Position numbers and translations under genes: made by a program. A stretch of 64,000 bases of DNA. Source: an uncultured Alphaproteobacteria bacterium. GTDB lineage: Bacteria > Pseudomonadota > Alphaproteobacteria > Rhizobiales > Hyphomicrobiaceae. The stretch covers positions 3,458 to 67,457 of the forward strand of contig CAVSZX010000029.1 in the NCBI GenBank assembly GCA_963732525.1, in the 5' to 3' direction. Every line of letters begins with the position of its first letter. Positions within the stretch are counted from its first letter, which is position 1. The notes beneath the pieces are model-generated. The model was not told where the DNA came from. It was given only the letters and a program-made list of their open reading frames with translations, and searched no databases. Of the stretch, positions 1 to 64,000 are shown in pieces.

Positions 1-435
1 GAAACGTCGGCCGATCCGCTGTTGAAAAGCTACGCCCAATTGCAGGCTGCATCGCTGCGCATGGGGGACGCCGACTTTACCGAGATGCAGAATCGGCTCA
101 ATCCGCTAGTCGGGGATTCGAGTCCCTTCAAGATCAGCGCCCGTGAACTCCTCGGGCTCTCGGCCTTCAAGGCCGGCAAATACGAAGATGCGCGCAAGCA
201 GCTCGAGCCCTTGCTGATCGATCCGGCGGCCTCGCGGCCGATCCAGGAGCGCATCAAGGTGGTGATGGCCAAGATCGCCGGGGCCGAAGTGGCAGCGGCA
301 CCCGCTGCTGCGGCGCCTGCCGCGCCGGCTGCGACCCCGGGCACAAACGAGACGACGCCCGCTTCGGGCGCGGCCGGGACGCCTGCCGCGGCACCGGCTT
401 CGGACGAACAGAAGAAAGACGCAGAGAAGAAGTAG
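1..435 (+). CDS. YfgM-like TPR protein, C-terminal part (5' end outside window)
   Basis: Helical ARELLGLSAFKAGKYEDARK segment plus Ala/Pro tail; lies directly upstream of bamB-like and der, the usual yfgM-bamB-der order. Confidence 0.7.
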   Translation, partial: ETSADPLLKSYAQLQAASLRMGDADFTEMQNRLNPLVGDSSPFKISARELLGLSAFKAGKYEDARKQLEPLLIDPAASRPIQERIKVVMAKIAGAEVAAAPAAAAPAAPAATPGTNETTPASGAAGTPAAAPASDEQKKDAEKK

Positions 436-489
436 CAGAGCAGTCACTTCGGGGGACGGCATTTGAAAATGGCCAGGCGGGAGGGACGA

Positions 490-1815
490 ATGCGCACAAG
501 GATTACGGCGATCGCCGTGACGTTGGCGGCGCTTCTCGCCGGCGGCTGCGGCAGCGATGGTCCGACGCTACCCAAGCTTTCCGAGCTGAACCCGTTCAAG
601 GAAAAGCAGACGCCGCTGCCCGGGCGCCGCGTGCCCATCGTCCAGACCACCGAAAGCATTTCCGGAAATCTCGCCGACGCCGACCATCCGATCACGCTGC
701 CGCCGCAGCGCGCCAACGACACCTGGGCGCAGCCTGGCGGCGACGCCAACAACGCGCCGGGTCATCTGGCGCTGGCAGGCAGCATGCATCAGGCCTGGTC
801 GCAGAGTGCGGGTGAAGGTTCGTCCAAGACGGGACGCGTCATGGCGAGCCCCATCGTCTTCGACGGCAAAGTTTATGCGCTCGATTCCGAAGGCAAGGTC
901 ACGGCGTTCAACCTCTCGGGTGGCAAAGTCTTCCAGGTTTCGACCGCGCCGGAAAAAGAGGATACGGCCGGCGGTCACGGCGGCGGTCTCGCAGCCGAGA
1001 ACGGCCGTCTCTACGTCGCCAACGGCTATGGCGTCGTCGCCGCGCTCGATCCGGGCTCGGGGCACGTGCTGTGGCAGAAAAATCTCGGAGCGCCGGTGCG
1101 CGCCGCGCCGACCGCCTCCGCCGATAAGCTGTTCGTCGTTACCGTCGCCGGACGCTTCTATTGCCTCTCGGGCAGCGATGGCTCGGAACTGTGGGCCGTG
1201 CGAGGACTGCCGCAACAGGCAAGTCTGATGACGTCGACCAGCCCCGCCGTCGATGGCGAGGTCGTGATCGTTCCTTATCCCTCCGGCGATCTGATGGCGC
1301 TGAAAGTCGCCGACGGCTCGCCGCTGTGGACCGACAGTCTCTCGCGCACGCGCACCACATCGGAACTCGCCTCAATGAGCGATGCGGCCCGCCCTGCCAT
1401 CGATGGCGGCACCGTGTTCGCGGTTGGCCATGCGGGCCGCATGATCGCGACCAGCATCAAGAGCGGCGAACGCCTGTGGTCGGTCAACATACCCGGCATC
1501 CAGACGCCGTGGGTGGCGGGCGATACGGTCTACGTGGTCAACACGCGCGGCGAGCTGATGGCGCTGTCCCGGACCGACGGCAAGACGCGGTGGACCGCGA
1601 GCCTGCCTGAATCGCGCACCTGGTCGGGGCCGGTGCTCGCAGGCGGCACGCTCTGGCTCACCTCCAACAAGGGCCGCCTGATCGCCGTCGATGCGACCAC
1701 AGGAAAGGTCGGTAACCAGGTTGATCTCGGCGAAGCTGTCTACATTGCCCCGATCGTGGCGCAAGGCCGCATGTTCGTCTTGACCGACAGCGCGAAACTC
1801 ATCGCCCTCAACTGA
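490..1815 (+). CDS. PQQ-like beta-propeller lipoprotein (BamB-like)
   Basis: Lipobox-like LAGGC; repeated ALD..G..LW propeller motifs; upstream of der. Confidence 0.85.
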   Translation: MRTRITAIAVTLAALLAGGCGSDGPTLPKLSELNPFKEKQTPLPGRRVPIVQTTESISGNLADADHPITLPPQRANDTWAQPGGDANNAPGHLALAGSMHQAWSQSAGEGSSKTGRVMASPIVFDGKVYALDSEGKVTAFNLSGGKVFQVSTAPEKEDTAGGHGGGLAAENGRLYVANGYGVVAALDPGSGHVLWQKNLGAPVRAAPTASADKLFVVTVAGRFYCLSGSDGSELWAVRGLPQQASLMTSTSPAVDGEVVIVPYPSGDLMALKVADGSPLWTDSLSRTRTTSELASMSDAARPAIDGGTVFAVGHAGRMIATSIKSGERLWSVNIPGIQTPWVAGDTVYVVNTRGELMALSRTDGKTRWTASLPESRTWSGPVLAGGTLWLTSNKGRLIAVDATTGKVGNQVDLGEAVYIAPIVAQGRMFVLTDSAKLIALN

Positions 1816-1836
1816 TTTCTGCGCTACAGAACCGAT

Positions 1837-2066
1837 TAGTACCCGGAATCATAAATGGCTAACACGTCTGATCGCAGAGGCCGAGGTGCCCCGAAGGCGC
1901 GGAACGCACCGGGCGCCCGGGATCTGCGACCCTTCGGGCGGCCGAAGATGCAGGCCGGGGGCGTCGCGAGGTCTTGGAGATGAGAAACATCGCCTGCGAC
2001 CTCGCTCCTGCCCGGCCAGCATCTTGGGCCGTCAGCCGTGCTAGCCATTTATGATTCCGGGTACTA
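1837..2066. mobile_element. MITE with about 35-bp terminal inverted repeats and TA duplication (IS630/Tc1-mariner type)
   Basis: TAGTACCCGGAATCATAAATGGCTAACACGTCTGA (1837-1871) vs reverse complement of 2032-2066: 33/35 identical; TA at both outer ends; no transposase; internal hairpins. Confidence 0.85.
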
Positions 2067-2155
2067 GACGCGCGGCCCCGGCTCTGCCAACAGCCCGGGG
2101 CCGTCGCGCTTTTCAGCGTCCCTTTCAAGCGCCCAAAGAAACCGTCTCAAGACAG

Positions 2156-3538
2156 ATGTCAGACATTCATACCGTGGCCATCATCGGCCGGCCCAACGTC
2201 GGCAAGTCGACGCTGTTCAATCGCCTGACCGCGACGCGGGCGGCGCTCGTCTCCGATATCCCGGGACTGACGCGCGATCGTCGCGACGGCATCGCGGATC
2301 TGGGCGGCGCCACGGTGTCGCTCGTCGATACCGCCGGTCTCGAGGAGGCGGCTCCCGGCTCGATCGCCGACCGCATGCGCAAGCAATCCGAAAAGGCCAT
2401 CGAGGACGCAGCGCTCGTGCTCTTCGTCGTCGATGCGCGCGCCGGCGTGACGCCGGCCGACACCGCCTTCGCGCGCCTCGTGCGTGCGTCCGGCAAGCCG
2501 GTCATTCTCATCGCCAACAAGGCGGAAGGGCACAAGGGTACGGATGGCTTCTACGAGGCGTTCGAACTCGGCTTCGGCGCGCCGCTGGCGATTTCGGCCG
2601 AGCACGGCGAAGGCATCGGCGATCTCGTCACCGAGATGATCGCGGCGCTGGGACTGAAAATCGAAACGCGCACGCGGAGAAAACGCGGCGAAGCGCCCGA
2701 GATCGAACCGCCGCCGCAGGAACTGCAAAGCCAATCCGCGTCGCCATCGTCGGCCGGCCCAATGCCGGCAAATCGACGCTGGTCAATGCACTCATCGGCG
2801 AGGACCGCATGATCACCGGGCCCGAACCGGGCCTGACGCGCGACAGCGTCGCGAGCGACATCGTCTACAAGGGACAACGCCTGCGCCTCTTCGATACCGC
2901 CGGCTTGCGGCGCAAGGTGCGGATCAGCGAACTCGCCGAAAAGCTCTCCGCCTCCGATGCCGTGCGCGCCATCCGCTTCGCCGAAGTCGTCGTGCTGCTG
3001 ATCGATGCCGAACGCAAAATCGAAAAGCAGGACCTCACCATCGGCGATATGGTGACGCAAGAAGGCCGGGCGCTCGTCATTGCCGTCAACAAGTGGGACA
3101 CGATCGAGAACAAGCAGCTGGCCTTGCGCGAATTGAAGGAGACGGTCGGTCACAGCCTGGCGCAGGTGCCGGGCGTCTCCGTCGTGACGCTCTCTGCCCG
3201 GGCCGAGACCGGGCTCGACCAGCTGCAGACGGCCATCGTCAAATCGCATGACGTCTGGAACCGGCGCGTGCCGACCAACCAATTGAACCGCTGGCTGGAA
3301 GAAGCGCTGTCGCGCCACTCGCCACCTGCCGCCGCCGGACGGCGCATCAAGATCCGCTACATTACGCAGACTTCGACGCGGCCGCCGACGTTCGTGGCAT
3401 TTTGTCAGCGTGCCGAGGCGTTGCCGAACTCCTACCTCAAGTACCTGACGAACAGCCTGCGCGCAGGCGTTCGATCTGCCTGGCGTGCCGATCCGCTTCA
3501 ATTTGCGCAAGGGCGAAAACCCCTTTGCCAAGAAATAG
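2156..3538 (+). CDS. der: Ribosome biogenesis GTPase Der (EngA); apparent frameshifts near 2720 and 3465
   Basis: Two G domains ([12 protein letters not shown]...DTAG...NK; [10 protein letters not shown]...DTAG...NKWD), KH-like domain ending GENPFAKK. Confidence 0.95.
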
Positions 3539-3673
3539 ACGCGGAACGGTCATGTTTTCGGGGTGTGACGGAGCCGAGATCTGGAACGCCGTCCGGCGAA
3601 CAGGTAAGTTGCTCCGGCCGGGGCCTCGAAGTCCGGCCGGCGAGCGGGCGTTAGCAGTAAGAGGACAAGCGAT

Positions 3674-3934
3674 ATGCGGAAGAATGCGAGCAAGCTGAAA
3701 GTGGCCGCCGGCGTGTTGGCGGCGCTGGCCGTGTCGGTGACCGGCGCTCAGGCGTTGCCGAAAAAGGTCAAGGACATGTGCGGTCTGGACTATCAGGATT
3801 TTTGTTCGCAATACCATCCCGACAGCGCCGCGGCGCGCAGCTGCTTTGAAAGCAATCGCCGCTCGCTGACCAAGGACTGCGTGCGCGCGCTCATCGACGC
3901 CGGTGAGGTTCCTGCGAAATATCTGCGGAAATAA
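3674..3934 (+). CDS. Small secreted Cys-rich repeat protein
   Basis: Signal peptide; C..DY..FC ... C......L...C pattern; GAGG RBS. Confidence 0.75.
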   Translation: MRKNASKLKVAAGVLAALAVSVTGAQALPKKVKDMCGLDYQDFCSQYHPDSAAARSCFESNRRSLTKDCVRALIDAGEVPAKYLRK

Positions 3935-4198
3935 GCGCTGGGGGTCACGTGCGCGGCATAACGCCTGAGCGCTAAGGCGCAGCGGGCGGGAACAAGGCAG
4001 CAAACATAAAGAAGGCTGCCGAGTTCACCACCCGCACGGGCGACAGCCGCACGTCTGGCGCCGCTCCGGACCGCTACAGATAAGCTATCCGCGCTCGATC
4101 GCAAGGGGCGCGGCTTATTTATTTCTGCAGACCTCGTCCAGCGGCCTGCTCTATTCTGCGGCAAATTTTGCGCCGCGAGTACGCTGAAGGACGCCGCA

Positions 4199-4657
4199 GT
4201 GTCGAACGCCGCCGAAGTCATGTTCTATCATCTCGAGCGCCAGACGCTCGAACGGGTTCTGCCGAATCTGCTGGAAAAGACGCTGGCGCGCGGCTGGCGG
4301 GCCGTGGTGCAGGCGGGCAGCGAGGAGCGCCTCGAAGCGCTGGATATCTCGCTTTGGACGTATGCCGACGACAGCTTTCTGCCGCACGGTCGGCGAAGCG
4401 CCGGCGCCTCCGGCGAGCAGCCGGTTTATCTCACCATCGGCGACGACACACCGAACGGGGCCGGCGTGCGCTTCATGGTCGACGGCGCCGTGACGCAGGA
4501 GTTCACCTCGCCCTCGCGCATCGTCTATCTGTTCGACGGCCACGACACGGAAGCGGTCGCTGCTGCGCGCGGGCAATGGAGCGCGGCAAAGAGCGCGGGA
4601 TGCGCGGTGACCTATTGGCAGGAAAACGAGGACGGGCGCTGGGAGAAGAAGGCGTGA
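4199..4657 (+). CDS. holC: DNA polymerase III subunit chi
   Basis: FYHL..., LP.LLEK, LW...SFLPHG, AR.QW, YWQ....GRW motifs. Confidence 0.95.
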   Translation: MSNAAEVMFYHLERQTLERVLPNLLEKTLARGWRAVVQAGSEERLEALDISLWTYADDSFLPHGRRSAGASGEQPVYLTIGDDTPNGAGVRFMVDGAVTQEFTSPSRIVYLFDGHDTEAVAAARGQWSAAKSAGCAVTYWQENEDGRWEKKA

Positions 4658-4721
4658 GGATGGAGTTGAAATTCCTTGGGCTGCTTGACAGGCCCGGGAA
4701 GAGGCCGCTCATCACCAGCCC

Positions 4722-5570
4722 ATGAACTATCGCCACGCCTATCATGCCGGTAATTTCGCCGATGTGCTGAAGCACATCGATACTGGCGCTTGTCATCGAG
4801 CACCTGAAGCAGAAGCCGCAGCCGTTCCGGGTCATCGACGTGCACGCGGGGCGCGGCCTCTACGATCTCGAAAGCGTGGAAGCCGGCAAGACTGGCGAAT
4901 GGGAGAGCGGCATCGGCCGCGTGGTGGCGCACGCCGTTCGCGGCAAGTGCGGCGGCCGCTCTCGCGCCTTATCTCGATATCGTGCGCGGCATGAATGCGG
5001 CCGGGACGATACGCACCTATCCGGGCAGTCCGGTGCTGGCCCGCGCCCTGATGCGGCCGGGCGATCAGCTGATCGCCAACGAGCTGCATCCCGAAGATTA
5101 CGCCGCCCTGAAGACGGCACTGGCGAATGCTCCCGGCACCAAGTTCCTGAACCTCGATGCCTGGGTCGCATTGAAGTCCTTGTTGCCGCCGAAAGAGCGG
5201 CGCGGCCTGATCCTGATCGATCCGCCCTTCGAGGCGCCCGACGAATTCGCGCGGCTGGAGCGGGGCGTCGCCGAGGCACTTGAGCGATTTGCAACGGGCG
5301 TCTTCGTCATCTGGTACCCGCTGAAGGACCCGCGCGACGTCAGCCATTTTCTCCGCCACCTTCGGCGGGCTCGGCTTAAAAAGGGCGATCAATGTGACAC
5401 TGAGCGTCGCCGGCCGGGGGCGCGTCCGGGACTCACCGAAACCGGGCGTCGTGGTCATCAACCCGACTTATCTCCTGAAGGAACGCCTGCAAGAGGCACT
5501 GCCGGAACTCGCGACCCAGCTGGCGGACGCTCCAGGCAGCGGGTTTTCGTTGCAGGATTTTACGGCCTGA
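4722..5570 (+). CDS. rlmJ: 23S rRNA m6A2030 methyltransferase RlmJ; several apparent frameshifts
   Basis: MNYRHAYHAGNFADVLKH, HAGRGLYDL, YPGSP, ELHP, LIDPPFE, WYPLK across frames. Confidence 0.93.
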
Positions 5571-5908
5571 AGGTGCCGCTTACTTGGCCGCATACTGGCC
5601 CGCCTGCTGGCCCGATCACCAGTCCATCACTGGCCAGCGGGCATTTGCAGCCTGCTGAAGGCGCCTTTCGGCTTGCGGACAACGGGCGATTTTGCAGTAA
5701 CTAGCGCGCACCAACCGGGTGGAGAGGCTGAGCTTTCCCCGTTGCGTCGCGTGAAAGGTGCCCGGCGTTACGTGCGCTTCAGGTCGAGGCGAAACGGCTG
5801 GCGCAGTGGCTTGCCCTGCTCTATGGTGCGGGCGGGGAACCTGTGCGCTTCCATTCCTCCTCGCACCGCTCGCGGACTCCTGCGCGAGTGACATTGAGGA
5901 GACTTCGC

Positions 5909-6124
5909 ATGCGCCAGACTGGCACCGTCAAATTCTACAATACACAAAAGGGCTATGGCTTCATCAAACCCGACGATGGCGGTAACGATATTTTCGTGCA
6001 TGTCACCGCGGTCGAGCGGTCCGGCATCGGCTCGCTCGCCGAAGGCATGCGCATCTCGTTCGAGACCGAGCCCGACAAGCGCGGCAAGGGACCAAAGGCC
6101 GTGAACCTGCAGCAGGCGAGCTGA
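5909..6124 (+). CDS. Cold-shock protein (CspA family)
   Basis: GTVKFYN..KGYGFI, DIFVHVTA; GAGGAG RBS; long upstream untranslated region. Confidence 0.95.
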   Translation: MRQTGTVKFYNTQKGYGFIKPDDGGNDIFVHVTAVERSGIGSLAEGMRISFETEPDKRGKGPKAVNLQQAS

Positions 6125-6399
6125 TCGTCCGCACCGGGTTTTGCATTCGCCGACCATTTCCGAGTGACCCTTTCGCCACGCGATATTTTCGAATTGCGTC
6201 GCTGGCGGCTCTGCGCCCCAGTTGAGTAGTGCGCTCATGCCGGCAAAGCGGCAGACTTAGGGGGCTTGTCCAGATCCGATGCAGTCGGCTGCCGGCGGCA
6301 ATGGCATGGGGACCTTCTGCGCTAATCGCTCTTGCCCTGGGATCAAAGGACCCGATTGCGGAATTCAGTGGCGCAAGTACTTTGGAAGGAGATTGGAAA

Positions 6400-6675
6400 A
6401 TGAAAAAAGCGATTGTGATCGCCGCGACGATGATTACGGGCGCTCTCGGCATGACCAGTGTCGAGGCGGCCCATAAGCCCGGGCATCACGGCTGCGTCAT
6501 GGCCGGCGGCGAAGCCACCATGGTGACCCAGGATCTCGCGAAGTTCATGGCCGAGGCGGCCCTGAAGAATTCCATCGCCGCTCATGGTTGGACCGCCAAG
6601 GGCGACATCAAGATGAAGTGCGATACGCCGAACGGGCTGCCGCATTGCATGGCCCGTCGGCGGGCCTGCGGCTGA
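6400..6675 (+). CDS. Small secreted protein with 4 Cys
   Basis: AAGGAG RBS, signal peptide MKKAIVIAA...VEA, downstream hairpin. Confidence 0.8.
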   Translation: MKKAIVIAATMITGALGMTSVEAAHKPGHHGCVMAGGEATMVTQDLAKFMAEAALKNSIAAHGWTAKGDIKMKCDTPNGLPHCMARRRACG

Positions 6676-6710
6676 TCTCGCGGCCGGCGCAGTCGTCGTC
6701 TCGTAATGGA

Positions 6711-6743
6711 AAGGGCCCGCAGGAGGTCATCCGGCGGGCCCTT
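6711..6743. terminator. Hairpin between convergent genes, probable terminator
   Basis: AAGGGCCCGC / GCGGGCCCTT inverted repeat. Confidence 0.6.
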
Positions 6744-6765
6744 ACGTCATGACGCGTGCAAACGC

Positions 6766-7059
6766 TTATGCCTTCGCCATCATCGAGCGCAGAAGTCCGA
6801 CGATCACCATGACGATGCCGCCGCCGGCGCCGCCCGAGGCGAGCTGCGTCAGGATGGCCATCGGATCGAGACCCGCACCGGCAGCGGCCGGCGGCAGGTT
6901 GAGCAGCGAGCCGAGTATCTGGCCGCCGAGACCGCCGCCGACGATACCCGCGAGCGAGTTGCCGAGCGTTCCAAGGCTAAGGTTTTTGAGCAGTGCACCG
7001 GCCACGTTACCGCCGAGCGCGCCACTGATGAGCTGAATGATGAGTGTTGTCAGATCCAT
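6766..7059 (-). CDS. Small Gly-zipper membrane protein (GlsB/YeaQ/YmgE-like)
   Basis: MDLTTLIIQLISGALGGNVAGALLK.LSLGTLGNSLAGIVGGGLGGQIL; GGAGG RBS. Confidence 0.85.
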   Translation of the reverse strand: MDLTTLIIQLISGALGGNVAGALLKNLSLGTLGNSLAGIVGGGLGGQILGSLLNLPPAAAGAGLDPMAILTQLASGGAGGGIVMVIVGLLRSMMAKA

Positions 7060-7340
7060 TGCGTCCTCCACTTGTGATGGGCAGTGCCTGTCCGGGTTTG
7101 GCTGTCGCCCCCGGGTCGCAGGTCCGCAATTCCCTACGCCTCCCACAATGGAGCATCTTACGACGTGTGCGCGACAAACGCCGAAAAGCGCCTGCATATG
7201 AGGCGAATGGCGGGGAAGCGTGATCGTACAGTAACAAGCCGAAACGAATAGTCGGCTCCCCCATGATTGTTGAAGGAAGCGTTCAGAAGTTTGGGTAAGG
7301 TTGGGACGATACCGAGGCCACGCATTCAAGGACCAGACCG

Positions 7341-7651
7341 ATGACACGAAAGATCATTTCAGCCATTTTAATCAGTGGGTTGGCGATTGCTGTTGCGGCT
7401 CCGGCGCTGGCCGGCAGCAAGAGCGGCGCCAAAGTGAAGGGCCACATGCGAACGCCGCGGCGGCTATTCCTATAGCTACGCCGACTCGAGTGAACACTTA
7501 TGGCGACAGCCGTTCCAAGTACGGCTCGGCGTCGGTTTTTCGCGACCCCTCGCTGGATAGGCAGACCAAGTCCGGTCCCTTCGATCACGGCTTCTTCTTC
7601 AATTCTGGGCTAGGCGGACCGCATGGCGGCGACAGTCCTTACATGAACTGA
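7341..7651 (+). CDS. Small secreted hypothetical protein; apparent frameshifts at about 7455-7490
   Basis: Signal peptide MTRKIISAILISGLAIAVAAPALA joins a downstream frame ending RQTKSGPFDHGFFFNSG...SPYMN; terminator follows. Confidence 0.6.
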
Positions 7652-7715
7652 TGGCGTGAACTGATGGCGCGGCCGTATCATCAGATTTGATACCGCCGTC
7701 GGCCGAACGATTGCG

Positions 7716-7743
7716 AGAGGGGTGGCCTGTGCCGCCCCTTTTT
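7716..7743 (+). terminator. Rho-independent terminator
   Basis: AGGGGTGGC-ctgt-GCCGCCCCT followed by TTTT. Confidence 0.7.
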
Positions 7744-7895
7744 GCGTTTGCTGTCACCGGACGGGACGCGCACCGCGGCACTTTTCTGTGACAGTGTTGC
7801 AAGCAAACCCGGCCGAGCCCTGGTCAGGCCATTTTGCCGTGGCTATAACACGGCGAGACTCACTCATGAATTCGCCATTCGCGGAGCGACCTCAC

Positions 7896-8460
7896 ATGTA
7901 CCACTCAACCCGTTTCATTGCCGCAGCAGCGGCCCTGGTTCTGGGCACGGCCGCGTTCGTGGCCCCGGCTTCGGCGGCGTGCACGCGCCTTGCGTTTTCG
8001 GTCAACGATTACGGCAAAGACGGCCCGACGCGCGACGCCAAGCAGCTGCTCGACAAGTACGTCGCCAAGTGGGCCAAGGACCATGGCATCGGCAAGTACA
8101 CGACCGGCAAGAAGGACGTGTCGTGCGAGCTGTTCTTGAATTTCATCCTGTTCGACGAGCACACCTGCAAGGCCGAGGCCAGCGTCTGCTGGGACGGCCC
8201 AGCGGTTCCCGGCGTCAAGTCCGAAGCGGCCGCAACGGACGCTCCGGCGTCGGCGGGCGACAAAGCTGCGAAGCCGGCCGTGAAGTCGATTCCAGTCAAA
8301 GCTGCCGCCAAGCCAGCCGAGGCTGCAAAGGCGGCGGCGCCCGTCGAGACCGGTTCAACGATCAAGAGCGTGCCGGAAGAAGCGCCGAGCCCACCGGCCG
8401 CGATCGAGATCGACGCCCAAAGTCGAAGCGCCCGCGCCCGAGAAGCCGGCTGCGAACTGA
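7896..8460 (+). CDS. Secreted protein: 4-Cys N-terminal domain plus Ala/Pro/Lys tail (3' end uncertain, 8460 or 8522)
   Basis: Signal peptide MYHSTRFIAAAAALVLG...ASA; C-terminal low complexity continues in a shifted frame to TGA 8460. Confidence 0.7.
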
Positions 8461-8518
8461 CAGTTCCCGCGACAGATGTTGTAACGATCGGGCCTCGCAG
8501 TCGACACCACTGCGGGGC

Positions 8519-9324
8519 CTAATCTTTTGCCGGCGTCGTCAAGGTATCGAGTCTGAGGCGGTGGCGCTCGTCGGTGAGGAAGTGGACCGCTGCCAGACCC
8601 GCCGTCAGCACCGCGATGGTGGTGGCGCCGGCAATCAGGAACATGATCAGCACCTGATACTTCGCCGCTTCCAGCGGATCGATGCCGGCGAGAATTTGCC
8701 CCGTCATCATGCCGGGCAGCGAGACGACGCCGGCCGCGGCCATCGAATTCAACAGCGGCATCATCGCCGTTCGCAGCGTGCGGCGCAGAATATCCTCGAA
8801 GGCCTTAAGTCGCGTCTCGCCGAGCGCCAGGCGGCTGTCGATGACGCGCGTTCCCGCCGCGCCGCCGACGTCATGGTGTCGAGCACGAGACCGACGCCGG
8901 TCAGCGCATTGCCGACCAGCATGCCGAGGATGGGCAGCAGGAAGCGCGGCGCGTACCAGGGCTCGCGGCTGGATGATGGCCAGGGCCAGGAACGTCGTCG
9001 CGAGGCCCGACAGAAAGGCGGGCGAAGCGCCGAGCAGCGTCGCCGTCCAGCTCTTGAAACGCGAGGTCTGGCGCATGATGATTTCGAGCAGCAGGCCGCG
9101 GCCATGAGCATGGCAAAGGCGATCGACCACAGCGGCGTCGTCTCAGCGAAGATGAACCGCAGCACGAGCGCAACAGCGGCGAGCTGCACGACCATCCGCA
9201 GCGATGCCACGGCCAGGCTCTTTTCGAGCTTCAGTCCATAGGCGAGCGACACGGCGCCGTTCAACAGGACGAGGATCGCCGCGAGCGCCAGATCGAGAGT
9301 GCTGAGCGGAATGTATCCCGTCAT
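8519..9324 (-). CDS. fetB: ABC transporter permease, FetB/YbbM (UPF0014) family; apparent frameshifts
   Basis: RMVVQL, PWY.PR.LLPILGMLVGN, ALGET, GVVSLPGMMTGQILAG.DP..A.KYQ. Confidence 0.85.
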
Positions 9325-9938
9325 GGCCGCGCCGCTCCGACGACGCCGGGCTGGCGGGCGAGCTGCAGGCGGACACTGGCGAGGCGGGCGACTGCGTTGT
9401 CCTCGTGCGTGGTGACGATGACCGAGCTGCCGGCGAGCAGCTGGAAGCGGATCAATTCGGCAACCAGCGCCGCCGTCGGCTTGTCGAGGGCCGAGACCGG
9501 TTCGTCGAGCAGCAGCACCGCCGGATCGTCGATGATCGCCCGCGCCAGGGCGAGGCGCTGGCGCTGACCTGTGGAAAGCGATGCGACCGGCTTGTCGAGA
9601 TCGGCAGCCGTGAGGCCCAGGGAATGGACGAGGCGTTCGAGGCGTTGGGTAGCGCTGCTGTCGGCGAGTGTAAAAGCCGCGCGCGCCGTCTCCGTCCACC
9701 AGACCGGTTCGGCGGAGGCGAAACGTACGCGCTTGCGCCACGCGGGGCCTGCGATTTCGCGCCGCTCGACCCCGTCGAGAAAGACGAAGCCGCTGACGGA
9801 ATCGAGATCGGCGAGCGCGCGTAGCAGCCGCGTCTTGCCCGAGCCCGATGGACCCTCGATGGCCAGGCACTCGCCGTTCGCTACAGTGAAGGAGAGTGGC
9901 GGCAGGGGAGCGATCTTGACTTTGTCGGCGCGCAGCAA
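9321..9938 (-). CDS. ABC transporter ATP-binding protein (FetA-like)
   Basis: GPSGSGKT, LSTGQRQR, LLLDEP, TTH; overlaps the permease start. Confidence 0.88.
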   Translation of the reverse strand: MLRADKVKIAPLPPLSFTVANGECLAIEGPSGSGKTRLLRALADLDSVSGFVFLDGVERREIAGPAWRKRVRFASAEPVWWTETARAAFTLADSSATQRLERLVHSLGLTAADLDKPVASLSTGQRQRLALARAIIDDPAVLLLDEPVSALDKPTAALVAELIRFQLLAGSSVIVTTHEDNAVARLASVRLQLARQPGVVGAARP

Positions 9939-10031
9939 GGTCGGCCTCGTCGATCCGGATGGATGCGCGCGAGGCTTAGCAAGTGTTTGGCGTCAGAGCT
10001 ATGGGGCGCAACCGTATCGAGGCGGCGAATT

Positions 10032-10400
10032 TCAGGCCGCGACCTGGATCTCGTGAAGCTTCATCTCGATGATGTCACGATTGAAAGGCTTCAGCAGGTA
10101 GTCGTCGGCCCCCGATTTGAAGGCGCGGGTCACGTCGGGGATATCGTTCTCGGTGACGAGATAGATGATATAGGGGCGCTTTTCGAGCACCGCGCGCCGC
10201 AGGGCCGCGATGAGGTCGTGGCTGGAGACGCCCGGAATGATCCAGTCGACGAGGATGTAGTCCGGCGCGTCGGTCTTGGCGCGCTCGAGCGCTTCCTTGC
10301 CGTTTTCGGCTTCGCTGACCCGGAATGACAGGCTCTCGAAAATGAGCCGGGCATATTTGCGGATCACGGGAGAGTCATCGACGATCAGCACGTGCTTCAT
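10032..10400 (-). CDS. Single-domain CheY-like response regulator
   Basis: VLIVDDS, ILVDW phospho-Asp, YLLKPF; downstream of chpT as in other Rhizobiales. Confidence 0.9.
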   Translation of the reverse strand: MKHVLIVDDSPVIRKYARLIFESLSFRVSEAENGKEALERAKTDAPDYILVDWIIPGVSSHDLIAALRRAVLEKRPYIIYLVTENDIPDVTRAFKSGADDYLLKPFNRDIIEMKLHEIQVAA

Positions 10401-10492
10401 GTTCGGCCGGCTCGGTTTCATGATTGGCGGACGTGACGAGCATAGGCGCATGCGCGCAAGGCCGCGCGTGGCCAGAGTTTGCCGCGAAACCT

Positions 10493-10507
10493 CTAATCAG
10501 TTGTTAA
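10493..10507 (-). promoter_or_regulatory. CtrA-like box upstream of the CheY-like gene
   Basis: Minus strand TTAA-N7-TTAG, one mismatch to TTAA-N7-TTAA. Confidence 0.5.
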
Positions 10508-10587
10508 AGCCTGTCCGCACACCGGACTGCGGCGTACACGCGGCGATTCAGCCAGAGCCGGACGGCTGCCGGAACGGCACGCTGCGT

Positions 10588-11246
10588 TCACTTTCGCCTC
10601 AGGTTCGGCTTGGCGACCAGCAGAATGTCGACCCCGTCCTTCAGGATCTCGATGCGCATGCCGGCCGTCTGGGCAATTCTGATAGGTGTAGTAGGCCTGG
10701 ATGCTCATGGCATCGAGCTGCGGCGGATTGCCGGCGACGAAGTCGGTCAGGTACTGCGGTGGGCGCGCGCCGTTGCCCTTGCAGCGCAGCAGGAAGCTCG
10801 GCGTCTCGAACGAGCCGCCCAAGGCCACCTCGATCTCGCCGCCGCTGCGGCAAAGCCGTCACGGAACTGGCCACGAGATTGAGCAGCAACTTGACCTTGT
10901 CCTTGGCCATGTGGCCGGGCGCGCCGCGCCAGTTCAGCTTGTGCTTGCCTTGGGTGATGCCGACGAAGCCGCGCGAGATCTGCTCGGCGGTGCCGAGGTC
11001 GATCATGGCACCGGCGGAGCCCGCGGCGCCAAAGGCAAAGCGCGCGAACTGCAGCCGCGCCGACGCCTGTTCCGTCACATTCCTGATGACGTTCAGGGCA
11101 TAGGTCTTGGCTTGGGCGTCGTCATCCTCGTCGAGGATCTCGAGGCCATTGTAAATGGCGCCGACGGGATTGATGACGTCGTGGCAAATCTTGCTCGAGA
11201 TGAGAGCCGCCAGTTCGAGGTCGGTAGGATTGGCGCGCTGGTTCAT
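10588..11246 (-). CDS. chpT: Histidine phosphotransferase ChpT; apparent frameshifts near 10850 and 10690
   Basis: LELAALISSKICHDVINPVGAI.NGLEIL, ASARLQFARFAFGAAGSAG, KLLLNL, DAMSIQAYYT. Confidence 0.92.
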
Positions 11247-11268
11247 AATATGCCCCATGAAATTGGAC

Positions 11269-11313
11269 TGGCACGACTGAGATTGGCACAACTGAGATTG
11301 GCACGGCTGAAAT
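11269..11313. repeat. Three tandem 15-bp repeats just upstream of chpT
   Basis: TGGCACGACTGAGAT TGGCACAACTGAGAT TGGCACGGCTGAAAT. Confidence 0.9.
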
Positions 11314-11553
11314 GCGGGGGCTCAAGCGCGACAGCGCGACGCGAGCTTCGAGGGCCGCTTGCGAATACATAACCCGCTCTGATACATGCGCAGAGCGCGC
11401 CATGCCAGCCCCGCTTCGATCCTGACCCGTAATGCCCGGCATTTGGGCCGGGGATGGGGCCCGGCAGCAACTATCGGACGATGAAATACGGTCCCGGGCG
11501 CGCTTCAATTCAATTCGTTTTAGGAAAATGAAACTCATGCCGGGTTTGGCCCG

Positions 11554-12397
11554 TTGAACATCTCACTCACCGCCGACGAATTGGCCCGTCGTCTGCTTCC
11601 CGCCGTACTCGAGGCGGGGCGGATGGAGATGAAGCATTTCAGAACCGGCGCTGCCGGTCGAATCGAAGCCCGACCGTTCGCCGGTGACGCTCGCCGATCG
11701 CGAGGCCGAGCGAATTGTGGTCGGGGCCTTGGCGCGTATCGTGCCCGCCGTTCCGGTCATTGCCGAAGAGGCGGCGTCGCAAGGGCTCAACCCCGTTGCG
11801 GGCGCGAGTACTTTCTCGTCGATGCCCTCGACGGCACGCATCTTTTCATTCGCGGCAAGCCGGAGTTCTCCATCAATATCGCGCTCGTTGCCGATGCGGC
11901 GCCGCGTTTCGGACTGATCTACATTCCGCCGACGGGCAAATTGTATCTGACGCGCTCCGACGACAAGTCCTACGTCGCCGACGTGCCGGTGGAGACGAAC
12001 GGTGCCGATTTCGACGCGATTCCGTTCGCGCCGCTCAAGTCGCGTATTGCCGGATCGAGAAAATCTCGTCGCCTTCAACAGCCGCGCCACGGGCGGAGCC
12101 TGCGCCGAGTTCCTGACGTTTCTCGACGTTCGCGAGGCGCGTCCCATCGGCTCGTCGCAGAAGTTCTGTCTCATTGCCGAGGGCCTGGGCGATCTCTACG
12201 CCCGCTTCGGCACCACCTACGAGTGGGATACGGCCGCGGGACAAGCCATTCTGGAAGCCGCCGGCGGCTCGGTCGCGACACTCGACGGGGCGCGGCTGAC
12301 CTACGGCAAAGCGGAGCAGGGCTATCTCAACCCGCATTTCGTCGCCTGGGGCCGTGAGCCGCTGGTCAAGGGATTTCGCCCCGGCCGGGCGGCGTAA
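11554..12397 (+). CDS. cysQ: 3'(2'),5'-bisphosphate nucleotidase CysQ; apparent frameshifts
   Basis: SPVTLADREAE, VIAEE, FLVDALDGT, GSS.KFCLIAEG.GDLY.R, EWDTAAG. Confidence 0.88.
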
Positions 12398-12551
12398 GAG
12401 CCGCCGGTTGGCATCCGATGGCGCACAACGGCCTCGGATCGGTCACACTTTGGCAAAGTTGTCCGCCGAATTTGGGGTACGATTCTTGACGGATTCGAGC
12501 CGGCCAAGCGCGGGGGATCTTGCGTCGGCCTGCAGCAACGAGGGTTCAACT

Positions 12552-13426
12552 ATGCCTGAGACAAATTCAACGCGCTTCCGGCCCGGACATTCCGGCCTTT
12601 TCGGGCTTGCGTTCGCAGCCGCCGCGATGCTGCCGCTCGCCGCCCACGCCGCCGACGGCATGGCCGCGGCTTCAGCCGGCGGCATGACGATCGCTGCTGC
12701 AAGCCGACGACGCCTACCGTCCGGACGAAGTCAGCCCGCCGCGAGAAACCTATGAGCCGGTGCGGCCGCTCGACGGCACGCGCCGGGGCCCGCCGTATCG
12801 CGACAGCTACAGCGGCGGTCGGGCCGATGTGCCGCCGATCGACAACGGCGGGCCCGGCGAGCCTTACGCCGATCCGCCGCCGCGCAGCGAACATTACGAA
12901 CCCGTGCCGCCGCCGGAACAGGGCGGGCCGGCCGAATTCGGGCCGCTACTACTCGCAAAACGAAATCATCCGGACCGGCGGCGGCTTTTTCGGCTCGGTG
13001 AGCAAGGGGCTGGCCGAAGCGGTCGAGTGGGCCTTCCACAAGGCCGGGCGGCCCAACGGCTATATTCTCGGCGAGGACGCAGGCGGCGCCATCGCGGTCG
13101 GCCTGCGCTACGGCGAGGGCACGCTCTATACCAAGGACGCCGGCTCTCATAAGGTCTACTGGCAGGGTCCGAGCGTCGGCTACGATCTGGGAGCGGAAGG
13201 CTCCAAGGTCATGGTTCTGGTTTACAATCTGCGCGATCCATCCGAGATTTACAGCCGCTTCGGCGGCGTCCAGGGTGCCGCCTATCTGGTCGGCGGCGTC
13301 GGCGTACAGCTGCAGAAGTCGGGCGATGTCACCCTTGCCCCTATCCGATCGGGAATTGGCATTCGGCTGGGTGCCAACGTCGGATATTTGAAGTATACGC
13401 GTAATCCGACTTGGAACCCGTTCTGA
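12552..13426 (+). CDS. eipA: DUF1134 envelope integrity protein EipA; apparent frameshifts in the N-terminal linker
   Basis: FFG.VS.GLA, PNGYILGE...GA..VGLRYGEG, YWQGPS.G, G.RLGANVGYLKYT..PTWNPF; chpT/cysQ neighbour. Confidence 0.85.
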
Positions 13427-13517
13427 GTCGATCTCACCGAATGAGCGCGCCGGGCTTGCGGGTACGTCCGCAGGCCGGGCGTTGCCGTGATAAAGCGAGA
13501 CTGCCGGGAACACGCCG

Positions 13518-14918
13518 TTGATCACCGTCTACAATGCCATGCTGGTGACGTTGGGCTTCCTCCTGGCCGCCCTGGTGACGCTGTTCGTGATGCCGGCCTA
13601 CCGCCGCCGCATCGACCGGTTTGCCACCGAGCGCTTGAAGCGGGCGCTGCCGCTGACGGAAGCCGAGATCCGCGCCGACAAGGACCGCATCCGAGCCGAG
13701 TACGCGACACAGATCCACAAACTCGAAGTCAAACTGGAAGAGGCGTCGCTTTCGACCGCTCGCCAGAGCGTCGAGATCAACCGGCGCGAAGCCCGCATTC
13801 ACGATCTCTCGGAGGAGGTCGAGGCCAAGAAGTCGAGCGTCGAAGAGAACGAGAACGCGCGCCGCGTGCTCGAACAGGCGATCATGGACCGCCTGCCCAA
13901 GGTCGAACAGCGCCTTCTCGAAGCCCGCCGCATGCTGCAGCAACGCGACGACGAAATCTCGAAACTGGCCGATACCGCCGGCAAGCAGACGGAAGCCTTG
14001 GAGCAGGCGACGCAGATCAACGCCCAACTCTCCGGCGAGGTCGGCCGCCTCACGACCGCTCTCGAGACGCGAGCCGCCCGCAAGCGCGAATCTATTGGTG
14101 ATCCCCGCTTCGACGGCGAGGTGGCGCTGCGAACCGAAATCGAAACCTTGCGCGCCAAGACGCGCGAGCAGGGGCAATTGCTCGATCGCCTGCAGGACGG
14201 CGGCAAGGCCGTGGTGGACGCGGGCGAAGCGCACTCCGAAGTCGAAAAGCTCAAATCCGCCTTGGCCCGGGCCGAGACCGAGCTGCTGGCCCAGAAGGGC
14301 ACCGGAACGGCCGCGGCCGACGACAAGTTACGCCGTCTCGAAGACGAGAACCGGGCGAAGACTGCGGAAATTTCGAAACTCAAGGCGGCGCTCAAGAGCC
14401 ATGAGGATGCCTCCTCGTCGACAAATGCCGACGATGACGTCGCAGCGCTGAAGGCCGAGATCGCGGCCCTCAAGTCCGAGACCGAGGACAAGGAGCGCTC
14501 GATCAAGCTGCATAGGGCCGAAGCTGCGGCGAGCAACGAGCGTCTGACGCGGCAGGCCCAGCATTTCCGCGACGAGATTCGCCGCTTGAGCGCGTCGGCC
14601 GAGAGCGGTGCCGGCGACGAACGGCGAACGCGTTCGATCGAAGCCGCGCGCCGGTCGCTGGCGTCGCGCATTTCCGAACCGCGGGTGCCGCGCATCGACA
14701 CCGCGCACGACGGCGGCGCGAGCGACAACAGTGAAGCGCCGAAAGAGCCGCGGCAGACGCCGTATCTGAAAGCCGTCAACGGCGGCGGCGCAGACACTGC
14801 GGACGCCGCCGTGGCGGAAGCGCCGGCCGCTATCGAAGGCGGCGCGCAGGAGACGAGGGCCTCGCCCCGGCGCACGCGGCTCCTGGACCGTATCTCCAAG
14901 ATCGACAAGTCGAGCTGA
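13518..14918 (+). CDS. Membrane-anchored long coiled-coil protein (possibly RgsA-like)
   Basis: N-terminal TM LGFLLAALVTLFVMPA then PLTEAEIRADKDRIRAE and about 300 aa of heptads. Confidence 0.7.
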   Translation: MITVYNAMLVTLGFLLAALVTLFVMPAYRRRIDRFATERLKRALPLTEAEIRADKDRIRAEYATQIHKLEVKLEEASLSTARQSVEINRREARIHDLSEEVEAKKSSVEENENARRVLEQAIMDRLPKVEQRLLEARRMLQQRDDEISKLADTAGKQTEALEQATQINAQLSGEVGRLTTALETRAARKRESIGDPRFDGEVALRTEIETLRAKTREQGQLLDRLQDGGKAVVDAGEAHSEVEKLKSALARAETELLAQKGTGTAAADDKLRRLEDENRAKTAEISKLKAALKSHEDASSSTNADDDVAALKAEIAALKSETEDKERSIKLHRAEAAASNERLTRQAQHFRDEIRRLSASAESGAGDERRTRSIEAARRSLASRISEPRVPRIDTAHDGGASDNSEAPKEPRQTPYLKAVNGGGADTADAAVAEAPAAIEGGAQETRASPRRTRLLDRISKIDKSS

Positions 14919-15159
14919 GCCGGTCTCGATTCCCTTGCCCCGCCGGCGCCGTGCCGTACCCGCCGGAGGTGGGCCGCGGCAATCTGCGGCCCCACAATAC
15001 CGATCGGTAAGGTTGCCGCCGGTTTTTCGAACCAAGCAGAGCTCAGGCTTCGCGAGCTTGAAGGGCTTCGATCCCAAGGGCGCTATTTGTTGTCACATCT
15101 GCTCAGATCGTTAAGCCGGCGTTGCTTCGATCGGGCACAATTCAAAATAGGACAATCCC

Positions 15160-15426
15160 ATGAAGTCTCTTTTCAAGATGATCGCAGTTGCGGCGTTCCT
15201 GTCGTCCGGTGCCGCCATGGCCGCCGAGACCAAGATCGGCGGCTGATGCCGCAACACGGCCAAGGTCACGACGATGAAGCCGGTCAAGGCCGAAACCACT
15301 AAGAAGACCGCGGACAAGGTCGCCCGCAGCGAAAAATCGAAGAAGTGCTCGGCCGACGCCGACGCGCAGCACCTGCACGGCAAGCCGCGCAAGGAATTCC
15401 GCAAGACGTGCATGAAGGCTGCCTGA
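15160..15426 (+). CDS. Small secreted PsiF-repeat-like protein; apparent frameshift near 15240
   Basis: Signal peptide MKSLFKMIAVAAFLSSGAAMA; C-terminus SKKCSADADAQHLHGKPRKEFRKTCMK. Confidence 0.65.
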
Positions 15427-15822
15427 TCTGGCATCCTGCAAGCACGATTGAGGCACACGATCGAGGCACATGGCCGGGCGGCCCTCGAAGGCCCCCGGCG
15501 ATGCGGTTGATTGCACGGCGGGCCTTGCGGTCGCGCCGTGCTTTACAAACTGTGCCGAAATCCGCCGACGGTTTTGCGGCCAGGCCTTGGCGGCGGCTCG
15601 AACGCGGGCGGTTCAAGGGCGGAGAGACGGCGCTTGCGGCCACGACGGGCTGCGTTAGTCTCACGCCTTCTTGGCTGGATGCTCAATTGGCCGCGTAACG
15701 CACAATGCATTGCCGCCCGTGCTTCGGCAGCTTCGCTGTTTGGCTCGTGACAAGCGCGGAAGTGGGGCGGAAAATAGGACCGGCCATGCTTGATGCTTGC
15801 GACGACCTGGGTCACCACCGCC

Positions 15823-16501
15823 ATGCGCATACTCGTTTTGGAAGACGATTCCCAAACGGCAAGCTTCGTTTGCCGCGGGCTCCAGGATGACGGCCACACG
15901 GTCGACGTCGCCATCGATGGCCAGGAGGGCTTGAAACTCGCAGCGGTCCGCGCATACGACGTGCTCGTCATCGATCGCATGTTACCGGGCCTCGACGGCC
16001 TTTCGATCGTCCAGTCGCTCCGGCGCGCCGGAGTCCAGTGTTCGATCCTGTTCATGACGTCGCTCGGCGGTATCGAGGATCGCGTCGAGGGCTTGGAAAG
16101 CGGCGGCGACGACTATCTTGTGAAACCTTTTGCGCTGCCGGAGCTCGTCGCCCGCGTCAACGCGCTCGGCCGCCGTCCCGCCCTGAAGACAGGAAGTGAC
16201 GGTACTTCGCGTCGCCGACCTCGAACTCAATCTCATCAAGCGGGTGGCGACGCGCGGCGGTCAGGCGATCGACCTGCAGCCGCGCGAATTCAAGCTTCTC
16301 GAAGTCCTGATGCGAAACAAGGGCCGCATCCTGACGCGATCGATGCTGCTCGAGCAGGTCTGGGACTTTCACTTCGATCCCAAGACCAGCATCGTCGAAA
16401 CTCATATCAGCCGGCTGCGCGGCAAGCTCGACCGATCGTTCGACAAGCCGCTGATCCGAACTTTGCGCGGCGCGGGCTACAGCATCAATGACCCCGACTA
16501 A
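15823..16501 (+). CDS. OmpR/CusR-type DNA-binding response regulator; apparent frameshift near 16195
   Basis: MRILVLEDD, IDRMLPGLDG, DDYLVKPF, LQPREFKLL, VETHISRLRGK, RTLRGAGY. Confidence 0.92.
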
Positions 16502-17876
16502 GCTCACCCGCCGCACCGCCGTTCGCATCGCGACGCTGTTTGCGGGTCTGTTCACGCTCGCCATGATCGTAATTTTCACGGTGCTCTATTTCGTGATCTC
16601 GAGCGACCTCGGCGAGTACGTTCGCGATCACGTCGATGAGGTTCAGGAAACCATGGCCGCCGTCGGCGAAAGCGGCGGCCGTGACGCGCTCGTCGCCATG
16701 GTCGCCAAGCATGCTGCAGTGGCGCAAGCGGACGAAGACGTCTACCTGCTGACGGACGAGTTCGGCGCCTATCTGGCCGGGAATATCAGGCCGATCCCGA
16801 GGTTCGACGGCTGGCGGACGATCAGCTGGGCGGAACTGCCGTTGACGGGCGAATGGCGGGCGACACGAAAGAGCACGGCGGTGACCGGGAAATGGTCCCG
16901 GGTCAAGGGCGGTTATCTATTCATCGCCGACAGCAACAGCGACGTCGACGATGCCCAACAGATTCTGCTCGACGGACTAGGGTGGGGCGTCGCCCTTACC
17001 GCCATAGCGGCGGTGCTCGGCGGCCTCATACTCGGCCTCGGAACCCAGAGGCGGGTCTCGGCAATGGAGACGGCGCTCGATGCCGTGGCGCAAGGCCAGC
17101 TCGGCGTCAGGGTGCCGCTCAGCGCTGCCGGCGACGATCTCGATCATGTCGCCGCCTTGATCAATACGACGCTCGAACGCCTGCAGAATCTCATCGTCGA
17201 GGTGAAGCAGGTGACGACCGATATTGCGCATGATCTGAAGACGCCGATCGGCCGCATTCGCCAGAAGCTGGAGACGGTTCAGAGCGAGGCCGGCGACCTG
17301 CAGGCGTGCCGCGCGGCCATCGGCGCAGCCTTGGCCGAGATTGACGGCGTCGTCGGTACATTCGAAGCGCTGCTCAGGATCGCCGAGATCGAGGCCGGAG
17401 CGCGCAAGGCGCAATTCGTCGAACTGGATCTGAAGACGATATTGATCGACGTGGCGGATGCGCTCGAACCGGTCGCCGAAGACCACGGCCATACGTTCGA
17501 AAGAAGCCTCGACGGCGCGGCCGCAGCCTGGGTGCGCGGCGACCGGCAGCTGTTGAATCAGCTCTTCGTCAACCTCGTCGAGAATTCGATTCGTCATTGC
17601 CCCAAAGGCTCGCGCATCTGCGTCGGGCTCGCAAACGAGGGAACGCCCGTCGCGCGGATATCGGACAACGGGCCGGGAATACCCGCCGCCGAGCGCGGCA
17701 TGGTGTTCCGCCGGCTCTATCGGCTGGAGAAGAGCCGCACGACGCCGGGGAGCGGTCTTGGCCTCAATCTCGTCGAGGCGATCGCAGCCCTCCACGGCGC
17801 CACGATTTCACTCGACGACAATCATCCCGGTGTCGTCGTGACGTTGCGCTTCGCCAATGCGGCCGATGCGGGCTGA
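16488..17876 (+). CDS. HAMP-domain sensor histidine kinase
   Basis: Two TMs, IAHDLKTP H-box, NLVENSIRH, DNGPGI, GSGLGL. Confidence 0.93.
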   Translation: MTPTKLTRRTAVRIATLFAGLFTLAMIVIFTVLYFVISSDLGEYVRDHVDEVQETMAAVGESGGRDALVAMVAKHAAVAQADEDVYLLTDEFGAYLAGNIRPIPRFDGWRTISWAELPLTGEWRATRKSTAVTGKWSRVKGGYLFIADSNSDVDDAQQILLDGLGWGVALTAIAAVLGGLILGLGTQRRVSAMETALDAVAQGQLGVRVPLSAAGDDLDHVAALINTTLERLQNLIVEVKQVTTDIAHDLKTPIGRIRQKLETVQSEAGDLQACRAAIGAALAEIDGVVGTFEALLRIAEIEAGARKAQFVELDLKTILIDVADALEPVAEDHGHTFERSLDGAAAAWVRGDRQLLNQLFVNLVENSIRHCPKGSRICVGLANEGTPVARISDNGPGIPAAERGMVFRRLYRLEKSRTTPGSGLGLNLVEAIAALHGATISLDDNHPGVVVTLRFANAADAG

Positions 17877-17988
17877 CGGGTTCGAGCGCGCGCGTTGAGA
17901 GTAGGGCGGTGCGGAAAACCGGTTCTGGCCAAGCCTGCGCCGTGTGGCCGATCAGAATGTCCGGTCTGCATCTGGCTGGCGCAATTCG

Positions 17989-18363
17989 TCACTTGGCAAC
18001 GAAGCGCGCCAGGATCGCGTGACCGTCGGCGAGCTTACCCGAAACGACGATCTTCGCGCCCGCATTGAGCGGGCCGTCGGTCTTGCCGGTCAGAAGATTT
18101 GGTTCGGCGGGTGTCAGGCCGACAGTTCGGGATTTGCCCGCGTCCTGGATGACCGCTTTGCCTTCAGCACCCTTGCTCGAGATCGGCGCGTCCTTGTCGT
18201 CGGTCAGATAGATGATGATTTCAGAATCCTTGCTGATGAATTCGACGTGGTGTCCCTTGACGTCGACGATAGCGCCGCCGTGCGGTCCCTTTTCCAGGTC
18301 GTGGGCCATGACGGCACTCGAGGTCAAAAGCAGTGCGGCGGCGATGGCGTGATTGAGGCGCAT
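17989..18363 (-). CDS. Small periplasmic His-containing protein associated with heavy-metal RND pumps
   Basis: Signal peptide then AHDLEKGPHGG...GHHVE; last gene of the RND operon. Confidence 0.75.
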   Translation of the reverse strand: MRLNHAIAAALLLTSSAVMAHDLEKGPHGGAIVDVKGHHVEFISKDSEIIIYLTDDKDAPISSKGAEGKAVIQDAGKSRTVGLTPAEPNLLTGKTDGPLNAGAKIVVSGKLADGHAILARFVAK

Positions 18364-18382
18364 GGGGTGTCCCTTCATCGAT

Positions 18383-21300
18383 CTAGTAGACTTCAGCGGT
18401 GGCAATTCCTGCCTGTGGCTCCCGCGTCAGCCTTTCAAGCGGTTTGCGGCCGAAGGTCAGGAACAAGACGGGGGTCAAGAACGTGTCGAGAAGCGTCGCC
18501 GAAATCAGTCCGCCAAAGATCGTCACGGCCACGGGGTGAAGGATTTCGCGTCCCGGCTCGGCGGCGCCGGCCAGGAGCGGCGTCAAGGCTAAACCGGCCG
18601 CGAGCGCCGTCATCAAGACCGGCGTCAGCCGTTCGAGGCTGCCGCGGATGACGAGATTACGGCCGAAGGTTTCGCCTTCATGGAGCGCCAGATTGATGTA
18701 ATGGCTGACTTTCAGAATGCCATTGCGGGCCGAAATGCCCGCCAAGGTAATAAAGCCGATCATCGAGGCGACGGAGAGCGGCTGGCCGGCAAGATGCAGA
18801 GCCGCAACGCTGCCGATCAACGCCAGCGGAATATTGCCCATGACGATCAGAGCCAGGACGCCCGAGCGATAACGCGAAAACAGCACGACAAAAATCATGG
18901 CCAGCGACACGAGAGACAACGCGGCGATCATACGGGTTGCGTCTTCCTGGGCCTGGAACGACCCTTCGATCTTGGTGGAGTATCCTTGCGGCAGTTTGGT
19001 CGCGGCGACGATCTGGCGGATGTCCGCGACGACGCGCGCCATGTCGGACTTGCCGTCGGTATTTGCAAGCACGGCAATGCGGCGGCGCGTGTTCTCCCGG
19101 GAAATTTGATTGGGCCCTTCGGTCTCTTCGATATTGGCGACCAGCCTGCAGTGGGATCATGCCTTGCGGCGCCGGGATCAACAGATCGCCGAGCCCGGTG
19201 GTGGAGCGATTGGCGTCCGACAACCGCATCACGACGTCGAAGCGCTTGGCGCCGTCGACGATCTGCGACACGGTGCTACCGGCGGACAATCCTTCCAGTG
19301 CGTCCGTGACGGCCGATGCCGTGAGCCCGTACAATGCCGCCCGTTGGTAATCGACCGCGATCCGGACTTGCGGGATCGGCACCTGCTTTTCAACCTGCAG
19401 ATCGGTCAATCCCTTCACCAACGCCAGTTTGTCGCGCAGGGTCTCGCCCAGCGACCTGAGCGTATCGAGATCGTCGCCGTATATCTTGAGCGCGATCTCG
19501 GCGCGTACCCCCGACAGCAGATGGTCGAGCCGATGCGAGATCGGTTGCCCGATGTTGACGGCGGCGGGCAGCGCCGAGAGGCGAAGACGGATGTCGCTTA
19601 TTATCTCGGACTTCGACCGGGCCGAGCGTTTGAGATCGACGTCTATTTCGGAGGAGTGAACGCCCTCGGCATGCTCGTCGAGTTCTGCCCGGCCGGTGCG
19701 GCGGCCGACCGACACGACCTCGGGCACGTCCATCAGGATGCGTTCGGTAATGAGCCCGAGCCGGCTCGATTCCTTCAAGCTGATGCCGGGATTGTAGAGC
19801 ACGTTGATGGTGAGCGTGCCCTCGTTGAAGGGCGGCAAGAAGGCGCGCGGCAGCTGCATGGCCGCCAATGCCGCCAAGACAACCGCAATTGACGTTGCAG
19901 CGAACAAGAGACGAGGCGCATCCATCGCTGCGCTCAGAGCGCGGCGGTTGGCGGATTTCAGGCCGCGAACCAGAAAGCTGTCGCGGTGCTCGGCGCCGCT
20001 GCGCGATCCCAAGAGGTAATAGGCCAGCACCGGCGTCACCGTGATGGACGTCACCAGAGACGCCAGGATCGAGACGATGTAGGCCACCCCCAGCGGAGCG
20101 AACAAGCGGCCCTCGATGCCCGAGAGCGCGAACAGCGGTACGAAGACGAGAATGATGATGCCCGTGGCGTAGACGATGCCGGAACGAACTTCCTGGCTTG
20201 CGGCGGCGATGACGCCCAGTATCGGTTTCGGCGCGGGGCCGCCCGATTTTCACGCAATCGCCGTAGGATGTTTTCGACATCGACCACGGCGTCATCGACC
20301 AACTCGCCGACGGCGATCGCCAAGCCGCCGAGCGTCATGGTGTTGATGGTCATGCCGAGCGCGCTGAAGACGACGACGGTCACCAGAATAGAAATCGGTA
20401 TAGCGATCAGTGAAATGGCGGTGGCGCGCCAGTTGAAGGAGAAACAGGAACAGCACGATGGCAACGACCAGCGGTCGCTTCCAGCAGGGCGCTTCTGACA
20501 TTGGCGATGGAGGATTGAATGAAGTTGGCCTGCCGGAACTGGATGTTGTTGGCCGTCACTCCGGCCGGCATGGTCTTCTGAATTTCGGCGAGTGCCGATT
20601 CGATTTGACGGCTGAGAGCGAGGGTGTCGGCACCGGGCTGCTTCTGCACCGAGATGACGACGGCGGGCTCGCCCTGGTAGCCGGCGTCTCCTCGCTTGAC
20701 ACGTGCCGCATAGTCGACGCTGGCCACCTGGCGCAGGGCAATGACTTGTCCCTGCCGCGTGGCGACGACGAGATTGCGCAAGTCCTCGAGCCGGTTGGTC
20801 AGTCCGACATTTCGGATCAGGAATTCGCGCGAATACTGGTCGACATAACCGCCGCCGGTGTTCTGGCTGAACCGGCGGACGGCCGCCGCGATGTCGTCGG
20901 GCTTGATTTCGATGGCCTGCATGGCGGCGAGATTTGGCGCTATGCGGTACTGGCGAACCTCGCCGCCGATGGGAATCACCTGGGCGACGCCCGGAATGGC
21001 CAGCAGTTGTGGCCTGACGACGAAGTCAGCCAGCTCGCGCAACTCCATCGCTGTGATCGTCTTGGACGATAGCGCCACGAGCATGATCTCGCCCATGATC
21101 GACGTCACGGGGCCCATTTGCGGAGTGACGCGCGGTGGCAGCTGCGGCCCGATCAAAGCCAGCCGCTCGCCGACCTGCTGGCGATTGCGATAAATGTCGC
21201 TCGACCAGTCGAACTCGACGTAGACGATGGAAAGCCCGACGCCGGAGACCGAGCGCACGCGCGTTACGCCCGGTATGCCGTTCATCGCGGTTTCGACCGG

Positions 21301-21501
21301 GAAACTGACGAGCTGCTCGACCTCTTGCGGCGCCAGACCCTCCGCTTCCGTCATGATCGTCACCGACGGCCTGTCGAGGTCGGGAAAGACGTCGACGGGC
21401 AGGCGGGGAAGCAGAAGCGTGCCGTACGCTGCGAGCAGTACGGCCGCCGCCAACACAAAAATCCGGTTTCGGAGGCTGCGGCTGACAAGCCAATTGAACA
21501 T
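18383..21501 (-). CDS. CusA/CzcA family heavy-metal efflux RND permease; several apparent frameshifts
   Basis: [53 protein letters not shown]. Confidence 0.92.
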
Positions 21502-21512
21502 GACGCGCCCCC

Positions 21513-23204
21513 TCAGCGGACTTGCGCCAGGAGTTCGGCGCCGTGGACGACAATGCGATCCTTGGCCGAAATTCCAGCGGTGATCAGAACCTGCTCGCCG
21601 TCGAAGGGCTCGATGCGAACGGGACGGGGCACGAAGCGCTCGGGATCGAGGTGCTGCCAGACGATCATCTCGCCGCCCGCGCTTCGTACGACAGCGTCAC
21701 GCGGCAGCAGCATTCCGCGCAAGGTTTGGGCCTTCTTGGCGTACACGGTCACAGGCATACCGAGCGCCACGCTCGCCGGCGGGTTCTCGATGGCAAACTG
21801 CAGTTGCACGGCTTGTTGTTGCAGACTGCGGCCACGGCCGACATACTTGAGGGCCATCACCGCATTGTCGGGCCCGACGGCGCTGGCTTCGGTGATGGCG
21901 CCGGGATCAAGCTGATCGAAGACCAGGGCTTCGACCCAAAGTCCCTCAGGATCGACGATCTGGAACAGGATGTCCTGGCCCTGCACGACCTGTCCGGCGA
22001 CGACACGGCTCGCCGAAATGATGCCATCGATCGGCGCGGTCAGGACCTCGGGCAGGATCTTTGTTTCTCTCAGGCTCTCGGACCGGCGCTTGAGGTTTGA
22101 AATCTCGAGTTCGGTGTCCTCTATCTGGCTGCGTGGTGAAATGTTCGGCCCCAGGCGATTGAACCGCGCCAGTTTCTGTTCGGCCAGAAGCATCGCGCCT
22201 TCCAACTCGCGCTGCTTTTCGGCAATGGTCGATTGATCGGCGATTGGTATGGCGGGAACGACGGTTGCCAGGGTTTCGCCCTTCTTCACGCTTTGACCGA
22301 GCCGCGGCAAGCCGGCTTCCGCTGGGCTGACCCGGCCGCCGGCGATACTTTGGACGACGCCGGAGCGGTTAGGGTCGGAGATGATGCGGCCGACCAGCGT
22401 TGCGCCGCGATTGGCCTCACCTTCGATCGCCAGCTGCGTGCGCACCGTCATCAAGCGCTGCGACGCCTTGGGCAGAAACACGCTGCCGTCCGCCAGACGC
22501 CTCGGCACGTCGCCGGCGAGCGCCTCGCCCGATGGCGCCGGACTGGCTTCGTGACCCTCGTGTGCGCTGGCGTCGGGCGGCGAATAGGCGAGCGAGGCCA
22601 TGAGCAGGAATGACAGCGTCGCGGCACGGCGGCCGCCGAGCACAAATCCGATCAAGATGCCTGCGAGCAGGGCGACGGCGGCGATCCACAGGCGCGGATC
22701 GTTGATGAAGCCATTCGAAACCGGCTTCGGATCTTGCAGGATCGCGGCCGGAGCGGCAACGACCGCTGACACGTTCAGCGTCCCGGCCAAGAGATCGTCG
22801 CCGTCCTTGTGGCTGACGTTGAAAATGAGATCATGAGGCCCCGGTACCTCCAGCCCCTTGACGCTGGCACGGAAGGAGCCATCGGGGCGCGCTTCGGCGG
22901 CGACCGTGTCGGGCCCGGAGACAATCTCGATTTTGGCGTCGGTGACCGGTACGTTGCTGCCGTAACGGTCGAGAAAGATGGTGAGCTGGCTTCCTGTCGC
23001 GACGGCGACGATCTCGTAGGCGTCGGTTTGCACCGCGACCCTCGGCTTGACGGTCGATGGCAGGGACGAAGCCGGCGGCCCGTGGTCATGACCTTCGTGT
23101 GACGCGGCGAGGCCGGCGCCGGTCACGAGAAAGCCGAAAGCAACGAGACACGAGAACCATGAACGTAGGCGCGACGCTGCGCGAGAGAGGCAAATCGACG
23201 GCAT
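21513..23204 (-). CDS. RND periplasmic adaptor (MFP) with an extra N-terminal His-rich domain
   Basis: HEGHDHG and a second AHEGHE; lipoyl-like LTAPIDGII and C-terminal IVVHGAELLAQVR. Confidence 0.88.
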   Translation of the reverse strand: MPSICLSRAASRLRSWFSCLVAFGFLVTGAGLAASHEGHDHGPPASSLPSTVKPRVAVQTDAYEIVAVATGSQLTIFLDRYGSNVPVTDAKIEIVSGPDTVAAEARPDGSFRASVKGLEVPGPHDLIFNVSHKDGDDLLAGTLNVSAVVAAPAAILQDPKPVSNGFINDPRLWIAAVALLAGILIGFVLGGRRAATLSFLLMASLAYSPPDASAHEGHEASPAPSGEALAGDVPRRLADGSVFLPKASQRLMTVRTQLAIEGEANRGATLVGRIISDPNRSGVVQSIAGGRVSPAEAGLPRLGQSVKKGETLATVVPAIPIADQSTIAEKQRELEGAMLLAEQKLARFNRLGPNISPRSQIEDTELEISNLKRRSESLRETKILPEVLTAPIDGIISASRVVAGQVVQGQDILFQIVDPEGLWVEALVFDQLDPGAITEASAVGPDNAVMALKYVGRGRSLQQQAVQLQFAIENPPASVALGMPVTVYAKKAQTLRGMLLPRDAVVRSAGGEMIVWQHLDPERFVPRPVRIEPFDGEQVLITAGISAKDRIVVHGAELLAQVR

Positions 23205-23262
23205 GCTGAAAACCTTCCAGGAGATGCGCACGCTTCAGGCGCGCCCTGAGGCGCGCTGCGGA

Positions 23263-23676
23263 TCAAGACTGGTAGGTGGGTCTCGGCGGTTTGGCGGGCG
23301 TCGCGGGGCTAAGGCCTTCGCCGAGGATTGCCGCTATGGGCTGGACCATCGCGACGGGGTCGATCAAGGTCTTGGCGGCATTCTGCAACGGAAGCGTTAC
23401 GGCACTCACTGCCGAACAGCAATCTCCGCCCGGCTTGCCCTTGCCATGCTCGTGCGTCGCGTGGTTGCCGGCGGCACCGTCATTATGCTGGTGAACATGA
23501 TGCTGGTGAACATGACCTGCAGCGGAAGCCGCCGCGGCGACGATCGGTTCATGCTGGCCGCCATTCGGCGGATGTGCCACCAGCGCGACCGCTCCATGCC
23601 AAACGACAGCCACTGCCGCGACCATCATGGTCGCGCCAGCAACGTGGCGCCATGTCTTGCTTAGAGCCAATCGCAT
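23263..23676 (-). CDS. His/Cys-rich small protein (CzcI/DUF2946-like)
   Basis: HVHQHHVHQH, DCCS, C-terminal KPPR; first gene of the RND operon. Confidence 0.7.
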   Translation of the reverse strand: MRLALSKTWRHVAGATMMVAAVAVVWHGAVALVAHPPNGGQHEPIVAAAASAAGHVHQHHVHQHNDGAAGNHATHEHGKGKPGGDCCSAVSAVTLPLQNAAKTLIDPVAMVQPIAAILGEGLSPATPAKPPRPTYQS

Positions 23677-23913
23677 GCAGGCTGGATTTGTGCCTTGCTC
23701 GTGGCTTTGTCAAGTTCGGGTGCCAAACACTCGTAGCAAGGAATGACTAATGCCTGCGCGTCGGGTGATCGAACGACCTGAGACTGCCACATTAAACGCA
23801 AGCCCATTGGACGGGCCGGGAAGCATCGGCAGCGTTAACGCGCAATTGCAATTCCGTGGAAGCGCGCTTCGATGGACATCACACGTATGGAGCCCAGATG
23901 TGCCGCAGAAAGC

Positions 23914-23989
23914 TGGCGCCCCGTAGGGGACTCGAACCCCTGTTATCCACGTGAGAGGCGGACGTCCTAGGCCACTAGACGAACGGGGC
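23914..23989 (-). tRNA. tRNA-Glu (anticodon CTC)
   Basis: GCCCCGT acceptor stem, TCCGC-CTCTCAC-GTGGA anticodon arm, GGTTCGAGTCC T-arm, encoded CCA; 76 nt. Confidence 0.97.
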
Positions 23990-24094
23990 TGATCACGGTC
24001 GCAAACCTATAGGGGAGGCGGGCGCGCCGGGCAAGAGGCGAGTTCCGCGCCGCGGAAGGCGCTCCCCCATTTTCTACTCCGTATTTCCTCGTCG

Positions 24095-24491
24095 CTAATT
24101 CCTCGGCACGGCTTCCTGAGGCTTCACGTCGGCGATCCTGGCGCCCGTCTCGAGGTCGATGATGGCGATGCCGGCGCCGGCGGGGCCCTCATGGTGAACG
24201 GCGAGGCGATTGTCCGACAGCGAGACGGAGACGATTCTTGCGCCCTTCGGGAGTTCGAGCGCCAGGTCCTTGCCCGCGCCCGAAACCGTTACACTGGCAG
24301 CCGGGGCAGGCTTTGCGCCGCTCACCACCTGCGTCATTCTGATGGCGAGAGCCCCGAGCCCGAGGACGATCAGGAGGCCGAGGCCGGCGACGAGGATCTT
24401 GAGGTTGCGTTGCAGGCGCTGTTCGCGCATCACATCCTCGGGCGTCGGCCCCTGGTCCGTGGCGGTTCGATCGAGTGCTGTTGTCGGTCAT
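24095..24491 (-). CDS. Small single-TM hypothetical protein divergent from rluD (start 24491 if frameshifted, else 24433)
   Basis: TM segment then LPKGARIVSVSLSDNRLAV; such a gene typically lies opposite rluD in Rhizobiales. Confidence 0.7.
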
Positions 24492-24562
24492 CGGGCCTGT
24501 CCAATTCGACGGTCTGCGAACCCTTGGGTCGCGGGCAAGCGGAAATCCTGGTGTCGCGACGC

Positions 24563-25581
24563 ATGCATACAGTGAGGAATAGCGCAGCGATAGAGCGGCG
24601 AACCGCCGAGGTGGCGGCGGACGAGGCCGGCGTTCGTCTCGACCTCTGGCTGGCCGGCAGGTTTCCCGATTTCAGCCGGGCGCAGCTGCAACGCCTGATC
24701 GCCGCCGGCGAGGTGAGGCTCTGCGGTGAGCCGGTACTCGAAGCCCGGCGCAAGACCAGGCCCGGCGATCGCTACGAGGTCGCCATTCCGGAGCCCGAGG
24801 AAAGCACGGCGCAGGGCGAAGATATTCCCCTTGCGGTCGTCTACGAAGACAAAGACGTGATCGTCATCGACAAGCCGGCGGGGCTGGTCGTGCATCCGGC
24901 GGCGGGGCACGCCACCGGCACGCTCGTCAACGCGCTTATCGCCCACTGCGGCATAAGCCTCTCCGGCATCGGCGGCGTCAAACGTCCGGGCATCGTCCAC
25001 CGTCTCGATAAGGATACGTCGGGCCTTTTGGTCGTCGCCAAGACCGACGCGGCCCACAAGAGCCTGCACCGAGCAGTTCAAGAGCCACGGTGCCGACGGC
25101 CGCCTCGCTCGCGTCTACCAGGCGCTGTGCTGGGGTGTTCCGGATCGAAAGCAGGGCGTGATCGACGTGCCGCTGCAGCGCAGCGCCAGCAACCGCACCA
25201 AGATAGCGGTGGCGCGCGGACAAGGCGGGCGACGCGCCGTCACGCATTACCAAGTGCTCGAGACCTTCTAGGGCAGAAGCGGTAAAGACGTCGCCGCGCT
25301 GGTCCAACTCGAATTGGAGACGGGCCGGACGCATCAAATCCGCGTGCATCTGGCGCATATCGGCCATCCCGTTCTGGGAGATGCAACCTATGGCGCGGGC
25401 TTCAAAACGCCGCCGGGCGCTGCTGCCGGAAAAGGCTGCCGAAGCGCTGGAAAGCCTGAACCGTCAAGCACTTCACGCCGCCCGTCTCGCCTTCGTGCAG
25501 CCGAAAAGCGGCAAGAACCTCGCCTTCGACAGCCCGTTACCCAAGGAAATTCAGAAGCTTATTGCAGCGCTGCGAAAATAG
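24563..25581 (+). CDS. rluD: RluA-family 23S pseudouridine synthase RluD; apparent frameshifts
   Basis: S4 domain, [39 protein letters not shown]. Confidence 0.93.
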
Positions 25582-25859
25582 CGGGGCCACCCGACGTGCT
25601 GCGGAGTTAAGGCTTAATGCGCTGAATTTGCATGAGGAATTTAATCCCCGCTGCAGTCGTGGTCACGTAGTCTTGAAGACCGCGTTGTCGGCGGATCTCG
25701 CAATTCGACGTCTAACGCTTATGTAACGGGCGCCGGAATTGAACGTCCTTTACGTTGTGTAGAGAAACTTCATTCGGTCGAAGCGCGTTCTACAGGCGAG
25801 CTTCGCTAACGGAGGGCCCAGCCAAACCGGAAACGGGGGAAGGCGGGCATCGAAAAGAA

Positions 25860-26766
25860 ATGGCATCCAGCGCGTTTCCGACGATCGCAGGCGGTTCGCT
25901 CGGGCTTTCGAAGTATCTCGAGGAAATCCGCAAGTTCCCGATGCTCGAGCCGTGCGAGGAATTCATGCTCGCCAAACGTTGGCAGCAGCATCAGGACTCG
26001 GATGCGGCCGAGAAACTCGTCACGTCGCATCTTCGTCTCGTGGCGCGCATCGCCATGGGCTATCGCGGCTATGGTCTGCCCATCGGCGAAGTCATCTCCG
26101 AAGGCAACGTCGGCCTGATGCAGGCCGTGAAGCGGTTCGAGCCCGACAAGGGCTTCCGCCTCGCGACCTATGCCATGTGGTGGATTCGCGCCTCGATCCA
26201 GGAATACATCCTGCGCTCGTGGAGCCTCGTCAAAATGGGCACCACGGCGGCGCAGAAGAAGCTGTTCTTCAACCTGCGCCGCGCCAAGAGCCAGCTGCAG
26301 GCGCTGGAGGAAGGCGACCTGAAGCCGGAGCACGTCAAGAAGATCGCCCACAAGCTCGGCGTCTCCGAGGCCGACGTGGTGTCGATGAACCGGCGTCTCG
26401 GCGGCGACAGTTCGCTCAATGCGCCGGTGCGTGCGGATTCCGAATCCGGCGAATGGCAGGACTGGCTCGTCGACGATACGCCGAGCCAGGAGGACCGCCT
26501 GGTCGAGGAAGAGGAATTCTCGCGGCGCAAGTCGTACTCTGACGAGCGCCATGTCGGTCCTGAACGAGCGCGAGCGGCAGATTTTCGAAGCCCGCCGCCT
26601 GCGTGAGGAGCCGGCAACGCTCGAGGATCTTTCGACCGAGTTCGGCGTCAGCCGCGAGCGAATCCGCCAGATCGAGGTGCGTGCCTTCGAGAAGGTGCAG
26701 AAGGCGGTGCAGTCTTCCGCCCGCCGTGGCGAGACGGCGCCGGCCTTGCGCCAGGCTGCCGGTTGA
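25860..26766 (+). CDS. rpoH: RNA polymerase sigma-32 factor; apparent frameshift near 26540
   Basis: RpoH box QKKLFFNLR, SHLRLV, GVSRERIRQIE; follows rluD. Confidence 0.96.
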
Positions 26767-26871
26767 CGAACGCCGGCTCGAACGGCTAGCAGACAAGAAG
26801 GGCATCGCCTCCGGGTGGTGCCCTTCGTTTATGTACTCGAGCCGTATCGTCATCTGGGCAGGTCAGAACCC

Positions 26872-27811
26872 ATGCGCCGCCGTTTTGCCCTGGTCTTCAA
26901 TGCGCGCGCCGGTGTGCCGAGGCCGCGGCTGCTGAAGGCCGTCATGCATCGTCTGGCGCTGACCAAGACGGAAGTTTTTCCGATCATTGCGACCAGCGCC
27001 GAAGACGCGACACGGCAAGTGTGCCGAGGCGGCGAAAGAGGGGCACCTCGACGCCGTCATCGCCGCCGGCGGCGACGGCACCATCCGCGCGGTCGCGGCG
27101 GGGGCCGCCGGAACGCCGCTTGCCGTCGGCGTCATTCCGCTCGGCACCGGCAATGTGCTCAAATACGAAATCGGGCTCAGTGCGCGTGCCGCCGACATTG
27201 CCGCGACGCTGCTCGAAGGACCCGAGATCGAAATCCAGGGTGGCACGGTCAACGGCGCACCGTTTTTTCTCATGGTTGGCGCCGGCTTCGACGCGCGCAT
27301 CGTTGCCGCCTTGAACCAGAGGACCAAGCGCCTCCTCGGCCGCGCGGCCTATGGCGGCCCGGTGCTGAAGACGCTCGCCGCCGGGCCCGACACTCTCGAC
27401 GTCGAAGTCGACGGTGTCGCGCACCGGGCGAGCTGGGTCATCGTCTCCAACGCCTCGCGTTACGGCGGCTCTTTCACGCTGACCAAGGGCACGCAACTCG
27501 GCGCCGATGGTCTGGTCGCGGTGATGGTCAAGGGTACGTCGCGACTTTCTCTCCTGCGCGCCTCCCTGGCGCTGGCGCTCGGCCGGCTCGCGGACCCGGC
27601 AAAACGCCCGGGCGACGTGCTGGCGCTGCCGGCGCGCCGCGTGCGCATCTCGTCACTTACGCCCGTACCCTTGGAGATCGACGGCGACGAGGGCGGAACG
27701 ACGCCGGCCGAGATCGATGCCGCGGGGCCACGCGTCAGACTGATCGTTCCAGCCGCTTATGTTGCCGATCTCACGGATCGTCACACAAATCACGTACCAT
27801 CGGTATTGTGA
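26872..27811 (+). CDS. Diacylglycerol/lipid kinase family protein; apparent frameshift near 27015
   Basis: VFNARAG, AAGGDGTI, IPLGTGN, GAGFDA, YGG, IDGD. Confidence 0.9.
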
Positions 27812-28172
27812 GTGGTTGCATTGATCGGGTTCGGCTGACGAACTCCGGCTGATACAACACTGTGCGAGCGTCAGAGCGAGAGCAAAGGTCGGATGTCCTT
27901 TCCTTCTCTGAACCGGTTCCGACGTGACCGGCAGACGGCTTCAGGCGGCGCGTGGCAGCTAAGGATAGGGCTGCCCGAGGGAGCGCCATCGGAGCCCCGG
28001 CTTTATCAACTCACGGATCTGTCCACCCCACCCCGCACTTCAAAACTGTGTTTCAACCGTGTGCACGATAACCAGCGAGCCCGCGTGCTGGAAAATCGTG
28101 CGCGTGCCGGCGCAGTGCGAACACCGGGTCTTATCGGACCCGGTTGCGGACACGATGATGACGGAGTGCCTC

Positions 28173-28313
28173 ATGCAGAAGCGCTTATCCCGACCATCCA
28201 AGACCACGGCAGCCAGACGGCGAGGTACGGAGCAGGTCTCCGGGCGCGAGCCGCGCTGGTTGTTTCTTCTGCTCTGGCAGCAGCACAAAAAACACCCCCC
28301 ATGTAGGACTTGA
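28173..28313 (+). CDS. Candidate 46-aa small ORF inside a structured intergenic region
   Basis: GGAG RBS 6 nt before ATG; strong terminator downstream; no recognisable family. Confidence 0.35.
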   Translation: MQKRLSRPSKTTAARRRGTEQVSGREPRWLFLLLWQQHKKHPPCRT

Positions 28314-28366
28314 CTGGGCATCAGCCTTGGGCCGCGTGCGATGCGGCTTGGCCACGATTGAAATGG

Positions 28367-28397
28367 AAAGGCCAGCTCCTCAGAGCTGGCCTTTTTT
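28367..28397 (+). terminator. Rho-independent terminator (may be bidirectional)
   Basis: AAAGGCCAGCTC-ctca-GAGCTGGCCTTTTTT. Confidence 0.85.
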
Positions 28398-28414
28398 CAT
28401 TTGGCGACGAGCAT

Positions 28415-28533
28415 CCCCTCTCCCCGTTCTTCACGGGGAGAGGGTTAGGGTGAGGGGCGGCGCCAAACTCATTGCGAACGGCCGCCCCTCACCCCGACCC
28501 TCTCCCCATCAAGTGCAGCGATGGGGAGAGGGA
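28415..28533. repeat. REP-like palindromic element, CCCTCTCCCC...GGGAGAGGG family
   Basis: CCCTCTCCCCGT..ACGGGGAGAGGG, GGGTGAGGGG..CCCCTCACCC, CCCTCTCCCCATC..GATGGGGAGAGGG. Confidence 0.85.
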
Positions 28534-28535
28534 GA

Positions 28536-29804
28536 CTACATCGGCATCAGGGCGACTTGATTGGAGAAGTAGTTGTCGATGGCGGTCGCGATCGATTCCG
28601 CCACCTTCTCGCGCCATTCGTCCGACTTCAGATTGCGAGCGTCCTGCAGGTTGGAGACGTAGGCGAGCTCGATCAGGACGGAGGGAAACTGCGCCGTCTT
28701 CAAGACGCGGAACGCCGCCTGCTGGTCCGGCTCGTCGCGCATTGTCGTGCTTTCGCTCATGTTGGCGATCACCGACTTGGCGAAAAGATCGGTGCGGTCC
28801 TTGGTCCTCTGCACGTCGCGCTCGGCAAGATCGGCAAGGATATTGGTGACGGCGGACGTGTCCTCGCCGCCGCTCCTTACGGCCTTCATTTCGTTGGGCG
28901 AGAGCCGGTCTTGGGTCGAATTCCTGAGACTGGACGCGACGTTGTCGCGCAGCGAAAAGATGGTGGCGCCGCGGGCGCGGGTGCCGGCATAGTCGGCGTG
29001 GATGGCAATAAAGAGGTTGGCGCCGTTGCGCTCGGCGTAGGCGCGGCGCTCGTCCAGCTCGATGAAGACGTCCTTGTCGCGGGTCATCATGACCTTATAG
29101 CGCCCCGTGGCCTCGAGCTGCTCGCGCAGCGTCTGGCTGAAGGCGAGGACGACGTTCTTCTCGACGGTACCGTTCTTGCTGGCGCCCGAATCCATGCCAC
29201 CGTGGCCGGGATCGAGGACAATGACGGGCTTGAAGGCGCGGGCCGCGCGCTGGCGCGGGCTCTCGGCGGGCTTCGGCAGAGGCGGTTGTACGCCGGTGGC
29301 GCCGAGACCGTTGGGCTGCGTCTTGAAATTCTTGCGCGCGCCTTTGCGCATTGCTGCTTCGGCGGGAAGGATATCGAGGGCGAGGCGGTAGCTGCCGTCC
29401 TTCACCTTTTCCGTCCTTGCGGTATCGACGACGACGGGCTGCGTCACGTCGATGACGACGCGGGTCTTGCCCGGTGCCGCAAGGCCGCCGCGGAAGGATT
29501 TGACCAGTCCCTTGGCGCCATCGCGGGCGTCGGGCAGCTGCAGTTTCACGTCGGGAAGCTCGATCACCACGCGATTGGGATTGGAAAGCGTTATGACGTC
29601 GAACTCGCAATCGCAGTTGAGGCCGATGACGAAGCGCGTGTGCATCTCGTCCGGCGTGGCGATGGCCTGGACGGGATTGTCGGCAACAGCGGCTTGCGTC
29701 TCAACGATCTGAACTTCCTCTGCGCTTACCGGCAGCGAAAGCAGGATTGCAAGACTGGCGGCCGCAGCGCAGGCGAAGCCGCGCAGGAACCCATAACGTA
29801 TCAC
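28536..29804 (-). CDS. amiC: N-acetylmuramoyl-L-alanine amidase (AMIN + Amidase_3)
   Basis: PNRVVIEL AMIN motif; VLDPGHGG.D.GA, EKNVVL, FIAIHAD, PSVLIELAY. Confidence 0.92.
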   Translation of the reverse strand: MIRYGFLRGFACAAAASLAILLSLPVSAEEVQIVETQAAVADNPVQAIATPDEMHTRFVIGLNCDCEFDVITLSNPNRVVIELPDVKLQLPDARDGAKGLVKSFRGGLAAPGKTRVVIDVTQPVVVDTARTEKVKDGSYRLALDILPAEAAMRKGARKNFKTQPNGLGATGVQPPLPKPAESPRQRAARAFKPVIVLDPGHGGMDSGASKNGTVEKNVVLAFSQTLREQLEATGRYKVMMTRDKDVFIELDERRAYAERNGANLFIAIHADYAGTRARGATIFSLRDNVASSLRNSTQDRLSPNEMKAVRSGGEDTSAVTNILADLAERDVQRTKDRTDLFAKSVIANMSESTTMRDEPDQQAAFRVLKTAQFPSVLIELAYVSNLQDARNLKSDEWREKVAESIATAIDNYFSNQVALMPM

Positions 29805-29932
29805 TCGAATGACCCCCGTCCAGGCGCAACTCCCTCTTCCTCAGGGGTTGCGAGACCAGATGGATATTGCCTGTGAAGATGGCGGTTTGACGGACTTCGG
29901 CAGGCGTTATTTGGGTTATCGCCCGGTTCGTC

Positions 29933-29948
29933 TTAAGACTGTCTTAAC
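29933..29948. promoter_or_regulatory. CtrA binding box upstream of amiC
   Basis: Perfect TTAA-GACTGTC-TTAAC about 130 bp before the start. Confidence 0.7.
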
Positions 29949-29980
29949 GGCTGCGTCGAGCCGGTGATTCGCCGAAGGAC

Positions 29981-30475
29981 TTATCTCGGGTGAGAGCCTT
30001 TGCGCGTGTCGTCTTGCCAGCGCTCCGCTTGTTCGCCGTCGCAGTCGCGGGCATCGACCCAGCGGCCGGCGCCCGACGCGTCCGTTTCCTTCTTCCAGAA
30101 GGGGGCGCGGGTCTTCAGGTAATCCATCAGAAACTCGCAAGCCGCGAAGGCGTCACCGCGGTGGCGCGAGGCGGTGATGACGAGCACGATGTTGTCGCCG
30201 GGTATGAGCGTGCCGACGCGATGCACGATTGAGCTGGCGGCGAGCGAAAAGCGTTGCACGGCTTCGGCCTCGATGCGCGCGAGTTCGTCTTCGGTCATGC
30301 CGGGATAATGTTCGAGCGACATCGAGACCAGTGGCGAGGTATGCGGCGCTCCCGCGTCACCGCCGCGCACCTTGCCGATGAAGGTCGCGACCGCGCCGAT
30401 GTCGTGCTTTGCCGCCGTCAAGGCGTCGATTTCCGCCGAGACATCGAAGTCAGCTTCCTGGACGCGGACGCTCAT
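29981..30475 (-). CDS. moaE: Molybdopterin synthase catalytic subunit
   Basis: GAVATFIG.VR, LEHYPGM, HRVG.L, MDYLKTRAPFWKKE. Confidence 0.96.
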   Translation of the reverse strand: MSVRVQEADFDVSAEIDALTAAKHDIGAVATFIGKVRGGDAGAPHTSPLVSMSLEHYPGMTEDELARIEAEAVQRFSLAASSIVHRVGTLIPGDNIVLVITASRHRGDAFAACEFLMDYLKTRAPFWKKETDASGAGRWVDARDCDGEQAERWQDDTRKGSHPR

Positions 30476-30482
30476 GCGACGC

Positions 30483-30761
30483 TCAGCCTCCGGTGACGGG
30501 CGGGAAGAAGGCGATTTCGCGGGCGCCGCCGATCCTGGCGTCGGCCTTGACGTGGGCCTTGTCGAGCGCGGCGCGGACACTGCCGGTGTTGGCGAACGCG
30601 GCCTCGAATTCAGGACCCCGAAGGCGCAGGAACTGCACGAGATCGGCAATGGTGGCGATGTCGTCGCCTAGCGAAATCGTCTCTTGGCTGACGCCCGTCT
30701 TCTCGCGCACCCAGGCGAAGTAGCGCACGACGATCTCGCGGGGTTTGGACTCGACGGTCAT
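30483..30761 (-). CDS. moaD: Molybdopterin synthase sulfur carrier subunit
   Basis: YFAWVRE, C-terminal EIAFFPPVTGG. Confidence 0.96.
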   Translation of the reverse strand: MTVESKPREIVVRYFAWVREKTGVSQETISLGDDIATIADLVQFLRLRGPEFEAAFANTGSVRAALDKAHVKADARIGGAREIAFFPPVTGG

Positions 30762-30765
30762 GGCG

Positions 30766-31353
30766 TCAATGCTCGATGGCGTGGCGGATGCCGGCCTTCA
30801 GGTAGTCATAGCCGGTATAAAGGGTGAGGATCGCCGAGATCCACAAGATCAGCAACCCGAGGTAGGAGGCCTGCGGAAAGAACGAGGCCGCCGCCGGCCC
30901 GGCGAGCAGCAGGCCGAGGGCGACGAATTGCGCCGTCGTCTTCCACTTGGCGAGCTGCGTCACATGGATCTTGACGTTGAGTTCGGCAAGGAATTCGCGC
31001 AGCCCTGAAACCAGAATTTCGCGCGACAGGATGATGACTGCAGCCAGGATCGAGACGCCGGCAATCGTCTGATCGTAGACGAGCATCATCAGCGTCGCCC
31101 CGACGAGCAGCTTGTCGGCGATGGGGTCGAGCATGCGGCCGAGCGCCGACTGCTGCTCCCAGATGCGGGCGAGATAACCGTCGAGCCAATCGGTGATGGA
31201 AGCGACGACGAAGACCGCGAAGGCCAGCCAGCGCGCCGACGCCTTGTCGGAGAAAAACAGCATGGCGACGAGCACCGGCACCGCCACGATGCGGCCATAG
31301 GTCAGGATGTTCGGCAGGCTGGTCAGGATGGGGCGGCGGGCGGCTTGTTCCAT
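30766..31353 (-). CDS. pgsA: Phosphatidylglycerophosphate synthase
   Basis: LPNILT, TDWLDGYLAR, GRMLDPIADK, REILVSGLRE, AKWKT. Confidence 0.96.
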   Translation of the reverse strand: MEQAARRPILTSLPNILTYGRIVAVPVLVAMLFFSDKASARWLAFAVFVVASITDWLDGYLARIWEQQSALGRMLDPIADKLLVGATLMMLVYDQTIAGVSILAAVIILSREILVSGLREFLAELNVKIHVTQLAKWKTTAQFVALGLLLAGPAAASFFPQASYLGLLILWISAILTLYTGYDYLKAGIRHAIEH

Positions 31354-31421
31354 GCCCTTGGCTAACCCCTTGCAATGCGGCCCGTCAATGGCTTGGCCTC
31401 GCTTTGTTCATCACGCGGTCG

Positions 31422-33847
31422 TCAGGCCTCGGCAAGTGCGCGCGCCGCCGTCACGGGGAGTTCGATGTTCCCGGCTCGGAGGGCCTCGAATACGGCGATT
31501 CTCAGGTCCGATTGGACCTCGGCAGCACGCGTGATGTCGGCGAGGACGGCGCGGAGCGAAAAATCGGTCGCAGCCTGGCTATAGCCGTCGAAAGCCGCCA
31601 TCGGCGGCGGCTCCTTCAGCACTTCGGCGTGGGCTTTGGCGCATTGCGCCAGGATGGCGATGACGCGGTGCGGATCGGCATTGGGTCCGGCCGTGAAGGC
31701 GAGCCGGATGCGGCCGGTGACGTTGCGGTGCGTCCAGTTGAGGACGCGCCCGGTGATCAGTTCGGAATTCGGCACGATGAGGCTGGCGCGGTCGAAGGTC
31801 TCGATCTCGGTCGAACGCACGGAGATTTTCTTGACGTTGCCCTGTTCGCTGCCGACGACCACCCAGTCGCCGACCTTGATCGGCCGCTCGATGAGCAGGA
31901 TCAACCCCGAGACGAAATTGTTGACGATCGATTGCAGGCCGAAGCCGATGCCGACGGAGAGCGCGCCGGCGACAATGGCGAGGTTGGTGATGTCGAAGCC
32001 GGCATACGAGATGGCGACCATCGCCGCGAGCGCGATGCCGGCATAGCCTATGGCCGTATCGATCGAGTGGGCGATGCCGGCGTCCATGCGCGGGGCGACG
32101 AGAACGCTGTCGCGCAGCCGGCGCTGCAGCACGCGTGTCGCAAAGAGCAGGGCCGTGAACAGCAGAATGCCGAGCAGAATGCGAACAAGAGAAATGCGGA
32201 ACTGGCCGACCTCGAAGCCGAACAGCGCCGACTTCACCCAGTCGCGGATATCGGCGCCGGAAAAACCCCATTGCAGCAGGATCAGCGGCAGGGCGACGAT
32301 GGCGAGCGTCAGCGTCAACGCGGCTTCGGTCAAGGTCGCGAGTTGCTGGCGGCGCGGCTCGTCGAGGCCGAAGGTGTCCTCGAGGATGGCGCTGATGGCG
32401 TGTCCGCGGACCGTGCGCTCGCGCGTCACGGCGCGAATGGCAAGGAAGAGCAGCATGGCGACGAGGGCGATGACGCCGGTCATGACGATCTGCTGGGCGG
32501 CGAAGCGGCCGAGCGCCACGTAACCGGTGAGGCAGGCGGCGACGATACCGGTGGCGGCAATCCACAAGGGGATCTTCAGCCAGCGCGGCCTGTCGCGCGG
32601 CGTGGGATATTCGTGGCGCTCGCCGTAGGGCTCGAAGGGGGTGAGCAGAAGGCCGGCGAGAACGCCGGCGAAGGCGAGGCTGGCGATCAACGACTGCACG
32701 ACACTGATCGACAGCGGCATGTAAAGAATTTGCGCAAAGGCCGAGAAGAAGAGATCGGCTGAGGAGATCGCCGCCAGGATCTTCAACAAGCGGCAGATGC
32801 GGCGTGCGGCCCGGTCGGAGAGCGGAAACAGTCGGCGGCCCGGCGTCTTCGGCGCAAACACGGCCGAAAGCAGGGCAGCGACGGCTGAGAAGATCAAGAC
32901 GGCGCGGAGCAGGGCTGCGGCCGCGGGCGCGGCGGTCGGGTAGTAGAGCAGCCCTAAATAATTCAGCCCGGCATAGACGAAGAGCGCGGTCGCGACCGCG
33001 GGCACGGCGCGCACCGGGCCGATCCACGAGGCGGCAGCGGCACGCTCGAAAAACGACAGCGTTGCGCCACCGAGCGGCGGTCGCAAACGCGTCAGCCACT
33101 GTGCCGCGAGTTTCAGGAGGAAGTACAGCGTCGCGGCCAGCGTCGCGAGCTTCAGCACGTCGAGCCTGTGCTCGGGCCCCGAGACGCGGCCGATCCAATC
33201 GTTGACATTGTAGTTGAGGCGCCAGGCGACGCCGGGCCAGTCACGCCTGAGATCGTTCCACAAGGCGGGAAAGAGCGGGCTCGACATGCGCTCGGTCAGG
33301 CTCTTGACGAACAGCTCCAATCTCAGATCGGTGAGCTTCTCGATGGCCTGCGTCGCCCGCCACCAGGTGACCTCGAGGGTCTTGATGGCGCCGGAGAGTT
33401 CGCTTTTCTCGGCGAGGAGGCGCGTGCGCTCCGTGGCGACGGAGGAGGTTTCGGCTGCGCGTCCTTCGCGGGCGCGGCCCCGAGCTTGTTGATCTGCTCC
33501 TCGATGTCTGCGAGGTGCGGGCGCAACCCGTCGGCGGTCCGCGTGGTCTTGGCGATCACCTGGTCGATGTCGTCGCGCAGGCGGCCGAGATCGGTATCGA
33601 CCGACTTGATGGCGGTCAGCGTCTTTTCCGCTCCGTCGATCTTGTCGACGACGTCGGAAATGGTCGAGGCGACGTCCGGCGGCAGGACGGTGGCAGGGGG
33701 TTGTGCCGGTTGCGGCGGCGTCTCGGGCGAAGCCTGCGCGGTTTCTTTCTGCACCGCACTTTCCTGGGCAACGGCCAAAGACGGTTGCCATCCGGCGGCG
33801 CCGGCGAGCAATGTCAGCAGGATTGCAGTCAATCGAGCAATTTTCAC
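31422..33847 (-). CDS. Large MscS-family mechanosensitive channel (DUF3772/MscK-like); apparent frameshift near 33450
   Basis: Signal peptide, periplasmic helices, many TMs, GALSVGIGFGLQSIVNNFVSG...ERPIKVGDW, IVPNS. Confidence 0.9.
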
Positions 33848-34077
33848 GTTTGTGTTGCCTCGGCGTAACGTCTCGCGGGTCGTTGGCCCTGGATGCCGCG
33901 CGAGTAGCACGAAAATGAGGCCGCGGGCACCCTCAATGCCGGTTCCCGGCGCAGAGCCGGGTTGCGAATTTTCAAACCCGGCACATCCGGCCTGCCGTTT
34001 CGTAACGATCGGTAAACCAACGGCCGCAAGAGTGCGTCTTCAGCATGCCGAGAATGATTCGTGCCGGAAGGGCCATC

Positions 34078-36797
34078 ATGTCCGTTTTCCTGAAGGGAAG
34101 CCGCAGTCCGAAATGGTACCTGCTCTATTGCGGGCTCGCCGGTCTGCAATTCGTCTGCCTGACATGCGGTCTTTTCGTCTCGCATCGGATCATCAACACC
34201 TTCTCGACGGTCATCGCCGAAAATCAGGTCTGGGCCGAGCGCCTCGGTGGCTTCAGCGACCTGTCGGCGGCCGCCGTCGCAGTGAGCGCGCCGGGGAACG
34301 ACATATTCGAGTCGAATGATGCCAAAGGCGAGGCGATCCGTCTCGAGGCTTCGAGCGAGGCCTTCAAGCGCAAGGTGCGGATGATCGAGCTCGACATCGG
34401 CGCCGTCCGCGACCCCAACGAGGCGGCGCATCTGAGAGGCGACCTGGAGGCCATCCTGGCGGCCGTCGAACAAGTCGCGGTGCATGGCCGGACCATCGTC
34501 AAGCTCTATGGCGAGGGGCAGTTCAAGGCGGCCGGGCTCGAAATGGCGGTGATGGACCGCACGTTCGGAATAGCCAACGCCACCATCAACGACGCCGGCA
34601 ACGATATTCTGGCGTTCCAGAAAGAGCATTTCAACGCCCAGAACACGACCGTCGAATTGCTGAGGTCGTTCGAGCTCGCAGGCGCGGTTATCGTCGTGGC
34701 TGATGCTCGCGGCCATGATCACTTACGGTCATCACATGGCCGAAGTCATGGACAAGTCCGACACGGAGCGGGAAGAACAGAGCGCGCGTCTCTCGGAGCA
34801 GGCGCAAGAGTTGAAGGATGCGGTGCAGTCGGCCGAGACCGCGAGCAAGGCCAAGTCGCGGTTTCTGGCCAACATGAGCCATGAAATCCGCACCCCCATG
34901 AACGGCGTGCTCGGCATGACCGACCTTCTGCTGCGCTCCGACCTCAGCGGCAAGCAGCGCCATTTCGCCGAGACGATCTACCAGTCCGGAACGTCGCTAC
35001 TGTCGATCATCAATGACATCCTGGATTTCTCGCGCATCGAGGCGGCCAAGATCGAGCTGCATGTGCTGGACTTCGACGTCCGCTCCACGGTCGAATCCTG
35101 TATCGGGTTGCTGGCCGAAAGCGCCGAACGCAAAGCGCTGGAGCTGAGCCTGTTCGTGGCCCCGGATGTGCCGACGTGGATCCGCGGCGACGAAGTCCGC
35201 CTCAGGCAGATCCTGCTCAACCTCCTCGGCAATGCCATCAAGTTTACTTCGAAGGGCGGGGTCGAACTGCGGCTGACGGCCGGGGATCCCGCGGCGAGCG
35301 GCGCGAGCCTGGTGTTCATGGTGCGCGATACCGGCATCGGCATACCCGAAGAGAGCCTCGCGGGGCTGTTCAACCCATTCCAGCAGGTCGATGGTTCGAT
35401 CACCCGGCGCTTCGGCGGAACGGGCCTTGGCCTTTCCATCTCGCGCCAGCTGGCCGAGATGATGGGCGGCGGCATCACGCTCACGAGCACGCAAGGGGAA
35501 GGCACGATCGTCACGTTGACGATCGTCGCCGAAGTCGCAGTGGCGGGTCAGGCGGCGGAGAGCACCGCCAGTCAGGACCTCGTTGGCAAGTCCATCCTTG
35601 TCGTCGACGACCGGCAGGCCAACCGCGAGATCCTCGAAGCCTACATCAGCGAAGCGGGCGGACGCGTTGCGACCGCGGCCAACGGCGGTACCGCCGTCGA
35701 CCTCTTGCGCTTCAAGCACAAGGCCGGCGCACCTTATGACATCGCCATCGTCGACATGATGCTGCCCGACATGACGGGCTTCGACGTCGTGCGCAACGTG
35801 CGCGCGGCCACGGCCAAACTGCAAACCCGCTTCATCATGCTGTCGTCGGGGGCGGCTCCGGACCAGTCGCGGGCGGCGGAGGAACTGGGGTTCAAAGCCT
35901 TCCTGATGAAGCCCATTCTGCGCAAAGATCTGATCGGTGCGGTCAATCGGGCGCTCGGGACACCCGACGAACCTGAAGTGCGCGCGCCGGAGGCGGCGGC
36001 GCCGACGATGCCGTTTACCGGCAGCCGCATCCTGGTCGCCGAGGACAACCCGATCAATCTCGAAGTCGCCCGCCAGTTCCTGCTCGACCTTGGCTGCACC
36101 GTCGATACCGTCGGGAACGGGGCAGAGGCGCTCGCCGCCGCAAAGACGCGGCACTACGACCTGGTCTTGATGGACTGCCAGATGCCGGTGCTCGATGGGA
36201 TTGCCGCCACCGAGGCGATCCGCGATCACGAGCGCAAGGGCGGGCTGAAGAGGACGCACATCGTCGCCGTGACCGCCAATGCCTTCGCCGAGGATCGCCG
36301 CTCGTGCATCGATGCCGGCATGGACGATTATCTGAGCAAGCCGTTTTCGCCCGAGCAGCTTGCCGACATGCTGCGGAAGTGGGTCGAGATCAAGCCGCAA
36401 GCCGCCGTGCACGAAGCGGACGGATTGCCGGCGCTCGACGAGCGTTACGTCTCGGCGCTCAAAGGCTCGCGGCCGGAATTCTTCGCTCCGCCTGATCGAC
36501 CTGTTCGCGGGCTTCGCGCCGGGCGCCGTCCAGCAGATCGTCGCGGCGTCGGCGGCCGGCGATGCCGATGCGGTGATGCGTCTCGCGCATTCGCTGCGGT
36601 CGTCGAGCGCCAATATCGGGGCCATGCAGCTTTCCGATCTCTGCGCCGGCCTGCAGCAGGTTTCGCGCCAAGGCTGGAACGAACAGATCCCGGCATTCGT
36701 GCTGGACATCGAGCGTGCGTTCGGCCATGTCGCCGACGCCGTGGCCGACGAGCGCAGCAATTTTTCCGACTGTCGCAAGTCGAGCGCGGCATCGTAA
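34078..36797 (+). CDS. Hybrid sensor kinase (2 TM, HisKA, HATPase, two REC, Hpt); apparent frameshifts near 34700 and 36485
   Basis: FLANMSHEIRTPMNG, NAIKFT, GGTGLGL, two receiver domains, AHSLRSSSANIGA. Confidence 0.92.
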
Positions 36798-36816
36798 TTG
36801 TGAGACCGCCCGGGCA

Positions 36817-38856
36817 TTATGAGCCGCCGCGGTCGTGGAAGAAATCGTAGATCTTCTGCGCCAGCTCGGACGAAATTCCTTCGACCGTCTTCAGATCCTC
36901 GACGCCGGCGCGCGACACCGCCTTGGCCGATCCGAAGTGCTTGAGCAGGGTGCGCTTGCGCGTCGGGCCGATGCCGTCGATCTCGTCGAGCGGATTGGCG
37001 CCGAGGGCTTTGGAACGCTTGGCGCGATGCGTGCCGATGGCGAAACGGTGGGCTTCATCGCGCAAGCGCTGCACGAAATAGAGCACGGGATCGCGGGGTT
37101 CGAGCATCTGCGGCTTGTCGCGGCCGGGCATGTGGAAGTGTTCGCGGCCGGCATCGCGATCGGGCCCCTTGGCGACGCCGATCAGGGCGATGTCGGTTAT
37201 TCCAAGCGCCGCGAAGACTTCTTCGGCGATGGCGAGTTGGCCCTTGCCGCCGTCGATCAGGACGAGATCGGGACTGGAAGGAATCGGTAATCCCCTCCTG
37301 GGGCCTACCCCTCCCGTGGGGGAGGTCGGGAGGGGGGAGTCCGTGACATCAAGGTCCGTGTTTCCCCTCACCGCAACTTCACGGATTCCCCCCACCCCTA
37401 TCCCCTCCCCACGAGGGGGAGGGGGACTTCCCGCCAGCCGCTTGAACCGCCGCGTCAGCACTTCGCGCATCATGGCGTAGTCGTCGCCGGGCGTGAGGTC
37501 GGCCGACTTGATGTTGAACTTGCGGTACTGGCCTTTGACGAAGCCTTCCGCGCCCGCGACGATCATGGCGCCGACGGCATTGGTGCCGGAGATGTGGCTG
37601 TTGTCGAAGACCTCGATGCGTCTTGGCGGCTCTTCGAGGCCGAAACGTTCGGCGAGCGCTTCGAGCAGATGCGTCTGCGTCGAATTCTCGGCGAGCTTGC
37701 GCCCCAAGGCTTCGCGCGCGTTGGCGAGTGCGTGATCGACGAGGCCCGACTTGGTGCCGCGCGAGGGCACGCGGATTTCGATTTTGCGTTCGGCCTTGAT
37801 CGAGAGGGCCTCGGCGAGCAGTTCGCGCGAGGGGATCTCGTGCGATAGCAGGATGAGACGCGGCACCGGCTTATCGTCGTAGAACTGGGCGATGAAGGCG
37901 TCGAGCACCTCTTCGACGGGCAGCGAGCGGTCGGCCTTCGGGTAGTAGGCGCGGTTGCCCCAGTTCTGCCCGGTGCGGAAGAAGAACACCTGGATGCAGG
38001 TCTGGCCGCCGTCCTGGTGCGCGGCGAAGACGTCGGCTTCTTCGACGCCTTCCGGGTTGATGCTCTGGTCGGCGGTGACGTGGGCGAGGGCCCACAGGCG
38101 ATTGCGATATTTGGCAGCCATTTCGAACTCGAGCTTTTCGGCGGCATCCTGCATCAGCTTTTGATACATGGCGCGCACGCTCTGGCTTTCGCCGCGCAAG
38201 AAGCGCACGGCTTCATCCGCAAGCTTCTTGTAGTCGTCGAGCCCGATCTCGCCCGTGCACGGCGCCGAGCAGCGCTTGATCTGGTAGAGCAGGCAGGGCC
38301 GGGTGCGGTTTTCGTAAAAGCTGTCGGAGCAGGTGCGAAGCAGGAACGCCCGCTGCAGCATGGTGATGGCGCGGCTGACGGCGCCGGCGGAGGCGAAGGG
38401 CCCGAAGTAGTCGCCCTTCCGGTTGCGGGCGCCGCGGTGCTTCATGACCTGGGGCGCGGGATGATCGCGCGAGATGAGGATATAGGGAAACGACTTGTCG
38501 TCGCGCATCAAGACGTTGAAGCGCGGCTTGAAGCGTTTGATCAGGTTGGCTTCGAGCAGCAGCGCTTCCGCCTCCGTGCGCACGGTGACGAATTCCATGG
38601 CCGTGGTCGCAAGGATCATGCGGGCGATGCGGTTGGTGTGGCCTTGCAGGCGGGCGTAGTTCGAGACTCGGGCTTTCAGCGACCGCGCCTTGCCGACGTA
38701 GATGACCTCGCCCGTGGCATCCAGCATGCGGTAGACGCCGGGCGAGGAGGGCAAGGACTTCAGGTAACGCGCGATGACGTCCGGGCCGCCCGGTACGTCC
38801 GGCAGCTTCGGCTCGTCGGTGGGCTCGTTGGGATCGCGGCCGTCTTTGCTCATCAT
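36817..38856 (-). CDS. uvrC: Excinuclease ABC subunit C, with an in-frame palindromic insert
   Basis: [37 protein letters not shown], HhH. Confidence 0.97.
37291..37427. repeat. REP-like palindromic element embedded in the uvrC coding sequence
   Basis: Minus strand CCCCCTCCCCCTCGTGGGGAGGGGATAGGGGTGGGGGG...CCCCCCTCCCGACCTCCCCCACGGGAGGGG; same architecture as 28415-28533. Confidence 0.85.
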
Positions 38857-38985
38857 GGAACTATTGGCGCGAGGCCGCGCCGGTCAAGCCGCTTCGTTGT
38901 TAAATCGCCACAAAATGGCCATTCGGGGCGCGCGTGGTCGGCGCTTCCGATTAGAAGCGCGGGGAGCGCTTTCGGGGGATCCTCA

Positions 38986-39960
38986 ATGCGTCGCGTATTC
39001 GCTTGTCTCGTTGTGCTATTGGCCATTGCTCTGCCTGCAGCCGCCGCCACCAAGGCGAATAAAGCCAAGCCGCCGCGCCCCTTCACCAAGAGCGAAGAAC
39101 TGCTCGAGTGGATGAACGGCTACCGGCTGAAACCGGAGCCCAAGCGTCTGCCCGAAGCGGTTCGCGCCATGGTCAAGTCAAGCGTGACCAAGGATATGGA
39201 CCAGGCCGGTGTCTACATCGGCTTTACGGCGGGCGTCATCGGCTCGAACCCAGAAAACGCCGAGAAGCTGATCACCGAAATGTTCCCGCTCGATCCGCAG
39301 GATCAGGTGCTGCTCATCAAGGCGATTGCCTATTCGGGGCTTCCAGATTGGAAGGAGCTGATGCTCAAGTTCGTCGAGCGCATGCCGGCGCGCAAGGTTC
39401 TGATCGACAAGTTCGTGTTCGCCAAGAAGCCGACGCTGGAGAATTTGCCGTTCGAGGAAAGCTCATCCGCCATCGACATCAACTGGGGTTATTATTTCGC
39501 CACCGGATCGGAGGCACCCGTCAGGCGCATCGTGACGGCGCTGGCATGGTCGCAGGACAAGAACAACGTCGAGAAGCTGACGATGGGCGCCATGGCCAAG
39601 TGGACTCTCGCCCAGAATGCCTCGCGCGACATGGATTTGCTGCAAATGCTGAAGGCCATCGAGGCCGAGGACAAGACCGCCGCACGCGCCTCCTTGAACG
39701 AGGTGATCGAAGCGGCCGAGACGCTCGAGCTTTCCAAGATCCGCAAGCAGGCCATGGCCTCGATCGAGGAGCTGAAGGCCAAGGGTCCGGAGAGTACACG
39801 CACCTACAATTGGTGGGGACAGGCGGGCCAGACGGTGCTGGCGCTCGGCTGCGTCGCGGCGAGTGCCATGGGGCAGGTCGAGTTCGGAATTCCCTGCGTC
39901 GTCGGCGGCGCGCTTTCGACGGCGGCGTTGAAGTATCTGGGGCCGGATGGGGGGAAGTGA
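38986..39960 (+). CDS. Secreted alpha-helical hypothetical protein
   Basis: Signal peptide MRRVFACLVVLLAIALPAAAA; host-like codon usage; NWGYYFATGS motif; hydrophobic C-terminus. Confidence 0.8.
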   Translation: MRRVFACLVVLLAIALPAAAATKANKAKPPRPFTKSEELLEWMNGYRLKPEPKRLPEAVRAMVKSSVTKDMDQAGVYIGFTAGVIGSNPENAEKLITEMFPLDPQDQVLLIKAIAYSGLPDWKELMLKFVERMPARKVLIDKFVFAKKPTLENLPFEESSSAIDINWGYYFATGSEAPVRRIVTALAWSQDKNNVEKLTMGAMAKWTLAQNASRDMDLLQMLKAIEAEDKTAARASLNEVIEAAETLELSKIRKQAMASIEELKAKGPESTRTYNWWGQAGQTVLALGCVAASAMGQVEFGIPCVVGGALSTAALKYLGPDGGK

Positions 39961-39992
39961 GCGACGAGTTCGAATTTGGGCAATCTTGCTCC

Positions 39993-40110
39993 TGTCATCC
40001 CGGGCAAGCACTCTTGCGAGGCCCGGGACCCAGGAAAACTTGAGCCGCAAGTGAGCTGGGTCCCGGCTCTGCGAAATCGGCTTCGCACGATTTCTCCGGC
40101 CGGGATGACA
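39993..40110. repeat. REP/RPE-like palindromic element, TGTCATCCCGG...CCGGGATGACA family (copy 1)
   Basis: 11-bp terminal inverted repeat; internal GGGACCCA/TGGGTCCC; 3' half nearly identical to 61687-61829. Confidence 0.9.
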
Positions 40111-40259
40111 ACGGTTTGGGCAGCGGGCAATCGCAAGTCGTTGATGTTAGCGATGATGGCGCATTGCGGCGGCGTAAGTGCTTGACGTTAGCTTTGATGC
40201 CGTTTGGAGCGCAACGCTCCTTCGTGCTAGTTTAGCCAAGGTGCCGAGTTGGGCATCTG

Positions 40260-40297
40260 GACGCCGGCTTCATTCAGTGAGCCGGCGTTTTTGTTTT
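40260..40297 (+). terminator. Rho-independent terminator
   Basis: ACGCCGGCT...AGCCGGCGT followed by TTTTGTTTT. Confidence 0.7.
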
Positions 40298-40414
40298 GAT
40301 TTTGAATCGTTAGGTCGGGCTGAGCCCTCTTGCGAAGCCAAACATACCTGATGTCCGCTGCCCTTCGCGCGCCGAAATCACGCGCCGCCCTCGCAACGGC
40401 CGTCATCCTGTATA

Positions 40415-40575
40415 TGCCCTGGCCGCTCTTGTAGGGTGGTTTTGCAACCGGAGCCCGTCGTCATCCTGAGTGCCTTAGCTCGTCGTACGGGCATGGGCCC
40501 GGTTGCAAAGGTCTTTTTCCGGACAGTCGCACGGGACCCGCCGCCAAGGCACGATCCCGCATACAGGACAGGATC
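40415..40575 (+). ncRNA. IS110 bridge RNA (5' hairpin, target-binding loop, donor-binding loop); ends approximate
   Basis: Stem TTTGCAACCGG 40441-40451 / CCGGTTGCAAA 40499-40509 encloses CGTCATCC and ACGGG; second loop holds ACAGTCGC 40523-40530 and ATACAGG 40561-40567 around a CGGGA..TCCCG stem. Confidence 0.82.
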
Positions 40576-40580
40576 AAGCC

Positions 40581-41531
40581 ATGACACTCATCACCGCCGC
40601 CGGCATCGATGCCGGCAAAGCATTTCTCGACGTCGCCTTCGCACCCGGCACCACATCGTTCCGCGTTGACAACACGGCCGCCGGCATCAAGTTTATCCTG
40701 ACGCGTTTGAAGCGCGCCGGAATAACCCGCGTCGTTCTCGAGGCCATCGGAGGATATGCCCAACCGCTGGTGCGGGCACTCGCCGCTAAGGGCTTCAGCG
40801 TCGGCCTCGTCAACCCCCGCCGCATCAAGGCCTTCCGCGATGCCGAGGGGCGCCGCGCCAAGAACGACAGGCTGGACGCCGCCCTCATTGCGCGCTTTGC
40901 TCTCATCATGACCGATGCCATCAGACCACTGCCCTCCGAAGCCCAGCTCGCCGTCAAAGCCCTTGCACACCGGCGCAGACAGCTCGTCGACATGATCGCC
41001 ATGGAGAAGACGCGCCTCAAACAGGCGATCGATCCCGGCATCGTGCAAAGCCACCGCACAACCATAAAAAGTCTCTCGACCGAGCGCTGCGCCATCGAAG
41101 AAAAACTCGATGCCGCGCTGGCCCGCGATCCCGATGTGGCGCGCCGCCGCGAGATCCTCACGTCGATCCCCGGTATCGGCAGACAGGTCGCAACCGTACT
41201 CGCAACCGACATGCCGGAACTCGGCACCCTCGATCAAAAAGCCGCCGCAAGCCTCTCAGGCCTCGCCCCCCAAATCCACCAAAGCGGCATGACGCCAGGC
41301 CGCGCTCATATCGGCGGCGGACGGCCATGCGTGCGGGCCGCTCTTTACATGGCAGCTCTCTCAGCCGTGAGATCGAACACGCGCTTCAAGGCGATCTACA
41401 CCGACATGCGAACCAAGGGCAAACCCGCAAAAGTCGCGCTCGTCGCCGTCGCACGAAAACTCGTCACCGTCGCCAATGCACTCGTCAGAGCCAACGCCAC
41501 GTTCGAGAAAAATCACGTGGAACGCACTTGA
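40581..41531 (+). CDS. IS110 transposase / bridge recombinase (DEDD RuvC-like + Tnp), intact, 316 aa
   Basis: GIDAGK, VLEAIG, AKNDRLDA, SIPGIG, HQSG catalytic Ser, R.ALYMAA, ALVAVARKL. Confidence 0.96.
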   Translation: MTLITAAGIDAGKAFLDVAFAPGTTSFRVDNTAAGIKFILTRLKRAGITRVVLEAIGGYAQPLVRALAAKGFSVGLVNPRRIKAFRDAEGRRAKNDRLDAALIARFALIMTDAIRPLPSEAQLAVKALAHRRRQLVDMIAMEKTRLKQAIDPGIVQSHRTTIKSLSTERCAIEEKLDAALARDPDVARRREILTSIPGIGRQVATVLATDMPELGTLDQKAAASLSGLAPQIHQSGMTPGRAHIGGGRPCVRAALYMAALSAVRSNTRFKAIYTDMRTKGKPAKVALVAVARKLVTVANALVRANATFEKNHVERT

Positions 41532-41549
41532 CAAAACAACACAGTCGCC

Positions 41550-41955
41550 CGTCGCCGGAGCGGGGACCGCTCCGGATCCTGCGGACGGGATCCATGCAAG
41601 TTTCCGCATGGCTCAGGCGCGAAGGTCCCCGTTTTGGTTCTGCATCGGACCCGAGTTCGACAGACGTTGCGTCGAAACCCCCGCCTAGCGCCGAAATCGC
41701 CGTACGATTTCGGAACGAGGCGGGAGCCCCGGGCAAGTGTCCACGTGAGGAACTGTGAATGTCGAAAACTAGGCGAGCGTGTTCCAGCGGGCCAACGACG
41801 CGCTCGGGTCTGATGCAGCGGCGGACGGGGACCTCTCCTGCAGAGCATTGCGGCGGCTTGCGTGGATCCCCGCCTGCGCGGCCGAAGCCGCTTCGGCGCG
41901 GCGAAGGCCCGCCGCAGGATCCGCTCGCCAGTGGCGAGCGGCGCGGGGGACGAAC
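41550..41955 (+). repeat. Large nested inverted-repeat element; its 5' tip (40400-40408) is separated by the IS110
   Basis: Three long nested stems (41587/41870, 41623/41834, 41640/41818) plus internal hairpins; REP-like termini. Confidence 0.7.
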
Positions 41956-42025
41956 GTGGGGAAAGCGCTGTCGGGCTTCGCCCAACGCTTACGCGCAATC
42001 AGCGCGAAAAGGGGCTCAAACCGAC

Positions 42026-42535
42026 CTACGCCGTACGCAGGCTCTGCAAATGCACTTCCAGCTGATCGAGCGTGCCGCCGAAGCCCTGGGCGAGGGAGGG
42101 CTTCAAGTCGGCGTAGAACTTTTCTTCCGCCGGCGTCGCGCCGAAGGCTGAGGAACGGAGGGAGAGCCTGGTCTTTCCAGCGGCCTCGGTGAATAAAATC
42201 GTATTCGCCATCTCCAGCGGGCAATCGGCGCTGAAAGGCGCCCGCGTGATGCCGCCGCCCGGGTTCGAAAACGAATTCAACCAGGCGATGCGTTTCAGGG
42301 TCTCGATCTCGCGGTAGAAGAAACGGCCCCACATTTCGGCGCCGGTCGAATAGGACATGCGATAGTGGAACAATCCGCCGGGGCGAAAGTCGAGGGACAC
42401 GATATCGATTTTGCAGCCCTTGGGGCCCCACCAGCGCTGCAGGTGCTCGATTTCCGAATGGGCTTTCCAGACGAGGTCGAGGGGGGCGTCGAAGATGCGC
42501 TCGAGTTCGAAAACGTGGTCGATTTTGCCGGACAT
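42026..42535 (-). CDS. SRPBCC/AHSA1-like domain protein
   Basis: LERIFDAPLDLVWKA, RWWGPKG, DFRPGG, GFGGTLDQL. Confidence 0.92.
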   Translation of the reverse strand: MSGKIDHVFELERIFDAPLDLVWKAHSEIEHLQRWWGPKGCKIDIVSLDFRPGGLFHYRMSYSTGAEMWGRFFYREIETLKRIAWLNSFSNPGGGITRAPFSADCPLEMANTILFTEAAGKTRLSLRSSAFGATPAEEKFYADLKPSLAQGFGGTLDQLEVHLQSLRTA

Positions 42536-42572
42536 GGTTGCACTCCGATTTTTCTAACGGATAGAGGACTAC

Positions 42573-42935
42573 TCAAGTTTTTCGGTTTGGACGCTTGCTC
42601 TTTTTGGGTTTGGCCTGAACCTTCTGGAGATAGGTATCGAGGCGGTCGAAGCGCTCCTCCCAAAGCCGCCGGTAGCGCTCGAGCCAGTCGTCGACGTCAC
42701 GCAGCGCCTGTGGTTTCAGCTTGCATGGCCGCCATTGCGCTTCGCGGCTGCGCGTGATGAGCCCGGCGCTTTCCAGCACCTTCAGGTGCTTTGAAATCGC
42801 CGGCAGCGAAATGTCGAAAGGCTCGGCGAGCTCCGTGACAGAGGTTTTCCCAAGGGCAAGTCGCGCCAGAATGGCGCGCCGGGTCGGATCGGCGAGGGCG
42901 GCAAAAGTATCGCTCAAGGTATCGGCGGTCGGCAT
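42573..42935 (-). CDS. ArsR/SmtB family transcriptional regulator
   Basis: FAALADPTRRAILARL, VTELAEPF..SLPAISKHLKVLE. Confidence 0.95.
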   Translation of the reverse strand: MPTADTLSDTFAALADPTRRAILARLALGKTSVTELAEPFDISLPAISKHLKVLESAGLITRSREAQWRPCKLKPQALRDVDDWLERYRRLWEERFDRLDTYLQKVQAKPKKSKRPNRKT

Positions 42936-42940
42936 GATAA

Positions 42941-42998
42941 TTATCCGATAGGTTAAATAGCTGATGGGTTAAATAAGGCATCGCCGGACAGATGTCAA
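42941..42998 (-). promoter_or_regulatory. Promoter with tandem operator for the arsR-SRPBCC operon
   Basis: Minus strand TTGACA-N17-TATTTA; GGTTAAATA repeated at 42951 and 42967; imperfect palindrome TTATCC-N4-GGTTAA. Confidence 0.65.
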
Positions 42999-43141
42999 CG
43001 AGTACCGCGATGCGAACCGCCAGAATACCTCAGGCGCATTGCCGGCGTGCGGACGCGCATCTAAACTGCATGCCAAGCCACGCTGCGCGCGAGCCGCAAT
43101 TCTCCACTCTGCAAAACATAAACGAGACAAGGGAGGCGTAC

Positions 43142-44677
43142 ATGTCGCTTTGGATCAGAACCGAGAAGTATCATCTGGGCCTGCAGGAAAAGAGTGAGGC
43201 GGCGGAAGCGGAGGCGTCATTGCCGGTGCCCTCGCAGGTGCTCTCCAACGGCGAATTCAATCCCTCGCCGCAAAACGACGTGCAGCGCAAGGTGAAGGCG
43301 GAAATACTCAGCGAGGCGGAAACGCTCGCCAAGCGCAACAACACCTCGCGCCGTGCCTTCCTCAGGTCGGCCGCCGGTTTCGCGCTGTCGTTCTCGGTGA
43401 TGAACAAGCACTACGGCAACGTTTTCGGCGCGACGAGCGCGGAAGCCGCCGACGTCGCCATGGCCGAGGAACGCGCCGCCGCCTTGCGCAATCAGTTCAT
43501 TTTCGATGACCAGCTGCACTTCGTCTACGAGGGTTTCAGCTTCGAGGGGCTGAAGGGTCTGCGCAAATACAGCATGGATAAATGGGTGCCGGAGAAATTC
43601 CGCGACAAGCAGACGGAGTTCGAGCAGCTGCAGTTCGCGAACTTCCTGAAGGAAGTCTATTTCGACAGCGATACCAAGGTCGGCATTCTATCTGGCGCGC
43701 CGGCCGACGATGCCGCCAACTGGTTCCTCACAAATAAGGAAATGTTCCGGGCGCAAAAAATTATGGACGAGCTTTGCGGCTCGCGGCGCATGTGGAGCCA
43801 GGCGATCGTTCGCCCGAATACGCCCGGGTGGCTCGAGGAGATGGACCGCTGCGCCGCCGAACAGAAGCCGATCTGCTGGAAGGGCTATACCGTCGGCGAT
43901 CCGCTTTCGAACTCGGATTTCCCCTATCGCCTCGATGATGAAAAGCTGATGTACCCGGCCTACGAAAAGATGGTGAAGTCGGGCATCACCAAATTCTGCA
44001 TCCACAAGGGGCTGCTGCCCAACGATTACGCCGACAGCTTCCACGCCTGGAAGCACGCCATGGTCGACGACATCGCCAAGGCGGCGAAGGACTTCCCCCA
44101 GATCTCCTTCATCATCTTCCATTCGGGATTGAAGCCGCTCAACGACTATCCGCAGGATCATCTCGACAAGTTCAACAAGACCGGGCGCATCGACTGGGTG
44201 AGCGATCTCGCCGAAATCCCGCAGGCGCACGGCGTCAAGAACGTCTACGCCGAACTCGGCAGCTGCTTTGCCAACTGTGTCGTCTCCCATCCCCAGCACG
44301 CGGCCGGACTGCTCGGTACGCTCATCAAGGGCATGGGCGCCGATCACGTCGTCTGGGGCACGGATTCTGTCTGGTACGGTTCGCCGCAATGGCAGATCGA
44401 AGCCTTGCGGCGCATGGAAATTCCGGAGGACATGCAGAAGAAGTTCGGTTTTGCCCCCTTGGGCGGCGACGACAGCGAGGTGAAGAGGCAGATCTTCGGC
44501 CTCAATACGGCGCGGATCCACGGCATCGATCCCGCGAACCTCGCGGCGCACGGCGTCAACCTGAAGGACGACAAGCTGCAGAAGGCCAAGGAAGCCTTCA
44601 TGAAAGAGGGGGGCGAACGCTCCAACGCCTTTTACGGCTTCATCGACAAAAAGGACATTTCGTTCAAGCGGAGCTAG
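43142..44677 (+). CDS. Amidohydrolase_2 family metallo-hydrolase
   Basis: GGAGG RBS; DDQLHF, WKGYT, CIHKG, IIFHSG, NVYAELG, VWGTDSVW.GSP. Confidence 0.88.
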   Translation: MSLWIRTEKYHLGLQEKSEAAEAEASLPVPSQVLSNGEFNPSPQNDVQRKVKAEILSEAETLAKRNNTSRRAFLRSAAGFALSFSVMNKHYGNVFGATSAEAADVAMAEERAAALRNQFIFDDQLHFVYEGFSFEGLKGLRKYSMDKWVPEKFRDKQTEFEQLQFANFLKEVYFDSDTKVGILSGAPADDAANWFLTNKEMFRAQKIMDELCGSRRMWSQAIVRPNTPGWLEEMDRCAAEQKPICWKGYTVGDPLSNSDFPYRLDDEKLMYPAYEKMVKSGITKFCIHKGLLPNDYADSFHAWKHAMVDDIAKAAKDFPQISFIIFHSGLKPLNDYPQDHLDKFNKTGRIDWVSDLAEIPQAHGVKNVYAELGSCFANCVVSHPQHAAGLLGTLIKGMGADHVVWGTDSVWYGSPQWQIEALRRMEIPEDMQKKFGFAPLGGDDSEVKRQIFGLNTARIHGIDPANLAAHGVNLKDDKLQKAKEAFMKEGGERSNAFYGFIDKKDISFKRS

Positions 44678-47600
44678 CAACCGGTCGCGATGCAATTGAT
44701 ACCGCAAGAGCCTCGGGACGATCGACTGGTCCCGAGGTGCGGAGGCGACTTCAAATGACTTAATCGCCGAGACACTAAACGCCGAGAGACTAATCACGGA
44801 GTGACCGGGCATAAACCGACAACCTCGTCGGAGCCCTTGTTTGGTGCCGCGCCGTGCTCACCGGCGGAGAAATGGCTTTCCAGCCGGAGGTCTGGGCGCG
44901 ATCCGGCACGGCCACGGCCTGCGCGGCACGAGCGGCACGTTGAGGCTGTCTCCAGCGTTTGCCGGTAGCATCGTTTCGGGCTTTGTTCGGGCCGGAAGAG
45001 ACGGCCGCTTGTTTGGCCGCGCGACGTTCGAGGCCGGAAAGCTCTTTGTCCGCCTCGTTGCGGAGCGAGCCATCGCGAGACAAATCAAGCCTCAAATCTT
45101 CGGCTTCCGACGCGGCGGATTTGGCCGTTCTTTCGACCGCTTGTAGTTCGGCGACGGCGCTTTCGGCTTGCTCGCGGAGATCGCGTTCGCGTGCGAGGTC
45201 CTGTTTCAATCTTTCAGTGTCCGAGGTCGCGGCGGCCTGAGTTTCACGCAAGCGACGGTCGAGATCCTGTACGGCGGTTGCGCCTGCGTCGTGGGCCGCG
45301 CGCATTTCAGCCAGCGCCAGATCGAACTCGGCCTTGGAGGATTCCGCCGCATTCAGCCGGGCTTCGAGATCGCGCATGGTTCTTGTGCTGGTGTCAGCCG
45401 CTGCCGATTGCGCCCAGTTCCAAGTTCGCTGCTCATCTGCCGGCGGCGACGGACCGGTATCCGAAGCCAGGAGCGCCGCCGTCGGCTCGCGCGTTTCGGT
45501 CGCGCGCTGGGCGGTCAACTCGGCAATCTTCGCGGCGTTGCTTTCGGCGCCGGCGTGTTCTGCCGTCAACCGCTCTTCCAGAGAGGCCACCTTTCCCTGA
45601 AGGGCCTCGAAGTCCGTGAGAGCGGCGAAAAGCGACGCCCGGGTTTGCTCCAGCTCGCCCCTGGCCTCCGCAGCCCTTGTCTCGGCAAGCGCCCGATCCC
45701 GGCGTTCGCGCGAGAGTTTGTGCCGTCCCGCCACCTGAAGCGCGAGCCTCGACTTGGGCAGGCTTGACGTTTCGGCGACGCGGGCCGCCGGGGCCGGGCG
45801 TTCCCGCCGCTCGACGCCGCCCGGCAACATGGACAGGCTGCGAATATGGTCCTTGTCCGGCATTGCCGAGACCACGCGGACACTGAAGCTCGCAGGTTCC
45901 AGGTTGGAGAGAAGCGATTTACCAATTCCCATGCCCGTCACGAAGACGACAATCGCGGCCGCCGCTTGCTGCGCGGCCCAAGGCAATGAATATCGCTTCG
46001 ACGAGAAATGTGTTCCGGGCGAGCGCCGTGCATCCGGACGCAGCGAACAATCCGGTTCCGAGGCGATTTCCCGGTGCGAAACGATGAGAAGCGGTTCGTC
46101 AACCAGAGTCTCGACGGATGATCTGAGACGCGGCCATGACGAGAATAGAACGTGCGAAGCGATCTCGACGTACGCGCCATCAGGGCTCGCGTGCCGCGAC
46201 AGCAAGCCTTCTGACAGCAATTCGATGGTGATTGCCTCCGCTCCAGCAAGGAGCGTGTACAATCTTATGAGGCGACGAACCGGACGCTTGTGCTGATCGA
46301 GCACCACCAACGCATCGCCCAACGCAGTGCGCCACGCAGCACTTTCCTGGGCGCTCGGCAGGGCGCGATCAAAGGCGGCGTCCGCGAAGCGAGCGATCAA
46401 CACATCGAGCGGATTGCCGCGCTCCGCCGTTTGCGTCCAGCTTGCATAGTCGGAAAGGCGAAGCAATTTGTCGTCTCCGCAGGCTTCGCACAGCTTGCGC
46501 AAGGCGAAGGAGAGGCGCGCGGGAGCCTCAGTCCGATCAAGGGTTCCGGCATCATAGAGGAGAGCTGCAACGAGACTGTCCTCGATTTCGTATTTCGCAG
46601 CCTGCAGGGGTTTACGGATGATATCTTCGAGCCCCGTTTCATCCATGGGGCAAACCGGAATGGCCTCGATGCCGGACTGTGCCAATTGGCGCCGTTGCAG
46701 CAATTCCAGTTCCGAAACGCTCATGGGCAGGAGGAACGTGATGGGTGCCATCGAATTGCCGGCAGCGCAAATGACACGTTCGAAGGCTTGGGCTTGCGCC
46801 TGCTCCGCCGAATAGAGGATGTCACCGATCTGATCGATGGCGACGACGATCCTGGCGTTGGCCCGCGAATGCCGCTTCGCAAGTTCCTGCGCAAACTGTT
46901 CCAGGAATAGCTTCAGGGATTCTTGCGAAGTCTCCCCGAGCGCGCTCAAGAAAGCTTCGCTATCGGCTTCGCGGCCAAGTGCGGCGCTGAGCGCGCATGC
47001 GAGGGACCGAAGCGGCGCCGCGCCGGGTCTCAATACCGGTACTACGATCGCGTCGTCGTGCATGTGGGGAAGGACGCCGGCCCGCATCAATGACGACAGG
47101 CCGCTACCGGCTGGACCGATGAGGGCGACCAAGGAACTTCCTCGAACTCGCCACAACATCTTGATGCGGCCGGCGATCCTTTGAATTTCGCGATCGCGGC
47201 CGAAAAAGACGGGAGCCCAATCCTCCGTGTAGGAGGAGAATCCGGGGTACGGTATCCGGCCTGCCGTCCAAGCCGCATCGGACGCGTGCGGCGGCAGACA
47301 TGCAGGAAGGGCCGCCGTCAGCTGGGCAATGTCTTCGCCATTCGGGTCAAGCGTGCGGACGCCGTCCAGAACACCATTCTCATCCTTGAAATCATCAAGG
47401 GGCACAGCAAAGGTGGCGAGGCCGCGCGCGCGGACGGCCGCGAATTCGTTCTGGCATCGCCGGCAGGCCAACCAGGCGCTGCTGCACAGGCAAACGGCAA
47501 GACGTGCGCTCGATAGACGATCTTCGAAAGTCTCGGTGGCGTCTTTGCTGTGGGATGTGCACGAGCTCGTCACGTCATGGCCCTTAAACTCGAACTCGCT

Positions 47601-48207
47601 CCGAAGTAGGAGCGCCGCCGTGGCATCGGCGTCGGAGTGGATGAGAAAAACGCGAACCATGACCACAACTTTCCTTTTCGGCGTTACGTGCGCTGCAATG
47701 GAATTTTGGGGCCCATAAATCTTAGCGACGAAAATGCCGGTGCATTTCCGAGATTTCGCCAATTGCAAAAAAAAAGCGCTGGAAGTCCCGCGAATAAAAC
47801 GTGCCAATAGAGAGCAATGGAGCAATATGGTTTGAATAAGGCACGGGTGGCGAATTTGCGGAGTTCCTTAATCGCGCGGATATGAGGTGTCATTCGCAAA
47901 TGACGTTCAATTAATCTCGGTAAGGGCCGTGACAGAGACGCCTGCCAATGCCCGCGCCTCGAAAAGCGGCGATAGAGTCTTGCAAATGAACGCGCTGGAT
48001 CACGCCGTGGGCTTCAGAGCCCCGTCGTCACAGGCCGCGGCGGAAGTTCATACCAGCTGCGGCACTTGCTTCTCGTGCCCGTCATCAAATTCGAAGGCAT
48101 GAACATCGTTCCGTATCGCATTCCCGAACGTTTTCCGACGGCGGATTATTGGGGCTGGCTCGTACCTACGTCAGCCTCACCGCCGACAAAGACATTTCGT
48201 TCAAGCG
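44654..48207. mobile_element. Integrase-less genomic islet bounded by a 17-bp direct repeat
   Basis: GACATTTCGTTCAAGCG at 44654-44670 and 48191-48207, each preceded by CGACAAA; interior looks more AT-rich than the flanks. Confidence 0.7.
44790..47660 (-). CDS. TIR domain + degenerate nSTAND1-like NTPase + TM + coiled-coil protein
   Basis: VFLIHS...S.AWL....CQNE (TIR); PYPGF.SY...FFGRDREI, GPAGSGLSSL.RAG, RPG..P, IDQIGD, HVLFSSWPRL (nSTAND1-like); hydrophobic helix; heptads. Confidence 0.8.
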   Translation of the reverse strand: MVRVFLIHSDADATAALLLRSEFEFKGHDVTSSCTSHSKDATETFEDRLSSARLAVCLCSSAWLACRRCQNEFAAVRARGLATFAVPLDDFKDENGVLDGVRTLDPNGEDIAQLTAALPACLPPHASDAAWTAGRIPYPGFSSYTEDWAPVFFGRDREIQRIAGRIKMLWRVRGSSLVALIGPAGSGLSSLMRAGVLPHMHDDAIVVPVLRPGAAPLRSLACALSAALGREADSEAFLSALGETSQESLKLFLEQFAQELAKRHSRANARIVVAIDQIGDILYSAEQAQAQAFERVICAAGNSMAPITFLLPMSVSELELLQRRQLAQSGIEAIPVCPMDETGLEDIIRKPLQAAKYEIEDSLVAALLYDAGTLDRTEAPARLSFALRKLCEACGDDKLLRLSDYASWTQTAERGNPLDVLIARFADAAFDRALPSAQESAAWRTALGDALVVLDQHKRPVRRLIRLYTLLAGAEAITIELLSEGLLSRHASPDGAYVEIASHVLFSSWPRLRSSVETLVDEPLLIVSHREIASEPDCSLRPDARRSPGTHFSSKRYSLPWAAQQAAAAIVVFVTGMGIGKSLLSNLEPASFSVRVVSAMPDKDHIRSLSMLPGGVERRERPAPAARVAETSSLPKSRLALQVAGRHKLSRERRDRALAETRAAEARGELEQTRASLFAALTDFEALQGKVASLEERLTAEHAGAESNAAKIAELTAQRATETREPTAALLASDTGPSPPADEQRTWNWAQSAAADTSTRTMRDLEARLNAAESSKAEFDLALAEMRAAHDAGATAVQDLDRRLRETQAAATSDTERLKQDLARERDLREQAESAVAELQAVERTAKSAASEAEDLRLDLSRDGSLRNEADKELSGLERRAAKQAAVSSGPNKARNDATGKRWRQPQRAARAAQAVAVPDRAQTSGWKAISPPVSTARHQTRAPTRLSVYARSLRD

Positions 48208-48228
48208 CAAGGCGTGAGGCGCGCAGCG

Positions 48229-49218
48229 TTATTCCGCCTTTTGCTTGGCGATGACGGCGAGAACGATGGGCAATGCCCATTTGCCGTCTCGGAACGCAGG
48301 CTGTAACAGCAGCTTCTCCTTGCCGTCGCCCGCGACTTCCATGCTGCCGCACATCCGGCGCTGGATCGCGCCGGTATCAATGCCCTGGCAGGCGACCAGT
48401 CCGCCATCGAGATTGAGCGCCGTTCTGAGATCGAGCGGAGCTTGTTTCAGAAATGCAGCAAGGGCCTTGAGCGTAAAAAAGGCGTCCTTGGTCGTGCCGA
48501 CTAAGATGCGGCCTGTCCGATCCTCTGCGACGAAGCTGCGGTTTGCGAGCCAGCCCTTGTCGGCGCCGACGCGGCTTTCACCATCGGCGCCGATCAGCAT
48601 TGGATAGGAGACCATGGCGTTTCTTGCACCCGCCAGCGCCTCACGCCACGGCTGGCGGCTGAGATCGGCGACGCCCGTGTGCGTTTCACGCGCGATGAAA
48701 ACGCCATGCTGAGCCTCGTATTGCGCCGGCCCGAGAAGCTGGCCGTCGCTGACAAGGGGCGTGTCGGGCCGTCCGTCCGCGGCGAAGTAGCTGCCGTTGA
48801 TCACGACCGACGCCTTTGTTTCCCGCATCCAATCTTCGAGCAGAAGCCCGGACGGTCGGTTCAGGACCTCGAAGCGGTATGCATTGGGGTCGATCCGGGC
48901 CAACATGATGCGGTCGACTTCAACACCGTTGGCAAGTGCCGGCAGTTCGCCGACCTCCAGTCCGGGCGCAGCCAGGCTCCAGCTCATGGCGCCGGGCGTG
49001 GCGTTGAGGTTGGGCTCTGCAAGGGCCAGTCGTACGGAGGGGCTGAGACGGGACTGGGCTTGCTCGACCGGCACCCAGACGCTGGCGCCACGCAGGAGGA
49101 GGACGTGCAGGCCGTACGTTCCCGAGTTGGCATATAGGAGCGCCGTCGCGAACGAGAGAAAAATGAAGATGAGTGCTGCGGCGGCCTTTGCTTCTCGGGA
49201 TATGGAATTTTGTCTCAT
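48229..49218 (-). CDS. Phosphodiester glycosidase (NAGPA/DUF2233) family protein
   Basis: N-terminal TM, VINGSYF, NRSFVA, ALNLDGG. Confidence 0.82.
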   Translation of the reverse strand: MRQNSISREAKAAAALIFIFLSFATALLYANSGTYGLHVLLLRGASVWVPVEQAQSRLSPSVRLALAEPNLNATPGAMSWSLAAPGLEVGELPALANGVEVDRIMLARIDPNAYRFEVLNRPSGLLLEDWMRETKASVVINGSYFAADGRPDTPLVSDGQLLGPAQYEAQHGVFIARETHTGVADLSRQPWREALAGARNAMVSYPMLIGADGESRVGADKGWLANRSFVAEDRTGRILVGTTKDAFFTLKALAAFLKQAPLDLRTALNLDGGLVACQGIDTGAIQRRMCGSMEVAGDGKEKLLLQPAFRDGKWALPIVLAVIAKQKAE

Positions 49219-49413
49219 GTGGCGTATGCCTTGATTGTTCGGTGAGCTGCTTCGGGCTGACGCTGACGCCATTCGGCACCCCGCACTACTGGAAATCCCG
49301 GCAATGTTCGGCAATCGATGCCGTTGCGGCGCGGATGCGGCCTTGCCCATTGCTGGCGAGTGCGGATAATTCCGGTTGCCTAAGGATTTTCAGCAAGGAC
49401 CAGAACCCAGACC

Positions 49414-50170
49414 ATGACGACACGGCTCCTCACCAAGACCGAGAACGAGCACGTTCTGGCCGTGCTGCAAGACGAATTGGCGCGGCGGCGTATATCACGG
49501 CAGCGTCTCGCGGACGACGCGCGCATTTCGCTCTCGACGCTGGAGAAGGCGTTGTCCGGCAGCAGACCCTTTACGCGCACGACGGTGGTACGGATCGAAA
49601 CGGCGCTGGGACTTGCGTTGCGGCCTCGCGCCGAGGCGCGACGTGCGAGCGATGTGACTACGGCGGCGCCGGCAAATCTCGGCGCCTACACGCGGGCGGG
49701 TGTCAAGTGGATCGAGGGTGACTATGTTGCCCTTCGCCCCTCGTTCAGCGATGCGCGCGCCGTCTATGCCTACAAAATCACGATCTTTTGGGACGACGCT
49801 GCGAGCCGGTTGCTGTTTGAGGAGTCGGGCCGGGTCGATGCCGCGTTCGCGCAATCGGGTGAAGTCTCGGTGCCGCATCAGTCTGGGCACGTCTATCTCG
49901 TCACCAACGATCAAGGACAATTCCGGCTGATGACTTCTGTCGCGGCCGACCATCAGCAAGGTGATGTACGGCGTCCTATCGACGCTTCAATCCGGCAAGG
50001 GGGCGCAATTATCGCCGCTCGCGGCACCTGTTGCGCTGGTGCCGGTTAGCAGTGTGGCGCGCGTCGAACTCGGTAAGATCGAAGTCGGGCATGCGGTCTA
50101 CGGCCAATATCGCAAGCATCTGGCGAAGGCGACCGACGACGGATATGCGCTGCTGCTCGCGGGCGGCTGA
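49414..50170 (+). CDS. XRE-family HTH transcriptional regulator; apparent frameshift near 49935
   Basis: ISRQRLADDARISLSTLEKALSG HTH; C-terminal beta-rich domain; divergent from the glycosidase gene. Confidence 0.82.
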
Positions 50171-50221
50171 AGGGCCCTGTGACGACGCAGTGGCGGGCGC
50201 GAACAGCGCTCCTGTTACGTG

Positions 50222-51784
50222 TTACGTGCTCGGGCAGAACTTCTTGGCCTCGGCCAGCGCCTCGTCCTTGCTGGCGTAGGTGCCGACGAGTTCGAAGCCG
50301 GCGGGGGCCGACTTGGAATAGGTGTCGAGCATGGATTTCTCGAAGCCGTCGAGAACGGTGAGGAGGGTGAGCTGAACTTCGCCGCCCTTGTTGGTGCGCA
50401 CGAGCAGCGTCTTCTTGCCGCCGTAGCTGGCGCTCAGCAGCCGGCAGGCGCCGCTTGCATTGGAGCCGGCGGCTGCATCGGCGACTGCGGCAACGTGCAC
50501 GGGCTGAACGGCCGCCGCTGCGACGGCCGGTTGGCCAGCTTCGACTAGAGCCGACATCGTACGGGGCCGCCGAGGTGCGAGGGCGCAGGTTGCGCAAATT
50601 CATGGCGCGCCGGGGTGATGCGGAAGTGCGGCATGGGCGCCGGCTCGGCATTGCTCGTCTCGACGGGCTGCGGCGCCGGGGCGGCTGCGGTATCCGCGGC
50701 GGGCGCGGGCTGCGGTTGCGGTGCTGCCGCTGCAGGGACGACCGGCGGCTCGATCAGGACATGTTGATCGCTTCTCGGGGCTGCTTTTGCGGTCGCTGCA
50801 TGTCCCTCATGTCCCTGCGGCGGGCGCCGGCTTTTGAGCCTGTGCCGGCTCGGCAGGACGCGGATCGCCTTCCTTCGGCTTGGTGCGCGACCATAAGGTC
50901 CTGACGGGCGACGAGGGCGCGGCACGGCGGGGCTGCTCGGGCGCCGACTTCTTTGCCGGAGGGGTCGCGAGGTCCTTTTCGGAAAGCGTATCGTCGGCCG
51001 CGACAGGGCCGCCGTCCGTCCAAGGCAGGGCCTCGGGACCGGCGAGGCCTTGGGGCTTGGGGCCGCCGAGACCGGCAGGCTGCACCAGCGCCCGGCCCGG
51101 ACGCTTGGCGGGCTGCGGCACTGGAACGTTGTCGGCGGTCGCCGGGCCCTTGCAATGCGAGGTGCGGAATTCGCTGGCGATGAAATCGATCGACTTGGCG
51201 TACTGGCGGTCGGCGGCCCAGCGGCGGGCGAGATCGCCGAAGGTCACGGGCCGGCCGAGGCGGCGCGACTTGGAGATGATGTCGTCCTGGTTTTCGTTGG
51301 TGCGGCGCGCCACGGGGTCGGCAACGTGCTCGCCCGAATAGGCGACGAGGTGCTGCATCTGCGCGTGCACACCGGTCTTGACGTCCTGGAAACGCTCGCC
51401 CGCGACGCCGCCGCCGGTGGCGCCGATGCCGGCGAAGTTGTTCTGCTTTTCATGCACGTCGCCGCGCCGGCCGTCACCGCGCCGGTATTTGAGATAGTTG
51501 GTTTCGATCGCCATCTGGAAGAAGGCGTAGTCCCAACGCACGTGCCAGGCTTCGCCCCAATATTTGTACCAGCGGGCGATGTCGCGGTACTTGGGATCGA
51601 CGTTCGGGTTGCGCGTCTTGAGGAAGTCCATCAGCCTCTGCGGCGACACGCAGACGGGAACGCGGTTAGCCTCGCCGGTGCGGATGGGCGGGGCCGCGTA
51701 AACCGCGGTCGAGGCCATCAGCCAGGCGGCGAGAGCGGCCGTGATGGCCGGCCTCATCGCCCGTTTGTGCGCAGAACCAGTCAT
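50222..51784 (-). CDS. Secreted glucosaminidase (GH73-like) domain protein, paralog 2; apparent frameshifts in the linker
   Basis: Signal peptide; WDYAFFQMAIETNYL, QNNFAGIGATG, F.DV.TGV.A..QHL..Y, RWA.D..Y. Confidence 0.8.
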
Positions 51785-51822
51785 GAAATGTCTTTCAAGG
51801 CACGTTTTTCTTGTTGTTGCGA

Positions 51823-53272
51823 TCAGCCTTCGGGGCAGAGCTCGAAAGCCTTGTCCAGAGCCTGGGTCTGGTTCTGGAATTCGCCCACCGGCTTGCCGCC
51901 CTTGGCGTAGGCGGCGATGTAGGCATCCGCCTCGCGCTTCTCGGTGCCCTCGTTGACGTCGAGCACGGTGTAATTGACCAGGGTGTCGTTGTTGGCCTTG
52001 ATCAGGATGGCGCGGCTGCCGCCGTAGCTCGCCGTCCACACACGGCACTTGGACGATCGCGGGCGCGGCATCCGTCGCGGTCGTGACGCGCACTCTTGGT
52101 GCCGGCGCCGAGGGCCGCGGTCTTGATGCTTTGCGTTGCGGCGGCCTTGCTGGCGGCAGAAGTCAAGCCGGCGGCGGATGGTGAGGTCGCGGGCTTTTCC
52201 GGCGCTGGCGGCGGCGGTGTCGGCGGCAGCCGGCTTCGGTTTCGTCGCTCGCCTCGGCATTGATGATCTTGAACTGCTGGGGCGCTTCGGCGACGGGCGG
52301 CGCCGTTTGCGGCGGCCTCCTCCGGCGTTGGCGCGACCGAGCTGGCGCCGAGGTTCGATCGAACGAACGAGCCGTTGGCGCGAGCTTCCGCGACGGCGCG
52401 GCGTGCGAGGTCAGCGCCAGAGACTTTCGCTGCAGCCTCTTCGGGCTTGGCCTTCGCCTCGTCGGCGTTTGCCGCGGCGTCATCGGCGGCGGTCGTCTCC
52501 TCGGGCACGTCGCCCGTTGGTTCGGCGGCGGCGACTCGATCGGCTTCTGCACCGGATGTTTGGCGTCCTTGGCGGTGGACGCCGCCGTCTTGGTCGTCTT
52601 CGCCGGTCTGGCGAGCGCCATCATTTCGGGTTTGGGATCGGCGCCCTTGCACACACCGCCATAGAAGGCGTCGGCAACGCCGGCGATGTCCTTGGAATAG
52701 TTGCGCGAGCCGGGCGCCCACTTCTTGGCGAGCTGGGTATAGTCCATCGGACCTTTGATGGTCTTCTGCCAGGCATCAAGCAGGCCCCACTCCTTGACCT
52801 TGCGCGTGCGCTCGGCGACGGGGTTTTCCGGCGCGGCGCCGGCGTAGAGCAAGAGATGTTCGAGGTGGGCTTGGACGCCGGTCGCGACGTCGGGGAAGGT
52901 TTCACCCGGTTCCTTCTTGCCGGTCGCACCGAGGCCGGCGAAATTGTTCTGCTCCACCGAGACGTCGCCCGTGAAGGTCAGGTTGCCGGTCTCCAGCATC
53001 ATCTGGAAGAAGGCGGTGTCCCAGCGGATGCCCAGTTGCTCGCCGATGCGCATGTAGTCGGCCGCGATCGCCGAGAACTTCGGCTCGAGCGCCTTGTTGC
53101 GCCCCTCGATGAACGCGGTGAGGCGTCCGGGGGTGGCGCAATCTGGCACCTTGTTGGCGTCGGAGAGCTTGATTTCGGGAAGCTCGGCGGCGAAAGCCGA
53201 AGCGGAGCAAGCGACGGCGAAGACGCCAGTCGCCAAACGGAGCGCGGTTGGCGCCCCATAGCGGCAGATCAT
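51823..53272 (-). CDS. Secreted glucosaminidase (GH73-like) domain protein, paralog 1; apparent frameshifts in the linker
   Basis: Signal peptide; WDTAFFQMMLETGNL, QNNFAGLGATG, FPDV.TGVQAHLEHL..Y, KWAP...Y. Confidence 0.8.
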
Positions 53273-53345
53273 TTTTCCACCCATATTTACGCGGCACCCT
53301 CATCAGGCGCCCAACAAAACCGATTAGGTTTCTAGGCGCTTAACG

Positions 53346-53360
53346 TTAACAAAGTGTTGA
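53346..53360. promoter_or_regulatory. CtrA-like box upstream of the glucosaminidase pair
   Basis: TTAA-CAAAGTG-TTGA, with an extra TTAAC immediately upstream. Confidence 0.45.
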
Positions 53361-53539
53361 TTGAGCCCCCGTGGCTCGCACGTAAACCATGGCCATGCAT
53401 TGCGGCGGCAATTGGAAGAGGGCGGGGTGGGAATGCGGCAATTCGCGAGAAAGGCTCACGAAATTCAAATCCTTATCGACCGCCGGCACGGTCCGGAAGA
53501 GGGCCGAGTTTGAACTCGAAATCTTCTGTTAACGAAGAC

Positions 53540-54308
53540 TCACACTAGGTGCTGGCCGGCGTCGAGCGCGATCATCTGACCGGTCAGGGACGGCGTCGCC
53601 AGAATATAATTTATGGCCGCCGAGATTTCCTGCGGCGTTGGCCCGCGCCCCAGCAGCGTCGAAGATTGCTCGGCCGCAAACTCGGCTGCCGTCTGGTGCA
53701 CGCTCTGGAACAGGGGCCCGGGGCCGATGGCGTTGACGCGGATGCGCGGGCTCAAGGCCTGCGCCATGGTGCGCGTCGCCGTCCACAGTCCGGCTTTCGA
53801 CAGCGTGTAGGAGAAAAAGTCCGGCGTCAGCTTCCACACCCGCTGATCGACGATGTTGATGATGTTGCCCTCGGCGCCTTGCGGCAGCGACGTCGCCATC
53901 GCCTTGGCGAGGAACACGGGCGCCTTGAGGTTGATGTCGAGGTGCGTCGCCCAGGTCTTCTCGTCGAGCGTCGCGAGCGTATCGAGCAGGAACTCGGAAG
54001 CGTTGTTGACGAGGCAGAGCGGGGCGCCGAGGCGGCGGGCGCAATCGGGGACGAGTTGGTTCACGGCGGCGAGATCGCTAAGATCGGCGGGCAAATGCCA
54101 CGGCCCGGACGCCGAGCGCCTCGATCTCGGCGACAAGGGCATCGGCTTCGGCCCTGGAGCGGCGATAATGGACGCCGACCGACCAGCCCTGACGCGCCAG
54201 CCCGAGCGCGATCTCGCGGCCGAGGCGGCGGGCGGCGCCAGTGACGAGCACGACCTTTTGGGGTTGCGGCTTGCCGGCGGGTTGGGGAGGAGATTTGGCG
54301 GCGGGCAT
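53540..54308 (-). CDS. SDR oxidoreductase, pteridine-reductase-like; apparent frameshift near 54100
   Basis: [38 protein letters not shown]. Confidence 0.9.
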
Positions 54309-54508
54309 GATGTCGTTTCGGCGTGATCTGTTGCTAGCCATCGACAAGAGGCAAGGACGCTGGCCCAAGTCAATGAGCTTCGGGGCGTTTCGTTAGCTTG
54401 AGCCCGGTTCCGAGGCGGCGGTGGGGCGTGGCCCGGGCGCCGCATGGGGCATTTTTCCCCAGGCAGGCGCCGCATGCTCCTTGAAGTTGCAGCCGGACCT
54501 TACGAGAA

Positions 54509-55312
54509 ATGCCGGGTCCCTTCGAATCAACGGAGCCTTGGGCGTTGCTTCCATTGCTGCTGATTGCCGCGCTGATCGCGCTGACGGTGGGGCTGATCGC
54601 CTTCGTCATCCTGCCGCGCTTGGCCGATCAGTCCGTCGCCTTCGCCGGCGAGCCCGACGCGCCCAAGGCGTTCGGCACCGACATGGCGTGGATCGCGATC
54701 CGCAGCGGCGATACGGCGGCCGTGCTGGCGGCGCTCGGGATCGGAAGCGAGGCCGCGACGGCTGCAAACTGGAACTCCGGCATCGGCTCCATCTACGACG
54801 TCAGCCTGTGCGACCACTACGTCTTCGTGTCGCCGCCGGTGAAAGGCTGGACGTTCGTCGCTGGCGTGGCTCTGCCGCTGCCAGCGAGCCGCGCCTTCGT
54901 CGACAAGCTGACGCCGCTGCTGGCGGCGCTCGGGTCGCAGTTCCGCGACGTGCAATATTTCGCCAGCTACCCGGTCATCGATCTCTTCGCTTGGGGCCGG
55001 CTCGAACGCGGCCGCATGGTGCGCGCCTTCGCGATCGGGGACGAAGGCGTGATCTGGGATCGCGGGAAGCCGACGCGCGAGGAGCGAGCGCTGGGGCTGA
55101 AGCTGTTCGAGCTGCGCGGCATTCGCGGGCGCAGGGGCGACACGGGAGAATCGATCATCCTGCATCCGACGCAAGAGCATGTGCTGCGCCTCGCGACGTC
55201 GTGGAGCCTCGATCCGACGCGGCTTGGAGCGATGCCGGAGCCTCTTGGTGCAGGCTTTGTCGCGGCGGCGCCTCGGGCCTTCAGGGCCGAACGCATCCGC
55301 AAGGCGGCGTAG
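54509..55312 (+). CDS. Membrane-anchored hypothetical protein
   Basis: N-terminal TM; P.AFG..MAWIAIR, VFVSPPV.GWTFV, WSLDP; host-like codon usage. Confidence 0.78.
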   Translation: MPGPFESTEPWALLPLLLIAALIALTVGLIAFVILPRLADQSVAFAGEPDAPKAFGTDMAWIAIRSGDTAAVLAALGIGSEAATAANWNSGIGSIYDVSLCDHYVFVSPPVKGWTFVAGVALPLPASRAFVDKLTPLLAALGSQFRDVQYFASYPVIDLFAWGRLERGRMVRAFAIGDEGVIWDRGKPTREERALGLKLFELRGIRGRRGDTGESIILHPTQEHVLRLATSWSLDPTRLGAMPEPLGAGFVAAAPRAFRAERIRKAA

Positions 55313-55369
55313 AGTGCGCCGTTAGAGTCTTTCCGTTTCAGGAGGAACCACGACGGACCTTCACCTTCT

Positions 55370-55390
55370 CCTCCCCCTCGAGGGGGGAGG
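55370..55390. repeat. Single REP-like hairpin between convergent genes
   Basis: CCTCCCCCTCGAGGGGGGAGG; resembles the arm of the uvrC insert. Confidence 0.6.
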
Positions 55391-55442
55391 TGATGGCGCG
55401 GCGCGGTCCAAGCCAGGTCAGAAGGACACTCGAGTCTCTTGC

Positions 55443-56282
55443 TTAGGGATCGAGCTTCAGTTCGACGTCGGAGGCCTGAAGCGTGCCGGTTTCGAGGTCC
55501 GGCTGCACGGCGGTGGTGTTCGACCAGGCGGCCGGGTCCTGCAGGCGGGGACGAGCGGCCACGAGATCGCCGCGACGGCGAAAACCGGCATCGCGAAGCG
55601 CGGTCTCTTGTGCTTCGCAACCGGCCCGGTGCGTTTGCCCAAGGGCGCGATCGATGCTCAAGGCGATGCATCGCGCCGCAGCGGCGGTGACACCGGCCCG
55701 TTCCGCTTCGGGAGGATTGATGACGACTTTCTGGGCGATGTCGGATCGCGGGGCGGTCGTCGCGACGGTCGAGACGGCGGTGCGGGTGGCGTGGCCGTCT
55801 CGACCGTTGACGACGACGTTGGAGACGAACGACCAGAAGCCGATGAGGTGCGAGGCGACGATGCCGGCCGCAAAGCCGAGCCCGCACCAGACCAGCGGCA
55901 GCGTCACGCGGCGCTGGCTCTCGCGATGGTCGGACGGTCTTTCAATTGCGCTTTCCAACGGGAGGGAGGTGGGAGAACCTTCGGCGCGGGGACGGTCATC
56001 GCCGCCGGCGCGGGCCGAGAGTGCGACGGTGAGGGCTTTAGCCAGCGCCGCTTCATCGAGACCGCGCCTGGAGGGTTCGCCGGCGTCTTCGCCGTCGTTC
56101 GGCGGCTCCGCATGCCGGTGATCGGCCGGCTGCTGCCCGAGATGCGGGTGTTCGGGATATGGGGGTTCGGGATACAGGGGTTCGGGATACGGGGGTTCGG
56201 GCGTGCGCTCGCTGCCGCGGCTTTCCGCCCGCTCACGATAAGGCGGCAACGGCCAGTGCTGGTCGAGATCGATTCTGCCCAT
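55443..56282 (-). CDS. Hypothetical single-TM protein with PEPPY repeats
   Basis: Disordered N-terminus, TM LVWCGLGFAAGIVASHLIGFWSFV, small C..L..DR..G.T...C motif. Confidence 0.7.
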   Translation of the reverse strand: MGRIDLDQHWPLPPYRERAESRGSERTPEPPYPEPLYPEPPYPEHPHLGQQPADHRHAEPPNDGEDAGEPSRRGLDEAALAKALTVALSARAGGDDRPRAEGSPTSLPLESAIERPSDHRESQRRVTLPLVWCGLGFAAGIVASHLIGFWSFVSNVVVNGRDGHATRTAVSTVATTAPRSDIAQKVVINPPEAERAGVTAAAARCIALSIDRALGQTHRAGCEAQETALRDAGFRRRGDLVAARPRLQDPAAWSNTTAVQPDLETGTLQASDVELKLDP

Positions 56283-56422
56283 TTGCCTCGTCGAGCGCCT
56301 CAGGGTGGAGAATCACTCGCGACGAGTTTGGGCATCCGGGTTTTCAGGAGCAAGACGCGACCATGGCGGGCTGGGCCGGACACCGGCTTTTCCACAGGCC
56401 CGCCGGTGGAGAAGTGCCGGGG

Positions 56423-57310
56423 CTAAATCCCCGGATCGTCGTTTTCCATGCGCGGCGCGGGCAGGGGATTAGCTTTCGGCTGCACGCGCGGTGCCGACTG
56501 CTGGCGCGGTGGCGAATCGATCTGTTCGTCGCGCGAGGTCGAGCGGACCGGCGGGACATACATGCGATTAGCCGAACAGAGCTTGCGCTGGTCCTCGTTG
56601 CCGCCGCAGCCTCTCGGCTCACCGTTCTTATTGAAGCAGAAGCGGACTTCCTTCAGCCGGTTGCCGGCGCCGCCGCAGACGATGGCGAAACTATCGGACT
56701 TCAGGCCCGGATTGGCACGCAGCAGATCGGCGGCGAGCTGCTTCGGCTCGATTGACTGCGTCTCCATCGGGTTCTTGTAGTTGTCGGGAATGCGGATGCT
56801 CTTGAACAGGCGCCGCGCGGTCGAGAAGTAAAGGTCTGGCGGCAGTCCGGAGCAGGTGCCGTGCTTGCGGTACTCGTGAATGACGAGGCGCGAACTCGGC
56901 ATGATGTCGAGCATGCTGTCGATCAGCGCTTCGGGAACGAAAGGCCGGCGCGGGGTGCGGCAGTCCTGCGGCCAGCCGCGCTCGTATTGCGGCCAAAGTC
57001 CATGCAGCACGAAGCTGAAGCGCTTGCCGTCGCGGCGGCCGCACTGCTGGTCGTCGTTCCGGGCGTCGGCGCAATAGGACGGGCTCCAGGAGAGTACGAG
57101 CGCGTAGTAGTCGAATTGTCCGGCGACGTTGCGTCCGCCGCCGCTGCTGTCGTCGCCGCGGCCGTAGCGATCCTGCTCGAATTGGCGCTGATCCTGGCGG
57201 TAGCGGTCGCGATATTGGCGGTACTCGTCACGGAACTGGGCTGAGGCCTGGTCCGGGACAAAGGTGGTGAGAAGCGCAAGAAGAGTAGCGACGAAGCGCG
57301 GCAATCGCAT
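56423..57310 (-). CDS. Ribonuclease T2 family protein, secreted
   Basis: FDYYALVLSWSP..C, FVLHGLWPQ (CAS I), HEYRKHGTC (CAS II). Confidence 0.95.
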   Translation of the reverse strand: MRLPRFVATLLALLTTFVPDQASAQFRDEYRQYRDRYRQDQRQFEQDRYGRGDDSSGGGRNVAGQFDYYALVLSWSPSYCADARNDDQQCGRRDGKRFSFVLHGLWPQYERGWPQDCRTPRRPFVPEALIDSMLDIMPSSRLVIHEYRKHGTCSGLPPDLYFSTARRLFKSIRIPDNYKNPMETQSIEPKQLAADLLRANPGLKSDSFAIVCGGAGNRLKEVRFCFNKNGEPRGCGGNEDQRKLCSANRMYVPPVRSTSRDEQIDSPPRQQSAPRVQPKANPLPAPRMENDDPGI

Positions 57311-57421
57311 TTTAGAAGGGTGCTCCAGAAACGATGCGGCAGTGACTAGGCGCGCGGACCATAGGGGCGGATTGCGGCGGCGCAAAGCTTTTTTGAATGC
57401 CGCGCCGTTATGAGTGTTTCA

Positions 57422-58852
57422 TCATGATTTGGCCTTTGGCGATTTCAGCGCCGCCCCTTCTCTGGCGAAGGCGGCCAGGATGCGGGCCCAGGATCGCGCT
57501 CCCTTTTCGAAGCTCTTGAGATTGTATTTCTCGTTGGGCGAGTGGATGCGGTCGTCCTCGAGGCCGAAGCCGATGAGCAGGCTGTCCATGCCGAGCGCAT
57601 CGCGGAACGAGGAGACGATGGGGATCGAGGCGCCGCAGCCCATCAGCACAGTCGGGCGGCCCCATTCCTCTTCGAGCGCCTTGGCGGCGGCCTGCATCGG
57701 CTTACCGCCGGTATCGAACATGATCGCCGCCGAACCGCGCGAGCCCAGCCATTCAGCCTTGCAATCGGGGGGCAGGATTTTTGTGACGTAATCACGAATG
57801 CATTTCATGACGCGGTCGGGGTCCTGGCCCGGCACGAGACGGCAGGTGATCTTGACCGAAGCCTTGGCGGGAATGACGGTCTTCGAGCCGACGCCCTGAT
57901 AGCCGCCCGTGACGCCGTTGAATTCCAGCGTCGGGCGCGACCACAGTTGCTCGACGATTGTGCGGTCTTTTTCGCCGGCTGGTGTCTTGAGCCCGATTGC
58001 CGCCAAGAAGTACTCGCCCGCGAGGCCGATGGCCTTCCACTGTTCGAGCTGTTCGGGCGAGGGGTCCTCGATACCATCGTAGAAACCCGGAACAGCGACA
58101 CGCCCCGTTTCGTCGTGAAGCGCCGCCATGACCTTGGCGAGAGCCCGGATCGGGTTGGTCGCCGGTCCGCCATAGAGACCGGAATGGAGATCGCGCGAGG
58201 GACCGGAGAGGACGAGTTCTTCGCCGGCGAGCCCGCGCAACATGGTGGTGATGGCGGGCGTGTCCTTGTCCCATTGCCCGGTGTCGCAGACGAGGACGAA
58301 ATCGCATTTCAACTCTTGGCCGTGGGCTTCGAGAAAGGACGGCAGCGAGGGAGAACCGCATTCCTCTTCGCCCTCGATCAACACTGAGACGTTGACCGGC
58401 AAGGCGCCCGTGACGGTCTTCCAGGCGCGAAACGCCTCGAGAAAGGTCATGAGCTGGCCCTTGTTGTCCTCCGCACCGCGCGCGACGATGACCTTGCCAT
58501 TGTCGGGATCATCCGCGAGGCGCGGCGCGAAGGGCGGCGTGGTCCAAAGCTCGAGCGGGTCGGCGGGCTGCACGTCGTAATGGCCGTAGAAGAGAACGTG
58601 GGGCAGGCCCGGATCGGGTGTCTTGCGATCGTGCGCGACGACCATCGGATGGCCGGCGGTCGGCACGACCTTGGCTTCGGCAAAGCCGATGTCCAACAGG
58701 GTCGCGGCGCACCAGTTGGCCGCCTGACCGCAATTGCCCTTGAAGGCTGGATCGGTCGAGACACTTTCAATGCGCAGGAGATCGAAGAGCCGCGCGAGGC
58801 CGGCATCTTTCGATTGGGTCAAGGCGTCGAGAACCCTTGATAAATCCGTCAT
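57422..58852 (-). CDS. M20 family metallopeptidase / dipeptidase
   Basis: [37 protein letters not shown]. Confidence 0.93.
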
Positions 58853-58973
58853 TGCAAATGCCTCTGCGAATTGGGCCGAAGCCCTGTATACACTTTCACG
58901 CGCCGGATGGTCCTGCTATGGCAGTGCCGTCGCGTTCGTATGACACGCGTTCGACTGCATCGGAAAGGCTCTG

Positions 58974-61671
58974 ATGACACAAGCTCCGGCCAACGGCAAA
59001 AAGAAATGGGTCTACACCTTCGCCGCCGAAAAGGCCGAGGGCGACGCGCGCATGACCGAACTTCTGGGAGGCAAGGGCGCCAATCTCGCGGAAATGGCGC
59101 GTCTGAAGCTTAATGTTCCTCCGGGTTTCACGATCACCACGGAGGCTTGCGCGGCGTTCGTCGCGGCGGGAAAAGTTTTTCCCGATGGCCTGGAGGAGCA
59201 GGTTGCGCGGGCTCTCGGTGCGATCGGCGCGCTGACCGGCGCGATCTTCGGCGACGACAACCTGCCGCTGCTCATTTCCGTGCGCTCCGGTTCGCGTGCC
59301 TCGATGCCGGGCATGATGGATACCATTTTGAACCTCGGCCTCAACGATACGACGGTCGAGGGCCTCGCCAACGTGTCGGGGGACGCACGCTTCGCCTACG
59401 ACAGCTACCGCCGATTCATCCAGATGTACGCCGACGTCGTGCTCGGCGTCGATCACGGCGTATTCGAAGATACGCTCGAGAATTTCAAGAACCTGAATGG
59501 CTTTGGTTCGGATACCGATCTCGACGCGGACGCCTGGCGCGACATCATCGCCGACTACAAGGAGGCGGTGGAGCGCGAGACCGGGGCGCCGTTTCCCCAG
59601 GATACGGGCGAGCAACTCTGGGGCGCCATCGCCGCCGTGTTCGGGTCGTGGAACAACGCCCGCGCCGTCACCTACCGAAGGATCCATGACATTCCCGACA
59701 ATTGGGGAACGGCCGTCAACGTGCAGGCGATGGTGTTCGGCAATCTCGGAGACACGTCGGCGACCGGCGTCGCCTTCACGCGCAATCCTTCGACCGGCGA
59801 AAACGAGATCTTCGGCGAGTTCCTGCCCAACGCCCAGGGCGAGGACGTCGTTGCCGGCATCCGCACGCCGCAGCCGTTGAAAGCCGGAATTTCGAAATCC
59901 GGCACCTCGCTCGAGACCATGATGCCGGCGTCGTACGCGGAACTGCAGGAGATTTTTGCGACGCTCGAGAAGCACTATCGCGACATGCAGGACGTGGAAT
60001 TCACCATCCAAGCCGGGCGGCTGTGGGTGCTCCAGACGCGTTCAGGCAAGCGCACGACGGAAGCGGCGCTGCGCATCGCAGCCGACATGGCGGAAGAAGG
60101 CCTGATCAGCAAGGACGACGCGGTGCTGCGCATCGACCCCGCGGCGCTCGATCAATTGCTGCATCCGACCATCGATCCGGAAGCGGCGCAGGATTACGTC
60201 ACTTCCGGCCTGCCGGCGTCGCCGGGTGCCGCCGCGGGCGAGATCGTTTTTCACTCCGAGATGGCGGAGGCGATGAAGGGCAAGGGCAAGGACGTCATTC
60301 TGGTCCGGGCCGAGACCAGCCCCGAGGACGTGCACGGCATGCATGCGGCGACGGGCATTCTCACCGCACGCGGCGGCATGACCTCTCACGCGGCCGTCGT
60401 GGCGCGCGGCATGGGGCGGCCGTGCGTGTCGGGGGCGGGGGCGCTCCGCATCGATGCGGAAGCCGGGACGATGCGGGCGGGAACCCGCGTCTTTCGCGCC
60501 GGCGATATCATCACCATCGACGGCAGCACCGGCCGCGTGCTGGCCGGCAAGGCGAAGATGCGCGCGCCTCAACTCTCGGGCGCCTTCGCGACCATCATGA
60601 GCTGGGCGGATGAAGCCCGGCGCATGCGCGTGCGCTCCAACGCCGATACGCCGCGCGACGCACGCCAGGCGCGGCTGTTTGGTGCGGAGGGCATCGGGCT
60701 TTGCCGCACCGAGCACATGTTCTTCGAGGAGGACCGCATCCTCGCCGTGCGTGAGATGATCTGCGCCGACAGCGAGGACGGACGCCGCCGCGCGCTCGCC
60801 AAACTGCTGCCGATGCAGAGACGAGATTTCGAGGACCTGTTCGAGATCATGGCCGGCTTGCCGGTGACGATCCGGCTCCTCGATCCGCCGCTGCACGAGT
60901 TCCTGCCGCACGAGGATCGGGAAGCGGCCCAGGTCGCGGCCGCGCTCGATATGGATCTCGGCAAGCTGAAGAGCCGCGTCAAGGAACTGGAAGAATTCAA
61001 TCCGATGCTCGGCTTCCGCGGCTGCCGCCTCGGGCTCAAGTATCCGGAAATCACCGAAATGCAGGCGCGGGCCATTTTCGAAGCTGCGGCCGAGCGCGGC
61101 CAAGACGACGGGCGCGCCGATCCATGCCGAGATCATGATCCCCTTTGTTGCGTTCCGCGCCGAGTTCGAAAGTCTGCGCGGCGTGATCGTCAAAATTGCG
61201 GAAAAGGTGATGGAGGAGACGGAGAGTTCGTTGACGTTCGAGGTCGGCACCATGATCGAACTGCCGCGCGCGGCCTTGAGAGCCGCCGAGATCGCGGAAG
61301 GCGAGACGGGGGCGGAATTCTTCTCCTTTGGCACCAACGATCTGACGCAGACGGCGCTTGGTCTCTCTCGCGACGACGCGGCGCCGATCCTCGCCAATTA
61401 TCTCGAACGCGGTATTCTTGCCGAGGACCCCTTTGTTTCGATCGATCAGGCGGGCGTCGGCGAGCTGGTCCGCCTCGGTATCGAGCGCGGGCGCAAGGCA
61501 CGGCCCTCACTCAAGCTCGGCGTTTGCGGCGAGCATGGCGGCGAAGCGAAGTCGGTTTTGTTCTTCGATACGCTCGGGCTCGACTATGTCTCGTGCTCGC
61601 CCTTCCGCGTGCCGGTGGCGCGCCTCGCCGCCGCCCAGGCGTCGATCCGGGCGAAGGCGAAGAAGAGCTAG
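58974..61671 (+). CDS. ppdK: Pyruvate, phosphate dikinase; apparent frameshift near 61095
   Basis: LLGGKGANLAEM, GGMTSHAAVVARG, GIGLCRTEHMF, FSFGTNDLTQ, GVCGEHGG, YVSCSPFRVP. Confidence 0.97.
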
Positions 61672-61686
61672 CTGCAATCTCGAACG

Positions 61687-61829
61687 TGTCATCCCGGGCG
61701 GAGGTGCGCGTCGGCGCACCGCAGGCCCGGGACCCTGCATTTCTTTGCGCGGTTCAAAGTTGGCGTGCGGTTCAATGGGTCCCGGCTCTGCGAAATCGGC
61801 TTCGCACGATTTCTACGGCCGGGATGACA
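61687..61829. repeat. REP/RPE-like palindromic element, TGTCATCCCGG...CCGGGATGACA family (copy 2)
   Basis: Same termini as 39993-40110; shared TGGGTCCCGGCTCTGCGAAATCGGCTTCGCACGATTTCT. Confidence 0.9.
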
Positions 61830-61886
61830 ACTGTTGAGTGCTGCGGGTAGCGGGGAAGCTACTCGTCATGATTGCATCGGGACCGA

Positions 61887-62117
61887 TTACAGCAGTCCGC
61901 CGCCGCGGTCGCGGTCGAGATCGTCGAGGCGTGGCTGGCGCGGACGCGGCCCAGGGTTCTTGGGCATCAGCATCAGCCAGACGACGAGCGGCGGGAGGAC
62001 GAAGCACCACGCCATCCAATAGGAATAATCGCGGTTCTTGGCGCCGGCGAACGCCGCGGCCAGCGCCGCCGCAACGATGCCGCACAAGCCCCAGATGACG
62101 ACGACTTTCATGAGCAT
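61887..62117 (-). CDS. Small two-TM membrane protein
   Basis: IWGLCGIVAAALAAAFAGAKNR.YSYW..WCF.LPP. Confidence 0.7.
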   Translation of the reverse strand: MLMKVVVIWGLCGIVAAALAAAFAGAKNRDYSYWMAWCFVLPPLVVWLMLMPKNPGPRPRQPRLDDLDRDRGGGLL

Positions 62118-62223
62118 GTGTCTGATCCGATTGCTTTGCTGCGCAGGTCCGAAGTCCGTGCCGAAAATGTTCGGCCCACGCCAGCCCGTAGCATACCTGA
62201 AGTGAGCGCCAACTGTGGCAAAA

Positions 62224-63140
62224 TCAAGCGTCGATTGGCGTCGCCCCGGGGCGCGCCACGAAATCGAGGCCGAGATCGAGGACGGGCGCGGAATGGGTCA
62301 GCGCACCGACGGAAATGAGGTCGACGCCCGTTTCGGCAATCGCTCGCACGGTCGACAGGTTGACGCCGCCCGAAGCCTCCGCGAGGCAGCGCCCGGCGAT
62401 TTTGGCGACCGCCTTAGCGAGCATCGCCGGCGTCATGTTGTCGAGCAGGACGGCATCGACCTTGTGGCGGAGCACCTCGTCGAGCTGTTCGAGCGTATCG
62501 ACCTCGACTTCAAGCTTGACCATGTGGCCGCTGGCGGCGCGCGCCGCCTCGATCGCCTTCGACAAGCCGCCGGCGGCGACGATGTGGTTGTCCTTGATCA
62601 GGATGGCGTCGAAGAGGCCGGTACGGTGATTGAAGCCGCCGCCGCAGCGCACGGCATACTTCTCGAAGGCGCGCAGCCCCGGCGTCGTCTTGCGGGTATC
62701 GACGATTTTGGCTTTGGTGCCGCGAATGGCGTCGACGTACTGGCGCGTCATGGTGGCAATGCCGGAGAGGCGGCCGAGATAATTGAGCGCCACGCGCTCG
62801 GCGGTGAGCAGGGCGCGGGCATTGCCGGAGACCTTGGCGATCGTGTCGCCCGGCTTGCAGGCGTCGCCGTCGTGACAGCGGATATCGAAGGTGACGGCGG
62901 GATCAAGCGCGCGGAACGCAGCTTGCGCCAGCGGCAGGCCGGCGATGACGCCGCTCTTGCGGGCGGCAATGACGGCGGCGGCCGTCGCGGCTTCGGCGAC
63001 GGTGGCATTGGTGGTGATGTCGCCCTGCAGGCCGAGGTCTTCGGCCAGGCCGCGCGAACGGCAGCGTCGATGAGCGACGGCGGCAGGACGGGTGGCGCCG
63101 TAGCCTGCCGGGCAGGCGTTTCCTTGGCACTCGCGCTCAT
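62224..63140 (-). CDS. nadC: Quinolinate phosphoribosyltransferase; apparent frameshift near 63050
   Basis: LAEDLG..GDITT, ERVALN, DTRKTTPG, LIKDNH, EVEVD, LLDNM, EASGG. Confidence 0.96.
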
Positions 63141-64000
63141 GTGCGGCAGTCCACAGCGCCGGTGGCGGCGGCAAGGGTGCGGCGCGGGCGCTCGATCCTG
63201 CTCGAGATCGTCGAGGGTCATGAAAGTGCGCATGGCGAGATTGGCGTCGGTGTTGGGGTAGTCGCCGCGATAATGCCCGCCGCGGCTTTCCTTGCGCTTC
63301 AAGGCCGCGGCGGCAATGAAACGGGCGGCCAGGATCATGTTGGCGAGAACGCGATCGTCGCGCGCCGCCTCCGCGATGTCGCAGCAATTCGTTGAGAGCG
63401 CGGCGCAGGCTGCGGGCATTGCGCACGACGCCGGCATCGCGTGTCATGATGCTGCGCAGACGCTGGACGGCTGCCGCGCGCTGCTTCGGGCTGACGGGAC
63501 GGGGGCCGGGAATTTTCTTCGGCGTCACGAAGTGTCCGGCGACGTTGCCCGGAACGACGCTCGTCACGTCCTCGGCGACGCGGGCGCCGAAGACGACGGC
63601 TTCGAGCAACGAATTCGAGGCGAGGCGGTTGGCGCCGTGCAGACCGGTGGAGGCGACTTCGCCGACAGCCCAAAGTCCCGGAACGGAGGTGCGCCCGCGT
63701 GCGTCGGTAGCGATACCGCCCATGTGATAATGCTCGGCGGGGGCGACGGGGATCAGGTCAATCGCCGGATCGATACCGGCCCGGCGGCAGTGCTCGGCGA
63801 CGGTCGGAAAGGCGGCGTCGAAGCGGGCGCCGATGGCAGAACGGCAGTCGAGGAAGGCACCGCGCCCGGCGCCGATTTCGGCAAAGACGCCGCGGGCGAC
63901 GACATCGCGGGAGGCAAGCTCGCCTCTCGGATCAATTTTCAACATGAAGCGTTCGCCGGCGCGGTTCAAAAGCGTTGCGCCTTCCCCGCGCAAGGCTTCG
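63137..64000 (-). CDS. nadB: L-aspartate oxidase, 3' part (5' end outside window; apparent frameshift near 63385; stop approximate)
   Basis: ELASRDVVAR, PAEHYHMGG, TGLHGANRLASNSLLE, RKESRGGHYR.DYP; upstream of nadC. Confidence 0.93.

Follow-up and report, generated by a model that had tools for sequence, protein, structure and literature searches.

The stretch of DNA analysed here (the window, 64,000 nucleotides of contig CAVSZX010000029.1 from an uncultured alphaproteobacterium of the Hyphomicrobiaceae) carries on its plus strand an IS110-group element of 1139 bp (40409..41547) lying between two CC dinucleotides, the left core at 40407..40408 and the right core at 41548..41549, both established by string check and copy comparison. 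The element consists of a 172-nt left end that encodes the guides of a predicted bridge RNA, the gene of a 316-aa IS110 recombinase (40581..41531, plus strand) and a right end of 16 nt. Its terminal bases constitute the two halves of the donor, with the left donor ACAGTCG at 41541..41547 (string check and copy comparison) and the right donor TGTAT at 40409..40413. Outside the cores lie the two halves of the target, a palindromic repeat (REP) of the host: the left target nCGTCAT at 40400..40406, whose bases 40401-40404 are the CGTC tag of the REP, and, at 41550..41594, the right target CGTCG with the remainder of the interrupted repeat, including its inner hairpin, its 3' arm (41584-41591) and a CCA tail. 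The left flank and core together (40400-40408) read CCGTCATCC, and the right junction (41541-54) reads ACAGTCG-CC-CGTCG. Upstream are uvrC (TIGR00194; window 36817-38856, minus strand) and the gene of a 323-aa protein without an NCBIfam match (about 38989-39960, plus strand), the latter followed by a terminator-like hairpin (40259-40290); neither gene is related to the element. Downstream, at 42026-42935 on the minus strand, there is an apparent small regulator/SRPBCC-like pair, which we take to be unrelated as well.

The genome sampled (3.1 Mb, 65% complete) holds the element in five copies on five contigs; four do not differ at any of their 1139 nt, and the remaining one carries 3 SNPs. All five have the arrangement nCGTCAT-CC/TGTAT ... 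ACAGTCG/CC-CG(T/C)CG and differ in their outer flanks; one copy of the five (C26) has a mismatch at target position 12. Since the G before the right core and the T after the left core both differ from the empty site, the 2-base CC overlap is exactly fixed. The absence of terminal inverted repeats, the short core at both ends and the restoration of the target upon removal are those of the IS110 family, and the layout, with a long left end bearing RNA guides, a short right end and no long subterminal inverted repeat, is that of the IS110 rather than the IS1111 group. The IS110 membership, the limits and the CC core proposed by the first-pass annotation were thus upheld by the five copies, which all agree on the boundaries, and by nine exact empty sites; every string that it had named was found in its place. 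A CCC run in the host repeat could blur the register, so that the true core might be CT or a single base, and the multiple copies might be an assembly artefact. Both ideas are refuted by the copy comparison and by the guides, and their probability is close to nil: the bases adjoining the cores fix the overlap, both right guides carry GG, five different pairs of flanks occur on five contigs, and contigs from independent runs begin or stop at the element's boundaries. Neither a circle junction nor an empty allele occurred among the contigs of 8 public runs; contigs drop rare forms, and this absence is therefore no evidence.

The recombinase combines an N-terminal DEDD RuvC-like domain (PF01548) with a C-terminal domain bearing the catalytic Ser (PF02371), and scores 208 bits against NCBIfam NF033542, for which the cut-off is 140. 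It aligns to IS621 and ISCro4 with E values of about 1e-31, its D10, E54, D96, D99 and S235 falling on D11, E60, D102, D105 and S241 of IS621, with E-A-I-G at residues 54-57 and the wedge residues Y256, M257 and L260. The predicted model (mean pLDDT 84.7) has a TM score of 0.79 to the IS621 (8WT9) and ISCro4 structures. The unbroken reading frame and the aligned catalytic columns bear out the earlier statement that the DEDD and Ser motifs are kept with no frameshift. The description of the protein as compact was dropped: IS621 has 326 aa, and 316 aa falls inside the 311-372 aa range of the 120 relatives among the matches listed.

Relatives were gathered at 136 loci, and the core could be called in 114. 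Among these, 65 loci have a CC core, 59 of them with both junctions (6 were dropped), which gave 34 distinct left ends, 33 with enough flanking DNA. In the present element, the predicted bridge RNA starts with a 5' stem-loop (40422..40440), drawn from the fold in a region that aligns poorly among relatives. It is followed by a predicted target-binding loop (40441..40509), with an outer stem, an inner stem-loop and two guides, for which fold and comparative covariation agree, and by a predicted donor-binding loop (40518..40573), closed by a short outer stem (40518-20 with 40571-73) that was found by comparison. No Rfam family was found at the locus. Folding of the left end, as the first-pass annotation had suggested, yields an energy within the range of shuffled sequences (z -1.34; 15 of 200 shuffles equally good), and the minimum-energy fold partly closes loop 1 and lacks the outer stem of loop 2. 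It is comparative covariation that supports the two-loop shape. Counted over 28 of the 34 left ends, those with long inserts (six) having been set aside, two-sided changes occur in 26 of 30 pairs and involve all four helices, and stem pairing amounts to 91.7%, against 71.5% in shuffled and 33-50% in slid alignments. The structure, like the bulged register described below, was first spotted by eye or with RNAalifold in the sequences later used for counting, so the test favours that structure. In two relatives (L012 and L101) the first stretch of the left end, as far as the left target guide, is present as a tandem duplication, which gives the appearance of an element that recombined with the sequence of its own guide.

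Four guides can be assigned within the two loops. The left target guide TCGTCATCC (40458..40466) leaves target position 1 without a match, as happens in 26 of 33 elements; this position being matched in only 7/33, the 8/9 match noted earlier for the left target is normal. The right target guide, CG-(T bulge)-ACGGG (40484..40491), is predicted to pair with target positions 8-14 (CC-CGTCG). The annotation had rightly placed ACGGG (40487-91), but at 5 nt that guide was too short, as it extends across 40484-40491. In the donor loop, the left donor guide ACAGTCGC (40523..40530) was located by string check and in relatives, and the right donor guide ATACAGG (40561..40567) is contiguous and matches 7/7. 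When the left end was shuffled 20,000 times with its dinucleotides preserved, no shuffle reproduced all four guides, nor did any reproduce three.

The complementarity claimed for all four guides was borne out, and for three of them guides and flanks covary among the 33 relatives, the comparison that had been proposed as a check. Left target positions 2-7 match the element's own flanks in 191 of 198 cases (111.5+/-6.6 when shuffled), right target positions 10-12 in 90 of 99 (48.9+/-3.7) and the right donor in 165 of 165 (140.2+/-3.2), the observed value being reached in 0/10,000 shuffles in each case. These nulls overstate significance, since the relatives are kin and not independent. Collapsed to 24 distinct guide pairs, the figures become 137/144 for the left target (null 72) and 63/72 for the right target (null 30). 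Five different right-donor sequences occur, each with its exact complement in the guide. The left donor guide is invariant in the lineage, so that for this guide complementarity alone is shown. The GG that would pair with the core is present in 34/34 right target guides and 33/34 right donor guides.

Each loop would also contain a handshake guide, a role taken from Hiraizumi 2024. In the target loop (predicted at 40492..40493) its C, found in 34/34 elements, is complementary to the G of donor position 7; the complementarity holds in all 34, but both partners are invariant. In the donor loop (predicted at 40568..40569) its A is complementary to the T of target position 7, a match seen in 15/34 elements only, for which reason the donor-loop handshake was dropped as a lineage rule. 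Here, in both loops, the first base of the handshake guide matches the partner expected after strand exchange and not the one before it, which would favour insertion.

The right target guide also covers target positions 13-14. In the 29 of 31 elements with a conserved CG linker, positions 13-14 agree with the guide in 51 of 58 cases when the register is set by this upstream CG anchor, against 12/58 in the opposite register and 17.3 after shuffling; the pattern had been noticed by eye before the anchor was defined. Pairing would be contiguous in 14 elements and skip one base in 15, the present element included. It is thus very probable that seven bases are read by the right target guide, and that two registers occur in nature, one contiguous and one with a single bulged base. 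Longer natural right guides have been reported in PMC11208160, in whose main text, Extended Data Fig. 5b,c aside, the word "bulge" does not appear.

By analogy with IS621 (PMC11208160, PMC11208158 and PMC13626964), the following course of transposition may be proposed. The ends of the excised element would join at CC into a circle, whether through double- or single-stranded excision being disputed (bioRxiv 10.64898/2026.08.31.748434). The joined ends would set TTGACA, the predicted -35 box of a circle-junction promoter (41528..41533, overlapping the stop codon), 17-18 nt from TATA-like bases of the left end, with the right donor lying within the predicted -10-like box, and the bridge RNA would then be expressed from the left end. 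This RNA would pair with the joined donor ends and with a 13-base site in one subfamily of CGTC-tagged REP hairpins, and four recombinase subunits, assembled into a tetramer whose RuvC/Ser sites are composite, would carry out strand exchange at CC, cleaving after core position 9. A TTGA lies 17-21 nt before the core in 34/34 elements; the -10-like box of the junction matches at best 4/6, and a sigma-70 scan of the linear form gave 0 sites.

The missing consensus promoter in the linear form is expected whether the element moves or not, and could also be taken as a sign that it is now silent, its copies being relics of a past burst and its guides out of use. The subterminal inverted repeat flanking the donor, which in the IS110 group measures 2-3 bp, is degraded here to 1/3 bases; among the 34 elements it is kept at 3/3 in 10, 2/3 in 15 and 1/3 in 9. 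Silence is nevertheless improbable, given four copies that agree at every one of 1139 nt, a fifth that departs at just three positions, the intact reading frame with all catalytic residues and the perfect -35 box. The earlier "probably active" is supported only in the sense of recent activity, on the strength of the four identical copies. Taken together, the element is, with a probability of roughly 0.9, an intact IS110-group insertion sequence that has multiplied recently, has CC at either end and likely moves in the manner of IS621.

The repeats into which the element has inserted have an unpaired CGTC/TGTC tag, a stem starting with AT and a CCA tail, as do the CGTC-tagged REPs described in PMC3733652, with which they also share head-to-head dimers and an alphaproteobacterial host. 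The stem of 8-9 bp with a loop of 4-5 bases given for that superfamily is absent: the targeted units have an extended stem and a long loop with an inner hairpin. Short-loop REP units do occur in the genome, all of them unoccupied. All five insertions and the nine empty sites lie in one CGTC-tagged subfamily, defined by the tag, the AT stem opening, the inner hairpin with covarying arms, the 3' arm and the CCA tail; that the arms of the inner hairpin vary together between copies (for example C1, C5, C9, C13, C22 and C23) points to selection on REP structure. The nine exact empty 13-mer sites compare with 0.65 expected under an order-3 Markov model. The genome contains 175 empty [CT]GTCATCCCG sites, and the element fills 4/13 of the exact 13-mers against 1/167 of the other [CT]GTCATCCCG sites (Fisher p 8e-5). 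The alphaproteobacterial palindromic repeat predicted as target was accordingly confirmed, with CGTC REPs at 5/5 insertions and at the nine empty sites.

The REP that the element interrupts belongs to an inverted dimer (window 41587-41632 and 41825-41925), whose minus-strand partner has a degenerate tag and is unoccupied. A TGTC-tagged REP dimer at window 39993-40110, 300 bases upstream of the element, is also unoccupied, and none of the 128 TGTCATCCCG sites of the genome holds the element. No RAYT/IS200 transposase (PF01797) was found in the 65%-complete genome. The links between CGTC repeats and transposase genes given in Di Nocera 2013 (PMC3733652) are fortuitous ones only.

The confinement to one long-loop subfamily raises the possibility that target choice needs a dual match, of REP hairpin as well as guide pairing, with the long stem around the core helping to open the site. 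Such a dual match has been reported for ISPpu10 (bioRxiv 10.64898/2026.03.19.712850), where the stem lies 5' of the core and not 3' of it as here. Copy C26 entered a long REP despite its position-12 mismatch, and 0/12 empty sites with G at position 12 and matching positions 13-14 are filled. Among the relatives, the core of the restored target falls within a predicted DNA stem in 21/21 cases against 100/180 control CC sites (the test covered 21 elements, 13/34 having flanks too short), and a REP-like tag lies nearby in 13/21 restored targets against 59/180 controls. However, sequence alone accounts for the pattern in this genome, the numbers are tiny, and repeats would be favoured anyway because they are many and intergenic. 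With all exact 13-mers in one subfamily, effects of structure and sequence are inseparable, and a hairpin requirement seems rather doubtful. The CC-core lineage would seem to be specialised for palindromic repeats, which its members enter at different registers. In two uncultured alphaproteobacterial genomes (L011-L032), many copies have left targets fixed at the REP 3' end, before a CCA-type tail, and right targets that vary widely, which suggests that right-guide pairing is relaxed there. CT-core IS110s were seen in CCTC-tagged repeats (CCTCATC-CT-GAG) in one genome (L052-L056 of G379) and at L096 and L125, which makes this repeat superfamily a target shared by the CT and the CC lineages. 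L096 itself has CT at its left end and GT at its right.

The distribution of the core among relatives follows identity to the present recombinase. Above 48% identity CC is found in 65/65 called loci, whereas the 49 called loci below this value have 48 CT, 1 GT and 0 CC cores. After deduplication, CC occurs in 38/38 rows at >=50% identity and in 0/42 outgroup rows, and in a quick tree of the 80 deduplicated rows the 38 CC rows form one side of a branch with an SH-aLRT value of 98. On these sequences, the CC core is a trait of a whole lineage. We infer that the switch from CT to CC happened once, in the ancestor of this lineage (>=50% identity; named members Hyphomicrobiales/Alphaproteobacteria), and it would have come with A-to-G changes in both right guides and with changes in the RuvC domain, among them that of Thr62 to Ile beside the Gly that reads the core T. 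The presence of CC in 5/5 copies and throughout the lineage departs from the CT core and near-invariant T9 published for the IS621/ISCro4 subtype, and makes the element a variant outside the studied CT-core subtype. The rarity of a non-CT core implied by the first-pass annotation did not hold, given a whole lineage with CC and CC-core donors in published supplementary data.

Several loci seen in the course of this comparison may be mentioned. The genome's second IS110 family (three copies on C11, C6 and C18, loci L049-L051; about 40% identity, 1178 bp) has a CT core, the left donor ATGGTTG and E-A-T-G, and thus provides a natural CT/CC pair in one cell that can serve as an internal control. 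In Sinorhizobium meliloti 1021, pSymB carries an unannotated IS110 (L239) with a CT left junction and a CG right junction. A decayed member of the CC lineage in Methylocapsa aurea (L024:1498-2450) has Thr at position 56, a right donor guide of CT type and CC at both DNA ends. A search for a second CC lineage by donor-loop pattern (72 viral and 30 genome loci) gave no IS110 beyond the genome's own copy, viral contigs gave no relative, and no plasmid match exceeded 43% identity.

How the CC core is set can be viewed in two ways. For IS621, PMC11208158 calls the second base of the core (T9) "almost invariant" and has it read by G63 through its main-chain amide, while A61 and N84 lie close to core position 8. 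Residue 56 of the present protein, the equivalent of IS621 Thr62, is I/V in 35/38 CC rows and in 120/120 homologues among the matches listed, and T/S in 41/42 other rows. Seven residues mark the CC branch, Ile56 and six more, and six of the seven lie in the RuvC domain. Together with the absence of CC from all 42 outgroup rows, several of which have the same left donor, these observations argue that the protein takes part, and the view that the lineage's protein changes shift preference towards C comes just short of an even chance. Its stronger form, a re-tuned position-9 pocket (Thr62 to Ile with neighbouring RuvC changes) that accepts CC at full efficiency and CT poorly, is put forward tentatively, as the less likely case. 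The same marker residues are weighed down by descent: since the core switched on one branch, its link to Ile56 is a single event, shared with the six other marker residues.

It is at least an even bet, if only by a little, that nothing but the RNA determines the CC core. The recombinase would then tolerate either pyrimidine at position 9, Ile56 would be a neutral marker of the lineage, and the shift to CC would simply reflect the CC present in the stems of its REP targets. Gly57 is conserved, as are Ala55 (or Ser) and Asn78 (or Asp), CC has one origin only, and the core lies in a predicted stem in all of the restored targets, as counted above. Moreover, three CC rows keep Thr, namely L076 and L081, with intact catalytic residues, and L024, which is frameshifted and has D99G; on their account the proposition that Ile56 is required for CC was dropped. 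An RNA-only core would leave less easily explained why T9 is protein-read and almost invariant in IS621, why no outgroup row has CC, and why Ile/Val and the RuvC-domain markers run so uniformly through the lineage.

The interest of the protein-based reading lies in what it would allow. In the published work consulted, reprogramming of the core changed its first base only, and non-CT cores were less efficient (PMC11208160); in a 2026 preprint, orthogonal cores were required to prevent two bridge RNAs from cross-reacting, and GT came at the price of lower efficiency; and another paper sees the CT preference as a limitation that the mining of orthologues should lift. As the element uses CC instead of the CT preferred by editing tools, it would be a candidate for a second, non-cross-reacting tool. 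If its pocket were indeed tuned to CC, the element could be combined with IS621/ISCro4 as an orthogonal system when two guides are used in editing. Its bulge-tolerant right guide would supply a built-in read-out of 13-14 target bases, and its sequence would indicate which residues must be altered to release the one base of bridge recombination that is still fixed. In any case, a recently active CC-core element with assigned guides and a residue hypothesis makes the question of core preference directly testable, and IS110s are shown exploiting CGTC REPs across a lineage. What is new beyond the first reading is the CC core as a lineage trait, Ile/Val at the Thr62 position and the 7-base right target guide.

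With regard to earlier descriptions, the text of the literature searched gave no account of a natural CC-core IS110 lineage. CC-core members may have been catalogued already, for example in ISfinder, or tested among the 72 orthologues that Perry et al. screened. In Durrant 2024, Supplementary Data 1 and 2 do contain rows that share CC at the core and have CC/GG guides in the paired RNAs, with the left donor ACAGTTG, unlike the ACAGTCG found here. In the supplementary files, a 10-letter CC-core motif occurs 141 times (14 occurrences inspected) and two 14-letter motifs at least 57 times; the present element's own donor was not found in the searched text of the Supplementary Data, and the passages of the paper examined contain no discussion of the CC-core donors.

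The nearest named elements found, ISMex17 and ISMno7 (IS110s of Methylobacteriaceae, named in the plasmid annotation; about 40% identity), have the same left-end RNA layout, and ISMex17 even the same left donor, ACAGTCG; both differ in having a CT core and E-A-T-G. Insertion of an IS110 at a fixed base of a REP is shared with ISRm19 of Sinorhizobium meliloti, ISPpu9 and ISPpu10 (as reported in PMC1525189, PMC12288879 and bioRxiv 10.64898/2026.03.19.712850), whose repeats and guides differ from those of the present element. ISRm19, with 4/4 copies in REPs (PMC1525189), is an alphaproteobacterial precedent; ISPpu10 has a CT core and ISPpu9 is described with AG, which is CT on the other strand. 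With IS621 of E. coli and ISCro4/IS622 (PMC11208160, PMC11208158, PMC13626964 and bioRxiv 10.1101/2025.05.14.653916; PDB 8WT6-8WT9 and 9T56), the element shares the RuvC-coiled coil-Tnp fold at about 30% identity, the DEDD and Ser residues, the long left and short right ends, a two-loop RNA (predicted here), a donor of the ACAGT..-core-TGTAT type, the predicted right-end -35 box, the predicted handshake positions and a REP target; the IS621 donor given in the first-pass annotation, ACAGTAT-CT-TGTAT, agrees with Supplementary Table 2 of Durrant 2024. It differs from them in its core, CC in place of CT, both right guides having G where an A would face position 9, and from IS621 in carrying Ile at the position of Thr62, in a right donor guide that is contiguous over 7 bases where that of IS621 is discontinuous, in a right target guide that naturally spans 7 bases and bulges out one more where IS621 has 4 bases, and in targeting a CGTC-tagged REP where IS621 targets the E. 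coli REP. The element is, in these respects, an expected extension of a known system and not a new mechanism.

Follow-up and report, generated by a model that had tools for sequence, protein, structure and literature searches.

Introduction

Textbooks present STAND proteins and NLR receptors as switches driven by ATP, and Toll-like receptors combine an outer sensor, one membrane helix and a cytoplasmic TIR domain that is activated by clustering. The protein described here (P0001) has its closest described counterparts in the TIR–nSTAND1–(helix)–WD40/TPR/FGE proteins (PF20703), with which it shares the order of TIR domain, nSTAND1 domain, helix and variable C-terminal part. The nSTAND1 domain is named in a passage of Kaur et al. 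2021 (PMC8195603), and 42,409 proteins match its profile at E ≤ 0.001; the TIR–nSTAND1 family is large and barely studied and is predicted to be mostly membrane-spanning. Inactive STANDs are already known from parts of the published record: iSTAND, sometimes with an N-terminal TIR domain, and iSTAND2 of the MoxR–vWA ternary systems, the inactive partner in a two-gene STAND operon (PMC7159879; PMC8195603), and KpAvs8, which has degenerate Walker motifs and is listed among sensing Avs proteins (PMC13581612). The order effector–STAND–sensor, also seen in P0001, is that of the Avs/AVAST and bacterial NACHT proteins, and sections of one report on the latter describe membrane helices in some and a requirement for the Walker A Lys in bNACHT01 defence (bioRxiv 2022.07.19.500537).

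We analysed a window of 64,000 nucleotides from an alphaproteobacterial assembly, in which P0001 had been put forward in an earlier note as a candidate envelope-sensing immune receptor. Unlike its TIR–nSTAND1 counterparts, P0001 lacks the Walker A Lys, the Walker B acids, R314, P381 and H502, has an eroded TIR pocket and no helical domain behind the winged helix, and has a coiled coil where they have repeats or FGE. It resembles iSTAND in its catalytically eroded STAND but branches off nSTAND1 and is encoded singly, with neither MoxR–vWA genes nor an active STAND partner beside it, and, unlike iSTAND and iSTAND2, its one chain also includes a membrane helix and an outer module; membership of iSTAND was rejected, no MoxR–vWA partners lying among the neighbours examined. 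Membership of Avs was likewise rejected: P0001 has no PADLOC match and no C-terminal repeat or FGE sensor, and, in contrast to Avs and bacterial NACHT proteins, it lacks a TPR-like cytoplasmic sensor and its predicted sensor lies across the membrane. The likeness to Toll-like receptors is an analogy of working only, since the chain of P0001 runs in the opposite direction, a STAND remnant sits between TIR and membrane, and there are no LRRs. We found no publication on the lineage to which P0001 belongs.

The gene and its reading frame

The gene (44790..47660, minus strand; defined by its ORF, Pfam and run contigs) starts with an ATG at 47660 and encodes 956 residues. Up to E 0.1, Pfam names only nSTAND1 (residues 137–518, E 1.3e-43, 150.6 bits against a cut-off of 27.1, profile positions 1–353 of 379), TIR_2 (residues 4–78, E 4.3e-5, 24.4 bits, below the cut-off of 28), AAA_22 and CtIP_N. 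WD40, TPR and FGE families are absent at E ≤ 0.1, in keeping with the earlier observation that the usual WD40/TPR repeats are missing.

A contig of 4137 nt from a public sequencing run spans 45475–49611 and differs from the window at a single letter (47587, Phe25 to Ser), which was seen in all four runs; these runs come from one study, and the source sample may be among them. In genes nearby, the run contigs put right insertions of single bases; within the P0001 frame they list no indels, and tblastn of four homologues found no compensated frameshifts there. That the altered ATPase motifs described below are sequencing or assembly errors would be in line with these neighbouring corrections and with the one corrected base in the gene itself; against this, a run contig reads both motifs as the window does, with Walker A so read in two runs, and they recur in independent homologues, both in P0002 and Walker A in P0070. 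On these data error was rejected as vanishingly improbable; the earlier note, from a codon two changes away from AAG, had called a simple read error unlikely. In simulations of neutral drift, none of 300 frames was still open at 80% identity and 4 of 300 were at 90%. GC3 of the gene is 0.69, against 0.74–0.84 in five host genes. Scans for promoters and terminators gave chance-level results, Rfam returned no match between 42900 and 50300 at E ≤ 0.1, and no RNA run was listed among the public runs carrying the gene.

The TIR domain

The TIR domain (residues 1–122; 47295..47660, minus strand) was delimited by Pfam, family comparison and fold matches, and its model matches TIR structures including those of MyD88, TRR-2 and SARM1 (Z 13.1–13.5). 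In the family comparison it retains F5, D12, W63, C69 and E72, so that the Glu of the C..E motif is present as first noticed; C69 and the catalytic Glu, which lies on helix C, are found in 11/11 rows of relatives without the Walker A Lys (hereafter Lys-less). The pocket has nevertheless eroded further than the retained Glu would imply: S7 is replaced by Ile, Trp68 of the WxxxE motif by Arg, and the BB-loop consensus is gone. S7, W68 and this consensus are absent from all three close sequences, Arg68 being common to P0001, P0002 and P0070. The Glu is also kept by non-enzymatic TIR domains. Without the WxxxE Trp and a consensus BB loop, P0001 is doubtful as a NADase even though it retains the Glu. 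According to parts of a study of AbTir, that enzyme requires an intact BB loop and is less active without its Trp, and cyclising TIRs all have an aromatic residue at the WxxxE position (bioRxiv 2022.05.07.491051).

The pseudo-nSTAND1 module

The nSTAND1 module (residues 137–518; 46107..47252, minus strand), delimited by Pfam, model and fold, comprises a nucleotide-binding domain (NBD), a helical domain and a winged helix. Walker A reads GPAGSGLSS (residues 182–190; 47091..47117, minus strand), with Lys188 replaced by Leu (CTG), and so departs from the consensus GxxGxGK[ST], whose Lys is present in 139 of the 150 best profile matches; the Walker B region (46821..46847, minus strand) ends in DQIGD (residues 276–280) where the family has DQxEE. 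Both changes are as originally reported, and they do not stand alone. Compared with 140 Lys-bearing rows, P0001 has lost K188, E279/E280, R314, P381 and H502 while keeping scaffold residues; at the Walker B acids, Arg314, Pro381 and His502, positions conserved at 98–100% in the family, it has G, D, S, A and S. We take the last three to be the sensor-1, GxP-like and MHD-like residues. The nucleotide-contacting residues have thus been lost in concert, and the module is predicted to be a catalytically inactive STAND.

Its fold appears to have been retained. The N-terminal 525 residues are modelled by AlphaFold as TIR plus STAND with a pLDDT of 91.6, the alignment behind the model being rich in Lys-bearing relatives, and the STAND part (NBD, helical domain and winged helix) matches ORC2, NRC2, NLRP3 and Apaf-1 (Z 13.4–16.4 over 258–313 residues); a sequence search found no solved nSTAND1 structure. 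P0001 and P0002 are 39% identical at variable family sites, rising to 70% at conserved ones.

A Lys-less lineage under purifying selection

Homologues with intact Walker motifs were among the findings that the earlier note had named as counting against its reading; instead, the nearest ones carry the dead motifs too. P0002 is full-length (46% identity over 98% of the length) with identical Walker A and B changes, and the fragment P0070 agrees with both at Walker A; P0070 and a third close sequence, P0003, cover non-overlapping parts on contigs of equal length, so one of the three close genes appears to be split. In trees built with the trait columns excluded from the alignment, the 13 Lys-less rows fall on one side of a branch (SH-aLRT 94; 97/88 under a mixture model). 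An independent trait agrees: of 64 held-out Lys-bearing proteins, 62 exceed 20 bits for a helical domain that follows the winged helix, whereas none of 14 Lys-less ones does. Purifying selection, which the earlier note had asked to see, is evident in every one of the 35 Lys-less gene pairs for which DNA was available (pS 0.69–0.91 exceeding pN 0.21–0.55; closest paralogues dS 2.75, dN 0.24), a set that leaves the sub-branch of P0002 and P0003 without a dN/dS. Scans of metagenome contigs found no DNA of P0002, P0003 or P0070.

The Lys-less proteins form one branch under purifying selection, which supports the reading of a conserved pseudo-ATPase. The switch would have been dismantled in steps, the Lys and the domain behind the winged helix going before the other nucleotide contacts and Walker B last, with fold, TIR and membrane helix apparently kept by selection. 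A lone pseudogene was rejected, since homologues carry identical dead motifs and the branch is under purifying selection; of the decaying gene that the earlier note offered as an alternative, a form in which the P0001 copy is in early decay within a functional lineage is weighed below.

The membrane helix and the coiled coil

Behind the STAND module lies the predicted single membrane helix (residues 566–584; 45909..45965, minus strand), with a G-x-x-x-G/A pattern kept in homologues. It is marginal in P0001 (Kyte–Doolittle 1.82; summed insertion scale 3.1 vs -1.0 and -0.1 in two homologues) and the weakest among the three close sequences. A helix with hydropathy of 1.6 or above follows the STAND in 13 of 14 Lys-less proteins, and in the same proportion basic residues are commoner before than after it. 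The helix had been presented as a departure from the usual architecture, but it is a family trait, present in 108/129 Lys-bearing relatives.

The region that follows (residues 636–885; 45006..45755, minus strand) is modelled by AlphaFold as long helices (636–732 and 740–885) with a heptad-period (3.5) signal in residues 640–885, matching the earlier description of one hydrophobic helix followed by about 250 residues of coiled coil; four prolines fall at 726–740. Homologous membrane helix, post-helix segment and coiled-coil repeat occur in P0210, a glyoxalase (VOC)–helix–coiled-coil protein whose cytoplasmic part is a glyoxalase domain rather than TIR–STAND; its post-helix segment is 47% identical to that of P0003 over 79 residues (E 1.4e-10). 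The helix and coiled coil of P0001 were probably borrowed, since a glyoxalase-domain protein has the module too. In the Lys-less lineage the variable part is the one behind the membrane helix (WD40, coil or other), and sister proteins have WD40 propellers there. A two-copy complex prediction for residues 556–890 scored 0.00, which is evidence neither way, and a search of the ESM Atlas with residues 520–956 gave no usable match.

The STAND half is better conserved than the coil (59% vs 42%). With P0210 assumed as outgroup, the outer half has 64 private changes in P0001 vs 27 in P0002 (P 1.3e-4) and 85 vs 26 in P0003, while the N-terminal 520 residues show excess change in none of nine relative-rate tests (P 0.10–1.0). 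In the P0001 copy, change thus seems quicker in the outer half, where there are signs that selection has relaxed.

The insertion site and its neighbourhood

The gene lies in an insert at the 3′ end of an Amidohydrolase_2 gene (43142..44677, plus strand; identified by Pfam and relatives). An exact 17-nt direct repeat (plus strand) bounds 3537 nt, its left copy (44654..44670) inside the amidohydrolase 3′ end and its right copy (48191..48207) a displaced amidohydrolase 3′ end, which reads as the C-terminus of that enzyme in relative G074. The repeat occurs only twice in the 3.1-Mb assembly, allowing up to one mismatch; in a control, repeats of at least 17 nt were found at 61 of 5000 random sites. 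The host gene is present in 13 of 63 other genomes of the genus. No other ORF of at least 80 residues inside the insert has a family, hence no integrase, and the six PF00589 matches of the assembly lie off the insert's contig; the gene probably reached the site as mobile cargo, its integrase lying outside the insert. The claim that it is the sole cargo holds for the repeat-bounded segment, but two further genes (48229–50049) are likewise missing from the site in 3/3 syntenic relatives. In relative G010 this site is taken up by a restriction-modification cassette, around which no repeat was found. Contigs from eight runs show presence only, none joining the whole insert, and four small-share runs gave only short pieces. 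No close orthologue was found in 400 genomes of the family or 400 of the order; 24 plasmid records hold distant relatives (<60% identity), and PHROGs gave one weak match of unknown function.

Pfam and PADLOC revealed nothing linking the Lys-less lineage to defence islands, the context in which the earlier note had sought support. P0001 matches no PADLOC family (2023 library) at E ≤ 0.1; among 63 neighbours of seven Lys-less genes Pfam named no defence family, and PADLOC matched only a helicase and an OmpA-type protein in the 18 of them scanned. The Lys-less relatives adjoin housekeeping, TRAP-transporter and PP2C/FHA genes, and neither MoxR–vWA genes nor an active STAND partner occur among these 63 (two of the contigs being short) or among the window neighbours of P0001. 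Close to one Lys-less copy there is a Ro60 vWA gene belonging to an RNA-repair operon.

Proposed function and alternative explanations

The intact frame, the domain order and the helix and coiled coil common to a glyoxalase-domain protein are observed. The reading we favour, at somewhat less than an even chance, is that P0001 is an intact TIR–nSTAND1 protein of a lineage without ATP-binding residues, likely a receptor that crosses the inner membrane once and whose TIR domains would be clustered by the membrane helix and periplasmic coiled coil rather than by ATP. TIR and pseudo-STAND would be cytoplasmic, the pseudo-STAND now serving as a rigid spacer or assembly surface. An envelope cue, for example phage entry or wall damage, might alter helix packing and bring the TIRs together; the output would then be plain cleavage of NAD+ to ADP-ribose, with no cyclic messenger because the WxxxE Trp is missing, and the end result growth arrest or death. 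An envelope-sensing immune receptor is thus hypothesised. The dead motifs common to the branch, its purifying selection, the helix behind the STAND, the WD40 propellers of sister proteins, the retained C69 and E72, the degenerate Walker motifs of KpAvs8 and the restriction-modification cassette of G010 speak for this reading; the eroded TIR pocket, the apparently split close gene, the weakest helix, coil prolines and faster outer half of P0001, the lack of defence families among the neighbours scanned and the Lys requirement of bNACHT01 speak against it.

A non-enzymatic membrane scaffold or adaptor, domesticated outside phage defence, is unlikely, though it is the strongest competitor. ATPase and TIR enzyme would both be dead, and the protein would function as P0210-type proteins do, its coiled coil in the periplasm and its cytoplasmic part an interchangeable module for interactions. 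The eroded TIR pocket of the three close sequences would suit such a protein, as would P0210 itself, glyoxalase–helix–coil proteins in the genus, and the housekeeping, TRAP-transporter and PP2C/FHA neighbours of the Lys-less relatives; yet a rare, patchy gene within an insert is more what one expects of accessory cargo than of a core scaffold, and C69 and E72 have been retained throughout the 11 rows. Slightly less probable still is that the lineage is functional and the P0001 copy is in early decay, selection having relaxed since insertion, mainly in the outer half, with the frame still unbroken. Faster outer-half change, the weakest membrane helix, prolines in the coiled coil, low GC3 and the apparently split close gene all point that way. 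They are opposed by the lack of excess change in the N-terminal 520 residues, by an open frame free of compensating frameshifts and read alike in run contigs, and by how few frames stayed open after neutral drift to 90% identity; the rate test, moreover, depends on P0210 being the outgroup, and sensor regions diversify under selection too.

Much less probable is that the inactive STAND is itself a cytoplasmic sensor of invader nucleic acid, which the helix and coiled coil merely anchor near the DNA entry site. A passage of Kaur et al. (PMC8195603) proposes inactive STANDs, iSTAND among them, as nucleic-acid receptors, DNA-binding ORC/Cdc6 proteins are among the best fold matches, and the STAND half is the best conserved. 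The ORC/Cdc6 likeness, however, is common to all STANDs and does not stand out from the NLR matches (Z 16.4 vs 14.9), no MoxR–vWA partners were found among the neighbours, and it is the stretch after the membrane helix that varies in the lineage, as expected of a sensor.

Returning to the clustering receptor, a wider proposal is less probable than the favoured reading but not remote: an alphaproteobacterial NLR-like STAND lineage may have given up its ATP switch stepwise to become Toll-like single-pass receptors, in which exchangeable periplasmic modules (WD40 propeller, coiled coil and others) would read the envelope and cluster cytoplasmic TIRs without nucleotide exchange, P0001 being the most derived, with an outer module derived from a glyoxalase-domain protein of the host. 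Matched relatives with and without the Lys would permit a direct test of what a STAND module does without nucleotide, and of bacterial sensing of phage or damage across the inner membrane by a TIR receptor; if the TIR is dead or the P0001 copy decaying, the value falls to that of an evolutionary case study. The genus of G459 and the family of G456 comprise one genome each.

The gene and its domains

P0001 is a protein of 956 aa, encoded on the minus strand at 44790-47660, which both profile and fold identify as an nSTAND1 member. The nSTAND1 domain is matched at residues 137-518 (Pfam, E 1.3e-43), behind a weak TIR_2 match at residues 4-78 that falls under the cut-off (Pfam, E 4.3e-5). Residues 1-525 were modelled at pLDDT 91.6 from an input alignment rich in relatives that keep the Walker A lysine (Lys-bearing; those without it are Lys-less), and this N-terminal model resembles the STAND modules of ORC/Cdc6, NLR and Apaf-1 (Z 13.4-16.4) and TIR domains (Z 13.1-13.5). 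The earlier note had described two inactivated motifs, and both are read in P0001: Walker A is GPAGSGLSS, with Lys188 replaced by Leu (codon CTG), and Walker B ends in DQIGD. Its account of the C-terminal half also holds, with no Pfam match to WD40 or TPR in P0001, a hydrophobic stretch at residues 566-584 and long helices at residues 636-732 and 740-885.

That the dead motifs are an artefact is exceedingly improbable. A 4137-nt public-run contig spans 45475-49611 with one differing letter (47587, Phe25 to Ser), Walker A is also covered by a second public run and the public-run contigs list no indels inside the ORF; the four runs belong to one study, and the source sample is possibly among them. 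The homologue P0002 (967 aa, 46% identity over 98% in a protein-collection search) carries both dead motifs as well, which bears out the note's view that no simple read error is involved. P0070 (253 aa, the N-terminus alone) has the same Walker A, and P0003 (720 aa) is without the first 320 residues; each lies on an 85,131-nt contig and they do not overlap, so they are probably two pieces of one gene, broken either by a genuine frameshift or in assembly.

No close P0001 orthologue was found in 400 family and 400 order genomes, and the Walker A Lys is kept at all 29 other family loci read. Intact TIR-nSTAND1 genes of ~960 aa (L058-L086) occur in many genomes of the family; four of their proteins that we inspected have a helix and a C-terminus that we take, from its motif, to be FGE-like.

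A lineage without the Walker A lysine

A profile built from three Lys-less N-termini matches 42,409 proteins at E<=0.001; among the best 150, 139 have the Walker A Lys and 11 do not, a proportion raised by the profile itself, which enriches for Lys-less proteins. Genome searches brought in more Lys-less genes, in G045, G517, G475 and G459 and, three in number, in G456; these genomes represent three other families within the order. The 11 Lys-less rows form one branch among 151 (FastTree 0.93). In a second tree, of 13 Lys-less rows and 45 chosen Lys-bearing ones with seven trait columns left out, this branch has an SH-aLRT of 94. Under a mixture model without the long row P0004 its support is 97/88, and it appears in 96% of 200 bootstrap trees; the branch to P0001, P0002 and P0070 is long (1.7), so long-branch attraction may contribute to the grouping. 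An independent trait agrees with a single branch: a profile of the helices that follow the winged helix, trained on 65 Lys-bearing proteins, exceeds 20 bits in 62 of the 64 Lys-bearing proteins kept out of training versus 0 of 14 Lys-less ones (10 of 154 rows dropped, their anchor motif missing).

The residue losses are nested. Lys188 is gone in all 11 rows, Pro381 and His502 in P0001, P0002 and three sister proteins, Arg314 in these five and one or two more, and the Walker B acids solely in P0001 and P0002. Scaffold residues are retained, and identity to P0002 climbs with family conservation (39, 48, 60, 70%). pS (0.69-0.91) is higher than pN (0.21-0.55) in each of the 35 Lys-less gene pairs for which DNA was available, a result that concerns the lineage and not P0001's own branch; most dS values are saturated, and the closest paralogues stand at dS 2.75 and dN 0.24. 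Simulated random drift left open frames in 4 of 300 cases at 90% identity and none of 300 at 80%. The gene is real and conserved, with dead motifs shared among homologues, a check that the note had proposed; these results do not support a lone decaying gene.

Origin of the membrane helix and coiled coil

The membrane helix is no novelty of P0001. Behind the STAND domain, 108 of 129 Lys-bearing proteins have a helix of hydropathy >=1.6, as do 13 of 14 Lys-less ones, which makes it a family trait. The modules behind it include WD40, TPR, FGE, caspase-like and other domains (44 proteins scanned), with WD40 in three sister proteins. The coiled coil appears to come from outside the TIR-nSTAND1 family: in P0210 a glyoxalase domain is followed by the same helix, post-helix segment and coil, and the non-coil part of P0210 matches P0003 (47% over 79 aa, E 1.4e-10), P0002 (37% over 75 aa) and, weakly, P0001 (E 0.09). 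P0001 and its WD40 sisters share a linker motif directly behind the winged helix, which suggests a swap point at ~532-556, and we infer that the module passed from a host glyoxalase-domain gene to the STAND gene. Within the genus, matches in 9 of 63 genomes include five long glyoxalase-helix-coil frames, whose coils resemble that of P0001 weakly (three of the five inspected). P0210, L132, L138 and L140 each combine glyoxalase domain, linker, membrane helix and long coiled coil within one chain; the P0210 coil consists of five near-identical tandem copies of a 35-aa unit.

TIR pocket and possible function

The TIR domain retains F5, D12, W63, C69 and E72, so the Glu noted earlier is indeed present, but the three close sequences have lost S7 (to Ile), W68 (to Arg) and the BB-loop consensus (F32, G38, W41, E42); S7, W41 and W68 are still present in basal Lys-less proteins. 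In published TIRs, the WxxxE Trp is required for cyclisation and is less conserved in hydrolysing or inactive members; in AbTir its loss reduces activity, and the BB loop must be intact (bioRxiv 2022.05.07.491051). With W68 lost, a cyclic messenger is unlikely; judged from these residues, the domain could be a plain NADase or inactive.

Our leading, still tentative, reading, to which we give a little under an even chance, is an ATP-independent single-pass receptor. TIR and pseudo-STAND would lie inside the cell and the coil outside, helix and coil would drive clustering, and NAD+ would be cleaved to ADP-ribose, with growth arrest as the outcome; P0001 would work, at most, like a TIR receptor. 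Several results count against this: its outer half carries an excess of private changes (counts below), its helix is the weakest among the three close sequences, its coil contains prolines (726, 737, 739, 740), PADLOC has no match for it, no Pfam defence family is named among the neighbours of seven Lys-less genes, and bNACHT01 requires its Walker A Lys (bioRxiv 2022.07.19.500537). A non-enzymatic scaffold is rather unlikely; the losses around the TIR pocket point towards it, C69 and E72 point away, and non-enzymatic TIRs keep the Glu too. Relaxed selection on this copy, which we consider unlikely, would fit the private changes in its outer half (64 versus 27 in P0002 and 85 versus 26 in P0003, with P0210 assumed to be an outgroup); the N-terminal half has no excess of change in nine tests. 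That the dead STAND senses nucleic acid seems very improbable.

Inactive STANDs are known, namely iSTAND, iSTAND2 and the inactive partner of a two-gene operon (PMC7159879, PMC8195603) and KpAvs8, with degenerate motifs (PMC13581612), and membrane helices have been noted in STAND sensors (PMC10907252; bioRxiv 2022.07.19.500537). P0001 resembles iSTAND, iSTAND2 and KpAvs8 in its eroded STAND motifs; judged by motifs and gene neighbourhood, it appears to be no member of the active STANDs, the iSTAND systems or Avs. Apart from the papers cited here, the literature was searched through listings and the openings of abstracts, and none of it describes a membrane lineage of Lys-less TIR-nSTAND1 proteins; three homologue accessions and the term nSTAND1 are absent from seven supplementary files of PMC13581612, which probably do not include the full clade table.

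The insert and its target site

An exact 17-nt repeat at 44654 and 48191 bounds 3537 nt, with no third copy in the assembly at <=1 mismatch; of 5000 random sites, 61 have a repeat at least this long, a count that includes genuine repeats. The left copy lies within the 3' end of the amidohydrolase gene (43142-44677, plus strand), and the right copy, read in frame, is the C-terminus of this amidohydrolase in the relative G074, an arrangement that fits integration into the 3' end. Of the 63 other genomes in the genus, 13 have the amidohydrolase, and its 3' flanks (0.4-1.5 kb) in 12 of these 13 have no match to the insert or the next gene. Three of the 12 run directly into genes at ~50.2-51.7 kb, so two genes at 48229-50049 are also extra; P0001 is the sole cargo of the 3537 nt between the repeat copies, as the note had it, but not of everything extra at this site. 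Of these two genes, one encodes a NAGPA-family phosphodiester glycosidase and the other an HTH protein; both lie outside the repeat and are absent at this site in G017, G019 and G036.

The insert contains no integrase, and the six PF00589 matches in the 65% complete assembly are all on other contigs. An IS110-family transposase lies at 40503-41531, 3 kb off. The amidohydrolase site may attract defence cargo, from one case: in G010 (L053:13079-15708), Vsr, a cytosine methylase (two frames) and a type II endonuclease lie directly 3' of the same gene, with no repeat around them. Since public-run contigs are one base shorter at each of 49935, 50543, 50559 and 50818, assembly errors have probably put frameshifts into the HTH gene at 49414 and the genes at 50.2-52.1 kb.

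Gene neighbourhoods and other TIR loci

A neighbourhood analysis, as the note had proposed, gave no link to defence islands around seven Lys-less genes. Those of their 63 neighbours that Pfam names are housekeeping, transport and signalling genes, and PADLOC on 18 of the 63 gave a helicase and an OmpA-type match and nothing else. A TRAP solute-binding (DctP) gene is co-oriented upstream of three of the seven (L117:13685-14938, L118:11483-12748, L121:1-531; Lys-less loci only), PP2C and FHA genes lie upstream of one, and RNase D and aspS adjoin two. In G456 (L119:400-7691), an RNA-repair cluster of RtcR, Ro60, RtcA and a kinase-phosphatase-ligase gene lies directly upstream of a Lys-less paralogue.

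The source assembly has further TIR loci. On C23 (~64300-66170; L126:173-2031) a reverse transcriptase frame precedes a TIR frame in a different frame, likely one RT-TIR fusion split by an assembly frameshift and presumably of retron type. On C5 (~86070-89365; L125) are two similar tandem genes with pentapeptide-like repeats. At the end of the first come a hydrophobic stretch and a TIR_2 domain (E 4e-19), in an order that resembles that of a receptor.
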